Source: Malacoraja senta | Taxonomy: Eukaryota | Assembly: GCA_038087875.1 (NCBI GenBank) | Contig: CM075995.1 | Location: forward strand, 1 to 64,000 | DNA length: 64,000 nt | Direction: 5' to 3' | Part shown: positions 1 through 64,000 of the stretch, in pieces | How positions within the stretch are numbered: position 1 is the stretch's first letter | Layout: every line of letters starts with the position of its first letter | Position numbers and translations under genes: made by a program | The notes under the pieces: model-generated | What the model saw: the letters and a program-made list of their open reading frames with translations, nothing else | Databases searched by the model: none | Told to the model about the DNA's origin: nothing

Positions 1-134
1 TGGGAGGATATCGGAGCACCTGGAAGAAACACGCAGTCACAGAGAGAATGTGCAAACTCCACAGACATCATCCAAGGTCAGGTTCAAACCCAGGTCTCCG
101 ACACTGTGAAGCAGCAGTTCTACCAGCTGTGCCA
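1..134 (-). mobile_element. tRNA-derived SINE, 5' part (cut by window edge)
   Basis: Reverse complement reads tggcacagctgg...gacctgggtttgaacc (A/B-box-like head) followed by the same body as the copies at 18525 and 53909. Confidence 0.75.
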
Positions 135-289
135 TATTTCGACTCAATAAATATTTCTAGCTCAGTTTTACATCATAAATGTCTTGTGGTACTTAATATG
201 ATATATTATATGTGATATATAGAACACTAAAGCAGGCCCTTCTGCCCAACTTGCCCATGCTAACCAATATGACGCATCTGCACTAGTCG

Positions 290-1475
290 AACCTTTTCAG
301 ATTTTCAAAAAGCATTTGATAAGGTGCCACACATGAGGCTGCTAAGGAAGCCATGGTATCAAAGGGCAGATACTAGCATGGATAGCAGGTTGGCTGAATG
401 GCAGAAGACAAAGAGTGGCAATGAAGTGGGCTTTTTCTGGTTGGCTGCCAGTGACTAGCGGAGTTCCGCAGGGGTCTGTGCTGGGGCCAATACTCTTCAC
501 GTTGTATATTAATGATTTGGATAAGGGGATTGAAGGATTTGTGACCAAGTTTGTGGATGATACAAAAATAGGTGGAAGGGCAGGTAGTGCAGAGAAAGCA
601 GGGACTCTGCAGAAGGACTTGGACAGGTTGGGAAAGTGGGCAAAGAATTGGCGGATGGAATATGGTGTAGCAAAGTGTGGAGTCATGCATTTTGGTAGTA
701 GGAATAAAGGCATAGACTATTTTCTAAATGGGGAGAGAACCCAGAAATTGGAGGTGCAAAGGGGCTTGGGAGTGCTGGTGCAGGATTCCCAAAATGTTAA
801 TCTGCAAGTTGAATCGGTAGTAAAGAAAGCAAACGCAATAATAGCATCTATGTAAAGAGGACTAGAATACAAAAACAGGGATGTAACGCTGAGGCTATAT
901 AAGGAGCTGGTCAGGCCACATTTGGACTATTGTGAGCAATTTTGGGCACCATATCTGAGGAAGGATGTGCTGGCCCTGGAGAGGGTCCAAAGGAGGTTTA
1001 CAAGAATGATCCCAAGAATGAGTGGGTTAACCTATGATGAGCATTTGACGACACTGAGCTTTTACACGCTGGAGTTTAGAAGAATGAAGGGGGACCTCAT
1101 TGAAATGTACCGGATAGTGAAAGGATTGGATAGAGTGGATGCGAATGTGGGGAGGATGTTTCCACTAGTGGGAGAGTCCAGGACTAGAGGTCATAGCCTC
1201 AGAATTAAAGGACATTCCTTTAGGAACGAGATGAGAAGGAATTTCTTTAGTTAGAGGGTGGTGAATCTGGAATTCTTTGCCACAGAAGGCTGTGGAGGCC
1301 AAGTCAATGGATATTTTTAAAGCATAGATAGATTCCTGATCAGTATGGTTGTCAGAGGTTATAGGGAGAAGGCAGGAGAATGAGGTTAGGGGGGAGAGAT
1401 AAATCAGCCATGATTGAATGGCGGAATAGACTTGATGGGCCGAATGGCCTAATTCTGCTCTTATTACTTATGACC
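290..1475 (+). mobile_element. CR1 LINE 3' part (degenerate RT and 3' UTR)
   Basis: ORF fragments SGVPQGSVLGPILF..FVDDTKIGG and ALERVQRRFTRMI; typical CR1 3' end gggccgaatggcctaattctgctc. Confidence 0.9.
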
Positions 1476-1663
1476 TGCCCGCATTTGGCCCATATCCCAC
1501 TAGACCTTTCCTATACATGTACCACTCCAAATCATTTATATCACCAAATACCATTTGTTCTGGAATTGATCAATTATTTTTTGAATACTTACATCAATCA
1601 ATCTCATAGAAGTTATCTGGTTCTGGCATTAAAATCACATATCGGGCACATACTAGAAAAGAA

Positions 1664-1960
1664 GGGTGGCACAGTTATATGGCTGGGGTGGCTGCCGCAC
1701 AGCTCCTGGGTTAAGGCCTGACCTTGCGTTCCACACTTTGTGCAGAGATTACACGTTCTCCCTATGAAAGCAAATGTTTTATCTGGGTACACCAGTTTCT
1801 TCACACATCCCTAGACAGTTGAAGGTTGGTTGGTCAGTTAGCGGAGTGTTAAGGTGTGTGGTGAAATCTAAGGGGAGTTGATGGGAATAATGGCACAATA
1901 AAATGAGATTAGGGTGCTTGATGACCAGCACAGATTCTATGGGCTGAAGTCTACTATGAG
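1664..1960 (+). mobile_element. Degenerate tRNA-derived SINE
   Basis: ggtggcacag head, followed by diverged body motifs (acgttctccctatga, ccagtttcttcacacatcc). Confidence 0.55.
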
Positions 1961-2044
1961 AGTGAGGGCTCACCTTTGATTTTATGCTGGTTGATTTTCT
2001 AGTGTCAAAGGCACTAAACCAAAATCACTGAACCAATATCTTTA

Positions 2045-2320
2045 TCAAGACACTAAGTGCTGGAGTAACTCAGCGGGTCAGGCAGCATCTGTGAAGGGAA
2101 TGGACAGGCGACGTTTCAGGTCAGGACCCTTCTTCAGACTGATTGTAATAGGAGGAAGAAAGCAGGAAAAGAAGTGGAGGCAGAACAACATCTGGCAAGT
2201 GATAGGTGGATGCAGGTGAAGGAGTTTGAATGCCAGATAGGTGGACAAAGGATAGAGACAAAAGGAGTGTCAAGTAAGGGGAGAAAAGGAGTGAAATGTA
2301 AAGCCAGAAGGCGGGACATG
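2045..2320 (-). mobile_element. Penelope-like pLTR fragment with hammerhead-like motif
   Basis: gctggagtaactcagcgggtcaggcagcatct motif; reverse complement of 2110-2137 is ctgaagaagggtcctgacctgaaacgtc. Confidence 0.7.
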
Positions 2321-2477
2321 GGTGGCATCCGATTTGAAACCATTTGGTTTTCTGCTAAGTTAAAGATAATCAGGAATAAATCATAACTTTGATACATTTC
2401 AAAATAAATCATTGTCTGAAGAGAAGGTTTGCAGTTCAGAACTATTCACAGGTGTCCTCCATATATATGTGGATCTA

Positions 2478-3690
2478 ATTTAGAATGGAGATGAGGAATT
2501 ACTTTCGCCAGATGGCGGTAAATCCCACATTTATTGCCACTGATGGCTGTGGAGGCCAAGAAATTGGGTATTTTAAAAAACGGAGATTGATACCCTCTTA
2601 ATTAGGAAGGTCGTCAAAGGTTACAGGGAAAAGGCAGGAGAATGGGGTTGAGAGGGAATAGTAGATTAGCCATGATTGAATGGCAATATGGACTTGATGG
2701 GCTGAATGGCATATTTCCACACCTGTGTCTTATGGTCTTAACTAGTTGACTCATTTCTGCAGAAAGATAATTCTGGGTTGGTATCTTTCAGTGTCTCAGG
2801 GCTCTTACTCAACATTTTCATTTATTTAAAAAATGACTAATAAAGTTGTAAGGGCCGGTGATTCACAGTGTGCATGCAAAAGCAAACACTCCTATTATTC
2901 TGAAGAACCAAGAAACTGCAGATGTTGCAAAATACAAAATGCCAAAGGAACTCATCAGGTCTGATATTGATACCTTTGGGCACAAGAGGATGAGGGGTGA
3001 TCTTATAGAGGTGTATAAGATCATGAAAAGAATAGATAGAATAAATGTACAGTCTTACACACAGTAGGGGGATCAGGAACTAGTGGACACAGATTTAAAG
3101 TGAAGGGGGAAAAATTTAATAGGAATCTGAGGGACAACGTTTATTTTACACAAAAGGAAGTAGGCGTATGGAACGAGCTGCTGAAGGTTGTTGAGGCGGG
3201 TACTATCACGTTTAAAGAACATTTAGACAGGTACATGGATAGGATAGGTTTCGAAGGATATGGGCCAAACACATGCAGGTGGGACTAGCGTAGATGGGGC
3301 ATGTTGGTCAGCGTATAGTAGATCCTCCCACTTCAATTTCTGCTTGTAAGCAGGGGGTAGAAGCGCAGCCAGCGATCAGATTTCCCAATGAGGCATCTGG
3401 GATTGGAACGGTATGTGTTTTTGATGTTTGTGCAGCAGTGATCAAGAGTGTTTGTTCATAAATTCTTATGTTCTAGGAGCAGAATTAGGCTATTCGGCCC
3501 ATTGTCTACTTCCATTCAATCATGGCTGATCTATCTTTCCCTCACAACCCCATTCTCCTGCCTTCTTCTCGATCAATAAGGGAGAGCAGGAGAATGGGAT
3601 TGAGAGAGAAACATTGATCAGCCATGATTGAATGGCGGAGTAGACTTGATGGGCCAAATGGCCTAATTCTGCTCCTATAACTTATGAATT
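2478..3690. mobile_element. Cluster of short CR1 3'-end fragments in both orientations
   Basis: RMRGDLIEVYKIM and FTQKEVGVWNEL motifs; repeated CR1 3' UTR sequence (gccatgattgaatggc). Confidence 0.75.
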
Positions 3691-3720
3691 TATGAATTAT
3701 GAACTATTGCACTTAAATAA

Positions 3721-3844
3721 TTCTTCTTGCATATGGCGTGCACAGCCTAAAGTTGTAGGTCAACTTGTTCTATTTGATCTATTTGTTTGTGCACGTCGGG
3801 TTGATTGCAGGGTGGACCACGTGAAGGTTGCAATTTCCCACCCC
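3721..3844 (-). mobile_element. 124-bp non-autonomous retroelement with HDV-like ribozyme head and (AAG)n tail, probably Vingi-mobilised
   Basis: 10-bp TSD acttaaataa at 3711-3720 and 3845-3854. The - strand starts GGGGTGG..ATTGCA-ACC-TTCACGT-GGT-CCACCCT and ends catatgcaagaagaa. Confidence 0.75.
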
Positions 3845-4227
3845 ACTTAAATAATTATTTACCTTGCAAACTGATAGTATAAGAATGATTGGTTTACACG
3901 GCTATCAAAACAGGAAATGGGATTTAAGAAACATTTCTTCTTTGGAACTCCAATGACTCAATATACAGTTTCAGGTTAATTAGTGACTCACAGTAACAAT
4001 TTCCCCAATAAACAGAAATGCTCATTGCAACAGTTGGTGCAGGGAATGCCCTATTAGCAGTCTGCTGCATTTTCCTGGAATTTGTCCCATTTCATAAGAT
4101 GCTTTCAAATAGCTGTGGAAACAGCAGTGTAGTTTTATTTCTTGTCCAACCGGCCAAATTTTTTTCAATAAGTTATTTTTCTTTTCCAAACTGATGTCAC
4201 TTAACCAAATACAACAAACACTACTTA

Positions 4228-4790
4228 GAGTCATAGCCCTTCGGCCTGACTTGCCCACACTCACCGATATGCCCCATATACACTTTTCCCACCTGCTTGC
4301 GTTTGGCCTATATCCCTCTAAACCTATCCTAGCCCTGTACCTATCTAAATGTTTCTTAAACATTATGATAGTATCTGCCTCAACTACCTCCTCTAGCAGC
4401 TTGTTTCATATACCTACCACTCTTTGTGTATTAAAGCTTTCTGCCCTTACCTTAAACCTGTGTCTTCTGGTTCTCGGTTCCCTACTCTGGGTAAAAGACT
4501 CTGGGCATTTACCCTATCTATTCCTCGCGTGATCTCATACACCTCTATAAGATCATCCCTCATAACAGCGTGACCAAAACTGAACGCAATACTCAAAATG
4601 TGGCCTCACCAATGTCCTGTACAACTGTAGCATGACTGTCCAACTCAATACTCTGACTGTTGAAGGCTGAAAGTCTTCTTGACCTCCCTATCTACTTGTG
4701 ACACCACTTTCAAGGAACTATGTACCTTCACTTCTCAATCCATCTGCTCAACAACATTCCCCAGATCACAGCCATCCCCTGTGTAAACTG
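4228..4790 (-). mobile_element. CR1 3' fragment
   Basis: FKKHLDRY..GLEGY motif; CR1 3' UTR. Confidence 0.75.
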
Positions 4791-4914
4791 CGCACAACTA
4801 ATTTCCTTTTACAGTTAACCCATTCTAATCCTCAAAATTATTAAATTCTGCCGCTTTATAAATGGTACCCATTCAAACGTGATGTTGGAGCATAAACAAA
4901 ATTTAAGGTTAAAA

Positions 4915-5120
4915 AAGAACACAAAGTGCTGGAGTAACCCAGTGGGTCAGACAGCATCTCCAGAGATCAAGGATTGATGATGTTTCGGGTTGAAATCCAT
5001 CTTTAAAATGATAGTATAAGAGTAAGATAGACGCTAAAAGCTGGAGTAACTCAGCAGGACAGGGGGCATCTCTGGAGAGAAGGAATGGGAGATGTTTCGG
5101 GTCAAGACCATTCTTCAGAT
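4915..5120 (-). mobile_element. Two tandem Penelope pLTR-derived units
   Basis: Two gctggagtaac..cagcatct..gtttcgggt units; the second ends ttcttcag (hammerhead-like core on the - strand). Confidence 0.65.
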
Positions 5121-5144
5121 TACCTTTATAAGATTACCCTTTAA

Positions 5145-5915
5145 GTTCAAATTCAAGTTACATTTATTGTCACATGCACCAATTGGTGCAGTGATATTTG
5201 AGTTACCATACAGCCATACGAATAAAAAGAACACAATACACGATAGAATTTAACAGGAACATCCCCACACAGCGGAATCAACATTTCCCACTGTGAGGGA
5301 AGGCAATAAAGTTCAGTCATCTTCCTCATTGTTCACCCGTGGTCGGGGCCTTTGAGCCCTCCGCAGTCGCTGCTGCATCGGTCTGATGTTCAGGCCCTCT
5401 TGCCGGTATGATCGGAACTCTGACGTCGGAACAGAAGAACACTCTCAGCGGCTTGGAGATTCCGAATCGGCCACTTCTTACCGGAGACCTCGGCTCCCGA
5501 AGTCCACAGGCCGAGCTGGGCGAAGCTCCAACACTAGCGACCCTCTGCATAGGATCCCAGGACTCCACGATGTTAAAGTCAGCGCCGCCCGCTGCTAGAA
5601 GCTCCGCAAACCACAGCTCCACGGTGTTAAACAGCAGGCCCAACACTCCAGAGCTTCAACACGGCGATCCCCGGTAAGGCATCGCCCACCCTCTGCGATG
5701 GTAATTCAGTGCTGCGCCGCTGCTGAAGCTCTGGCCGGTCTCCGGCAGGAAAGGCCGCACCAATCCAGATGGTAGGCCGCGAGGGGTGGGGGCGAAGATG
5801 CGATGGAGAGTAGACGCATCCTCGACCAGGAAGTGACTGAGAAATGGTTTCCCCCATTCCCCCCCACCTCCCCCACATAAAAATACTAAGAAACCTACAA
5901 AAACATACTTTTAAA
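5145..5915 (-). mobile_element. Unclassified GC/CpG-rich non-autonomous retroelement with LINE-like tail
   Basis: The - strand ends tgtgacaataaatgtaacttgaatttgaac (poly(A) signal plus short-repeat tail like the Rex1 tails in this window). No recognisable protein in any ORF. Confidence 0.45.
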
Positions 5916-5919
5916 CAAA

Positions 5920-8830
5920 ATGGACAATAGGTGCTGGAGAAGGCCATTCGGCCCTTCGAGCCAGCACCGCCATTCACTGGGATCATGGCTAATCATCCAC
6001 AATCAGTATCCCGTTCCTGCTTTCTCCCCATATTCCCTGACTCCGCTATCTTTAAGAGATTTATCTAACTCTCCCTTGAACGCATCCAGGGAATTGGCCT
6101 CCACTGCCTTCTGAGGCAGAGAATGCCACAGATTCACAACCCTCTGTGTGAAAAAGTTTTTCCTCATCTCCGTTCTAAATGACGTACCCCTTATTTTTAA
6201 ACTGCCTCCAACGTGTCCAAACGCTTAATAATCTTATATGTTTCAATAAGATATCCTCTCATCCTTCTTCATTCCAGAGTATACAAGCCCAGCCGCTCCA
6301 TTCTATCAACATATGACAGTCCTGCCATCCCGGGAATTAACCTTGTGAACCTACGCTGCACTCCCTCAATAGCAAGAATGTCCTTCCTCAAATTTGGAGA
6401 CCAAAACTGCACACAATACTCCAGGTGTGGTCTCACTAGGGCCCTGTACAACTGCAGAAGGACCTCTTTGCTCCTATACTCAACTCCTCTTGTTATGAAG
6501 GCCAACATGCCATTTGCTTTCTTCACTGCCTGCTGTACCTGCATGCTTACTTTCAGTGACTGATGAACAAGGACCCCCAGATCTCATTGTACTTCCCCTT
6601 TTCCCAACTTGACACCATTCAGATAATAGTCGGCCTTCCTATTTTGCCACCAAAGTGGATAACCTCACATTTATCCACATTAAACTGCATCTACCATGCA
6701 TTTGCCCACCACCCAACCTGTCCAAGTCACCCTGCATCCTCCTCACAGTTCACACTGCCACCCAGCTTTGTGTCATCTGCAAATTTGCTAAGGTTACTTT
6801 TAATCCCTTCATCTAAATTATTTATTAGCTGTGGTCCCAGCACCGAGCCTTGCAGTACCTCACTAGTCACTGCCTGCCATTCTGAAAGGGACCCGTTAAT
6901 CCCTACTCTTTGTTTCCTGTCTGCCAACCAATTTTCTATCCATGGTAGTACCCAACCTCCAATACCATGTGCTCTAATTTTGCTCACTAATCGGACCTTA
7001 TCAAATGCTTTCTGAAAGTCCAGGTACACTACATCCACTGGCTCTCCCTTGTACATTTTCCTAGTTACATCCTCAAAAAATTCCAGAAGATTAGTCAAGC
7101 ATGATTTCCCCTTCGTAAATCCATGCTGACTCGGACCGATCCTGTTACTGCTACCCAAATGTGCCGCTATTTCATCTTTTATAATTAACTCCAGCATCTT
7201 CCCCACCACCGATGTCAGGCTAACTGGCCTATAATTCCGTTTTCTCTCTCCCGCCTTTCTAAAAAAGTGGGATATTAGCTACCCTTCAATCCACAGGAAC
7301 TGATCCTGAATCTATAGAACATTGGAAAATGATCACCAATGTGTCCACGACTCCTTAAGTACCCTGGGATGCAGACCCTCAGTCCCATCAGTCTACCCAA
7401 CACCATTTCCTGGCAAATGTGAATTTCCTTCAGTTCCTCTGTCACCCTAGATCCTCTGGCCACTAGTACATCAGGGAGATTGTTTGTGTCTTCCTTAGTG
7501 CAAAGTACCTGTTCAACTCGTCTGCCATTCCCTTGTTCCCCATAATAAATTCACCTGTTTCAGTCTTCAAAGGTCCAACTATGGTCTGAAATAATGTTTT
7601 CCTCTTCACATACCTAAAGAAGCTTTTACTATCCTCCTTTATATTATTGTCTTACTTACCTTCGTACCTCATCTTTTCTCCCTTTATTGCCTTTTTAGTT
7701 ATCTTCTGTTGCTCTTTAAAAGTTACCCAATCCTTTGGCTTCCCGCTCATCTTTGCTATGTTATACTTCTCTTTTATTTTTATACTGTCCCTGACTTCCC
7801 TTGTCAGCCACGGTCTCCCATTACTCCCCTTGGAATCTCCCTTCCTCTTTGGAATGAACTGATCCTGCACCTTCTGAATTATTCCCAGAAATACCTGCCA
7901 TTGTTGTTCCACTGTTATCCCTGCGAGGGTATCTTTCCAGTCAACTTTGGCCAGCTCCTCCCTCATGGCTCCATAGTCCCCTTTGTTGAATTGTAATACT
8001 GACACTTCCGATTTTCCCTTCTCCCTCTCAAATTGTAGATTAAAACATCATATTATGGTCACTACCTCCGAATGGCTCCTTTACCTCGAGTTCCCTTATC
8101 AAATCAGGTTCATCACACGACACTAAATCCAGAATTGCCTGCTCCCTGGTAGGCTCCAGTACAAGCTGCTCTAAGAATCCATCATGGAGGCACTCCACAA
8201 ACTCCTTCATGGGGTCCAGTACCAACCTGATTTTCCCAGTCTACCTGCATGTTGAAATCTCCCATAACAACCGTAGCATTACCTTCGCGACATGCCAATT
8301 TTAACTCTTGATTCAACTTGCACCCTATATCCAGGCACTGTTTGGGGCCTGTAGATAACTCCCATTAGAGTCTTTTTATCCTTACAATTCCTCAGTTCTA
8401 TCCATACTGACTCTACATCGCCTGATTCAACGTCAACCCTCGCAAGGGCCTGAATTTCATTCCTCACCAACAGAGCTACCCCACCCCCTCTGCCACCTGT
8501 CTGTCTTTTCGATAGGACGTATACCCTTGAATATTCAGTTCCCAGCCCTGGTCCGCTTGCAGCCCCGTCTCTGTAATTCCCACAACATCATACTTGCCAA
8601 TTCCTAATCAAGCTCACCCACTTTATTTCTTATACTTTGCGCATTCATATACAACAATTTAGCTTTGGTATTCACCTCCCCTCTCACACTATTGACCCTG
8701 ACCTCACTCTCTTATCCCGTCTCGAACTTTGCTTCCCATTAATTCGGGAGTCTTTTGTAGCTTTTCCTGTACAGACCCCCTTTAATTCCATCTTTATACT
8801 CCCAATTTGTCAACCTCTCCCCCCCCTTTA
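5920..8830 (-). mobile_element. CR1 LINE ORF2 (APE endonuclease and RT) plus 3' UTR, degenerate; continues at 14739
   Basis: [82 protein letters not shown]. Confidence 0.92.
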
Positions 8831-9033
8831 GTAGGCCCCCCTCGGTCATGACTGACCATGGGTGATGCATCTGGTCGGATGCAAGTCTGTGCGATGTCAT
8901 ATGGAGGACAGGCTGTTGCCCATGCAGCACGTCCCCCCTCTCCACGTCGCTGATCGATCGAAGGGAACAGCAGGGGAGTTACAGTTTGGCACCAGCGCCG
9001 TCGCAGGAGCTGCCAGAGCGAGGATGTAGACAA

Positions 9034-9666
9034 GGAAGATCTTTCCTGGTCCGAGAACAATGATGCCATTATTAAGAAAGCACATCAGCGCCTCTACTTC
9101 CTGAGAAGATTACGGAGAGTCGGTTTGTCAAGGAGGACTCTCTCTAACTTCTACAGGTGCACAGTAGAGAGCATGCTGACCGGTTGCATCGTGGCTTGGT
9201 TTGGCAACTTGAGTGCCCTGGAGAGGAAAAGACTACAAAAAGTAGTAAACACTGCCCAGTCCATCATCGGCTCTGACCTCCCTTCCATCGAGGGGATCTA
9301 CCACAGTCGCTGCCTCAAAAATGCTGGCAGCATCATCAAGGACCCACACCATCCTGGCCACACACTCATCTCCCTACTACCTTCAGGTAGAAGGTACAGG
9401 AGCCTGAAGACTGCAACGACCAGGTTCAGGAACAGCTACTTCCCCACAGCCATCAGGCTATTAAACCTGGCTCGGACATAACACTGAACTTTACTAGCCA
9501 ATACTGTTATTTGCACTTTATCAGTATATTGACCATTGTGTATATATTTATAGAATGCCTTGTAGTAAATGCCTACTATGTTCTGTTGTGCTCAAGCAAA
9601 GCAAGAATTTCATTGTCCTACCAGGGACACATGACAATAAACTCACTTGACTTGACTTGACTTGAC
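9034..9666 (+). mobile_element. Rex1/Babar LINE 3' end, 5'-truncated (copy 1)
   Basis: KKAHQRLYFLRRL, FYRCTVESMLTGCIVAWFG, LLPSGRRYRSLK..RFRNSYFPTAIRLLN; aataaa plus (cttga)n tail. Confidence 0.9.
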
Positions 9667-9811
9667 AACGACGAACTGCCTTAGGGGCTCCGACTCCGGA
9701 TTTTCTTGAGGTTTACTCTTGGAGCCTTTTCAATGACTGGAGGTTTTAAATTAGTTTCCCTCTCCTAGATGGACTGCCTTCTCAGGCTGACGAGCCCCAT
9801 CTGCACGAGAC
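9036..9811 (+). repeat. 776-bp direct repeat, copy 1 (copy 2 at 13906-14681)
   Basis: Identical 118-aa ORFs at an offset of 4870 bp; only one mismatch seen (9794 g vs 14664 a). Confidence 0.95.
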
Positions 9812-12800
9812 AGCTAAAAATGTATAATTCTGACATTACCTTCCTACAAGAAACACACCTAAAACCTCAGGACCAAGTTAGGCTGAGGGCGAAATGGATA
9901 GGTCAAACATACCACTCTTCATTCACTTCAAAATCTAGAGGCACGTCAATTATCATAAGAAAAGGTATACCATTTAAAGCAAAGAATATTATAACAGATA
10001 TAGAAGGGAGATACCTAATAGTTAATGGAGAAATCCATGACACTCCACTTACTTTGGTAAATATATATGCCCCTAACTTTGATAACCCCCACTTTTTCAA
10101 TAAAATCTTCAATATAATTGCAGAGTCAAACTATCAAAATGTTATAATAGGCGGAGACTTTAACTGTGTTTTAGACCCGTACTTAGATAAATCAAGTCAA
10201 AAACAGAGAGGGAATATGAAATCGAAAACTGGGGAACTCCTCAATACCTACATAAACAACACTAATATAGCAGATATTTGGAGAATTGTGAATCCAACTG
10301 GCAGGGAATATTCGTTTTACTCAATGGTACATAAGACATACTCACGTATAGACTACTTTCTGCTGGATACAAAATTAATCCCCCAAACATCTAATGCAAT
10401 ATATCATACAAATTCAATTTCAGACCATTCTCCACTAACTTTCTTTTTAAAACTGGAAGGATTGTCTAAGAATAATTCATTCTGGAGATTTAACTCTCAA
10501 ATTTTAAAAGATCCACAAGCGAGTATATATTTAAAAGAACAAGTGGAGGTCTTTTTTCAAACAAATGATACTTCAGATATATCGCCTACTTTACTTTGGG
10601 AATCTTTTAAAGCATACATTAGGGGTATTATAATTTCATATCAAGCTTTTCAAAATAAAAAGAATAAGAATGAACAAAGACAGTTAGAAGAACTTATTAG
10701 ACAAATGGATATAGATAATGCTAAAGATCCATCAATAGATAAACATAATAAAATAATAATTTTAAAATTTAAATTAAATAAATTATTATCTGCCAAACTT
10801 ATAAGACTTTTTCAAATTACAAAACAAGAGCACTTTGAATTTGGGGATAAACCGCATAAACTTTTGGCTCGCCAGCTAAAAAAACGAGAAAAGGAACATA
10901 CTATACCAAAGATCAAATCAGATAAAGGGGAATTATTAACAACACCGAAGGATATTAATAAAAGATTTGCGCAATTTTACGAGAATTTGTATACATCTAA
11001 AACGATAATTGATTCCAATAATATCACAAAGTTCTTGGATACCTGTAATCTTCCAAAGTTAGAGCTGAAGGAACAAGAGGAACTGGGTGCACAAATCTCA
11101 ATTAAGGAATTAGAAGATACAATAAACTCACTAAAAAATGGAAAAACACCAGGCCCTGATGGATTTACTAATGAATTTTATAAAAACTTTTATGATAAAA
11201 TAATACCAAGATTACAAAAAATGTACCAATACGCTTTTAAAAAACGAATACTACCTGATACATTAGCGGAATCAACGATTACATTAATACCTAAGAAAAA
11301 TAAGGATTTAGAAGAACCTGGCTCATATAGAGCTATAGCATTGTTAAACACAGATCAAAAAATATTAGCGAAAACATTAGCCAGAAGATTAAGTAAATAC
11401 ATTAGTAAATTAATAAACCCAGATCAGACAGGGTTTATCCCTAAGAGATACTCTTCTAATAATATGAGACGTCTACTCAACATAATGCACTCACACAAAT
11501 CTGAAGATCAAGAATTATCAATTATTTCGCTGGATGCTGAAAAAGCATTTGATCAAGTAGAATGGAATTATATGGATAAAGTATTACAAAAATTTCAACT
11601 GGGAGAGAATTTTATTTTATGGATTAAGTTACTATATAACAAACCTACAGCTAGAATACTTACTAATAACATATTATCCTCGAAATTTCAACTATCAAGG
11701 GGAAATAGACAAGGATGCTCATTATCACCACAGCTGTTTGCTCTCATTATTGAACCGCTAGCAGAAAAAATTAGAATACACCCTGATATTCATGGATATA
11801 ATACTAAAGACTCATATAATAAAATATCTTTATACGCGGATGATATATTATTGTATATTACAAAACCTCAAATCACTATACCAAATATATTAAATTTAAT
11901 TGAAGACTTCGGATCTTTTTCTGGATATAGAATAAATTGGAATAAAAGTGAAATTATGTCAATAAAACCGAAAGATTCAACACATCTTTTAAAATTCCCT
12001 TTTAAAATAGCTACAGAAAAATTTAAATATTTGGGAATCGAAATTACCTTGGTATGCTCAGGGCAAATTTTGACCCCCTACTTAATAAACTGAATACATT
12101 AATTAAATTCTGGAAAACGCTTCCGATGTCTTTAATAGGCCGAATAAACGCAATAAAAATGATCTTTTTACCACAAATTTTATACCTATTTCAATCAATT
12201 CCTATATACTTACCTAAGAAGTTTTTTAAAAAACTCGACTCAGATATCACTAATTTTATATGGGACTATAAATCACATAGAATACAAAAAACCCATCTGA
12301 ATAAATCTAAAGTATTGGGGGGTCTAGCACTACCCAATTTTATGTATTATTATTGGTCAGTAAATATTAAAAACATGATTCAACTGATGGATAACTCCGC
12401 CCAGCAAGTAGACTGGATTGTAATGGAGAAAGAGGATTGCTCCTCTAGAAACATTGGAGCGATCCTCCTTTCTCCAATGAAATTGAATAACATAAACTAT
12501 AATAAGAACCCAATTATTCATAGTACAATCCGTATTTGGAAACAAATAAAACAAAATTTAAAATTAAGAAACTTATCACTTTTATTACCTATAGTCAATA
12601 ACCCTTCGTTTAGTCCTTCTATTATAGATAAAGCTTATACACAATGGGATAGACTAGGAATTAAAACGCTTGGTGACTTGTATGAAACTGGAAAATTACT
12701 TTCATTTCAACAATTACAAATAAAATATAAACTCGGAAATAATCAATATTTTAAATACTTTCAAATATGCGACTATTTGAAAAAATATATAAAAGATCAT

Positions 12801-13907
12801 CATAATAACCCAGCAGATGTACTGGACGAGGCAATGCAGATAAAAGCGGAATCAGCAAACTTAATATCATATTTGTACAATATTATCTTAAATGTACAAA
12901 TACCATCTACGGAGGGTATCAGAAGAGACTGGGAACAAGAGTTAGCTATTGAAATTTCAAAGGAAAGTTGGAATGAATACTTATTAAAAGTACATAAATG
13001 CTCGATTAATGTAAGACACACATTAATACAATTTAAAATTTTACATAGATTATATTATTCGAAAACTAAAATTCATAAAATTTTCCCAAACGTATCATCT
13101 ATTTGTGATAAATGTCAATCCCAAGAAGCAACTATAGCGCACTCATTTGTCTTCTGTACAAAAATTCAAAAATTTTGGAATGAAATTTTTGAAATCTTTA
13201 CAAAGTTATTTAAAACAAGACTGATACCCAAAGCAGAATGGATTATCTTCGGAATAACGGAAGATGATCCAGAACTAAATGTGTTTCAAAAGAAATTAAT
13301 GGATTATGGGTTAATAACTGGAAAAAAGCTAATTCTAAAATTTTGGAAGAAGGCTCCAATACCAACTATAAATATGTGGATTTCAAATATGTTTGAAACA
13401 CTACACCTTGAAGAGATAAGACTCCTCCTAGCAGGTAAACCAGATCACTTCCACCTGACGTGGTCTGCATTTATAGAATTATTACAAACATAGGGTGCAA
13501 AAGTACTTTAAAAAAATAAAAAATTGAGGTCGGGTAAGGGGGGATGATAGTTGAAGAGTTGGTATGTCCTATTTACGTGATGCTCAAAAAAAAACATTTG
13601 TTTTTCTTTTTTTCTCTCTCTCTTTTCTTTTCTTAGGGCCTATTTCTTAACTCTTTTTCTTTTTGTTTTTAATTTCGCTCTCATAGGGTCTTCGTCCTTT
13701 TTTGTTGTTACATTTTCTACACTTTTCTACACTTGCACTTTTTCCTTCACTTTCTTCTCTCTTTCAATCTTTTCTTTCTTTAGTGTAAAAAAAATAAATA
13801 AAGGGAGTACATTAATTGTAAGAAGATATAAATGACGAGTATTAATGTATGTGGCTGTGATGTAATGTACTTCTAATAAATAAAAATTTAAAAAAAAAAA
13901 AAAAAAA
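9812..13907 (+). mobile_element. L1-clade LINE, 5'-truncated within ORF2, near-intact (APE, RT, CCHC), with poly(A) tail
   Basis: ORFs 9769-12093 and 12054-13493: LQETH, NIYAPN, GGDFN, SRIDY, SDHS, GPDG, LDAEKAFD, RQGCSLSP, YADD, CDKC..H..C. One frameshift near 12050; aataaa at about 13876 and poly(A) at 13890-13907. Confidence 0.95.
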
Positions 13908-14681
13908 GATCTTTCCTGGTCCGAGAACAATGATGCCATTATTAAGAAAGCACATCAGCGCCTCTACTTCCTGAGAAGATTACGGAGAGTCGGTTTGTCA
14001 AGGAGGACTCTCTCTAACTTCTACAGGTGCACAGTAGAGAGCATGCTGACCGGTTGCATCGTGGCTTGGTTTGGCAACTTGAGTGCCCTGGAGAGGAAAA
14101 GACTACAAAAAGTAGTAAACACTGCCCAGTCCATCATCGGCTCTGACCTCCCTTCCATCGAGGGGATCTACCACAGTCGCTGCCTCAAAAATGCTGGCAG
14201 CATCATCAAGGACCCACACCATCCTGGCCACACACTCATCTCCCTACTACCTTCAGGTAGAAGGTACAGGAGCCTGAAGACTGCAACGACCAGGTTCAGG
14301 AACAGCTACTTCCCCACAGCCATCAGGCTATTAAACCTGGCTCGGACATAACACTGAACTTTACTAGCCAATACTGTTATTTGCACTTTATCAGTATATT
14401 GACCATTGTGTATATATTTATAGAATGCCTTGTAGTAAATGCCTACTATGTTCTGTTGTGCTCAAGCAAAGCAAGAATTTCATTGTCCTACCAGGGACAC
14501 ATGACAATAAACTCACTTGACTTGACTTGACTTGACAACGACGAACTGCCTTAGGGGCTCCGACTCCGGATTTTCTTGAGGTTTACTCTTGGAGCCTTTT
14601 CAATGACTGGAGGTTTTAAATTAGTTTCCCTCTCCTAGATGGACTGCCTTCTCAGGCTGACGAACCCCATCTGCACGAGAC
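13906..14681 (+). repeat. 776-bp direct repeat, copy 2 (includes the duplicated Rex1 3' end to 14536)
   Basis: Matches 9036-9811. Confidence 0.95.
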
Positions 14682-14738
14682 TCGTGGGAGCGGGAGCATC
14701 TACCTTCCCATGCAGATCTATAGCACCTGCCCACTGCC

Positions 14739-15550
14739 CTATTTAGTTTAAACCCACATGTGTAGCACTAACATACCTGCCTGCCAGAACGTTGGTCCCC
14801 CTCCAGTTAAGGTGTAACCCGTCCCTTTTGTACAGGTCACCCCTACCCCAGAAGAGATCCCATGTGGTCTATAAATCTAAATCCCTGCTCCCTGCACCAG
14901 TCCCCCAGCCACATATTCAGATCCCCCATCTCCCTGTTCCTGCCCTCACTAGCACGAGGTACAGGATGTAATTCAGAGATAATCACCCTAGAACTCCTGC
15001 TTTTCAGTCTTCTTCCTAACTCTCTAAACACGTGTTGCAGAACCTTCTTCCTCTTCTTCCCGACGTCGTATGTGCGCACGTGCACAACTACTGCCAGCTG
15101 TTCACCTTCCCTCTCGAGGATGTTCTGAAGTCGATTTGTGATATCTTGAACCCTGGCATAAGGGAGGCAACAGACCATCCTCGAGTCTTGCCTGCCACCA
15201 CAGAATCTCCAGTCCGCACCTCAGACAATGGAGTCACCCACCACTATAGCTCTGCCGATGTCAGTCTGGCCGGTCGAGTCTCATCGCTACGATTGGAGCC
15301 ACCGACCTGTCAGCTGCTTGGACTGGAAATGTCGTCTGCCCCGACAGCTCCAAAAAGGGTGTACCTGTTTTCATTTGGCACAGCCACTGGGGTCTCCTGC
15401 ACTCCACGGTTACTCCCCTTTCTCCCAGTTACCCACCTTCACTCTTTCTTTATCCTTGGCGTGACAACCTCACTGTAGGTCCTGTTCATGAAACTCTCGT
15501 TTTTCCGGATGGCCCGGAGGTCATCCAGCTGCTTCTTCAGTTCCCCAATA
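14739..15550 (-). mobile_element. CR1 ORF1 region (SGNH esterase-like), continuation of the 5920-8830 element
   Basis: VCCLP..ARVQDI..VVVHV.T.D..SEL.PVPRASEGRNR..LNMWL..WCREQGFRF; the sequence rejoins the CR1 at tatttagtttaaacc. Confidence 0.85.
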
Positions 15551-16039
15551 CTATAAACAATAAGCCAATAGATATTATGGAAATAAATGTGACAAATATG
15601 AACAAATCTTCATTAAGAGTCATGGTTTAAGGATTAATTTGCATCTCTTAGTGAGTGTATGAAACATGTTCACACAAGATATAATTTTACTTGACCGCTT
15701 AAAAGAAGCTGGCTGAATAATCAGTTACAATTAGGAAGCCAGATTTCCTAGTCAACTTAGAAAGGATGTCCAAACATTGGGGAATCTGTCGTGAAGAAGG
15801 GTCTCAAAATAAAACGTCGTCTATTCCTTCTATCCAGAGATGCTGCCTGTCCTGCTGAGCTACTCCAGCATTTTGTGCCTATCTGTAATGAAGAGAGCTC
15901 TGTGGAGTATGACAGGGCTGAAGCATCAGTTGAGGGTATATCAAGGCATTGATTATCAAGTCAAGTCTTTGTGGTGGGGGTGATCACTTTTGGCTGATGA
16001 AGGTTAATGTGGTAGTGTGAGGTACTGTGACTATCAGTG

Positions 16040-16920
16040 AGGATAGGTGACCATCTCAATAACCCAAATCACCGGTGTCCCACAAGAATGTGTTCTCAGT
16101 CCACTACTGTACTCTCTGGACACTACCAACTGTACAGCCAAATTCAGGTCAAATTTTGTCTACAGGTTTGCAGACATCACCACTGTGTTGGGCTGAAGCA
16201 CAAACAATGACGAGACAGGGTATAGAAAGGAGATAGAGAACTTAGTGACATGGTATCAGGACAATAACCCGTACCTCAATGTCAGCAAGATGAAGGAGAT
16301 AATTATAGACTTCAGGAAGCATGGTGGAGTACATGCCCCAATCAGCATCAATGGTGCGGATGTGAAAATGATTGAGAGCTTCAAGTTCCTTGGCGTTAAT
16401 AGTTTCAATGACCTGTGGTGCACCAACAATATTGATGTGACGGCCAAGAAGGTACAACAATGCCTCTACTACCTAGTTTAGATTAGATTATAATTGTCAT
16501 GTGTACCAAGGTACAGTAAGAAGCTTTTTGTTGCATGCATTCCAGTCAAAGAAAGGGCTGTACATGATTACAATCAAGACATCCAGTGTACAGATAAAGG
16601 GTACAACATTAGTGCATGATGAACTCTGATAAAGCCGATTAAAGATAGTCAAAGTTCTTCAATGAGTTCAGTTAAGTTTAGTTTATTGTCACGTGTACCG
16701 AGGTACCAGGAAAGGTTTTTGTTGCATGCTAACCAGTCAGCAGAAAGACAATACATGATTACAATCTAGTCATTTACAGTGTATAGATACATGATAAGGG
16801 GATAACATTTAGTGCAAGGTAAAGCCAGCAAAGTTCGATCAAGGAAAGTCCAATGGGTCACCAAAGAGGTACATAGTAGTTCAGCACTGCTCTATGGTTG
16901 TGGTAGGATGATTCAGTTTC
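16040..16920. mobile_element. Degenerate Rex1 RT fragment (+) followed by two tandem Rex1-type 3' tails (-)
   Basis: WYQDNN.YLNVSKMKEIIIDFRK, FKFLGV; two ttattgtca..gtacc.aggtac..tttttgttgcatgc units. Confidence 0.7.
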
Positions 16921-17170
16921 CACAGATACAGAGAGGAAACGGGCCCTTTCACGCATCTGTACATAATTTCTATCCTACACACTAGTGACAATTTACAGAA
17001 GCCAACTAACCTACAAGTCTTTGGAATGTGGGAGGAAATTGGAGCACCCAAAGAAAACCTACGAGGTCACAGCAAGAAAGTACAAACTCCGCAGACAGCA
17101 CCCTTGGTCAGGATCGAACCCGGGTCTCTGACACTGTAAGGCAGCAACTCTACCGTTGTACCACTGTGCC
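16921..17170 (-). mobile_element. tRNA-derived SINE
   Basis: Reverse complement contains B box ggttcgatcc and ggcacagtgg head. Confidence 0.8.
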
Positions 17171-18142
17171 TCTTTGTTCTTGTATGCATCAGCCGAATGT
17201 AAGATAATAGTAATTGGCCTACATCAAAGCAGAGATCTTCATCTTAAGTTATTTCACACCATTGTAAAAGAGATGAAGGAAACTTTAGACCAGACTTAGT
17301 TTGTCACTTGGCACATGCTCTGTAAAACATGGTCATAAACATATTTGACTTTCCCCATCAATAATTGGCTTTGTAATTTGTTCCCAGTGTGTTGGATAGT
17401 GCTAGTGTATGGGGTGATCACTGGTTGGCGCGGACTCGGTGGGCCAAAGTGCCTGTTTCCACGCTGGATCTTTAAAGTCTAAATTGAAGTCTAAAGTCAC
17501 TCATCATTATTGACTCAGTATTATGAAACCACTTTAAGCAATGATAATTAGTCTGCATAATGCAGCTCTTTAGGTCTTCGGTTGGTGAGTAATCTGTGAT
17601 CAGTTTATAGTTTCTCTGAAAGTATAGACAAAATAATAATGACAGTTGATACTGGCATTAAGTTCAATGCAGTCGTCAGGTAGGTATTGAAATCTCACTG
17701 CCATGCAAAGGAATCATTATCAACAGCTCCCAGATTATATTTCAGTTAAGGTCTTGTTTGTCTTCAATAAAAATGAGTTTTGATACGTTTCTTGATAATT
17801 CTTCTTATTCTAACAGAAAGTATTTTTTGTCAGATGATAAAATTCCAAGTAGTATGCAACGTAGCGATTAAAACAAAGTGCAGAGAAATGATCATACCTG
17901 CACGTCTTACTCTTGTATAGGATGTGGGCGTCTTGCAGACGTAAGTACCGATCAAGTGAGGATTAGGTGGTAATCTGGTAGTTTCATCTTAATTCCTGCT
18001 TTTCACTCAAGAATTATTTAATTACAGTACTTAGATTTAAAACCTCAGGTGCAAAGGTGGAACTCAAATGTCAGTTCAATGATCCAGGAATCCATTGGCC
18101 AGTCCAGTAAGTTAACTAGTGGGCTAGCAGTTAAGTTACCTT

Positions 18143-18418
18143 TAGTTTTAGTTAAGTTTAGAGATACAGAGCAGAACAGGCCCTTTGGCTCACCGAGAAC
18201 CGCGCTGACCAACGATCCCTGTACACTAACACTATCCTGCGCACACTAGGGGAAATTTACAATTCTACCAAGCCAATTAACCTACAAACCTGTATGTCTT
18301 TGGAGTGTGGGAAGAAACCAGAGATCCCAGAAGAAAACCTACGCAGGTCACGGGGAGAACAGCACCTGTTGTCAGGATCGAACCCGAGTTTCTGTCGCTG
18401 TAAGACAGCAACTCTGTA
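18143..18418 (-). mobile_element. tRNA-derived SINE
   Basis: B box on the - strand (ggatcgaacc at about 18375); same body as neighbouring copies. Confidence 0.8.
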
Positions 18419-18524
18419 ACTGTGGACAACTTTTACTGGCTCAGCAAGGACAGTACTGTAAAAGGAACTACAGTGCCATCTGTTGGCAAGCTGACTACTA
18501 CATTCAAACAAAAGTGAAAATGTG

Positions 18525-18832
18525 GGGCAGCATAGTGGCGCAGTGATAGATTTGCTGCCTTCCAGCACCAGAGACCCGGGTTTGATCCGGACTACGGGTG
18601 CTGTCTGTACAGAGTTTACACGTTCTCCCTGTGAATGTGTGGGTTTTCTCTGGGTCCTCCGGTTCCCTCCCACACTCCGAAGACATGCTGGTTTGTAGAT
18701 TCATTGGCTTCACTAAAATTGTAAATTGTCCCTAGTGTGTAGGATAGTTCTAGTGTACAGGGCGATCGCTGGTTGGCATGGACTCGGTTGACTGAAGGGC
18801 CTGTTTCCGCACTGTATCTCTAAAGTCTAAAG
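18525..18832 (+). mobile_element. tRNA-derived SINE, full-length
   Basis: A box tggcgcagtga, B box ggtttgatcc, body, CR1-like 3' end gaagggcctgtttcc and (ctaaagt)n tail. Confidence 0.85.
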
Positions 18833-19560
18833 AAAATGCTGGAAACACCAGGCAGGTCAGGCAGCATCTGTGGAAAGAGAAAAAGTTAACGTCTCAGGAC
18901 CCTTCATCAGAACTGGGAGAAACTGTAAAACAAGTTAATTAACAATAACAGAGAAGGTTTAGTGCTGGTAGAACAAGGGGAAAATTTCTGACAAGGTGAG
19001 ACCAAATTAGTTTATGGGGCAGTTTGTACACTCTGGAGTTTAGAGCGTCGGATAAAATCACAATTTCATTCTTAAACTATGTAATGTTTTGTTGATAAAC
19101 AGTCTATTGGACAAGACCTGCAGGCGAGGCAAAACTAAAAGAAAAATAAATACTGAGCCGAATTGATGGCAAACATAAATAGCCAGTTCTGATACATTTA
19201 GAAAGAAGCAGTGAGTTACCTGAAACAAGAGATTTCAATATTTGGTCCAGAAGGCGCAGCTTCTAGAAGGAAGATGAGGTATTATTCCTAAAACTTGCAT
19301 TGAACCTCATTGAAACAGTAAAGGAGGCCACAGACAGGTAGGTTAGAATGTGAGTCAGATGGTGAATTAATGTTGCAGGCAGTAGGACACTGTGGGTTAA
19401 ATGCATATGCTCTGCAAAGTGATCACCCTTTCTGCGTTTGATTTCTCACATGTAATGGAGGCCATATTATGAACGCTGAATGTGGAAGAAGTCCAAATGA
19501 ATGGCAGCTTCACCCAAAAGGACTGTTTGGGCAACAGGATGGTGGGAAGGGAAGAAATAA
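18833..19560 (-). mobile_element. Degenerate Penelope-like element 3' region
   Basis: pLTR motif and diverged similarity to 48730-49530 (gttacctgaaa..atttcaatatt..atgaggt.tt.ttcc). Confidence 0.5.
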
Positions 19561-20265
19561 GAGGAGAGATGATTCTCTCATCAGTTAATATCACTGGTTC
19601 ATTGCGATATTTAAGTCATGTCCTGTTTATCATTTGGTCTAAGAGAAAATGTCCGTTGTTCAGCTGGCCAACACTTTCATATGTCTGTGTCTAAAGAAGA
19701 GTCCCGACACAAAACGTCACATATCCATGTTCTCCAGAGATGCTGCCAATCAGCAGGATTTGGACCAATGTCCTCATGACATGGGCTTGCTAGTGATGCA
19801 GCAGAGGGCTTCTTCTAGCTTGGCAGAGGGATGGAAACCAGAGGAAAGAACCAGAAGGAAGAAAAACTTAACCTGGTAAAAAAAGAAGATTATTTCGGAG
19901 GGAGGAGAGAAATGAAAATGTGGACAGCAATGAAAGATTAACAATAGCAGCAGTGTATCAGGAAGGAAAGTAATGCATAAGCATGAGATCAAATAGACTC
20001 ATGGTAAGAAAAAATAATATAAAATTAAAGGCTGTTTATCTACAGTAAATGCATGCAATATTTGCAACATAAATGTGTTGGCGACATAAATAGAAAAAAA
20101 TATGGGTGTGATCTTGGTTGCAAACTGACCAAGGTTAGGGATATTTGACATGATGGAAAGACAGGCAGAAAGTCAAAGTAGGTGGGGTAGGTGGGGGATT
20201 ACTGCAGTGGTGTGGAAATTTATTCACTGAAGGTTCAGAAGTTTGAGTGTAGATAAGAAAGAGTT

Positions 20266-20889
20266 AAGGGCCTGTTTTCGGCGACTACAGGCGACTAGGC
20301 TGTTTTCACATGGTCTCGGGGTGACGCCTGTATGGTCATGAGTATTCTCCTCAAGTCGCCTAAAGGGTCGTAACGTTTTTCTGATCGTCGCTGGATTTTG
20401 AAATGTTCAAAACTTTTCGGTGACAGTGGGCTTGACGTAGCTTGTCTTCTCCTGTCGCAGGTGCTGTCATAGGTTGTCACCAGGATGACGCAGGTTTTCG
20501 CCAGGTGTCACAGGTTGTCGCTGGGTGCTGACTTCGGTGAATTCCATTGCCGACTACTTACGTCAACCGGCGACAGGTACCGGCGACTGAATTGTCTTCA
20601 GTTGTCTTCAGTTATCGCCGACAGGATCATTGCTTGTCGTAGCTTGTTGCGGATGGATGTAGGTTGACTTTGTTTGTCGTAGGTTGTCGCCTGTGTGGTC
20701 GTAAGTTGTCGTAGGTGTGATCGTAGGTGGACATACTAAGTCGCGACGATTGGGTCACCGGTAGCTTGCCGTCGACTGGTTGTAGGTTGTCGTAGACAAT
20801 GTCGTGGGTTGGGGGGGGCCAGTCGCCTGCTACGACTGTGACACTCGCCGGAGTTGCCAAAACAAATCGCCTAAGTGGAACAGGCCCTT
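20266..20889. mobile_element. PIF/Harbinger-like MITE with internal GTCG-rich repeats
   Basis: 11-bp inverted termini aagggcctgtt (20266-20276) and aacaggccctt (20879-20889) in a TAA-like context; many tgtcg/cgac units inside. Confidence 0.6.
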
Positions 20890-21282
20890 CGGGGTGCGAA
20901 GTCACAGGTGGGGCTAGTATATAAGCCCATCATAGTAGGTAGGAAGGTACAGCAGGTGCTAGTTTATACTGAAGATAGACACAAAATGCTGGAGTAACTC
21001 ATCGGGTCAGGCAGCATCTCTGAGGAAAAGGAACGGTGACGTTTCGGCTCGGAACCCTTCTTCAGACTGAAAGATAGAGAAAGCCAGAACAAACAGGGCT
21101 GGAAACAGAAGACCTCAGGAAGGGTGGTCCATAATGGCTCTTTATAGTGTCTCTCTCTAGCCCATATAGGTATACTGCAGATTAGAGTATAAATTAAAAA
21201 ACAGAGGAATGGATGATCACAACATGGAAGAATTTCAAATTACATTTGTGACTGTGACTTGTAAATTAGACTTGTAAAAAGG

Positions 21283-21520
21283 GAACAGCATCCCCTTTCC
21301 CATCAGAACTGCCCCCTCCATCGACGCTTTTAAGTCAAGACTAAAAACTTATCTATACTCCCAAGCCTTTCCTGATGTCCTCTGAGTGAGAGCTACATGT
21401 ATATATGTATGTAGTTTGTTTTGTTTATGCTATTCTTATAACAAATGTAAAGCACTTTGGCCAACGAGAGTTGTTTTTTAAATGTGCTATATAAATAAAT
21501 GTGACTTGACTTGACTTGAC
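21283..21520 (+). mobile_element. L2 LINE 3' end
   Basis: Same sequence as 39783-40050 (WNSIP..IRTAPSID.FKSRLKTYL); (gactt)n tail. Confidence 0.85.
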
Positions 21521-21845
21521 TACATTTGAGTTGAGAAAATTGGATGTGAAATCAGAATCCTAAACATAAATGAGGACAGTGTTGGCAAAAGTGGACTGGG
21601 AAAATAGATTAAAGAGCATGACAATAGGCCAGCAGTGGCAGCTAGTTTTGTAAGATATTTCATCAACTCACTCAAGGTATGTTCCAGTAAGAATGAAAAG
21701 CTGTTCAAGAAAGATGCACCATTCAAGAAAGATGTCTAAGTAAGGAAGCTAAAAATTTTACTTATAAGAAATTAGAATATTATGGAACGTAGAAGTGTAT
21801 AGTACAGGAACAGGCCGATCAGCCCAAAATGGCCGTGCTGAACGT

Positions 21846-23088
21846 GATAAATGAATGAATACGTTTATTGGCCAAGTATTCACATACAAGGAATTTGCCT
21901 TGGTGCTCCGCCCACAAGTGACGACGACATACAGTGACAGCTAGGAATGGCACATAAAACATTAAATATTAATAATAAAACATTATTGATTAAACATGTG
22001 AATTAAATAAAATACCAGAGCAAAAGGAGGCTACAGATTTTTGGTTATTGAGTAGAGCTACTACTCGTGGAAAAAAGCTGTTTTTATGTCTGGCTGTGCA
22101 GCTTTGACAGTCCGGAGTCGCCTTCCAGAGGGAAGTGATTCAATTAGTTTGTGGCCAGGGTGAGAGGGGTCAGAGATGATCTTACCCGCTCGCTTCCTGG
22201 CCCTTGCAGTGTACAGCTCATCAATGGAGGGAAGGTTGCAGACAATAACCTTCTCAGCTGATCGGACGATTCGCTGCAGCCTTCGGATGCCGTGCTTGGT
22301 GGCTGAGCCAAACCAGACCATGATGGAGAAGGTGAGGACAGACTCTACGATGGCTGTATACAATTGGACCATCATAGCCTTTGGCAGATTGTGCTTCCTC
22401 AGCTGCCGCAGGAAGTACATCCTCTGTTGTGCCTTTTTGACTGTGGGTCGATGTTCTGTTGTGCTGAAGCAAAGCAAGAATTTCATTGTCCTATCAGGGA
22501 CACATGACAATAAACTCACTTGAACTTGTACTTGAACTTGGTAGCCCCCCCATTTAAGGTCCTTGGAGATGATGGTTCCCAGGAACTTAAAAGACTCCAC
22601 AGATGCGACTGTGGTGTTGTTGATGGTGAGTGGGTGGAGGGGAGGGGGAGCTCTCCTAAAGTCTACTATCAATTTCACTGTCTTAAGAGCATTGGTTGTT
22701 AACCTTAAGGACAGGTTGTTGCGATGGCACCAGGCCACCAGCTGTGTCACTTCCTGTCTGTAGGCAGATTCCTCCCCATCCTGGATCAGTCCAATCAGGG
22801 TTGTGTCGTCCGTAAACTTAAGAAGCTTGACAGAGGAGTCAGTGGAGGTGCAGTCATTGGTGTAGAGAGAGTAGAGGATAGGGGAGAGTACGCAGCCTTG
22901 CGGTGCTCCTATGCTGAGGGTTTGCGGGTCCGAGATGTGCTTTCCCAGCCTCACATGCTGCTTCCTGTCTGTCAGGAAGCTGGTGATCCAACGACAGGGG
23001 GGTTCAGGCACAGTCAACTCTGAAAGTTTGGAGTGTAGTAGCTCTGGCACAATGGTGTTGAATGCAGAGCAAAAATCTGTCTCAAGAC
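21846..23088 (-). mobile_element. Rex1/Babar LINE (RT and C-terminus) carrying a nested about 90-bp tail insertion
   Basis: SAFNTI, GAPQGCVLSPILYSLYTND, FTDDTT, KKAQQRMYFLR, LPSGRR; (ttca)n tail at about 21850. Confidence 0.9.
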
Positions 23089-23849
23089 CTGGAATGCAGC
23101 CACAATCCCGCCGATGAGTTTGTCCAAATAATCCAGTGAGTGATGTTAATGAGTACCTCTCTCGTGAAATTAATCTTTGTAGGGTTTTCACAGACGACAC
23201 AAACGAACAAACACATACAAAACAGCAAGGAGCAGTACACCGTGGCAGCCATCGTCGGCTCAAGCAGCAGCAGCTACACTGCAAGCTCGATGATGCCGAG
23301 TTAAACTAATCTCTACTGGTTGCTCGTGATCCACATCTCTCCATTCCCTGCAATTCCATGTGCATATCCAAAAGTCTCAAATGCCACGATCCAGCATATT
23401 CCAGGAACACACCACCCTCAGTGTAAAAAACTCCTTTAAACTTTGCCACTCTCATCTTCAAGGTATGCCCTCTAGTTTTTTTTGACAATTCCACCCTGGG
23501 AAAAGGTTCTGACTGATCTACACCTCTCATAATTTTATATACTTCTATCAGGTCTCTCCTCCGCCTCTGAGGTCCAGTGAAAACAATCCAGGTTTGTCCA
23601 ACCCCTTTCACAGAGAAGCCTACAAAGTGCAAAGAAAAGTGCCAGGCAAGTGCCAGGATTGAAAAGTTTTAGAAACCAGCAAGAATGACCAAAAGAATTA
23701 TAAAATTAGAGACAATACAGTATGCCAGTAAATGAGCAAATGATACAAAAACAGACAGCAACAGCTTCTACAGTGCACACTAACACATACAGCCTTTTTT
23801 CTCCAGAGATGCTGCCTGACCCGCTGAGTTACTCTAGCACGTTGTGTCA

Positions 23850-26800
23850 GAGTCATAGAATGATACTGCATAGAAAAAGGTATTTCGGCCTAACTTGCCA
23901 ACACCGGCCAATATGACCCAGCTACACGAGTCCCACCTGCCTGTGTTTGGCCAATATCCCTCTAGACCTGTCCTCTCCATGTACCTGTCTAACTGTTTCT
24001 TAAACGTTGGGATAGTCCCTGCCTCAACTACCTACTGTGGCAACTTGTTCCATACACTCACCACCCTTTGTGTGAAAAAGTTACCCATTAGATTCCTATT
24101 AAATCTATTAAAAATAACATCCTCGTAAATCTTCTCTGTACCCTTTCCAGTTTGACTTTTCCAATAACATGGTGCCCGAACTGAACACAATACACTAAAT
24201 GCAGCCTCACCAACGTCTTATAGAACTGCAGCATGACCTCCCTACTTCTATACTAAATACTCTGATGAAGGCCAATGTGCCAAAAGCCTTTTTGACCACC
24301 CTATCTACCTGCGACTCCACCTTCAAGGAACCATGCACCTGCACTCCTAGATCCGTCTGGTCTACAACACTCCCCAGAGTCCTGCCATTCACTGTGTAGG
24401 TCCAACCCATGTTTGACTTTCCAAAATGCAACACCTTACATCTCTCTGTATTAAATTCCATCAACCATTCCTCAGCCCACCTGCCCAACTGATCAAGATC
24501 CTGCAGCAATTTTTTCAACCATCTTCACCATCTGCAAACTATCTACTTTTGTATCATCTGCAAACTTGCTAACATTGCCATGTTTCTTCTTCTTCTTCTT
24601 AAGCCCTTTGCTCCACTAGGGAGCATAGGCCATTGACAAATGTCCTCCACCTCACTCGGTTATTGGCAATTCTTTCAAGATCTCTCCATTAGAGCCCACT
24701 CTCAGACATTTCTGTCTGGACACCTCTTCTCCAGCTGTTCCTGTGGCAACCTCTTTTCCTTTTTCCTCGGGGTTTCCATTTCAGGGCTTGCTGGGTGATG
24801 TTTGTGGCAAGTTTCCTGAGGGTGCGTCCAATCCAACTCCATTTTCTCCTTCGAATGTGTAAGTTAATGGGCTCCTGGCTTGTTCTTTTCCACAGATCCA
24901 CGTTGCTTACTTTGTCTCTCCACCAGATGTTAAGTATTCTCCTAAGGCATTTGTTAATGAATATTTGCAGCCTGTATGTAGTGTGTTTTATTGTTTTCCA
25001 TGTCTCTGATTCATACAGCATCACCTATTTCACATTTGAGTTAAAGATGTGTATTTTGGTGTTGATTGAGATGTGTTTTGAGCTCCAGATCTTCCTGAGC
25101 ATGTTAAACACCACCCTAGCCTTATTGATTCTACTTTTTATGTCTACCTCTGCCCCTCCGGTGATGTCCACAACACTGCCTATGTATGTGAATGTGTCTA
25201 CCTCCTCTAGAGCAGTGCTGTGCACAAGGATAGGGTTGCTGGTTTTGGAGTGGATCCTCATCACCTGTGTCTTTGCTCTATTGGGTGCAAGACCAAGTTT
25301 TGTTGCAGCTTGTGAGAGTCTATCGGTCATCTCCTGCATTTGTATCTGTGTGTGTGAAAGGAGAGCTATGTCTTCTGCAAAGTCAGATCACCTAGCTGCT
25401 CCCACATTGTCTACTGAATTCCATTTATTTTCCCTTACAATACAATACTGTTTATTGTCATTTGTTGTTTCATTGTCTTTCGTTGTTTCCATCATGATCC
25501 AGTCAATTGCCAGGAGGAACAGGAATGGTGACAATAGACATCCCTGCTTGACGCCCGTCCTGACACTAAAGCTCTGGGAGAGCTGGCCTGCATGCATAAC
25601 TTTGCATGAGGTTTCATCATACGAGTTTTTGATTAAGTTTATGATCTTGGTGGGAATTCCGTAGTGGTCCATTAGGCGCCATAGTGTTGCCCTGTCTAAG
25701 CTGTCAAACGCTTTCTCAAAGTCGATGAAGTTAATGTACACGGACATGTTCCATTCAACAGATTGCTCAATGATGATGCATAATGTTGCTATGTGATCTG
25801 TGCATGAGCGATCCTTCCTGAATCCTGCTTGCTGGTCCCGTAGCCTCTTGTCTACAGCTTCCTGAAGACGGTTGAGGATGAACTGGTTGAGAATTTTACT
25901 GGGTACAGAAAGTAGGGTGATCCCTCGGTAGTTGTCACATTTTCTTAAGTCATCTTTTTTTGGCAGTTTCACAATGTATCCCTCTGCCCATTCTGTGGGT
26001 GTATTTTCCCACAGAAGCCATAGCGCATGTCTGAAGAGGAGTCTATATCTACTTTCAGGGCTTCAGTTGGAATATTGTCAGGGCCAACAGCCTTGCCAGT
26101 TTTCTGTTGGTTGATTGCAGCCTTTATTTCTGATTTTGTTGTCTGTCACATTTAATTTGTAGTGGTATCCTGGCTTTGGGTCTGTATAGCCGGTGGTGGC
26201 CTGTTTAGGACTTCCTCAAAATGTTCTACCTATCTTTCGAGCTGCATCTCCTGGGTTGAAAGCAGTTCTTGTCTGTAATTGGTTTATTACTCTGGAGATA
26301 TGTCCCGGACAATTTCCTTGTGATGGTATATAACTCCCTCATGATCCTTTGGGTCGCCACAATTTCTGCCTCTTTGGCTAGCCTCTCCACCTGTGTTCTC
26401 TTGTCCCTCCTGATGTTCTTTCGCATTTCTTTGTGGCATCTGTTGTACTCCTTTTGGGCTAAAGCCTTTTCAGCCCTTGTTCTTGAGTTGTTCACTTTCT
26501 CCTTTAACTTTTTCCTCTGTTGGATTATGGATTATTATTGCCATGTATGTTCTCATCCAAAACATTGATATAGATAAACAGTAACAGGTCCAGCACCGAA
26601 CCCTGAGGCAACCACCAATCACAGTCCTCCAGTCCAAGGAGCAACCTTCCACCATCACCCTCTGCTTCCTTCCATGAAGCCAATTTTCTATCCATTCAGT
26701 TATCCCACCTTGGATCCCATGCGACCTAACCTGCCAGAGCAGCCTACCAAATGGAACCTTGTTGAATGCTTTGCTTAAGTCCATGTATACAACAATTACA

Positions 26801-26930
26801 GCTCTGCCCTCATCAATCTTTTTGGTCACGTCTTCAAAATCAGATTTGTGAGACACAACCTTCCACATACAAAAACCATGCTGACTATCCCTAATCAGCC
26901 CTTGTCCATATAAATGCATGTATATCTTTG
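23850..26930 (-). mobile_element. CR1 fragment interrupted by an RTE
   Basis: LQDLDQLGRWAEEWLMEFN on the left of the RTE; QHGF..DLSKAFNKVP..WIENWL on the right. Confidence 0.85.
24584..26536 (-). mobile_element. RTE-clade LINE, 5'-truncated, with 10-bp TSD and (AAG)n tail
   Basis: TSD attgccatgt at 24574-24583 and 26537-26546; NYRGITLLS, QAGFR, FIDFEKAFDS, GVKQGCLLSP, RRKWSWIG. Confidence 0.92.
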
Positions 26931-28229
26931 GTATAATCATTGGTGTCTATCGTAGGTATAAACCAATATCTGCAGTCCCAAAGCAGTTTTAAGTGTGGAT
27001 GGAGTCGATGGTGGGGAGTTTGATCTGTGTGACAAACTGGGCTACATCAAGAACTCTGCAATTTCATGCAGTTTTAGGCAGAGCTGTTCTCAAACTAAGC
27101 TGTGGTATAACCCGAGAATATGCTTTCTACAGTGCATCAGTAGAAGTCAGTATGAATTGTCGGGAGACATGCTGAACCTCCTTAGTCTTCTAATGAAGCA
27201 GAGGTGTTGGAAATATTCATTCAGGTTAGCTTATAACAATCCACCATTTATAGATCCACGCTAGCTCTTAATTGACTCAAACCTCTCCAAGTATTAATTG
27301 TTTTATTTTCCTGATTGTCATTCCTATGTATGGAGTTTATACACTGTATGGAGTTATTAGTTTGTAATTATTGTACGCTGTACAGAGTTTGTACGGTCTC
27401 CCTGTGACCGTGTGGGTTTTCTCCAGGCTGCTCCAATTTCAAACACATGCCGTTTTGTAGGTTAATTGGCTTCTGCAAATTGTCCTGAGTGTGTAGGATA
27501 GAACTAGTGTACAGGTGATCGCTGGTAGGCGCGGACTCGGTGGGTCTGTTTCCACACTGTATCTCCAAAACCCTGTCCACCAGTATTACTAAACTAACCT
27601 GTCAGCAGTTATTTGAAGTGTCCGTACTTTTCTTGAACAAATGTGTCATATTTCTCACCTTACAATCTTGAATGAATTAATGATGATGAATGACACGTAC
27701 CTAGGCACAGTGAAATGCTTTGTTTTGCATACAACCCGGTAAAATCGTGCAGCAGACCTCACCTAGGCAGTACACAAGTGTCGCCACGTGTCTGGCACCG
27801 ACAAAGTTACAAGTTCAGGCACCATCTCAGTATCTAAGGAAGTTTGACCTCTCCACGCCAATCTTTCTCAGCAATACAGTACCTGTTTTCATCTGAGAAT
27901 AGTTTTGATTTGCAACTCAATTATACCAAGCAGATTAACCACATATTTAAATATTTTTAATAAGGGCACAATATCACCTAATCTGCATTAACTACATTAG
28001 CTCCGAGTTTTAATTGGAACTTGCAGTGTTTACTTACATTGCCCTCCATAATGTTTGGGACAAAGACTCATCATTTATTCATTTGCCTCTGTACTCCACA
28101 ATTTGAGATTTGTAATAGAAAAAAATCACATGTGGTTAAAGTGCACATTGCCAGATTTTATTAAAGGCCAATTTAAAGATTTTGGTTTCACCATGTTGAA
28201 ATTACAGCAGTGTTTATACATAGTCCATC

Positions 28230-30745
28230 TGTCGTCGTCGTCCAGCTTCTTGGCGTGAGGGCTACGGCATCAGACCGGGGCGCAGTACTCGGCGGCTGAG
28301 AACACCAGGGCCACTGGGGACATGCGCAGTGTCTTCGTCATGGCTCCCCATGTGGTGCCGGCTAGGCGCCGTATCAGTGCGGCACGGGCGCTTGTCTTTG
28401 CCTTGGCACCTTCCAGGTGTTGTTTGAATGACAACGATCTGTTGAGCTTCACACCGAGGTACGTGGGGACAGGCTGGGACCGTAACCGGGCATTATCCAC
28501 CATGACGTTCATCTCGCAGGTCGCTTCCCTGTTGTTGAGGTGGAACATTGAAGATGTTGTCTTACCCATGCTGAGCTTGAGGCGCCAGTTCCTCAGGTAT
28601 GAAGACAGGATGTTCATGTCTTCAGAGAGGCCCTCTTCTACTGCTTCCCAGGAGGGCTTACTGAGTAGGATGGCCAGGTCATCAGCATAGCCATACTTCT
28701 TTGACTGGGTTGCAGGTAGGTCATGGATGTAGATGTTGAACAGCATTGGTGCCAGCACTGAGCCCTGAGGGACGCCGTTCTTAAGTTTCCTCACCCTGCT
28801 GCATTGCCCGTTGCTGGTGTGTAGCCTGAAGCTGCGGTTGCTCAGCATCTCCATGATGAAGCTCATCATGTGCATGTCTGGGATGTTTCCAGAAGCTTCA
28901 TGTGTTGTCCACGCAGCCAGACAGTACCATGTGCAGCTGTGAGGTCCAAGAAGACAGCCCCTGCCTTCTCCCCTGCCTGGAAGCTGTCCTCTATGTCTTG
29001 GCACAGGAGGGTCACCTGGTCCGCCTTTGACCTACCGCTTCGGAAGCCAGCCTGTTCTTTAGGCAGCTGGGGGTCGATCACTGGATTGAGACGTGTGTGG
29101 AGGAGACGTTCCAGGAGCTTATATGGAACACACAGCAGTGAGATGGGTCGGTATCCCTTGGGGTCATCGCTAGGCTTGTTTGGCTTCAGCAGAGCGATCA
29201 TCTTGGCACGGCGCCAGATCTTTGGCTGCTTCAGGCAGCGGAAACACATGGAGGAGTATAGCCAGTCAGTTACCTTCTTGCCTTGGTGTTTTATGTATTC
29301 CGGGTGGATGCCGTCGGTGCCTGGTGCCTTACCGGTTTTCAGCCGTCGGATGGCCTGCTCGATTTCTTGTGTTGTGAAATCGTGGGATAGGTTGGAGTCG
29401 CAGCTCGGGGCCTTGTGTAGCTCGTGGACTCTCGCCAATGTTGTTCTGGTGAAGTCCTTGTCTGCGTTGGGGAAGCAGCCGTTGCTCAGCAGTAGCGATG
29501 CGATGGAATGTGCAGTGATGGGACACTGTGCTGGGGTTGTCGACCTGCCCATCAGCTTGTTCATGGATGGCCACGCCTGATGGCTGGAGTGTGTGAAATC
29601 AATTGATTCCACTGTCTCCATCCATCTTTGCCTGCGTTTCTCATTTAGTCTGCAGATTAGGTCATTCGCTGCTTTGTCCCTGTCTTCGCTGGTTTGTGAT
29701 TCTGTGTGGGCGCGAAGTAGGTCTTCACATTCGTCATCCCAGCAGGGAACATAGGCTTTACGTACACCGCGGGGGATGTTCTTCTTGGCGGCGGCCAGCA
29801 GCATCTTGCAGTACGAGTTGTAGGCATTATTCAGGTTGGTGGGGCGTGGGTGTGGGAGGCCAGCGGCTGCCTTATTCACTTGTTGTGTGAAGCCTACCCA
29901 GTTTGCTTTCCAGAAGTTCCACCTCTTGACGTCTTTCCCTTCCACGGTCTGGACCAGAGATGGAATGGTTATGAGCGATGGTCGTTGGTGTGACCGGGGA
30001 AACCTGTCCAGGATGCGTCTTACTGGGAGCGGTTCGTTGTTGCGACATTTTGCGAAGGCCAGGTCCGGGTTGGTGGTGCTGTTCCAGCGTGCAGAGTAGA
30101 AAGTGCGTGGCTCCTTTGGGTCGTATAGGAGCGTTGCATCGGCGGTCGAGGCCCATTCTGCCAGGAAGTCGCCGTCAGCGTTGGAGCTGCTGTATACCCA
30201 GTCTGTATGATGGCTGTTGAAGTCACCAGCATACACGGCAGGGGCTGGGACATCTGGCAGAGATGTTGGGACCAACCTGCTCGGAGGCGGCTTGTAAATG
30301 TTGACGATGGTAGTGTCTTGCACTTTGGTTGTGATCCATTCTACCTCTGCGGACTGTGCTATGGCTGACCAAGCCATGTCGATTCGAACGAACGTAGCTA
30401 TACCATGATGTTTGTCGGCGGTGTGACCGGCCAGGGTATACCCAGGAAGTTTCAGGAAGTTCTTATTTTCGGTGTGAGTCTCCTGCAGTAGAACTATAGT
30501 CGCCTTGTTTTTGATGGCAATCTGTTCGATGACGTTGAGCTTGGCGGTGGTAAGGGCTTCAACATTGTGCTGCAGTAGTGCTAAACCTCGACAGTTGGCG
30601 GCATTTAACGGTGCCGCCTGGCCTGGGGAGGCATGGCTTTTAGTGGTCTGCAGACGTGGTAAAGACATTGATTTCACTTTGTGGGCTTATGAGCCTGTAA
30701 GCTACTCATGGAGGAGGCCGCGTAGAGGCTGTCTTTGTCTCCCCC
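28230..30745 (-). mobile_element. Vingi/ingi-clade LINE (single ORF, APE and RT), 5'-complete, 3' internally deleted, inserted in Tc1
   Basis: LQHNVEAL, LQETH, AGDFNSHH.DW, PDLAF, FPRSHQRP, YRPISLL, FLDLTAA, GVPQGSVLAP, YADD. One frameshift at about 28885; (GAC)n tail; no ORF1. Confidence 0.85.
30661..30745 (-). ncRNA. HDV-like (nested double pseudoknot) ribozyme at the Vingi 5' end, possibly inactive
   Basis: P1 GGGGGAG/CTCCTCC, P2 AAAGACA/TGTCTTT, P3 GCC/GGC, L3 TCTACGC; G1 is the exact element boundary. Confidence 0.75.
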
Positions 30746-31285
30746 GCTTGAAGTCTGAGATTCATGGACATCACCAGTTGCTGGGTGTCTTCACTGGTGA
30801 TGCTCTGCCAGGCCTGTATTGCAGCCATCTTTAGCTTATGCTTGTTTTGGGGGCTAGTCCCCTTCAGTTTTCTCTTCAACATATAAAAGGCATACTCAAT
30901 TGGGTTTAGATCAGGTGTTTGACTTGGCCACTCAAGAATTTCCCATTTCTTAGCTTTGAAAAACACCTTTGTTGTTTAAGCAGTATGTTTGGGATCATTG
31001 TCTTGCTGTAGAATGAACCACGGGCCAATGAGTTTTGAAGCATTTGTTTGAACTTAAGCAGATAGGATATGTTTATACACTTCAGAATTCATTATGCTAC
31101 TACCATCAGCAGTTGTATCATCAATGACGATAAGTGAGCCAGTACCTTCAGCAGCCATACATGTCCAGGCCATAAACCCCCACCACCGTGTTTCACAGAT
31201 GAGGTGGTATGCTTTGGATCTTGGGCAGTTCCTTCTCTCCTCCATACTTTGCTCTTGCCATCATTCTGATATGTTAATCTTCATC

Positions 31286-31496
31286 TTTGATGTATACAGT
31301 GTCTTGTCTATGGTTTTTGTCTGTTCTTTTGCACTTTGTATTCTTGGTAAGATTTGTGATTTGTGATGTGCTTTATTATTATGATCTGTGTTGTTATTAG
31401 TGTTAATGTGCTAAAGCAGTGTACCATCATGTACCGAACCCAATTACCACCAACCCTGGTCGTGTGGCAAATAAAGTTTCTATTCTATTCTATTCT
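31286..31496 (+). mobile_element. Short LINE 3'-tail insertion in the Tc1 transposase
   Basis: Splits the W-T-D-E region; ends aataaa plus (ttcta)n. Confidence 0.65.
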
Positions 31497-33354
31497 ATCT
31501 GTCCACAAGACCTTTTTCCAGAACTGTGGTTGCTCTTTTAAGTACTTCTTGGCAAACTGTAACCTGACCATCCTATTTTTGCAGCTAACCAGTGGTTTGC
31601 ATCTGGCCGTGCAGCCTCTGTATTTCTGTTCATGAAGTCTTCTGCGGGCAGTGGTCATTGACAAATCCACACCTGACTCCTGAACAGCGTTTCTGATCTG
31701 TCGGACAGGTGTTTGGGGATTTTTCTTTATTGTAGTGAGAATTCTTCTGTCATCAGCTGTGGAGGTCTTCCTTGGCCTGCCAGTCCCTTTGCGATTAGTA
31801 AGCTCACCAGTGCTCTCTTTCTTCTTAATGATGTTCCAAACAGTTGATTTTGGTAAGCCTAAGGTTTGGCTGGTCTCTAACATTCTTGTTTCTCAGTCTC
31901 ATATTGGCTTCTTTGACTTTCATTGGCACAACTTTGTCCTCATGTTGATAAACAGTAATAAAAGTTTCCAAGGGTGATGGAAAGACTGGAGGAAATACTA
32001 GATGCTGAGAGCTCTCTTATACCTGCATTAAGCAAGCAATTAAACACACCTCTAGCAATTACAAACACCTGTGAAGCCATGTGTCCCAAACATTATGGTG
32101 CTCTGAAATGGGGGGACTATGTATAAACATATTTTCTACATGGTGAAACCAACATGCATAAAAACACCCTTTAATAAAATCTGACAATGTGCACTTTAAC
32201 CACGTGTGATTTTTTTTCTATTACAAATCTCAAATTGTGGAGTAAAGAAGCAAATAAATAAATGATGGGTCTTTGTCCCAAACATTATGGAGGGCACTGT
32301 ATTTGCTGCATGGCAATGTCATCCCAGACTAGATTTTCCGGTTCAGCTGCTAAGATGGCAGGACACAATCACAGGATGTCATCTTGTATCTTGGCATCTT
32401 GTCATTTAGCTTCAGTTCTACTGTGGAACAAACATGTAAAGGCAACCCCTATCCCTTGTATTGGAAATCAGCCAGCACAGAACAAGAAGGTACTTCCAAG
32501 TGTCCTGCAACTCTTTCACTGATTTTTCCAACAAAGTTATGCAAGTCCCAGATATACTTTTGTTCATCATGAGATATTAGCACAGTGGCGTAACTGGCAG
32601 AGCCGCTGTCTCACAGCGTCAGAGACCTGGGTTCAATCCTGACCTTGTGTGCAGTTTGTGTGGAGTTTGCTTGTTCTCTGTGACTGCGTGGGTTTCCTCC
32701 GGGTGCTTCCATTTCTTCTCATATCCCAAAGAATTGCATTGTTATGTTTCAGGACATATGACAATAAAACACTCTTGATTGTATCTGCCGCCATCACCAT
32801 TCCTGGCAGCGCATTCCAGGCAACGACCAGCCTCTGTGCAAAATCTTGCCGCACACATCTCCTCTAAACTTTCACCTTAAAGCTATGAATGTTTGATGTG
32901 ATGGAGCTTGATTCGTGAGCCTGTTGTCAGGCAACATATGACCTGCCCATCGAAATTTGAGTAGTGTGACCAGAGCATTGATGTAAGTGAAATTGGCTGA
33001 GGCAGCACAAGTTGGATAATACATGAGCAGTGCTTTGAGGTGCATACTGTAAGCTGCCCATCTTCCAAAGCATACAGGGCAGAGATCACTGTTCTTCCTT
33101 TGGTTCCAGTATTGCTGAGAATCAGAATTCATTTTCAATTGGTGGTGATCACTTTACTTTAGAGATACAGCATGGAAAGACCAGCGATCACCCTGTACAT
33201 TAGCACCATCCTACATGCTAGGGACAATTTACAATTTTTACCAAAGCTAATGAACCTACAAGCCTGTTCGTCTTTGGAGTGTGGGAAGAAACTGGAGCAC
33301 TCTGAGAAAAAAGGGAGAAATTTGCTTATTTAGATAGTGAACATTAATATTTAA

Positions 33355-33471
33355 TGTTTAAGAAGTAACTGCAGATGCTGAAGAAGGTTCTCCACCCGAA
33401 ACGTCACCTATTTCCTTCGCTCCATAGATGCAGCCTCACCCGCTGCGTTTCTCCAGCATTTTTGTCTACCT
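33355..33471 (+). mobile_element. Penelope pLTR-derived mini-insertion with hammerhead-like core
   Basis: 11-bp TSD ttaatatttaa (33344-33354 and 33472-33482); ctgaagaaggttctccacccgaaacgtc. Confidence 0.7.
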
Positions 33472-34239
33472 TTAATATTTAACGACACAGTGGTGCTGGT
33501 TTCCGACGGGCACGGTGACGGATACACCACACATCTCTGTCCTCCATTCAGCTGGCAAACTCCTCTTTTGTCTCTAGAATACTGAGAAATATTACTGCCA
33601 TTTGCCTTTAATGCTCATATCTATCCATTTATGTTACTTCTTAAACAAAATCATTAATGGAGTTATGTCTGTACTTTATTATCTATTTAATTTCAATATA
33701 TTTAGCTACTAAATCTTTCAGATGGGTTTTAGAATCCTTCAAATCGTTGCTCTATAATTGCTATTGCTCAAATGTTGGTCTACTCTTACCTCAATGGTTC
33801 TGGTCAACTCTTACCTTAAATCCTTTCCCATAACTGCTCCACTTGTATGTGAACATTTTACAGATTGAATTAAGGAAAGAGTTTAGATATAACCTTTTAT
33901 TGGATGTAACCATTTTACTCCTGTTTCTTGCCAATTAATTTAAAGATTATTCTGTTATTTCCTCATCTTACATGAGTCTGGCAAAGATTATAAATCTAGG
34001 GAGGGTTGGACCATGTTGGGATCCGAGTGCTTATGAACATGAACATAACCGAATAGAAAAACCAATACAATCAACAAACGTGGGGTTCCTGGTGACCGGA
34101 ATTTGTTGTGAAGAAGGAGTTTTGAAAGAGTTCCACTTTACAAGTGTGCAAAGTGGGGAATTTTTTAATAAAACCCATGGCATGATTTTTGACAGAAAAC
34201 AAAATGCCTTATTTTACTTGAGTCTGAAGAAGGGTCCCT

Positions 34240-35030
34240 GGAGAGAATGGAGCAGATGGGCTTTTACACTCTGGAGTTTAGAAGGATGAGAGGATATCTC
34301 ATTGAAACATATAAGATTGTTAAGGGCTTGGACATGCTAGAGGCAGGAAACATGTTCCCGATGTTGGGGGAGTCCAGAACCAGGGGCAACAGTTTAAGAA
34401 TAAGGAGTAAGCCATTTAGAACAGAGACGAGGAAACATTTTTTCTCACAGAGAGTGGTGAATCTGTGGAATTTTCTGCCTCAGAGGGCGGTGGAGGCCGG
34501 TTCTCTGGATGCTTTCAAGAGAGAGCTAGATAGGGCTCTTAAAAATAGCGGAGTCAGGGGATATGGGGAGAAGGCAGGAACGGGGTACTGATTGGGGATG
34601 ATCAGCCATGATCACATTGAATGGTGGTGCTGGCTCGAAGGGCCAAATGGCCTACTCCAGCACCTATTGTCTATCCGAAAAGGTACCTTATTAATTGTCT
34701 TCAGAGATGCTGCCTATCCCGCTGAGTTACTCCAGCATTTGGAATAGATCGGGTGGTTGCATAGCCTCTTGCCCATTTAAAGTCAAGGGAAAAAGATTGA
34801 ATAAGAATCTGAGGGGTAACTTTTTCCCACACAAAGAGTGGTGGGTGAATGGATCAACAAGGTGCCGGATGAGGTAGTCGAGGGGTGGAACTATCACAAC
34901 GTTTAAGAACCATTTAGACAGGATAGATGGGACAGGTTTAGAGGGATAGGGACCAAAGGCGGGCAGGTGGGACGAGTGTAGATGGGACATGTTGGGCCAG
35001 TGTGGGCAAGTTGGGCCAAAGGTATGCCTC
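34240..35030 (+). mobile_element. CR1 3' fragments (two subfamilies)
   Basis: YTLEFRRMRGYLIETYKI..FFSQRVVNLWN; tail cctattgtcta. Confidence 0.85.
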
Positions 35031-35109
35031 TATATTTGGTGTAAACCAGCTTGTTGCTTGGTTTCTTCCTACACATTTTAAGGACAGTTTATAAGTATTG
35101 ACCTTGTTC

Positions 35110-35800
35110 GGTCCGATGAAGCGGGGCTGTGCTCCAGCGAGGGAGAGAAAGAGGCCGACCACTCGGCCCACAGAGTTGATGCCAGCGGGCCCGGGGGGGG
35201 GGGTTGTCCGCTCCGTCGCGCGCCCGCCCCCCCGCCCGCTTCCATTGGCAGCCGCTTTTGCCGCGTGCGCCACAACTGCCATTTTGAATCTTGCGGCCGC
35301 TTGCTGGTGGCGCGCGATTCCGTTGCCCGCCCGCAGGAAGAAGCGCCCGTCCGCTCGCCGCTGGTGCTGGGCTCGGCTCACCTCACGGAACTCAGGTAAA
35401 ATCCAGCCTCCCTTTCTCTCTCTCCCGCCCACTGGTCCTGGAGCTCATCTCGCCTCAACGGAGCGCAGCTGAAATCTCCCGTCCCGTCCCGTCCGTCCAT
35501 CTCTCTCCCGCTCGATCACGGGTGGTGCGCTCGGATCGCCTCACGGAGAGCAGGTGAACCCCCCCCCCCCTTCCCTCCCTCCGGCGTCCACCGCGTCGTC
35601 TGTGTGGCACCCGGACTTTATTGTACGCGCGGGGTGTGTGTGTTGGGGGGGAGTCTCTACCGCGACTGACTGTGGGGAGAGATTAGAAACGCCGCGGCCT
35701 TCATTCCGCAGCCGGCCGGCCGGCCGCCCACCCGGTCCGTCTCAGTTCGCCCGCTCCAGCAACGGTTCTTCCACCCCCCCGGATCGGCTGCGGGGAGGCG
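35110..35800 (+). promoter_or_regulatory. DEK: CpG island / DEK promoter
   Basis: Sharp GC/CpG enrichment; GC boxes 35221-35238, inverted CCAAT (attgg 35244-35248), E2F-like tttgccgc 35257-35264, YY1-like gccatttt 35278-35285, CHR-like tttgaa 35283-35288. Confidence 0.85.
35280..35395 (+). other. DEK: Putative non-coding exon 1 of DEK (start approximate)
   Basis: Strong donor cag|gtaaa at 35396 within the CpG island; human DEK also has a non-coding first exon. Confidence 0.6.
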
Positions 35801-36205
35801 AGAGAAGAGAGAGATAGGTAGGGGTAAAGAGAAAGTGAGGGGGGTAGAGAGAGAGTGTGAGGGGGAGGGGGGGGGTAGAGAGAGAGCTAGGTAGGGGTAG
35901 AGAGAGAGGGGTAGAGAGTGAGTGAGGGCGAGAGAGATAGGTAGTGAGTGAGGGGGTAGAGAGAGCTAGGTAAGGGGTAAAGAGAGAGTGAGGGGGGTAG
36001 AGAGAGAGCTAGGTAAGGGGTAAAGAGAGAGTGAGGGGGGTAGAGAGAGTGTGAGGGGGGGGGGTAGCGAGAGAGTGTGAGGGGGGGTAGAGAGAGAGCT
36101 AGGTAGGGGTGGAGAGTGAGTGAGGGCTAAGAGAGAGAGGGGGGTAGAGAGTGAGTGAGAGGGTAGAGAGAGAGAGGTGTAGTGGGAGAGAGAATTGGAG
36201 AATGG
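35795..36205 (+). repeat. GA-rich minisatellite (ggggtagagagag..)n in DEK intron 1
   Basis: Nearly C-free + strand with repeated G4-G9 runs. Confidence 0.9.
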
Positions 36206-38064
36206 GTGAAGTAGTACTGCCGTCTCTATTCCCGCGCAGATAAGCTGATCAAGTAGCACCAACGTTGTTTGTAAACAGTGGCTCGCCACACCACCCACCT
36301 CTCCCTGCCTGTGTCCGCAGTTACTTCCTCCTGCATCCTCTTGCCATCTTTTAAGGCCGCCCTGAATTGTTACACCGATCATTTAAACAACAAAAAACAC
36401 AAGAATACGAAGCAGAGATCCAATCCCTTCCAGTCTTTTCGGCAGGATCATGGCTGTTCAAACTCGAACTTATTTTTTTCCTGCACGATCTTCAAATCCC
36501 CCGCTTCTCTTAGTAGTCAGTAATTTGTTAACCGTATATTGAATGAACATTGTTGCTGGTCCTTCACAGCCTGCCGGAGGAAATCATTCCAAAGATCAGT
36601 CATTGTTTGAGGGATTGGACACAAAGTGCTTATCAGCCTGAAGACGGATTTCGATCCAAAACATCACCTATCTATCTTCTCCAGAGCCTGACCTGCTGTG
36701 TTACTCCAGCACCTTGTGTCCTCTTTAGTGTATTAACCAGTATCTGCACTTCTTTATTTCTCTATTGTTTGAGGGATGGAATTTGTCCAAGTCCTGCACG
36801 GTCCTTCTCTGTTCTGAGGCAATCAGTAATGCATCAATCCGGAGATATTGCCTCCCTCCATCTATCCTGACCGGTCCTGTCAGAATGTCATAAGTTTCAA
36901 ACCTTGAACCTTGTCTTTGCATTCCCTCCTTGTAGGCAACTAGACCCATTCTTACTATTTTCTTCCTCTGACTCCTCTGTGCAAAGTATTCAAATTTCCC
37001 CCCATATTCTTGTATTTTTTGTCTTTGTAAATTGTTCGGAATGAAGTGTTTGAGTCTGATACTCGAGGTTAATCGGTACAATAAGTAAAACGAGCTTATT
37101 CTTCATGGAAGAGTGAGAAATTGAATTATTATAAAGCATGACATATCCCATCACCAGTCATATTGATGTTCTTAAAATTGGTAATTGGCATACTAAACAA
37201 ATATTTGGATAAAAATAACTTCCACTGCTGGCTGATTGCCCTGTTAGTATTTTAGACCATAAAACATTGGAATTGAATTAGGTCATTCAGCCCATCAAGT
37301 CTACTCTGTCATTCGATCATGGCTGATCTATATATCTTTCTCAACCCCATTCTCCTGCCTTACCCTCATAACCTAGGATGTCCTTACCAATCAAGAATCT
37401 ATTTATCTCTGCTTATAAAATACCCAAATGACTTGGTTTCCACAGCCATCTGTGGGTATGAATTCCACAGATTCACCTCTGGTTAAAGTAAGTTCTCTTC
37501 ATCTCCATTCTAAAGGTACATCCTTTAATTCTTAAACAGTGCCCTCTGGTCCTAGACTTTCCCACTTCTGGAAACATCCTCTCAACAGTCACTCTATCTA
37601 GGCTTTTCATTGTTTGGAAGGTTTCAATGAGAATCTCCCTCATCCTTCTATACTCCAACATGTACAGGTCCAAACTATTTTACCATAGCATTTTGGGCTC
37701 CTCGAGAACATAATAAATATTCTCAAGGAGCTCGGAATAACTTATTTAATCAGAGAAAGAAGCACATAATCTTGGTCACAATTAGAATTGTAGAGATTTT
37801 TTGGGATAAATATTTGCTGCAGTAAAATTTCAGAATGACAGCGAATAAGTAGGCCGGTGAAACTAATTGGAGATTTCTTTGGGGGTAAAAAGGCCACATT
37901 AACTTGATTGTCACCTGTGCAATACAGTGAAGATACAGAATGTAGTTAATTGTTGAATTGTGGTATTTCACGAGGTGTTATCCTCAGTAGAAGCCAGAAA
38001 GAGGTCCTTCAGCCCAATGTCCATTACGTCCAAGTTGTCTACCTGAGCTACTCACATTTGACTC

Positions 38065-38592
38065 TGTTTGGCCACGTCACAACAGGTCCATAGCAGACGG
38101 CATCCCGCTGACCCTAAACTCGTATCCAGAACAGGTAGACACCAAGGGTACCTATTATCTTCTATTAGATACCTATTTATCCATTATAGCTCTCCCTTGA
38201 ACACCATAGTCCCATCCAATCTCTTGGACCTAGGAATTAGCTCCCCTTCCCTGCCACTGGATCCTCTACTTTCTGACCCACAGACTGCAATGTGAGGAAA
38301 GGTGATAACACCTTCTCCACAATAATTCTCAACACTAGAGCCCACAAGGATGTGATCTCAGTCCACTACTATACTCCTGTACAGCTAAATTTTGCTATAA
38401 TTCAATCTACAATTCTGCAGATGACACCACTGTGGTGGGCTGAATCACAAACAGTGATGAAACTGAGTTCAGGAAGGAGGCAGAGAAATTGGTGACATGG
38501 TGCCAGGACAATATCCCTCCCTCTCAATGTCAGCAAGACGAAAGAGCTATTGATGAAATATTTTGTAACTGGTGGTTTCCAGTCCATCAGAT

Positions 38593-38626
<34 letters not shown>

Positions 38627-39365
38627 GAGATATTATTAGTCATGTTTTTGGCTAGTTATGTTAAGAAAATTGAAGATCCAGTAACTGACATTCTTTCTGA
38701 GTAAATACATCAGGAAGTATGGTGGAGTACTTGTCTCAATCAGCATCAATGGTGCCAATGTGGAAGTGGTTGAGAGCTTCAAGGCTTGGGACATTCGGCA
38801 TGTCCCCAACAACTCTTGCCAACTTCTACATGTGGGCTGTAGAAAGCATTTTATCGGGATGCATCACAGCAACCAGGAGTGCGAGAAATTGAAGACAATT
38901 GTGGACACAGACCATACCATCATGCAAACTAACCTCCCTTCTATTGACTCCATCTACACTTCATGGTTCTTCCGCAAAGCCACCAGCATAATCAAGGACA
39001 AGTCTCACCCCAGACACTCCTGCTTCTCTCCTCTCCCATCAGGCAAGAGGTACAGAAGTGTGAAAACGTATACCTCCAAATTCAGGGACAGTTTCTTCAC
39101 AGTGGTTATCGGCCAACTGAACCAGCCTATCACCAACTAGAGTGCAATCCAAACCTACCATCTACCTCATTGGTGACCCTAGGGATTATTTTTAATTGCA
39201 TTTTACTGGACTTTATCTTGCACTCTGCATTATTCCCTTTATCTGCACTGTGGAGGGCTTGATTGGAATCATGCATAGTATTTCTGCTGATTGGATAGCA
39301 CGCAACAAAAAAGCTTTTCACAGTACCTCGGTAAATATGAAAATAAACTAAACTAACAAACCTAA
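38065..39365 (+). mobile_element. Degenerate Rex1/Babar LINE
   Basis: LPSIDSIY..SIIKD.SHP.H..FSPLPSGKRYRS..FRDSFF; (ctaaa)n tail. Confidence 0.8.
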
Positions 39366-39782
39366 ACATAGCCCTCCAAATCTTTCCTATCCACGTACCT
39401 GTCTAAATGTCTGTTAAACATTGCACGGTAGCTGCCTCTGCAGCTTCCCTGGTAGCTCTTTCCATATATCCACCACCTTTATTGTGTGAGAGAGAAAAAA
39501 TTGCCCATCTGGCCCCTTTTAAATGTCTCAACCTGCCCACCTTGAACATGTACTATCTAATTTTAGACTTCACTACCTTGGAGAAAAGACTGACCTTTTT
39601 CAGAGGTTTTGCTTGTTGTAAATTTGCGAAGAGCTATTGATGAAATATTTTGTGACTGGTGATTTCCAGTCCATCAGATACAATATATATACTTTGAGAT
39701 ATTATTAGTCATGTTTTTGGCTCGTTATGTTTATTAAGAAAATTGAAGATCCAGTAACATTGACATTCTTTCTGAGTAAATA

Positions 39783-40190
39783 GTCAAGTCGTCACATTTA
39801 TTTATATAGCACATTTAAAAACGACTCTCGTTGACCAAAGTGCTTTACATTTGTTATAAGAATAATATACACAAGCAAACTACATACATATATACAAATA
39901 GCCCTCGCTCGGAGGACGTCAGGAAAGGCTTGCGAGAACAGATACGTTTTTAGTCTAGACTTAAAGGAGTCGATGGAGGGGGCAGTTCTGATGGGGAGGG
40001 GGATGCTGTTCCACAGTCTAGGAGCTGCAACCGCAAAGGCGCGGTCGCCCCTGAGCTTATGCCTAGACTGCAGGACATTCAGCAACCCCAAGTCGGCCGA
40101 TCTGAGGGATCTGGAGGTGGTGTAGTGAGGGACCTGGTGGTGGTGTAAGACTTTTAATGTAGGTGGGTGCAAGCCCATTGAGGGCTTTGT
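39783..40190 (-). mobile_element. L2 LINE 3' end
   Basis: RSLRSAD..GDRAFAVAAPRLWNSIP..FKSRLKTYLF; gactt tail. Confidence 0.88.
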
Positions 40191-41096
40191 AGACAAAGGT
40201 AGACACAAAATGCTGGAGTAACTCAGCGGGTCAGGCAGCATCTCTGGAGAGAAGGAATGGGTGACGCTTCGGGTCGAGACCCTTCTTCAGACGTTCTTTA
40301 AACTTGACCTGTAAGATTAGATCCTTAGCCCAAATTGTAAGGAGTGCAGATCTACTAAGGAGACAAAATGACTAAATGTTTTTTTAAATCTGTGTTTTAT
40401 AACAGCACTAACCACTTAATTAATTAATACAAACTGATGATTAATGCTGTTTTGAAGGAAATTCTTGTTATAGCATCTTTTGCAACATAAAATTCCAAAG
40501 CACTTAAAGCATTTAAGTTTGAACTGTAGGAGCTCAGCAGGCAATTTCTGCACAGTGAGGTTCCACAAACAGCAATAAGATAATTACCAATATTTCCTGG
40601 AGGCATGACTAGTGATCAAGGCACGAGAACTTTCCTGTGTTTCTTGGGAATGGTACTTGTTTTTTGCAGCCACCTGCAATTGGAATTGTTTGAAGCAAAT
40701 AAAGACAATGTGTTGCAAGTGCACAACAATGCCTGACAAAAAGCAGAATTAACACTTCGGTTGATGACATTTCATCAGAACTAAAACTTAAAATGTGTTT
40801 AATTTCTGTATTGCAGAGATGGCAGGGGGTGCAGAGAAGAAAAAGAATATCAGTGTTAGAGATCGAGAGACTGCACACAGTTGTTTGAGTGCTGATTGAG
40901 AGCAGGTGGTAAATACAAAATAATCACGGTTGATCTGACAGGAGGAAATAAAAATAAGATCTTGAGTTAGATTTTTTTTTAAAGCAGATATTGATTCAAT
41001 CTGAATGCACTTTTATTAAAATGCTCATATCATCTACCTAACTAATGTGTATTAATTTGAAATTGGTAGATATCCTGTCCACACGTGTATGCAAAG

Positions 41097-41217
41097 ATGG
41101 GTACGCCTGAGAAAGCAAAGAAGGCTGAAGCAACAAAGAAGAGAAATAAGCCTGACAAGTCTTCCACAAAAATAGAAGAAAAATTGGAAAGTGAAGAGGA
41201 GGAGGAGGAGGAGAGAG
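41097..41217 (+). CDS. DEK: DEK coding exon 1 (MGTPEK...ESEEEEEEER)
   Basis: ATG in aagATGg context, acidic tract, phase-1 donor gtaaag; probable acceptor at 41068-41069. Confidence 0.85.
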
Positions 41218-41507
41218 GTAAAGTACAAATAATTTAAGACATCTTAAGTCAAACATTTTTTTTTTTTAAAGGCACAAAGTGCCAGAGCACGTCAGTGGGT
41301 CAAGCAGCATCCCTGGAGAACATGCATAAGTGATGTTGACTGAAGAAGTAACGACGGAGGCTGAAGAAGGGTGCCGACCCAAAACATCGCATATTCTCCA
41401 GGGATGCTGCCTGACCCGCTGAGTTGCCCCGTCATTTTGTGTCTTTCCTTGGTAACGCCTGGATCTTTGTTTCATCATTTATAAAAATATAATTTTTAAT
41501 GTTATAG

Positions 41508-41621
41508 TTGGATTGCTGGAAAGAAGCCCGATTGTAGAGGGAAAAAGGGAAAAGAAAAAGGTGGAAAGACTGACTTTACAAGTGACACCATCTGCAAAAG
41601 AGACATTTAGTGTTCCTGAAG
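41508..41621 (+). CDS. DEK: DEK coding exon 2
   Basis: IVEGKREKKKVERLT matches vertebrate DEK; ag/gt boundaries, phase 1 to 1. Confidence 0.95.
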
Positions 41622-42268
41622 GTAAACATATCAGTTTAGTAATTTATAGTTGCTAATATTTTAATGTTATAATGGATTTATCTTTTCTATGAGGAAACCA
41701 GGAAAATGAAGAACCGGAGTGGTTTGAATCAATTCCTTAGAATTCATAATGGATTATGGTCTGTGGAAGGAACAAGGATGATTTACTTTCAAATGTTGTC
41801 ACTGGGTAAAGCATGTGCCATGCCATAAGGAGACTACAATATTCCATAATATTTTGATTGTTAAAAATTGAATTTTAAAGGAAAAAAAGTTGATGTACAA
41901 TAATGCCAAACACATACTTTTAAGTATCTGAGGAAACAATGTATCATGAAAGCCACCAGTTTAGATCGAAGGCAGACACAAAATGGAAGGTAGACACTCA
42001 CTGAAGAAGGTAGACTTCTTCAGTCTGAAGAAGTGGCTCGACCCGAAAGGTCTCCCGTTCCTTCTCTCCAGAGATGCAGCCTGTTACTCCAGCATTTTGT
42101 GTCCACCTTCGATTTAAACCAGCATCTGCAGTTCTTTCTTACACGCGTAATGAGCATGTTGTACAACCAAATGTGGTACAAATCCCAAACTGAGCCACAT
42201 ACAGTGTTCATGTAAGCATTTCAAGAGGAGTTATTGGATAGCATAAAAAGGATCCCCCATGATATTTA

Positions 42269-43106
42269 AATGGAATTCAGTGAACAATGTGGGAGCAGCT
42301 AGATGATCTCGAATTTGCAGACGACATAGCTCTCCTTTCACACACATACAGATACAAATGCAGGAGAAGACGGACAGACTCTCACAAGCTGCAACAAAAC
42401 TTGGTCTTACACCCAATACAGCAAAGACACAGGTGATGAGGATCCACTCCAAAACCAGCAACCCTATCCTTATGCACAGCACTGCTCTAGAGGAGGTAAA
42501 AACATTCACATACCTAGGCAGTGTTGTGGACATCACCGGAGGGGCAGAGGCAGACATAAAAAGTAGAATCAATAAGGCTAGGGTGGTGTTTAACATGCTC
42601 AGGAAGATCTGGAACTCAAAACACATCTCAATCAACACCAAAATATGCATCTTTAACTCAAATGTGGAACAGGTGATGCTGTATGGATCAGAAACATGGA
42701 AAACATCAAAACACACAACAAACAGGCTGCAAACATTCATTAATACCTGCCTTAGGAGAATACTTAACATCTGGTGGAGAGACAAAGTAAGCAATCTGTG
42801 GAAAAGAACAAGACAGGAGCCCATTGACTTACAAATTCGAAGGAGAAAATGGAGTTGGATTGGACACACCCTCAGGAAACCTGCCACAAACATCACCCCG
42901 GCAAGCCCTGAAATGGAAACCCCAAGAAAAAGGAAAATAAGTCGCCACAGGAACAGCTGGAGAAGAGGTGGCCAGACAGAGATGTCTGAGAGTGGGCTCA
43001 ACTGGGCAGATCTCGAAAGAACTGCCAACAACCGAGTGAGGTAGAGGATGTTTGTTAATGGCCTATGTACGCTCCCCAGAGGAGCAAAGGATTTAAGAAG
43101 AAGAAG
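42269..43106 (+). mobile_element. RTE LINE 3' part, same family as 24584-26536, with 8-bp TSD
   Basis: TSD gatattta at 42261-42268 and 43107-43114; 228-aa ORF; (aag)n tail. Confidence 0.92.
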
Positions 43107-43450
43107 GATATTTATTTCCCCTTCATTCTCCTGATACTTTGTGGTATTTTGCTAACAATATACTAAGTTGGTTAGACAAAATACTGGAACGATGTTTATG
43201 TGGAAGATGGACCCGTTCTGTGGTATAAATCCAATTCAATTTTATTTTTGCAGCAGCCTTGCTATCAGATTATTATCTAACTCAGCAAACATTGGCAGTT
43301 TCACATTTTTGAAATTAAAGACCAAAATTCTCTTTAACTTAACCAGTTGAGGTATTTTAAATTAAAAAAAAAAGTCTTGATTGGATAACAGCTATGCTAA
43401 TGGAAATTGTCTGAGCAGCAATGATTGATTTTTGATTTTGTATCGATTAG

Positions 43451-43560
43451 GTAGAGGCACAAGGCTGGGAGAAATTGAAAGGATACAGTATTTCATGAGC
43501 AAAACTAAGGCTGAAGATCTCAAAACTCTGCACAAAATCTTATACAATAGGCCAGGTTCG
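43451..43560 (+). CDS. DEK: DEK coding exon 3 (pseudo-SAP region)
   Basis: GRGTRLGEIERIQYFMSKTKAEDLKTLHKILYNRPGS; ag/gtaagc boundaries. Confidence 0.95.
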
Positions 43561-44169
43561 GTAAGCTGACTGACTGATCATTTTAAGTACTTCAACAGTC
43601 TGTTTCTATGCTGTATGATTTTAGCATTTGGAAAAATATATATATAGCTTATTTAATTCTGTGGAGAATCCCCGCTTCATTTTTTTTTTGATTTGGAACC
43701 AAATTGATACACAGCAATTGCACAAGACAAACCATTTTTAATTTGTGGGTGAAAATTTCTGATGATTGTAAAGGGATGCATTCCTTTGACTATGATATTA
43801 CCATTGACGCAGTCTGCTCCATGCATAAAGACTGGCGAATACTCACAACAGTGCTTTTTTTGGTTAATCCTCTCCTAATTCCATGAGGTTAAAGATAGTG
43901 CAAATAGAATACAATGGAGAATATATATATTTAATGTGTAGATTAGCAACTCATTAATTAAATGCAAATACTTAAATCCGGTGCTTTTTTTTTTCGTGTC
44001 AGTGCCCCTCTTAAAAAGTTAAACAATTATTTTGTTATCCAGCCACGTGACACGTTTATTAATCATCTGTATCAGACCTTTTGAGTACAAAAAGGTACTG
44101 CTTGCATGTAAAAGTTAATTACAGTGGGGATGTGTTATGCCTTTTTTCTACTGTAATCTCGAGTAATGG

Positions 44170-45800
44170 AGTCATACAGCACAGAAGCAGGTTTCAACCC
44201 AACTTATCCATGCTGACCAAGATGCCACATCTAAACAAGTACCAATTGCATGTGTGTGTTCCATGTCCCTCAAATCCTTTCCTATCCATGTACCTGTCCA
44301 CGTGTCTTTTAAATGGCATTATAGTACCTGCCTCAACTATTTCCTCTGTCAGCTTGTTCCATAATACCCATCACCCTCAGAGAAAAAGTTGCCTCTCGTT
44401 CCTATTAAATCTTTACCCTTTCACCTTACACCTTTGCCTTCTGGTTCTTGATTCTCCTATCCTGGGTAAAAGACTCTGCATTCACCCTAAATATTCCTCT
44501 CATGATTTTGTACACCTCTATAAGATCACCCGTCAGCCATCTGCGCTACAAGGAGAAATGTCCTGTCCAGCCCAACCTCTCCATATAGCTCAGGCCTTCA
44601 AGTGCTGGCAACGTCCTCTTAAATCTTTGCTGCACTCTTTCCAGCTTAATGACATCCTTCCTATAGCAGGGCGACTAATATTACAAAACTCCAAATTATG
44701 CCGCATCAATGTGTTGTACAACTGTAACATAACATACCAACTTCTATACTCAATGACTGATGAATGCCGATATACCAAAAGCCACTTTATCCACCCTATC
44801 TACCTGTGATGCCACTTTCAAGGAAAAGTATACCTGTACTCCTTCATCCTCTGCAACACTCCCCAGGGCTCTACCATTCACCTTGAAGATCCAGCCCAGG
44901 GTTGTCTTCCCAAAATGGAACATCTCACAATTATCAGTATTAAACTCCATTCGCCATCTCAACCCACTTGCCCAGCTGATCAAGCACCTGGTTTAATTTT
45001 TTATAACAATCTTCACTGTCTACGATACTACCCACTTTAGTGTCATCTGTAAACTTACAAATCGTGCCTTGTATGTTCTCATCCAAGTTGTTGATATAAA
45101 CCACAAACAGCAATCGATCTCTGAGGGACACCACTCGTGACAGGCCTTTGCCCTCATCAACCTTTTTGGTTCCTACCAAATCAGATTCATAAGGCACAGT
45201 ATCCCATGGAGAAAACAATGCCGACTATCCCTAGCTGTGCTGTTTATCAAAATGCTTACCCTATCTTTTCCCTTAGAATTCTCTCCAGTAACTTGCCTAC
45301 TACAGCTGTTAGGCTCACGGGTCTATAGTTAGCAGGCTTTTCCATACAGCCCTTCTTAAATAGAGGCATAACGTTAGTCACCCTCCAGTCATCTGGCATA
45401 TCATCAGTGTCTAGTGATCATTCATATATCTCAACCAGGGCTCTTGCAATCTCTTCTCTAGCTTTCCACAGTGTCCTCGGATTTATCTGATCAAGCCTGG
45501 AGATTTATCTACCTTCATATACCTTAGGACTTCCAACATATCCTTGACCATAATACAGACTGTCCTCAAGCGATATCTGTTAATTATTCCAAGTTCTTCA
45601 TTCTTGACTTTTTCCCATAGTAAAACCAGAGATTAACTTGTTGAGGACCTTGCCCATCTCTTGTGTCACCACACAGATGACTGCTTTGGTTTCTGGGAGG
45701 TCCTTTCTTCCATTCTAATTGCCCTCTTTCCCTTAATGACGTCTCTTTGGATTCTCCTCAACATTATCTGCCAGAGCTATCCTGCTCCTTTTTGCCCTAA
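44170..45800 (-). mobile_element. Degenerate CR1 LINE
   Basis: FTDDTKVG, WRMEFN, CR1 3' end. Confidence 0.8.
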
Positions 45801-45859
45801 TGTTCAGAAAGTTGCTTTAAATAAACTTTTCATGTTTTTTTGTAATTGATGCGTTTTAG

Positions 45860-45954
45860 GTTCCCACATTAAAGAGAAACATTCGTCTCTTCACTGGGTT
45901 CTCCTTTGAAATTGGCAGTGATCAACACAAGAAAAAAGAAGAGGTACTGAAAAA
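45860..45954 (+). CDS. DEK: DEK coding exon 4
   Basis: VPTLKRNIRLFTGFSFEIGSDQHKKKEEVLK; ag/gtgagt boundaries. Confidence 0.95.
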
Positions 45955-46292
45955 GTGAGTAACCAATTAGTTAATTTTACCTTTGCATTCAAAATAAAAT
46001 TCTATTGGGTATAAATGTTTGAAAACATGCTGTCACGTCAATGTCGGAATATAATTAGCATTAGTTGAATGTGCACTTGGTGTGAATTATATTTGCTGTT
46101 TGTGTGAAAAGATATATATTAAAATAAATAGTTTTTTGAAGGTTAAACTGTTGGTGAGAAGCATCCTCTGGTCTTAAAAGAAGGGACTGATAGGATGGTT
46201 GATGTATTAGTTTTACTTTCCAAAATTTCCTAGATTTGGGGAAGATTTAATCAAATTTAAAAAAAGCAAATTCAATTATTCAGGGAAAGGAG

Positions 46293-48240
46293 ATAATAAT
46301 AATAATAATAATAACTTTATTTATAGAGCACTTTAAAAACAACCACCGTTGCAACAAAGTGCTGTACATGACCAATCACAAACATAAAACAAAACAACAA
46401 AAACATTAAAAGACAGTAAAAATGATTAAAAAAAACACTAAAACAGGAGCAAAGTCTCATGCAGGGTCAAAAGCCAAGGAATAGAAAAGGGTTTTAAGGC
46501 TAGTTTTGAAAATGGACACTGAAGTGGCCTGTCTAATGTTCAAAGGTAGAGAGTTCCATAATGTCGGAGCAACAACAGAGAAGGCTCTATCCCCTCTGAG
46601 CTTCCACTTAGACCTCGGTACCTCCAGGAGCAGCTGATCAGCTGACCTGAGGCACCGAGCAGGAGCGTAGGGATGAAGCAGCTCAGAGAGGTAAGGCGGG
46701 GCGAGACCATTTAAAGATTTAAAAGCAAATAAAAGAATCTTAAAACGAACTCTAAAGTACACAGGCAGCCAGTGGAGGGAGGCCAGAATAGGCGTTATGT
46801 GCTCCCTCTTACGTGTTCCAGTTAAAAGGCGAGCAGCAGCATTCTGAACCAACTGGAGACGTGCAAGGGATGATTGGCTAACTCCAAAATAAAGTGCGTT
46901 ACAGTAATCCAGCCGAGACGTGATGAAGGCATGGATTACTGTTTCAAAATGCTGTCGTTCAAGAATGGGCTTCACCTTTGCCAGCTGCCTTAAATAAAAG
47001 AAGCTGGACTTAACTACCGCGCCTATTTGACGATCTAATTTAAAATCACTGTCCATCTTAAAACCCAAGTTCAAAACTGTTGGCTTCACATACAGTGCCA
47101 AGGGACCCAAGTCAACAGGGGGAGTTCACAGGGGCCATTGGGACCAAACACTATCACTTCTGTTTTCTTTTCATTGAAATTTAAAAAGTTTAGGGCCATC
47201 CAGGATTTAATGTCATCAAGACATAACAGAAGTGGTTTGACTGAGAAAGCATCTTTCTTCTTCAGCAGAACATAGATCTGACTATCATCAGCATAACAAT
47301 GAAAAGAAATGCCATGCTTTCTAAGAATGGAACCCAGAGGAAGTAAGTACAATGAGAAAAGCAGGGGCCCTAAAATTGAGCCCTGTGGAACCCCATATGA
47401 CAGAGGAGCGGAGGAGGATTCAAAACCAGCAAGGCTTACACACATAGTTCTGTCTGCCAGATAAGATCTGAACCATTCCAGGGCACTACCACAAATGCCC
47501 ACTAGGTGCCTTAACCGAGTTACTAAAATATCATGATCCACTGTATCAAAGGCAGCAGATAGGTCCAGCAGGACAAGATTCACATAATCACCAGAATCAT
47601 TAGCTAGGAGGATGTCATTAAAGACCCTTAGCAATGCTGACTCTGTGCTATGCATAGTTTTAAACCCAGACTGGAAAACCTCCCGAATATTATGCTCGTC
47701 CAAGAAAAGTTTTAACTGAGCGTAAACAACTTTCTCCAAGATTTTAGAAATAAAAGGCAACTTGGAGATGGGCTTAAAATTGGCCAATACAGTTTGATCC
47801 AGGCCAGGTTTCTTAAGCAGGGGTTGCACTACTGCACGTTTAAAACTTACGGGGACAACTCCAAAACACAAACTGCTGTTAATAATGGCAAGAACCGACT
47901 GCCCTATACTGGGGAAACCCTCTTTAAAAAGATGAGGAGGGACAGCATCACAAGGGGAACCTGATGGCTTAATATGGCTAACCACATCCTCTAAAAGGGA
48001 CAATGTCACAGGCACAAACTTATCAAATACCACCAAGCATGGGACAGAATCAGAGGGGTCAGAGGCAGGAGCTGAAATGAAAGCCCTTATGGTAACAACC
48101 TTATCAATGAAAAAGTGCAGGAAGTCATTGCACATTTCGGAGGATGCTTCCAAACAGACAGGCTGTGGGGCATTAAGAACAGAGGCAATGGTTTTAAATA
48201 ACACACGTAGGTTATGACGATTAGATAAAGCCGGACTAAA
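46293..48240 (-). mobile_element. L2 LINE, 5'-truncated, young (RT open apart from one frameshift)
   Basis: LLKKPGLD, FQSGFK..HSTESAL, LLDLSAAFDTVDH, GVPQGSILGP, YADD, SRLDYCN, HITPIL; (TTA)n tail. Confidence 0.93.
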
Positions 48241-48729
48241 ATCCAATTAATTTAATATCTGCCATGGAAAATATTGGAAGTTCTAAAAAATATGACAGCA
48301 GGTCACATAACAAATCATGGTAATCGGTCACCATGCTTTATTTTTAAAGGGAAATCCTGTTTGATCAATTCTTTGCCAAAGTGGTTTGTGGAAAAAGCAG
48401 TCAGTAGATGAACTATAATTTCCAGAAGGCCTGGAATGTGAGCCAGGGTTAGGGGTTATCCAGTGGACTACCAGGGAGTGTGGCTAGAGTCAGGAATCCG
48501 GAGTGTGTCTCCATACACGAGTCAAGTGTGTGGCCAGAGCCAAAGTTAAGGAATGAATACCAAGGATCAGGAATGTGGCTGGGTTTGCAGCTGAAGCTGT
48601 CTCTTTCCTGCTCAATTTCTACTAGCTTGATTTGCAGGTAAATTTATGCTAGGTAATGTGCAAGAAAATTTAAGTAAATCTTTATCCCAGCACCAACAAC
48701 ATCCCAAGCAGATTATATTGGAACTTTGA

Positions 48730-49530
48730 GATAGGCACAAAATGCTGGGGTAACTCAGCGAGTCAGGCAGCATCTCGATAGAAGGGATGGGTGACGTTTT
48801 GGGTCAAGACCTTTCTTTGGACTGAATCAGTGGAGAGGGAGATACAGAGATAAGGAAATGTAAGGTGTGAAAATGAGACAAGGGATGAAGATCAAGTAAA
48901 ATGTAGAATAGCTTGTTAGCTAGGAGAAGGTAACAACAAAGCAAACAGATAAAATGTAAACAAGGATAGTCAGACTAGTCGAAGAACTGGGAAGGGGAGG
49001 GATGGGGAGAGAGAGCAAAGGTTACTTGAAGTTAGAGAAATCAATATTCATACCGCTGGGCTGTAAGCTACCCAAGCGAAATATGAGGTGTTGTTCCTCC
49101 AATTTGCACTGGGACTCACTCTGACAATGGAGGAGGCCCAGGACAGAAAAGTCAATGTGGGAATGGGAGGGGGGAGTTAAAGTGTTTAGCAACCGGGAGG
49201 TCAGGTAGGTTTAGGTGGACTGAGCGGGGGTGTTCAGTGAAACGAACTGCGCTTGGTCTCGTCGTATATAGGAGTCCACACGTGGATGAGGTTGGAGGAG
49301 GTACAAATGAACCTCTGCCTCGCGTGAAAAGACTGTCGGGGTCCTTGGACAGAGTCGAAGGGGGAGGTATAGGGACATGTGTTGCATCTCCTGCGGTTGC
49401 AGGGGAAAGTACTTGGGGAGGGGGTGGGAAAGGACATGTTAACCAGGGAGTTGCGGATGAAACGGTCTATGCGGAAAGCAAAAGAGGTGGAGATGTGGCT
49501 AGTGGCGGGATCACATTGGAGGAACTTATT
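48730..49530 (-). mobile_element. Penelope-like element 3' region (pre-GIY-YIG linker, GIY-YIG remnant, pLTR)
   Basis: CNRRRCNTCP..GPRQSF..F.CTSSNLI..Y.ETKR; pLTR with hammerhead-like remnant at about 48793. Confidence 0.8.
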
Positions 49531-49871
49531 GTGTTTTGAAACAAAAATGTGATAGTTGTAAATGTTTCTTTGTTCTGCTTCCTGTGTTTCTTGTAAAGCT
49601 TTTTCCAATGTTTTGTTAGCATATTCTAAGAATAATTATTTAAAAATATTGATATAGAATTGTTTGAAAATGCCTTCATCAAAGACGTTTGTCCATCCCG
49701 CAGGATGATCGTGAATGTGGCGGGTCAGCTCATCTGTCCTGTCAAAGTGCGGGTAAACTGGGTCCCAAGAATATTAGGTCCAGTGACTGCCTGTGATAAG
49801 TCACGGATTTAAAACTTCACATGAAAACCTTTGATAATCAATTGGACAGGTTAATTAATTCCTGTCACAAG

Positions 49872-51175
49872 GTCATGTGTGATAGGAGTAGAATTGAGCC
49901 ATTCGGCCCATCAAGGCTACTCCACCATTCATCATCTCTCCCTACTAACCCCATTCTCCTGCCTTTTCCCCATAACCTCTGACACCTGTACTAATCAAGA
50001 ATCTATCTATCTGTCTTAAATATCCATTGACCTGGCCTCCACAGCCCTCTGTGGCAAAGAATTCCACAGATTCACCATCCTCTGACTACATAAATTTCTC
50101 TTTGTCTCCTTCCTAAAAGAACGTCCTTTAATTCTGAGGCTATGACCTCTGGTCCTAGAATCTCCCACTAGTGGAGACATCTTCTCCACATCCACTCTAT
50201 TCAAGCCTTTCACTATTCTGTGTTTCAATGAGGTCCCCCCTCATTCTTCTAAACTCCAGCGAGTACAGGCTCATCATAGGCTAACCTACACATCCCTGGG
50301 ATCATACTTGTAAACCTCCTCTGGACCCTTTCCAGAGCCAGCACATCCTTCCTCAGATACGGTGCCCATAATTGCTCTAAATATTCCAAATGCGACCTTA
50401 CCAGCACTTTATAGATCCTCAGCATTACATCCCTGTTTTTGTATACAAGCCCCCTTGAAATAAATGCGAGCATTGGGCTTGCTTTCTGTACTACCGATTC
50501 GACTTGCGGATTCACTTTTTGGGAATCCTGCACCAGCATTTCCATTTGCACCTCTGATTTCTCCTCATTTAGAAAATGATCTACGCCTTTATTCCTACTG
50601 CCAAAATGCATGACTCCACACTTTGCTTCACTATATTTCATTTGCCACTTCTCTGCCCACTCTCCCAACCTGTCCAAGTCCTTCTGCAGAGTCCCTGCTT
50701 TCTCTCTACTACCTGCCCATCCACCTATTTTTGTATCATCCGCAAACTTGGCCACAAAGCGTTCAATTCCCTCGTCCAAATCATTAATATACAACGTGAA
50801 GAATGGTGGTCCCATGAAGAGTTGCGCCCCCAGCACTCGTTACTGGCAGCAAACTAGAAAAAGCCCCCTTTATTGCCATTCTTTGCCTTCTGCCATCCAG
50901 CCTACCTACTATCCATGTTAGTATCTGCCTTTTGATACCATGGGCTCTCATCTTCCTTGCAGCCTCACGTATGGCACCGTATTAAAGGCTTTCTGAAAAT
51001 CTAAGTAAACAACATCTACTGACTCTCCTGTTTAAGAAGGAACTGCAGATGCTGGAACAATCGAAGGTAGACAAAAATGCTGTTTCTACTACTGACTCTC
51101 CTGTTTACTTTGTCTAAGAATTCCAGCAAATTTGTCAAGCGAGACCTCCCATTCACAAAGCTATGCTGACTTCAT
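49872..51175 (-). mobile_element. CR1 LINE 3' part, same subfamily as 290-1475
   Basis: FADDTKIGG..LQKDLDRLGEWAEKWQM..ALERVQRRFT. Confidence 0.9.
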
Positions 51176-51301
51176 TCAGCCTATTTTGTCGTCAGTCTCA
51201 TTCATTATACTTTTATCATGTATCTGAAGACCCTTCCGTTGTGTGCTTTATAATGCTCTTACAGTTCTATTGATGTTTTCTGTTTTTCCCTGTAATTTTA
51301 G

Positions 51302-51422
51302 GAATGCAATTTCAGTATTGAAGGTGATCTGTACTGTCCTGGATCTGGAAAGAAAGGGCACAAAAGATGAAATTGTTTCAAAAATTTTGAACTTCTTGAT
51401 GAAACCCAAGGCATCTGGGAAG
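51302..51422 (+). CDS. DEK: DEK coding exon 5 (SAP domain)
   Basis: NAISVLKVICTVLDLERKGTKDEIVSKILNFLMKPKASGK. Confidence 0.96.
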
Positions 51423-52161
51423 GTAGATGTTTTTGAAATCTGAGTTGCTTTTTTGAAATAACAAAAAACTCGCTGTACAAATTACACTTGAATAACTGGA
51501 TATTTTAACTGCAATATCTTAACTGTTTACGAAGGGCAGCAAGAATTTGCCTTGTAAATACTGCCTCGTGTCTGTGATATGGAAGAGGAATGGGATTCAT
51601 TTATATTGGCGACGGTGGGGATTAATCAATAGCCACCCTGTTAGGGTGATCTTGATTGAGGCCAAATTTAGTTTACATTTTTTGAACAAGTAACAAATGT
51701 GTTAATTGGGGCGTTGAATCCTAAGTGGACTTTTAAGTCTTTGACAAAGTCCTGGATGGGAAATTGGTCCAAAAGAATTAGAGCTCGTGGGATTTAAAGC
51801 TGGTTGGCAAATTGGTTCTAAAATTGGCTTGATAATGGAGAGCAGAGGTTAACACCATAGGGTGTTTTAGGTTTGCTTCAATTTCTGCTAAAAAATAATT
51901 TGTGTAATCACAAGCAAAATCGCTTATGATCCAGACCAATAGGGTAGCTCAATATTAAAATGCATCAGTGTAAAGTAATCTTATTCTCATATCCTAAAAA
52001 TGTAACATGGTAACAACAAATTGACAAAAATACTGCAAAACAAAAATGTTGGTTCTATTCATACTGTCTTTATTTAGACAGAAAAATTGCATGTCTTGAA
52101 ACTACTTTGCAGATCAATAAATTTGTTAACAGAATTAATTTGTACTTAACTATAATTGTAG

Positions 52162-52335
52162 TCATTACCAAAGCCTAAGAAAAGGCGTCAAAAGGGTGGA
52201 AAGAAAGAAAGCTCGGGGTCCAAGAAAAATAAATCCAAGCCTTTAGAAGAGATTCTTACCGATGAATCTAGCAGTGAGGAAGAAAAGAAAGAAGAAAAAT
52301 TGTCACATGAAAGTGACGTGGAAGAAGCAGCTGAG
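52162..52335 (+). CDS. DEK: DEK coding exon 6 (basic NLS-like and acidic tract)
   Basis: SLPKPKKRRQK..EEILTDESSSEEE..EEAAE; 174 nt, in frame. Confidence 0.92.
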
Positions 52336-52884
52336 GTTTGTAATTGTCATTCTTGAACGTATTGAGTTTTTTTTGGAATTGACTGGATTTTTACATTTAT
52401 ATTGGTCTGCAATTGCAATGAGAGAGGACTTAATCAACATATTTTAAATTTTATATTAACTCTAGTCTTGACAAAGTAGATGTGGAGAGGATGCTTCTTT
52501 TGTGGGGGATTCTAGATTTGGGGTTTACTCTTAAAAGCATGTGCATGGCAATTGTTTCTGTCTTGAGTCTTTGGAACTTTCTCAAAGGGCAGTGGGTGCT
52601 GAGCCTAGCTAGCGTTTCTTGGGGGACTGTGATCTGTCTTGGATGCTTTTGTAGAGGTGAGTTAGAAGTGGGCAAACAATTTGGAGATGTTATATGTGCA
52701 ATTTCCACTATAGGGTATTCACTACATAATCTAGGATCTCGGTCCTGGTAATTCTGATAGGCCAGGTAAAAACTGATGGTGGGCTCGTTGCTGCAGTTGT
52801 TTACAACTACATTAGTTTCAACTCCTTGCTATTTCTATCTGCCAGTTAAGATCCACAGCATTCTGAATGGTCTCCAAGTTTTGG

Positions 52885-53195
52885 TCTCCAAATTTGAGGA
52901 AGGACATTCTTGCTATTGAGGGAGTGCAGGGTAAGTTCACAAGGTTAATTCCCGGGATGGCAGGACTGACTGTCATACGCTGAGAGAATGGAGCGGCTGG
53001 GCTTGTATACTCTGGAATTTAGAAGGATGAGAGGGCATCTTATTGAAACATATAAGATATTAAGGGTTTGGACACGCTAGAGGCAGGAAACATGTTCCCA
53101 ATGTTGGGGGAGTCCAGAACCAGGGGCCACAGTTTAAGAATAAGGGGTAAGCCATTTAGAACGGAGATGAGGAAACTTTTTCATACAGAGTTGTG
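52885..53195 (+). mobile_element. CR1 3' fragment
   Basis: Similar to 6213-6420 (reverse complement) and 34260-34450. Confidence 0.85.
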
Positions 53196-53908
53196 AAAGT
53201 TAGTGGAAAGGAGACCTCTAAAATCATGGACGAAAACTAAGTGAAGTAATGGGGCATATTCATCTTCATCAACTTAAACAGTAGTTGAGGGTTAAGGATG
53301 ACTTGCTTTCCCAATGTGGAAGATGCCTTTGCATGAATTCGTATAAAGAATTGACCGCAGCATATTAGATACTACACAGTAATGACAGAATAATGTCTTG
53401 GTCCAAACAAAAAGAGAACTGCATGCTCTAATGCATGCACACGTTTCTGCATTTTACACACATACAGATGGAGCCTATCCATACAAAATAGCCTTGCTGT
53501 ATTTTCTGTGTTAAGCCACACTGCGGAAACTCCATCTGGCTCCTCCACCCATCCCCTCCCAATCCTGCCTCATTTACATGATATTAATTTTTCTTCCAAT
53601 TTACTGATTTAAAAGACTATTAGATGGCACATGGATATCCAAGAAATGGAGGGATATGGGTCACTTGCAGGCAGAGGAGATTAGTTTATCTTGGCATCAT
53701 GTTTGGCACAGATGTTATGGGCCGAAGGGCCTGTTCCTATGCTTTACCGTTCTATGTACTCTAAGTGGTCTGTCATGTGAGACTTGGGAAACCGACTATT
53801 TTCACTTAATGTAGTAGTCAAGGGACATTGATAATCAGAATTTTTATGCAGTCTATAATTCAATATTCTATAATTTGAGCAGTGAGTGGCTACTTTTTAA
53901 TCACGATA

Positions 53909-54205
53909 GGGTGGCACAGCGGTGGAGTTGCTGCCTTACAGTGCCATAGACCTGGGTTCAACCTTGACCTCGGGTGCTGTCTGTACAGTGTTTATACATT
54001 CTCCCTGTGATCGTGTGGGTTTTCTCTGGGTGCTCCAGTTTCTTCCCCCACTCCAAAGACGTACAGGTTTGTAGATTAATTGGTTTCTATAAATTGTCCC
54101 TAGTGTGTAGGATAGTGCTAGTTAATGTGCAGGGCAATCGCTGGTCGGCGTGATCTCTGGGCTGAAGGGCCTGTTTCCACGTTGTATCCAAGTCTAAAAT
54201 AAAGT
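53909..54205 (+). mobile_element. tRNA-derived SINE, full-length
   Basis: A box tggcacagcgg, B box ggttcaacc, same body and tail as 18525. Confidence 0.85.
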
Positions 54206-54333
54206 CTAACGGTAGAAGTCAATGGCTTCACACAGTTTTATCAGAAATTATTTTATACTAACCCTAAAGCAAACCACAGAATGGCACTAAATGTTTTTGA
54301 GCGCAAGTTAAGAATACCATGGATTTTTTTCAG

Positions 54334-54475
54334 CCACCGAAGAAAGTGACTAAAAAAGAAAAAGTTACAACAAAAGCCGTGTCTAAAGGCAAGAAGGGGA
54401 AAAATACCAAAGCAACAAATGTGAAAAAGGCTGACAGTAGCACCACAAAGAAAACTGCAGCTCTTGCCAAGAAGG
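54334..54475 (+). CDS. DEK: DEK coding exon 7
   Basis: PPKKVTKKEK..NVKKADSSTTKK; cag/gtaag boundaries. Confidence 0.95.
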
Positions 54476-55877
54476 GTAAGTACTTGATTAACTACTTATG
54501 AGATTAACAAATAACTAGTTAACAGATGAGGGAGGGTGAAAGTTTTGGCTGGGTGTTTGGAAAAATTCCTTTGGTTTGTTTTACTCGTATGCTGTCCGTT
54601 CTAATTATTTGGTTAAGATCTATAGTTTTGTAAATCTGCAAAATTCAGTGCACTTCATGATGAGCAGTGCACTAAGAACAGCCCAGGGAGAAATGGTTGA
54701 GATTTCAGATGGAAACCATGCATTAGGACTCAAGATTTTTATTACTGTTGGAGATTTTTTTTTCAAATTTAAGTCGGAGAAAATGAAAATGTTGATCTAG
54801 CTAAGAACATTGTTTATGGGAACAGTTACACAAAATTGAGAATGAATGCTGTTAAGATGAAATGCTTACTGATCTCATCAGTTGCCTTTTTAAAAACCAC
54901 ATACATTTGAGGTCTGAAGAAGGGTCTCGACCTGAAACGTCACCTTCTCTCCACAGATGCTGCCTGCTCCGCTGAGTTACTCCAGCATTTTGTGTCTATA
55001 TATATTTGATGAATGTCATTTTAGAAGCCAATTATGCTGTAAATTTTCCATGTAACACATTTGGTAAGAAATATCACTATCTGCACAAAATTGTACTGCG
55101 TGAGATTGTAAACCTTTCCACTATCCTAATAATGTAGAAAACACACAATTGGAATCTACTTTCTAGGAAAGATCTTCCACTGAGGTGAAAAGTTGAAATC
55201 AAATTCATGACCTATATTTCTCGGGAGACAACATTGGAATATGGATGTAATTCACTCCTGGGGTTGCAGGGAGTTCTTGGCTCTAACTTTTATAATTAAA
55301 GATGAGATGACTTGCTGAAAAAGTTCTTGAAACAAATCTGAGCTTTTCTGTGCTTAGATATGCAGTAAGAATGGCAAATCTCACTTTTCTATTGTGAAAG
55401 GGAAGAGGAAGTGCTTGCAGTCTCAGCTGGTGAATGTTGCAAAAGATATTGGAATGAAGGAAGACAATTATTGATATTTTAAATCATGTTTTGACTCATT
55501 TGCCTAGTACCTAAATACATCCTTGTAACAACATCGTGACGAACAACGCATTTCTAATGCTGGTGTTCATTTTCTCACCCTGTAATCAAATTTTTCATGT
55601 GCAGTACGGTTTGTACGTCAATACAAGGGTGACCTGAGTGCAACCACTTCTGCTCATTAATCAGCCACGAGCTCCCCTGCACCGTGTCCTTCTGCTCCTT
55701 CCCACACACCAAAGCCTTCTCAAAATATTGAATATCTTCAGTTTTGCCCAATACAAAAAGGGAAGCTGAGGTGGGGTATAGCGTGTGCATTTGAGCAATT
55801 TTATAATAGAGCTAAAAGTATTGTGTTCAGTGACTTTTGTTTGAAACCTTGTATTTCATCTTGTTACTGTGTGTCAG

Positions 55878-56026
55878 AAAGTGAATCGGAAGACGGTTCA
55901 GATGATGAACCGCTGATTAAAAAACTTAAGAAACCACCTACAGATGAAGAAATAAAGAAAACAGTCAAGAACTTGTTGGCTGGTGCAAACTTGGAAGAAG
56001 TCACAATGAAACAAATTTGCAAAAAG
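55878..56026 (+). CDS. DEK: DEK coding exon 8 (start of DEK-C domain)
   Basis: SESEDGSDDEPLIKKLKKPPTDEEIKKTVKNLLAGANLEEVTMKQICKK. Confidence 0.97.
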
Positions 56027-56324
56027 GTAATTTTTTCCTTTATTGAATGTTCAGATTAGCATTAAAAGATTAAAGAGTTCTCTAAAACTGTAAAGTAACA
56101 TTTGGAAAATCATGCTAGTAACGTCTAATAAATTGAAATGAGAGGAAATTGGAGAGAATTGCAATGGGCAGAGTATTGCTACTGGGCAAATTGTTGGAGG
56201 TGCAGTGTTTCCAGGTCCTAGAGTGATAGTACAGCGTGGTAATAGGTCTATTGGCCCAACTTGCCCACAATGTCCAACATGCTCCATCTAGCTGCCCGTT
56301 TGGCCCTCAAATTTCAGAAAGCCG

Positions 56325-57575
56325 TTAATAAGATGCCACACGTGAGGCTGTTAAGGAAGATGAGAGCCCATGGACAGCAGGTATCAAAGGACAGATACTA
56401 GCATGGACAGCAGGTTGGCTGGATGGCAGAAGACAAAGAGTGCCAATAAAGGGGGCTTTTTCTGGCTGGCTGCCAGTGACTAGCGGAGTTCCGCAGGTGT
56501 CAGTGCTGGAACCAATACTCTTCACGTTGTATATTAATGATTTGGACGAGGGGATTGAAGGCTTTGTGGTTTTGCGGATGATACGAAAATAAGTGGAAGG
56601 GTAGATAGTGTAGAGAAAACAGAAGGATATGCAGAAGGATTTGGGCAGGTTGGGAGAGTGGGCAGAGATGTGGCAGATGGAATACAGTGTAAGCAAAGTG
56701 TGGAGTCAAGTATTTTGGTAGTAGGAATAAAGGTGTAGACTATTTTCTAAATGGGGAGAGAATGCAGAAATCAGAGATGCAAAGGGACTTGGGAGTGCTG
56801 GTGCAGGATTCTCAAAAAGCTCATCTTTAAGTCGCTGAGGCTCTATAAGGCGCTGTAAGGTCTCATTTGGAATATTGTGAGCAATTTCGGGCACCATGTC
56901 TGAGGAAGGATGTGCTGGCTCTGGAGAGGGTCCAGAGGAGGTTTACAAGAATTATCCCAGGAATGAGTAGCGTTTGTCGGTACTGGGCCTGTACTCACTG
57001 GAGTTTAGAAGAATGAGAGGGGACTTATTGAAATGTACAGAATAGTGACAGGCTTAGACCAGGGGTGTCAAACTCAATTTAGGTCATGGGCAAAATGCAT
57101 CTTCATGCGCTCCGGATCAAGCCACTCATACGCGAACGCAGCCCACTCTGGCGTCAGGGCAATCACCCCGTGGGCCGGATCGGACCCCTTCGCGGGCTGC
57201 ATCCGGCCTCCGAATTTGACACCCCTGGCTTCGACAGAGTGGATGGGGAGAGGATGTTTCCACTAGTGGGACAGTCTAGCACTAGAGGTCACAGCCTCAG
57301 AATTAAAGGATGTTCTTTTAGAAAGGAGATGAGGAGAAATTTATTTAGTCAGAGAGTGGTGAATCTGTGGAACATTGCCACAGAAATATCCACTGGAGAG
57401 GCAGTCAGTGGATATTTTTAAGGCAGAGATAGCTAGATTTTTGCTCAGTACAGGTGTCAGAGGTTATGGGGAGAAGGCAGGAGAACGGGGTTAGGAGAGC
57501 GAGATAGATCAGCCATGATTAAATGGCGGAGTAGACTTGATGGGCTGAGTGGCCTAATTCTACTATCACTTATGA
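56325..57575 (+). mobile_element. CR1 LINE 3' part, same subfamily as 290-1475 and 49872-51175
   Basis: Nucleotide similarity to those copies; CR1 3' UTR. Confidence 0.88.
57060..57227. mobile_element. hAT-family MITE (168 bp) inserted in CR1
   Basis: 13-bp TIR caggggtgtcaaa/tttgacacccctg; 8-bp TSD gcttagac/gcttcgac. Confidence 0.9.
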
Positions 57576-57969
57576 CAACACCCAAAACCTATCCTGTCCT
57601 ATCCATGCACTTATACAGATGTCACGTAAACCTAATACTGTATTTAACCAGGAACTTGATTTTTTGCTCCATGGGTCACATGAGGCCGAACATTTAATTA
57701 TTTTTCCATTTTCAAACCATGACTCAAATTCGCACTGTGCTCTGATGTGGGGTGGGAGAAATGGGTTAGTGCTGCTTCACTAAATTGCAAGTTCTGTGTA
57801 GTGATCGCTTTACACTTAACCAAGTGCACATTGAGAACATTGAATTGGAAATAAGATGAATAGCAGTGTCACATATTAATATAGAGATTTCCTGAAAAAA
57901 AGCATGGTTTATATCCTATGTTTCTAGTATTGTTCTTTATCATTAAACGAATTTCCTTTTATTCTTCAG

Positions 57970-58038
57970 GTGTTTGCTGTCTATCCGGAATATGACCTGT
58001 CTGACAAGAAAGATTTTGTCAAGAACACTGTGAAAGCG
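57970..58038 (+). CDS. DEK: DEK coding exon 9
   Basis: VFAVYPEYDLSDKKDFVKNTVKA; cag/gtaggt boundaries. Confidence 0.95.
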
Positions 58039-58485
58039 GTAGGTATTGATTACTCTTTCATCGTTATTTATAAATTTCCCATTTAAAACTGAGTCTCAGG
58101 AAGTTCTAACAAACTATTTTTGTCCCATAACCCCTGACACAGAAGATGCACAGAAGAAAGTTAGGGGTTGCATATTGTAATCAGAAGATTTATACTGGTG
58201 TATGTAATTTTGGATAAGACGCAGCAATAGGAATGGGAATGCTCTACCATAAGGGAGAATGTTTAGTTAATTTGCTCACATGGCCCGTATAAAATCAGAT
58301 GCCTCAAGGCAGAAGTGATGGAATGCTTTTAATCCAGTTTGGAGCTCTCCATTAGTGTCAAATAATTGAGTTAGATTCACAAATATAAATATGGGGCTGA
58401 ACAAAAGCCCATATAACTAAGCATCGCCCATACCACTCTTGGGCGACTACATTTATGCTGTAACATTGTAATTTTTATTTTTCAG

Positions 58486-58497
58486 TTGATATCATGA
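58486..58497 (+). CDS. DEK: DEK last coding exon (LIS-stop)
   Basis: Strong acceptor tttttatttttcag, then TTG ATA TCA TGA; human DEK also ends in LIS. Total CDS 1107 nt = 368 aa. Confidence 0.92.
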   Translation: MIS

Positions 58498-60662
58498 TAA
58501 TGATCCCTATTCAAGGAAACCAGCTAAGTGATAAGATGGCGTTGCTACCATATTCCATGTCGATTGAGAAATTGGATTGACACCAGCACAAATAAGAATG
58601 CATTTCTTTGAGCGGAGATTGTTGTAAGCCATATTATATGTCAATATCAATCGACCATCTTTCAAACTAGACTTGGCTTCTTTAGCTGTAGATCTGCCTT
58701 TTAAGACTTGAACTTTTATCTGTTAAATTTTCTAGTAGTGTACTAGTTTTTTAACCTGTTTATGAAAATGTAAATTTAAATGAGTTGTGAATAAATTACC
58801 CAGTAACTTCATAATGGTTAAGCATGTCTTATTTCTCTCTAATTAGAGTTTAGTCAAATAAATTAGAAAACTGGCTGTTTTTCCTAAGCTTAAACCTGGA
58901 ACGTAGTTGCATGTACATGTTAAAACAATTTAATTATCTTGGACTTCGATTTGATCGTTCTGTATTTAAATGTTTTCAAAGCAAGACTATGATTTTAATT
59001 TTGTAAAAGGGGAATGTTTTTTTTAAAATTGGAGATGCAGAAGATGTATATCTGTAACTTGAGTTCTTTGTAGAACTTGTTTTGACTATTAAATGCCCGA
59101 GCTCAAAGTGAAATAAAAATGCAGAGACATTTCAGGCTTTTTTTTTTAAATGCTTTATAAATAGGAGTATGACCATCTGACAAATCTTTCCAAATGGAAA
59201 GAAAAATATCCATCTTGCTGCAAACCCATTTAATCATTGTGCACCTATTCAGAGTTAAATTTAACTGATACAATGAGACAGTAGTCTTAGTATCCTGGAT
59301 AATCAGTAAGTTGGTGCTTAAATTAGAATTAAACAAGTTCAGAAAGTAGAATTTTTGTATTGGAAAAAAGCTTTGATTCAGTTAGCACTATGTAAACCAG
59401 AATTGTTTTACTTGGTTATTACATTAGTACAGTAGATCATGCAAAACCCAACTTGGGATCAGGTTGGTGAATAAGTTTGCAAGGTAATTTCAAATTACAG
59501 GTGAGCTTTCAGTCTAGTAATTGGCTGGTGTGATGAGAAAGGCTGAGAATGCAATACCTGAGATTTTTTTTAATCACCCCAAAGGCAAACTGGTATTAAT
59601 ACTCCAGCTCAAATTAACACTCTTATCAATTCTCATTTCCATTTGTAAATAGTACAGACACAAAAGAGTCAATTCCTCCAAAATGAAACATTATTTACAT
59701 CGATATGTACAAGCTTTAAAAATTGGAAGCTCTACAAAATCACTATAAATAAAATTAAAGATTCAGTTTTGGCAGTGATAAAGAATTATACTTGTCATTG
59801 CAGTATACTTTACAAGCAATAGATTAATAGCACTCAGGTTACGTAGTAGTAAAAGGCAGTATTAGTTCAGTTTAACAAACAATCCACAATGGATTTTGAA
59901 AGTGACCAGATGAATTTTGGACTGAAAGAAAACTTGTGCCTTTCCTGTTTTAAATCTTGGATAAGGAGATGTTAGTTCAGTCTTTGCAGTAATGGAAATA
60001 CTGCCTAGCACCATTTAAAAGAAAACACACTAAATGGGTATCCATATCTGAAAGAAACACTGAGCGTTTTGCATACTGTATACTTGAATGAGCTAATTCT
60101 ATCCCTGGTTATAAGTGCACGTTGTTTTGCTTGTCACTACAAACAACTAACTAATGGGTTAGATTAAAAAAAAAATCTGCACCAGAAGGATGGAAATTGT
60201 ATTTGGTGCACAAAAAAAAAAGCACTTCCAGCAATACCTCTAAACTCCTTGGTCACCCCTTGCAGCAACTTTAACATGTTCTGGAAACCAAAATTGGTCA
60301 TTCAAAAATAAAGGAAATAGTTCAAAAACTACAAAGTCACAGGTGGCTTCAATTTAGCCACGCAACCTTATTAAAATTAAATGTGAAAGCTCTTCAGTAT
60401 TTGAAATGTTTTGCTTTGCAGAGAATTGTGTTTCTAAAAGATTCTAAATTGTGGGATTATTGCCTTTATTTAAATAGTTGCTGAAAGCTTCACTCATTTT
60501 TGTACTCTGGTATTTAAACAGGTTTCAATCAGTTTTCAATTGTACTTGGATTTAAAGTACAAAGACCTACCATTATAGAATTTAGCAGCATTTTTTTTTA
60601 AACAAGAGCAGTACCTTCCATATACAGCATTTTCATTTAGTCCTAAATACAAGACAAATACT
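58498..60662. other. Convergent 3' UTR zone of DEK (+) and KDM1B (-)
   Basis: AT-rich with no recognisable TE; AATAAA on + at 58790, 59112, 59748, 60307 and on - at 60465-60470. Confidence 0.6.
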
Positions 60663-60746
60663 TTACAATGCAGCAATTTTACTGGCTTCTCTGACTCCAC
60701 TGAGGTATGCTCCTGTAACAGTTTGTGGAAAGTGCCGATTTGTTGC
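60663..60746 (-). CDS. KDM1B: KDM1B (LSD2) last coding exon
   Basis: ATNRHFPQTVTGAYLSGVREASKIAAL-stop after a cag acceptor; matches the LSD2 amine-oxidase C-terminus. Confidence 0.95.
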   Translation of the reverse strand, partial: ATNRHFPQTVTGAYLSGVREASKIAAL

Positions 60747-61054
60747 CTGTATTAAAAGAAAAATATTTTTATCAAGATTTTAACATTTGTTCTGATTGCT
60801 AAACATTCAAATCAACAGTGGTCAAAAAACAATCAGCAAATAAATCTTGCACTTAAAGGCAAGACAAGCCTTTTACCTGGAGCCAAGAAACTGCATTCAC
60901 TAGAATCTTGAGCAAAACGTGCTGCAGGAATTCAGCAGGTATGGAACATGTATGGAAGGAACAGATAGACAATGTTTCAGGTTGGGACTCTTCTTTAGAC
61001 TGCTGGAGTTTGGGGAAGAGGTGGAGAGAACAAAACCTGGCAAGTGAAATGGAT

Positions 61055-62150
61055 AGACAAAGTGCTGAAGTAACTCACTGGGTCATGTAGCATCTCTGGA
61101 GAAAAGGAATTGGTGATGTTTCGGGTTAGAACTCTTCTTCAGACTGAAGGTGGGGGCGGTGTGGGTGAGAAAAGACCAATCAGGGCAGGTCACAAATGAC
61201 CTCAGGAAGGGCAGTGCCTGGTAGATTCATTGTTGGCGAGGGAAGGTGTGATCTTAAGAGAGAAACAATGTGGAGAACTGTGGATCTAGTAAAACTACTA
61301 GGGTGGGAGGGGAGTAAAAGTGGAAGTTACCTAAAATTAGATAATTCAGTGCTCATACCACTGGTTTGTAAACTACCCAAGCGAAATATGAGGTGCTGGT
61401 CCTCCAATTTATGTGTGGTCTCGCTGGCAATGGAGGTGGCCCAGGATAAAAAGGTAAGTGTGGGTAGACACAAAAAGCTGGATGGAGTAACTCAGCAGGT
61501 CAGACAGCATCTCTGACGAAAAGGAATAGGTGACGTTTCGGGTCGAGACCCCTCTTCAGACTGAGGTCAGGGTAGGAATGGGAAGGGTAGTTGAATTTGT
61601 TGGCAACCGGGAGATCCCACAGGCCTTGGCGAACCGAGCGTAAGTGTTCAGCAAAACAGTCGCCGAGTCTACATTTGGTCTCATCGATGTACAGGAAGGA
61701 GCCCACATCGGATGCAGTGAATGAGGTTAGAGGATGTACATGTGAACCGTTGTCTCACCTGAAAGGACTGTCGGTGTCCCTGAATGGAGTCGAGGGAGGA
61801 GATATAAGGATAGGTGTTGCATCTCCTGTGGTTGCAGGGTTAATTAAGTACCTGGGAGGCTGTGGTTTGGGTGGGAAGGGATGAGTGAACCAAAGAGTTG
61901 CAGAGGGAGCAGTCTGCATGGTGGAAATGGGAAGATATGATTAGTGGTGGGATTCCTTAGGAATTGACAGAAATGTCAGAGGATAATGTATTGGATGCGG
62001 AGGCTGGTGGGGTGAAAGGCGAAGACTAGGAACGCTATCCTTGTTGCTTCTTGGGGGGGTGAGAGGAGTGCGAGCACAACTACGAGACACACGTATGAGG
62101 GCCTTATCTATGACAGAAGTGGAGAACCCACATTTCCTGAAGAATGAGGA
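61055..62150 (-). mobile_element. Penelope-like element 3' region with GIY-YIG remnant and two pLTR units
   Basis: LYIDETKCRLGDCFAEHLRSV..PVANKFN; hammerhead-like cores at about 61116-61143 and 61533-61559. Confidence 0.8.
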
Positions 62151-62154
62151 CACA

Positions 62155-62490
62155 CTTCTTTCCCCCTTCCTCCCCCCTCTTTCCTGTCTTGTTCTTGGTC
62201 CTCCAAAATATTCCAAATGGAATTTAAACTGGAGGTGGTGGAGGGAGGACTTAAGCCAGAAAGGGTTTTTGGGAAGAAAGAGCTACCTTAAATTTAGTTG
62301 CATCTGGTTGGGTAACTATAGTAGGGTGGAGATTATTCCATGCTTTAATTGTGCGGGGGAAGAATGAATTGCTGTACACATCTGTCTTGGTAGCTGGAAT
62401 CATAAATTGGATCGAATGCCCTCGTCTGCTCCTAATTGGTTTGGGTTTGGTGTAGGTCTTGTAATCTATGTCGAGCTGACCATTTAACAA
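62155..62490 (-). mobile_element. CR1-group (Crack/Daphne-like) LINE 3' end
   Basis: RSRRGHS..YSNSFFPRTIKAWNNL..KFK. Confidence 0.65.
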
Positions 62491-63259
62491 CAAATTCCCA
62501 CCTGATTTGCACCCATTTCTCCCTTTCCCCCTCCCGTCCCTTTGGCAGAGAATCCGGAAGGTTTTTAAGGGTTCCTGTGCCTTTTTTTTTCCATTTATGT
62601 TCTGAATTTTAATGTGAAGAGAATTTAATGACATGCTGAATGCATCGGTATACATCTACAGTTTTACACAATTTAAGGATATTTCACCCAATGAATTTAG
62701 TGGGGTATGCACTATTTCTGGAGGACATGGATTAAAAAATGTTTTGGATTGGGACCCTTCATGGAATGTCACCTATCCATGTCGTCTGAAAAACAGTCCC
62801 AACCAGAAACGTCACCCACCCAGGTCTTGGCTAGTCCTCCAGAGAGGCTGGCCTGATGTGCTGAGTTACTCCAGCACTTTGTCTTTTTTTGTAAATCTGA
62901 AGTTCCTTGTGTCTACACCAATGAATCCTGGTTGCTAGAGTTTAAGGCGTTGCATTTCAGTTCTGCATATCTTTAAAATAAATAATTTATTGTGGTATAT
63001 TGCTCAAAATGCTGGGATTTAGATAATGCCCATAAGAAAATTGTTACACAAACTAGAATGCTAGACCAAATACTAGTTAAGTGAATTTAGATATTTTCAT
63101 TTGCTTGATATATAGAATTGATACTATATCAAATACATCTGAATTATTATTATTAATATTATTTGAATAAGCTATTTTGGAACAAAATTAAATCGAATTC
63201 ACGAATTTGCTTAATGGTTCAACTAAACTTTAAGATTGCAGGAATGATTTGTTTACTGA

Positions 63260-63393
63260 TCTGAAGAAGGGTCTCGACCCGAAACGTCACCTACTCGTCT
63301 GTCTGAAGAAGAGTCTCGACCCGAAACGTCCTATTCCTTTTCTCCATAAGGTGCTGCCTCACCCGCTGAGTTTCTCCAGCATTTTTTGTCTAC
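63260..63393 (+). mobile_element. Penelope pLTR-derived unit with two tandem hammerhead-like cores
   Basis: Cores at 63261-63288 and 63303-63330; flanking direct repeat atttgttt(a/g)ctga at 63247-63259 and 63394-63406. Confidence 0.75.
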
Positions 63394-63949
63394 ATTTGTT
63401 TGCTGAAGACCTTTAACACTGCTACAGTTCAAGGGCAATTTTATGTGCTATGATGGGAGTATAGTAACATGGTTGATTGATTCTAGACTAAATACATGAA
63501 TGGTAGTATGTACATCTCAATCTTCATATGCCTAGAAAATGAAAGATAGCCTGATTTTAATTGTTAACCTCATTGTCTGGTTAACAAACATCACAAGTGA
63601 AAGGTTTTGTACGCTGAATCAAACTAATTTTACTTTATAGTTGATAGCAAGTTAAAATTATTTGGAATGTAGCAATTACGTGGGAGAACATTTTAAGTAA
63701 CTATAACAAAACTGGTAGCTGATTTCCATTTTTTTTTGGTATTAACTTTTTAATGTCCAGAGGCAACCAAATTGGTATTTCTTAAGCACATGGAGTTTGT
63801 CTATCTTGATGATAATAAAGCACAAGGAAGCATAAAAATGGGCAAGCTGATTTATTTAATAACTTCCATGAATAACTAGAAATTTCAACTGGAAATGTGC
63901 AAATACATTGAAAGAAACAAAGCAGCAATCCTGTGCTAAAACTACTTAC

Positions 63950-64000
63950 CTCGCCTGCGAAAAAAACTTTTCCTTGTATATCTTCAGCAATTATATCATA
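63950..64000 (-). CDS. KDM1B: KDM1B penultimate coding exon (partial, cut by window edge)
   Basis: YDIIAEDIQGKVFFAGE followed by donor gtaagt; joins the last exon in frame (FAGE-ATNRH). Confidence 0.95.

Follow-up and report, generated by a model that had tools for sequence, protein, structure and literature searches.

How did an L1-type LINE come to lie between two long and almost identical direct repeats? In a self-comparison of the window, the whole 64-kb stretch of DNA analysed here, positions 9036-9811 and 13906-14681 (776 bp each) are identical at 775/776 bases, which bears out the near-perfect repeat with one difference reported in a preliminary description of this DNA. The lone mismatch is a G at 9794 against an A at 14664, and identity breaks off abruptly at each end. 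According to self-BLAST, this is the only pair in the 64 kb with >95% identity at a length >100, the runner-up long pair having 91.5% over 847 bp, and no tandem array touches the locus. The left copy (9036-9811, + strand) holds a Rex1-like 3' fragment and part of a ~400-bp host repeat and ends where the L1 begins, at 9812. The right copy (13906-14681, + strand) starts in the L1 poly(A), inside the A-run 13890-13907, and continues into the remaining host repeat at 14682. The repeat had been described as adjoining the L1 5' truncation and the poly(A), and so it does, with the last two A ambiguous between tail and repeat. A direct repeat of target DNA >100 bp adjoining both L1 ends is the mark of a large target-site duplication (TSD), here about fifty times the usual length. 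We consider it likely that a single L1 insertion with a large TSD, in other words an L1-mediated tandem duplication, produced this locus, and this is our best reading.

The inserted element (9812-13905, + strand, ~4.1 kb) is 5'-truncated and comprises endonuclease and RT domains, a 3' UTR and an A tail. Its ORF2 starts at the equivalent of human ORF2p residue ~31-34 and matches an APE endonuclease domain followed by the RT (Exo_endo_phos, 8e-13; RVT_1, 6e-40); the C-terminal zinc-knuckle region gave a zf-RVT match with an E of 1.5e-4 and 22.8 bits, under the cut-off of 27.5. ORF2 is closest to L1 ORF2p (human, 7e-140 over residues 34-774, vs 4e-24 for R2). Judged by ORF2 domain order and ORF2p similarity, the element is an L1-clade LINE. 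It carries one frameshift near 12045-12050 and ends in a poly(A) signal (13875-13884) and the A tail, which forms part of a run of 18 A (13890-13907, + strand). The last two A of this run are common to the tail and the start of the duplicated target, an overlap that is likely to be the priming overlap. At the 5' junction there is a 1-base microhomology (9811, + strand), other copies of the L1 matching from 9811; six of the contigs listed from one public run continue upstream of this base with ORF2 coding sequence, and two more contig matches, from two other public runs, start at 9811. Microhomology at the 5' junction is described as usual for truncated LINEs (PMC4245944). The window contains no second copy of the L1. 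In metagenome contigs, an exact-pattern scan for the 3' end of the L1 gave 0 loci, and so did one for the Rex 5' cut. Neither the window nor the metagenome contigs yielded another L1 copy with flanks showing the normal TSD or target of the family.

The DNA that received the L1 is itself a nest of older insertions. Innermost is the Rex1-like 3' fragment (9035-9663, + strand), with a 148-codon open C-terminal frame, a 3' UTR and a 5-mer tandem tail, whose 5' truncation is placed at 9035 by public contigs (2 contigs listed, one run). With a PF09004 match of 6e-13 and 92% to an RT protein, its similarity marks it as the C-terminal part of an RT-bearing non-LTR LINE of fish. The name Rex1, or Rex1/Babar, is a putative label, the RT itself lying outside the fragment, and is absent from the 120 protein matches listed for it. 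Base 9034 is explained by neither the target nor the Rex1-like family. Public contigs define a 5-bp target duplication of this insertion (9029-9033, + strand, second copy 9664-9668): host-repeat copies without the Rex insert join 9028 to 9664, with five letters fitting both sides, in at least 12 contigs of one public run and at least 14 of another. The surrounding ~400-bp non-coding repeat (8833-14741, no strand assigned) survives in three pieces (8833-9033, 9669-9811 and 14682-14741), with a 6-bp target duplication at its outer edges (8827-8832 / 14742-14747). It is multi-copy, about 10% from the contigs listed in one run, and presumably RTE-like. The whole nest interrupts an old LINE (6200-15220, - strand), with an esterase-like ORF1 at 14843-15220 (OSK, 8e-6, below its cut-off) and endonuclease/RT remnants at ~6200-8640 (RVT_1, 2e-16), which differs by 7.6% from two public contigs and whose domain order suggests that it is CR1-like.

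When the L1 and one 776-bp copy are removed, the CR1-like host, the ~400-bp repeat with its 6-bp duplication and the Rex1-like fragment with its 5-bp duplication follow in order, and the ORF1-ORF2 order of the CR1-like element is restored. From the window alone, we infer that this removal restores an intact pre-insertion site. The nesting also bears on the non-Rex flank in the repeat, given in the preliminary description as 145 bp: such a part exists and measures 143-148 bp, the figure varying with the way in which the 5-bp duplication flanking the Rex1-like fragment is counted. Similarly, the repeat was said to begin 2-3 nt from the Rex1 truncation. The start is indeed very near, but the distance is 1 base (2 if 9034 is a subfamily variant); the Rex1-like family matches from 9035, and the repeat therefore begins one base inside the fragment.

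The same anatomy speaks to the idea of a 3' transduction, or of an LTR-like mobile unit of repeat, L1 and repeat. It shares with the locus the outward shape only, namely direct repeats around an RT gene and extra DNA past the L1 tail. The right copy is followed by no second poly(A) or TSD and runs straight on at 14682, and the host repeat past it closes with its own 6-bp duplication. Other L1 copies extend upstream of 9811 with ORF2 sequence, and other host-repeat copies exist without the Rex insert. Transduction had been offered as an alternative in the preliminary description, and it does not fit because the poly(A) precedes the second copy instead of following it; we regard both variants as highly improbable.

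For the single L1 insertion, whose final product, junction bases and nesting order are observed directly, we posit the following course. The target allele would already have held the Rex1-like fragment. A first nick on the bottom strand, which we place at 9035|9036 (to 9038), would have exposed an end able to form two base pairs with the L1 poly(A) and to prime a cDNA of ~4.1 kb, halting early in ORF2. This cDNA would then have been captured by the upstream 3' end, for which we propose a top-strand position 776 bases further downstream; the 1-base microhomology would have served for the joining, and fill-in would have copied the 776 bases twice. The distant end may have arisen from a distant second nick, from replication from the upstream end or from a sister-chromatid break, all of which the sequence fits alike. 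Of the options raised in the preliminary description, the first, a distant second-strand event with a giant TSD, is best supported, and its anatomy was right. In our view the duplication is a scar left by mutation and implies no function.

The bases at the two ends of the repeat bear on the site of priming. Read by eye, the 42 bases upstream of the 5' junction (9770-9811) contain no AA, so that poly(A) priming with a short TSD has no site there; 9036-9037 supplies an AA within an 8-base purine run. The four cleaved-strand bases there occur in 11/80 rows of Tables 1-4 of PMC5223499 (counted by eye; human sites, which may not suit a fish L1). Against the single-insertion reading stands the unusual base beyond the nick, found in 4/80 of these rows, and in 0/80 together with the 4-mer, again by human preferences that may not suit a fish L1. 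This reading must also treat as chance the closeness of the nick to the Rex1-like 5' cut, 1 base away, a coincidence with a probability of at least 1.5% if any repeat boundary counts, and of much less if a young 5' end is required.

An assembly artefact is another reading: a genuine L1 with a short TSD would have acquired a false duplication from haplotypes or contigs joined at a repeat boundary. The repeat does start at such a boundary, where assembly graphs branch, the 1/776 difference could be a heterozygous site, and the contigs listed from four public runs give no junction-crossing sequence. However, the 64 kb contain zero N and no gap, and an assembler could join the poly(A) to 9036 only from an actual molecule or across an extended overlap, and the overlap is 2 bases. 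The true 3' junction would also have to be lost, 9770-9811 has no AA for a short-TSD site, and the 5' junction shows microhomology as in real truncation. We therefore consider an artefact quite unlikely.

The proximity of the duplication start to the Rex 5' cut also raises the possibility of a joint insertion of the two LINE families. In this scenario the Rex cDNA would have had an unsealed 3' end, which after loss of 1-2 bases would have primed on the L1 poly(A), and top-strand synthesis through the Rex cDNA and ~145 bases of the right flank would then have caught the L1 cDNA end. Consistent with this are the start of the duplication one base away from where the Rex fragment is cut, a scissile step at the L1 site unlike the usual one, and the youth of both the Rex1-like fragment and the L1 (1.7% and 0.9-1.2% from the contigs listed). 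A 10-base word across the Rex 5' junction (9027-9036, including 9034) is found again at 11706 within the L1, the kind of trace expected of a templated jump; among 8000 window positions drawn at random, however, 4.7% also have a spanning word of at least 10, and the match is not significant in what is a post hoc test. Base 9035 fits the Rex family and is missing from the right copy. At one or two positions (9322, 9202), a near-private Rex base is shared by the left and right copies, which suggests that Rex was inserted earlier, and two different LINE particles would be required at one site and one time. We consider this coupled insertion unlikely. If true, the coupling would preserve, in inherited DNA, a case in which one retrotransposon hijacked the integration intermediate of another.

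The relative ages of duplication and L1 were compared using contigs from 4 of 22 public runs, which are mostly other copies of the families, over a stretch up to 13950. The matches listed comprise 40/294 substitutions, 15/112 joints, 24/2770 loose ends and 32/141,391 pieces. Among these matches (13875-13950 skipped in one run), 0 contigs cross any of the four junctions. The 776-bp copies are 0.13% apart (95% range 0.003-0.72%), a divergence at which the L1 should carry about 2.6 (0.07-14.7) private changes, and at least three near-private L1 bases (10543, 12951, 13022) are among the 40/294 substitutions listed. By these counts, the L1 age and the duplication age would agree. Rex base 9322, common to both copies, differs in >99% of the contig depth, which suggests that this change in the Rex fragment predates the duplication.

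This agreement is relevant to a two-step history, in which an L1 with an ordinary short TSD later suffered a break in its tail that was repaired by copying upstream DNA from 9036 up to the TSD. The same final sequence would result, and the donor, 4.9 kb away, is within reach of a repair that copies mostly from within 5 kb (824/1136 copies in a study of repair-mediated duplication of proximal DNA; PMC2671141). However, two events are needed, the first insertion would have used a site that lacks an AA in the 42 bases upstream of 9812, and the private changes of the L1 are not in excess of the duplication age, and we hold such a sequence of events to be distinctly improbable.

A single L1 insertion with a large TSD has precedents, and the lack of an L1 precedent implied in the preliminary description was too strong, long TSDs having been published (PMC5223499; PMC2666801). 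TSDs >100 bp are reported for up to about 10% of L1 insertions in HeLa cells and for the majority in NER-deficient cells, and human L1 TSDs of 769 and 771 bp for repair-deficient cells (PMC5223499). The engineered human L1 insertions tabulated there (Servant et al., PMC5223499) resemble ours in being 5'-truncated and polyadenylated, with TSD rows of 700, 769, 771 and 863 bp, and a distant second nick was proposed there too; theirs arose de novo in HeLa and NER-deficient lines, whereas ours belongs to an endogenous family in the genome assembly of a fish-type organism. A fish LINE, zebrafish ZfL2-2, left a 1228-bp TSD in 1/25 insertions, but it is of the L2 clade and the event, in wild-type chicken DT40 cells, was not inherited (PMC2666801). 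In L1-mediated tandem duplications of tumours and L1-induced cells, an L1 likewise bridges the junction; duplications of 1-10 kb are termed large TSDs there and explained by replication from the upstream end, although these events are somatic, human and range from 1 kb to megabases (PMC7058536; bioRxiv 10.1101/2024.12.14.628481). Inherited HERV-K insertions have TSDs of 111 and 250 bp, far above normal, but by an integrase mechanism and with shorter duplications (PMC5488345).

Inherited human L1 TSDs are described as nearly all <25 bp, and large TSDs as a peculiarity of cell culture (PMC4805530, appendix). Among the papers and passages covered, we found no inherited or cartilaginous-fish LINE TSD of this length, which is no proof of absence. 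One genome survey examined TSDs of 5-30 bp only (PMC2912911). Standard TSD callers stop at ~25-30 bp, and such events may therefore be undercounted. Large TSDs, most of them known from cell lines and tumours, are a known, rare insertion by-product in cultured cells, seldom reported in inherited DNA. The present case is one locus in nested repeats with no evident host effect. The large-TSD pathway copies hundreds of bases, and the L1 may later loop out by recombination between the copies. If confirmed as inherited, the duplication would mean that the large-TSD pathway also works in the normal germline of a fish-type genome.

Two directly repeated 776-bp sequences on the plus strand, at 9036-9811 and 13906-14681, agree at 775 of 776 positions and differ solely at 9794/14664 (0.13% divergence), confirming the near-perfect repeat of the preliminary description. 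Identity is lost abruptly at both ends of the copies, and the 64-kb window contains no N bases. The next-best long repeat pair by self-BLAST reaches 91.5% identity over 847 bp, and no other comes near. A chance origin is excluded and the duplication is a real feature of the assembly. That second pair is inverted (24589-25427/42267-43106), its first member overlapping a minus-strand RT-like frame (25160-25999).

Directly between the copies lies a 5'-truncated L1-type LINE (9812-13905, plus strand), whose 5' cut and poly(A) tail the repeat abuts, as had been noted. Its reading frame opens at a point equivalent to roughly residues 31-34 of human ORF2p, matches that protein at 7e-140 (R2, 4e-24) and contains endonuclease and RT domains and a weak zinc-knuckle match. 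The single frameshift, near 12045-12050, is probably a short deletion, with no family state among the indel rows listed. At the 3' end, a poly(A) signal precedes a run of 18 A, the final two of which could equally be the first bases of the right copy. In public contigs, other family copies match from 9811, their coding sequence continuing upstream (six contigs of sequencing run X16 and one record each of runs X1 and X17, among the matches listed), so that the 5' junction shows a 1-base microhomology.

We posit that the locus most likely adds a further case, probably inherited, to a rare but recognised class of L1 insertion products, in line with the giant target-site duplication (TSD) and distant second-strand event suggested before. 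Target-primed reverse transcription would yield the observed product if the upstream 3' end lay far downstream of the first nick; a second nick, replication off the upstream end or a sister-chromatid break might supply this end, one sequence fitting all three. The first nick would fit 9035|9036 better than a short-TSD position close to 9811, because two-base pairing with the poly(A) is possible at the 3' junction, within the purine run 9032-9039, and no AA occurs in the 42 bases before the L1 5' junction. A two-step route, in which a short TSD was followed by repair copying of nearby DNA, would leave an identical sequence, but its first insertion would need a site without AA and we consider it very unlikely. 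Among 80 human sites reported in PMC5223499 (counted by eye), the four cleaved-strand bases at the nick occur in 11, the next base in 4 and the two together in none, so that the site appears plausible by this human comparison, though non-canonical, as initially stated.

The duplicated sequence comprises most of the 3' fragment of a second LINE (9035-9663) and part of a third, ~400-bp repeat; this flank, previously put at 145 bp, is present with a length of 143-148 bp. The fragment matches PF09004 and, at 92%, an RT protein over its C-terminal portion; we presume it to be Rex1-like, as in the preliminary description. Elsewhere the third repeat occurs without it, contigs joining 9028 to 9664 (at least 12 in run X15, at least 14 in X16), and five letters at the join fit either side, so that the Rex insertion has a 5-bp target duplication. 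The Rex family match starts at 9035 (two X1 contigs, among the matches listed), so the duplication begins 1 base inside the fragment, close to its truncation point as described; base 9034 is accounted for by neither target nor family match. From 14682 the third repeat continues; it is bounded by a 6-bp duplication (8827-8832/14742-14747) and lies within an old LINE on the minus strand, which has an esterase-like frame to the right, endonuclease/RT remnants to the left and a domain order that we take to be CR1-like. Subtracting the L1 and one copy would thus restore a clean nest. Many Rex1-like contigs carry a different 3' UTR just before 9560 (window 9533-9560), suggesting that this copy represents one subfamily among several or was locally changed. 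A 90-bp piece (22451-22540, plus strand), 94% like the Rex1-like 3' end, adjoins an older related coding remnant (22070-22441, minus strand).

Other repeats in the window include MITE-like self-reverse-complement matches (18157-18824, 70%; 3455-3696, 83%), a degenerate purine-rich tandem array (35871-36192, periods 14-43) and a ~95-bp repeat, SINE-like by size, with at least 10 copies at 75-89% identity (2048-2142, 5024-5119, 15792-15884, 20972-21070, 33378-33473, 40195-40292, 48729-48817, 54912-54998, 61463-61564, 63298-63399). The repeat types would suit a cartilaginous fish as host.

Divergences from the longest listed contigs fit the nesting order: the CR1-like host differs by 7.6% (33/433, X1), the ~400-bp repeat by about 10% (X15 records 9-11), the Rex fragment by 1.7% (5/291, X1) and 4.3% (20/470, X17), and the L1 by 1.2% (26/2106, X1) and 0.9% (30/3320, X17), all rough figures because the contigs are other family copies, perhaps from other species, and 32 of 141,391 pieces were listed. 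The divergence between the duplicated copies predicts about 2.6 (0.07-14.7) private L1 changes; at least three near-private L1 bases occur among 40 of 294 substitution rows listed. Two Rex bases common to both copies, 9322 and 9202, differ from >99% and 95-97% of aligned contig depth, respectively, which mildly favours a Rex insertion predating the duplication. Coupled insertion of the Rex1-like element and the L1, also proposed earlier, would account for the 1-base gap between Rex cut and duplication start, and 10 bases that straddle the Rex 5' junction (9027-9036) recur in the L1 RT region (11706-11715). However, with the 138 boundaries from self-BLAST alone, 1.5% or more of randomly placed nicks would lie no further than 3 bases from a repeat boundary, and such a recurrence has a 4.7% background; we read both as hints, not support, and coupling as unlikely.

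A false duplication assembled around a real L1 would require joining the poly(A) to 9036 across two bases without a gap, and seems decidedly unlikely. No junction-crossing contig occurs among the 32 of 141,391 pieces listed, from a comparison that covered the locus up to 13950, short of the right flank, and in X15 lacks 13875-13950. 3' transduction, also raised earlier, or a mobile unit is barely credible; transduction does not fit, because no second poly(A) tail follows the right copy.

TSDs above 100 bp make up at most about 10% of HeLa L1 insertions and 57-91% in lines deficient in the NER repair pathway, and the tables of that study include TSDs of 769 and 771 bp (PMC5223499). A zebrafish LINE gave a 1228-bp TSD in 1 of 25 insertions in wild-type DT40 (PMC2666801), and L1-bridged tandem duplications of 1-10 kb have been counted as large TSDs (PMC7058536; bioRxiv 10.1101/2024.12.14.628481). 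Inherited insertions are reported with TSDs nearly all <25 bp (PMC4805530); one TSD collection is restricted to 5-30 bp (PMC2912911), another study defines TSDs as 5-25 bp (PMC12016303), and inherited HERV-K insertions with TSDs of 111 and 250 bp are described (PMC5488345; further related literature: PMC12350158, PMC8934628, PMC10249811, PMC4245944, PMC6274825, PMC2671141). No inherited LINE TSD of this size was found in the part of the literature searched. The finding concerns one locus and a mechanism already published; for retrotransposon specialists its interest is that of a tidy case outside cell culture.

Follow-up and report, generated by a model that had tools for sequence, protein, structure and literature searches.

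An HDV-like ribozyme fold at the 5' end of a Vingi-type LINE, with probable kinship to the mammalian CPEB3 ribozyme

The first 85 bases (minus strand) of a LINE copy in the 64-kb window, by which we mean the whole stretch of DNA that was analysed, are read here as the 5' end of a Vingi-type element with an HDV-like fold. Intact copies would likely cut themselves at their first base (G1), the window copy is probably inactive, and one lineage of such heads likely gave rise to the CPEB3 ribozyme; from sequence comparison we give this reading a probability of about 0.8. What makes the head interesting among HDV-like heads is the start codon in its catalytic strand, together with the kinship of its sister families to CPEB3. 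The window's family also offers a natural U-A variant of P1.1 and a natural C75U control, and Vingi heads would serve as natural outgroups for the CPEB3 ribozyme and give it a concrete origin by retrotransposon insertion.

The LINE copy lies within a Tc1 transposon, with the following layout.

28241-30745, minus strand: LINE copy, the 5' ~2.5 kb of an element of 3.15 kb, with the 3' ~640 nt absent
30661-30745, minus strand: HDV-like double-pseudoknot head, 85 nt, G1 at 30745
between 30746 and 30745, minus strand: cut site predicted from the position of G1 in the fold
28866-30668, minus strand: 600-aa frame with the AP endonuclease and the start of the RT, ending past a frameshift
28270-29031, minus strand: remaining RT in a different frame, from ORF and domain match
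28227-28240, minus strand: junction filler of 14 nt, by eye like the element's tail
30746-32200, minus strand: upstream part of the host Tc1 transposon, with HTH and DDE fragments, its left end not mapped
28035-28226, minus strand: downstream part of the host Tc1, resuming ~101 bp past the insertion point

An earlier note on this DNA had Tc1 sequence resuming directly 5' of G1. This is borne out by uninterrupted Tc1 copies, whose match to the window stops precisely at 30746/30745 and so places the Tc1 end at 30746; four of four empty-site Tc1 copies diverge at the G1 boundary of the LINE. The window copy is without a target-site duplication (TSD) because the 3' part of the element is missing and ~101 bp of Tc1 are deleted at its locus. 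A near-identical duplicate of the locus is present on C954. The host Tc1 transposase is itself broken by an unrelated insertion with a TAGAA repeat (31250-31500, minus strand). Nested pieces of two further LINEs at 24200-26950 (minus strand), presumably RTE-like and CR1-like as judged from their motifs, were used only as tree outgroups.

The 3.15-kb single-ORF APE-RT LINE is of Vingi type, an assignment based on its architecture, a quick tree and one published Vingi 5' end; on these grounds the Vingi label given earlier is retained. Two-ended copies of the window's family (family A) are ~3.15 kb long with a (GAA)n tail, and their one ORF of ~1,025 codons encodes an AP endonuclease, an RT and a C-terminal CCHC motif, in that order. 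By definition, Vingi elements have one ORF, in which the APE precedes the RT and RNase H is absent (PMC13708176), and Vingi-1_Acar and Vingi-2_Gav have the same compact organization (PMC13708176, PMC5786205). A Pfam search at E 0.1 gave no RNase H match in the full-length relatives P0001 (77% identical) and P0003 or in the first 920 aa of family B. The Vingi clade also includes short non-autonomous derivatives (PMC13708176, PMC5786205), as do the elements described here. The RT tree, a quick and unfinished search with long-branch warnings that contains no labelled Vingi or Ingi protein, places an Anolis protein together with families A, B, D, E, G, H and I (SH-aLRT 99) and keeps them separate from the RTE-like and CR1-like fragments. 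The printed 5' end of Vingi-2_Gav is the same kind of head as that of the window's family: by eye, its nt 2-74 (PMC5786205 supplement) closely resemble the sister heads of families B-E, while family A has the fold in common with it but not the sequence. In its available text, PMC5786205 leaves Vingi out of the ribozyme-bearing clades and does not remark on a likeness to CPEB3.

Within the head, the following parts can be assigned.

30739-30745, minus strand: 5' strand of P1, pairing with 30716-30710 through six Watson-Crick pairs and one G-U
between the 5' strands of P1 and P2, minus strand: J1/2, AC in the window sequence
30730-30736, minus strand: 5' strand of P2, pairing with 30667-30661
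30717-30729, minus strand: P3-L3-P3' (30729-30727 pairing with 30719-30717, L3 at 30726-30720), containing U20 and G25
30724 (U22) with 30709 (A37), minus strand: P1.1, one pair, predicted from family and cross-family comparison
30709-30708, minus strand: J1/4, from the window sequence
30672-30707, minus strand: P4 region of 36 nt, a predicted two-step hairpin
30671-30668, minus strand: J4/2, from the window sequence
30671, minus strand: catalytic position (C75 equivalent), T here and C in the family
30666-30668, minus strand: ATG whose A closes J4/2 and whose T and G open P2', preserved in 32/34 copies

The HDV-order fold proposed earlier, with a 7-bp P1, a 7-bp P2 and a 3-bp P3, is found with all its helices in place. 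An HDV descriptor, composed with the target already known and run on both strands, has its sole site in the window here, and only when the catalytic base is left free; in 30 dinucleotide shuffles of the window it has 0 sites on either strand. The descriptor half of the check suggested earlier is thus positive and the Rfam half is not: the bacterial model HDV-F-prausnitzii (RF02682), the only one to match, scores the window copy at 20.1 bits and an intact family copy at 19 bits, under its cut-off of 44. The consensus of this model has UCUaCG in L3 and an A after P1', which is the same U-A arrangement of P1.1. The nested folding energy of the head stands at shuffle level (z -0.98) and is uninformative because the fold is a pseudoknot, and pseudoknots are outside the model. 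At the base of P4, AGUA (30706-30703) and GAA (30675-30673) on the minus strand form what we take, by eye, to be a loop-E or sarcin-ricin-like motif. The alternative of CGAA at 70-73 as J4/2 was ruled out, P2' pairing only after CCAA. In the published HDV descriptor the core comprises U20, G25 and a J4/2 of C-R-R-A (PMC6326823); the heads fit this core in U20, G25 and a J4/2 of C-N-A-A, while family A, with CCAA, lacks C-R-R-A and also lacks the second P1.1 pair.

The ATG at 30668-30666, described earlier as the first of the ORF and located in J4/2-P2', does open the 600-aa frame with its endonuclease and RT domains. It encodes the only Met before residue 98 and is the sole AUG ahead of the endonuclease motifs, the first of which are at residues 32 and 60. 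Since an in-frame stop lies inside P4, 18 nt upstream, and the next Met comes only at residue 98, this is the only AUG giving the whole protein. Close relatives are predicted to start with MSS(P/L)R. Among nine metagenome loci of the related invertebrate families G and H (one of the nine being family I), five have an in-frame ATG in the P4 3' strand; in L076 the AUG follows P2' by 4 nt, and in family B by ~30 nt. Families A, G and H form one clade in the quick tree (SH-aLRT 95). Given this variation in AUG position, the overlap is a lineage trait and not a clade-wide one. The window copy in addition carries an out-of-frame ATG at 30709 (found in 4/34 copies) and an 11-codon out-of-frame upstream ORF inside the head (30709-30674, minus strand), both made by CpG decay.

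An intact head would likely cut the element RNA out of longer transcripts at G1. Cleavage during transcription would leave an uncapped element RNA with a 5'-OH, and the cleaved head would be its entire 5' UTR. Use of the AUG by a ribosome would need P2 to be opened, so that folding and translation would exclude each other, and reverse transcription to the first base of the RNA would renew the head in each new copy. A fuller proposal holds that the Vingi clade starts with an active HDV-like ribozyme, that CPEB3 is a domesticated Vingi 5' end, and that the start codon in the catalytic strand of the window's lineage acts as a switch between self-cleavage and cap-independent translation; we regard this as an even bet. 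The overlap could instead be incidental, with the head cleaving, translation proceeding by ordinary capped scanning and nothing gained from the fold. The differing AUG positions among families agree with this, as does a context (C at -3, U at +4) that is weak by Kozak rules, and we place it a little below an even chance. It is countered by the position of the first usable AUG inside the fold in the window's family and two related ones, and by reports that HDV-like heads of retrotransposons promote translation initiation (Ruminski 2011, as cited in PMC8256844, PMC13725137). The 5' HDV-like ribozymes of R2, RTE and other elements resemble the self-cleaving head proposed here both in being released from co-transcripts by self-cleavage and in their reported role in initiation (Ruminski et al. 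2011, as cited in PMC8256844, PMC13725137, PMC5786205). One run of raw RNA had no reads on family A or family B, and is no measure of expression.

The genome search for family A scored 40 of 216 candidates, with 91-100% identity to the window element. For the head counts, 66 of 70 loci were anchored and reduce to 34 distinct flanks; the four unanchored loci (three with C75 by eye, one without the region) are left out. The head was earlier said to define the exact 5' end of the LINE, and indeed no copy reaches 5' of G1: the 14 non-inverted copies have their first base at G1 (ten copies), +2 (three) or +5 (one), and bases -1 to -12 show no conservation among them. TSDs of 12-13 bp flank seven of eight two-ended copies, and end at -1 in one copy, at -1 with a mismatch (by eye) in one, at -1/+1 in four, so read because the assignment of G1 is ambiguous, and at +3 in one. 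Copies with a 5' inversion, a pattern that we take to be twin priming, account for 20 of the 34 distinct flanks, and all of them extend to G1 or end no more than 9 nt short of it, suggesting that the RNA template likely ended there. The inversion break is often near nt 240 (e.g. in L037, L038 and L044-L050), and likewise in sister families. One inverted copy without the first 8 nt (L029, L030 and 25 further small-contig loci) occurs 27 times with the same flank, and was therefore amplified within a larger repeat.

The catalytic position of the window copy reads T, as noted earlier, and the family retains C: among the 34 distinct-flank copies, position 75 (30671) is C in 30, T in three (including the window copy) and G in one, exact-pattern matches, counting duplicates, show C 132 times and another base 6 times, and contigs from three runs of other samples have C. 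Of the observations that the earlier note would have taken as refuting it, a consensus lacking the catalytic C and copies extending 5' of G1, neither is seen. Other core bases are similarly kept, with U20 in 34/34 copies, G25 in 33/34, and C or T at position 36 in 34/34. A designed HDV ribozyme no longer cleaved once the base corresponding to C75 was changed (PMC6326823), so the window copy, with T at 30671, is probably inactive for cleavage. The earlier description of this copy as possibly dead or a variant applies in both senses, the T being a defect of the copy and the UCU of L3 and A of J1/4 belonging to the P1.1 of the whole family. The letters reported as deviations in L3 and J1/4 are correct, but they are not deviations: U22 in L3 and A37 in J1/4 are each invariant (34/34 copies) and make up the one-pair U-A P1.1 common to the family, in which a second P1.1 pair is absent (C.C or U.C). 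The T at position 38 of the window copy is a CpG decay product of the family's C.

Two subtypes are distinguished, the commoner with G1-U36 and another, including the window copy, with G1-C36. The non-C75 copies (window, L004/L045, L175/L247 and L020/L037) are all in the older C36 subfamily (4/15 versus 0/19; Fisher p 0.029, post hoc). Three of the four have another non-CpG change in common (position 941), and the G1 start is kept in three, while other markers conflict with one single lineage. A cleavage-dead source element may therefore have moved, as judged from these sequences. This bears on the proposal that the 5' end is fixed by a Pol II promoter within the element that starts transcription at +1, with a real ribozyme that only trims read-through and is dispensable for moving, as in Pr77/L1TcRz. 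Such a promoter is compatible with the preferred reading, and we consider it somewhat improbable. It would account for non-C75 copies that are grouped in one subfamily yet have kept the G1 start, and L1Tc has a promoter and a ribozyme within the same 77 nt (PMC3383444); against it, the markers give no clean single lineage for these copies, and in each of the nine families tabulated most copies have the catalytic C, which implies selection for cleavage. L1TcRz/Pr77 (L1Tc, ingi, trypanosomes) is like the window head an HDV-like fold opening an APE-RT LINE, of a sister clade (PMC3185411, PMC3383444, PMC4035085), and like the window's family has a cut predicted 5' of +1, a one-pair P1.1 (PMC3185411) and a TSD of ~12 bp. 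The window element differs from L1Tc/ingi in its animal host, its length of 3.15 kb, its lack of RNase H and its (GAA)n tail, and its family differs from L1TcRz in having the start codon inside J4/2-P2' and in that ribozyme activity is here predicted.

The putative self-cleaving head of the preferred reading is common to the LINE clade, and it is the sister families that resemble the CPEB3 ribozyme. The window's family gave no match to RF00622 at E 10 (cut-off 35 bits) and agrees by eye with the CPEB3 consensus at ~20 of the first 38 positions; it is unlike CPEB3 in its U-A P1.1, longer P4 and CCAA. A genome search with RF00622 gave 39 hits above the cut-off among the 60 matches listed (best 64.2 bits), re-scoring of sister heads put 7/7 above 35 bits, and 0/14 control genomes had a hit above the cut-off. 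The many young Tc1 copies in the searched genome suggest that its owner is not a mammal. Thirty of these loci were fetched, of which 10 are directly followed by an APE-RT ORF, 11 are near an inverted piece of one and 9 have neither. Six of the nine ORF-less loci (L235, L237, L241-L244) belong to a short GAA-tailed non-autonomous family with a 54-nt P4-less HDV-like head, which has the catalytic C in 6/6 copies. Family B, a 3.1-kb, single-ORF, GAA-tailed element with 35% identity to the window's protein, has TSDs ending at -1 in 4/9 copies and at +1 in one.

CPEB3 and the sister heads have in common a 7-bp P1, a 2-nt J1/2, a 7-bp P2 and a 7-nt L3 (RF00622; PMC8233481, PMC4836649), and one P1.1 pair (PMC4836649) with a pyrimidine mismatch. 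Compared by eye, Vingi-2_Gav is identical to the CPEB3 ribozyme at 46/48 non-P4 positions, L218 agrees with the CPEB3 consensus at 40/49 non-P4 positions, and L226 at 53/60 positions including 13/14 P4-stem bases. The CPEB3 ribozyme is a fixed intronic RNA, whereas Vingi-type heads open mobile elements. Stems that vary so freely between families make common descent likelier than convergence, and the direction from LINE to intron is favoured by how widely the head is spread over LINE families and hosts; the mammalian CPEB3 ribozyme thus likely began as a Vingi 5' end inserted into an intron. Convergence, or capture of the sequence by a LINE from the host gene, is unlikely. The HDV core is constrained, which would allow some convergence, but P1, P2 and P4 differ widely among families and the identity of Vingi-2_Gav and L226 extends through just these freely variable stems; the head is carried by many families that have diverged from one another, in hosts both vertebrate and invertebrate, while CPEB3 has been reported only from mammals (PMC8233481). 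The alligator element SINE2-1_AMi (PMC5786205 supplement) has a Vingi-derived middle with a changed L3 and a P4 stem that matches the CPEB3 consensus, which makes a Vingi-derived SINE also a candidate donor.

A link of Vingi to a ribozyme or to CPEB3 was not found in the literature searched, subscription journals, patents, Repbase/Dfam notes and bioRxiv supplements being outside its reach; one text match on CPEB3 and vingi was to 'Tvingi' and was discarded. At L259 (~490-640, oriented; G000:C8:937600-937800), a family B copy stands behind four tandem 26-nt partial copies of the head, which suggests repeated template jumps at the 5' end. An 11-nt duplication in L175 is similar to these partial repeats.

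Covariation was followed in related elements taken from metagenome contigs and from the same genome. Pairs were counted from hand-set anchors, MAFFT having misaligned J4/2 across families, and the register of family J is unsure. In a helix table parsed by hand to the proposed structure, which biases the counts in its favour, 173 of 186 helix cells are paired (11 real copies of 10 families) and 16 of the 17 helix positions have two or more pair types; all seven P2 positions have three pair types each across families. P1.1, which is U-A in the window's family, is C-G in nine copies drawn from eight other families, and on this comparison the U-A pair is a compensatory replacement for C-G. The covariation called for by the earlier note is therefore seen, P1.1 included. 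Chance complementarity in a LINE 5' UTR with no ribozyme, which could draw on the sub-threshold Rfam scores of the window's family and the unremarkable folding z-score, is highly unlikely in view of the descriptor control, the cross-family compensatory pairs including P1.1, and the start at G1.

Among loci from metagenomes or contaminants that include the start of the endonuclease, a first descriptor recovered the head in only 1/28, and a stricter descriptor in 0/12 metagenome or contaminant loci. By eye, heads could still be made out in decayed copies of families G and H, and one G/H-type head scores 25.2 bits with RF00622, under the cut-off. Eukaryotic LINE fragments occur in many prokaryote genome bins (L131-L174), likely as contamination. 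Another repeat family (L280-L284, from position ~1500 of the matched strand), with no Vingi-type protein match within 1.5 kb, has an HDV-like head with UCCCCGU in L3 and CGAA in J4/2 in three of five copies. A distant relative (L076:3859-3927) has a two-pair P1.1 (UCCACGU in L3, GG in J1/4) and a G1-G mismatch.
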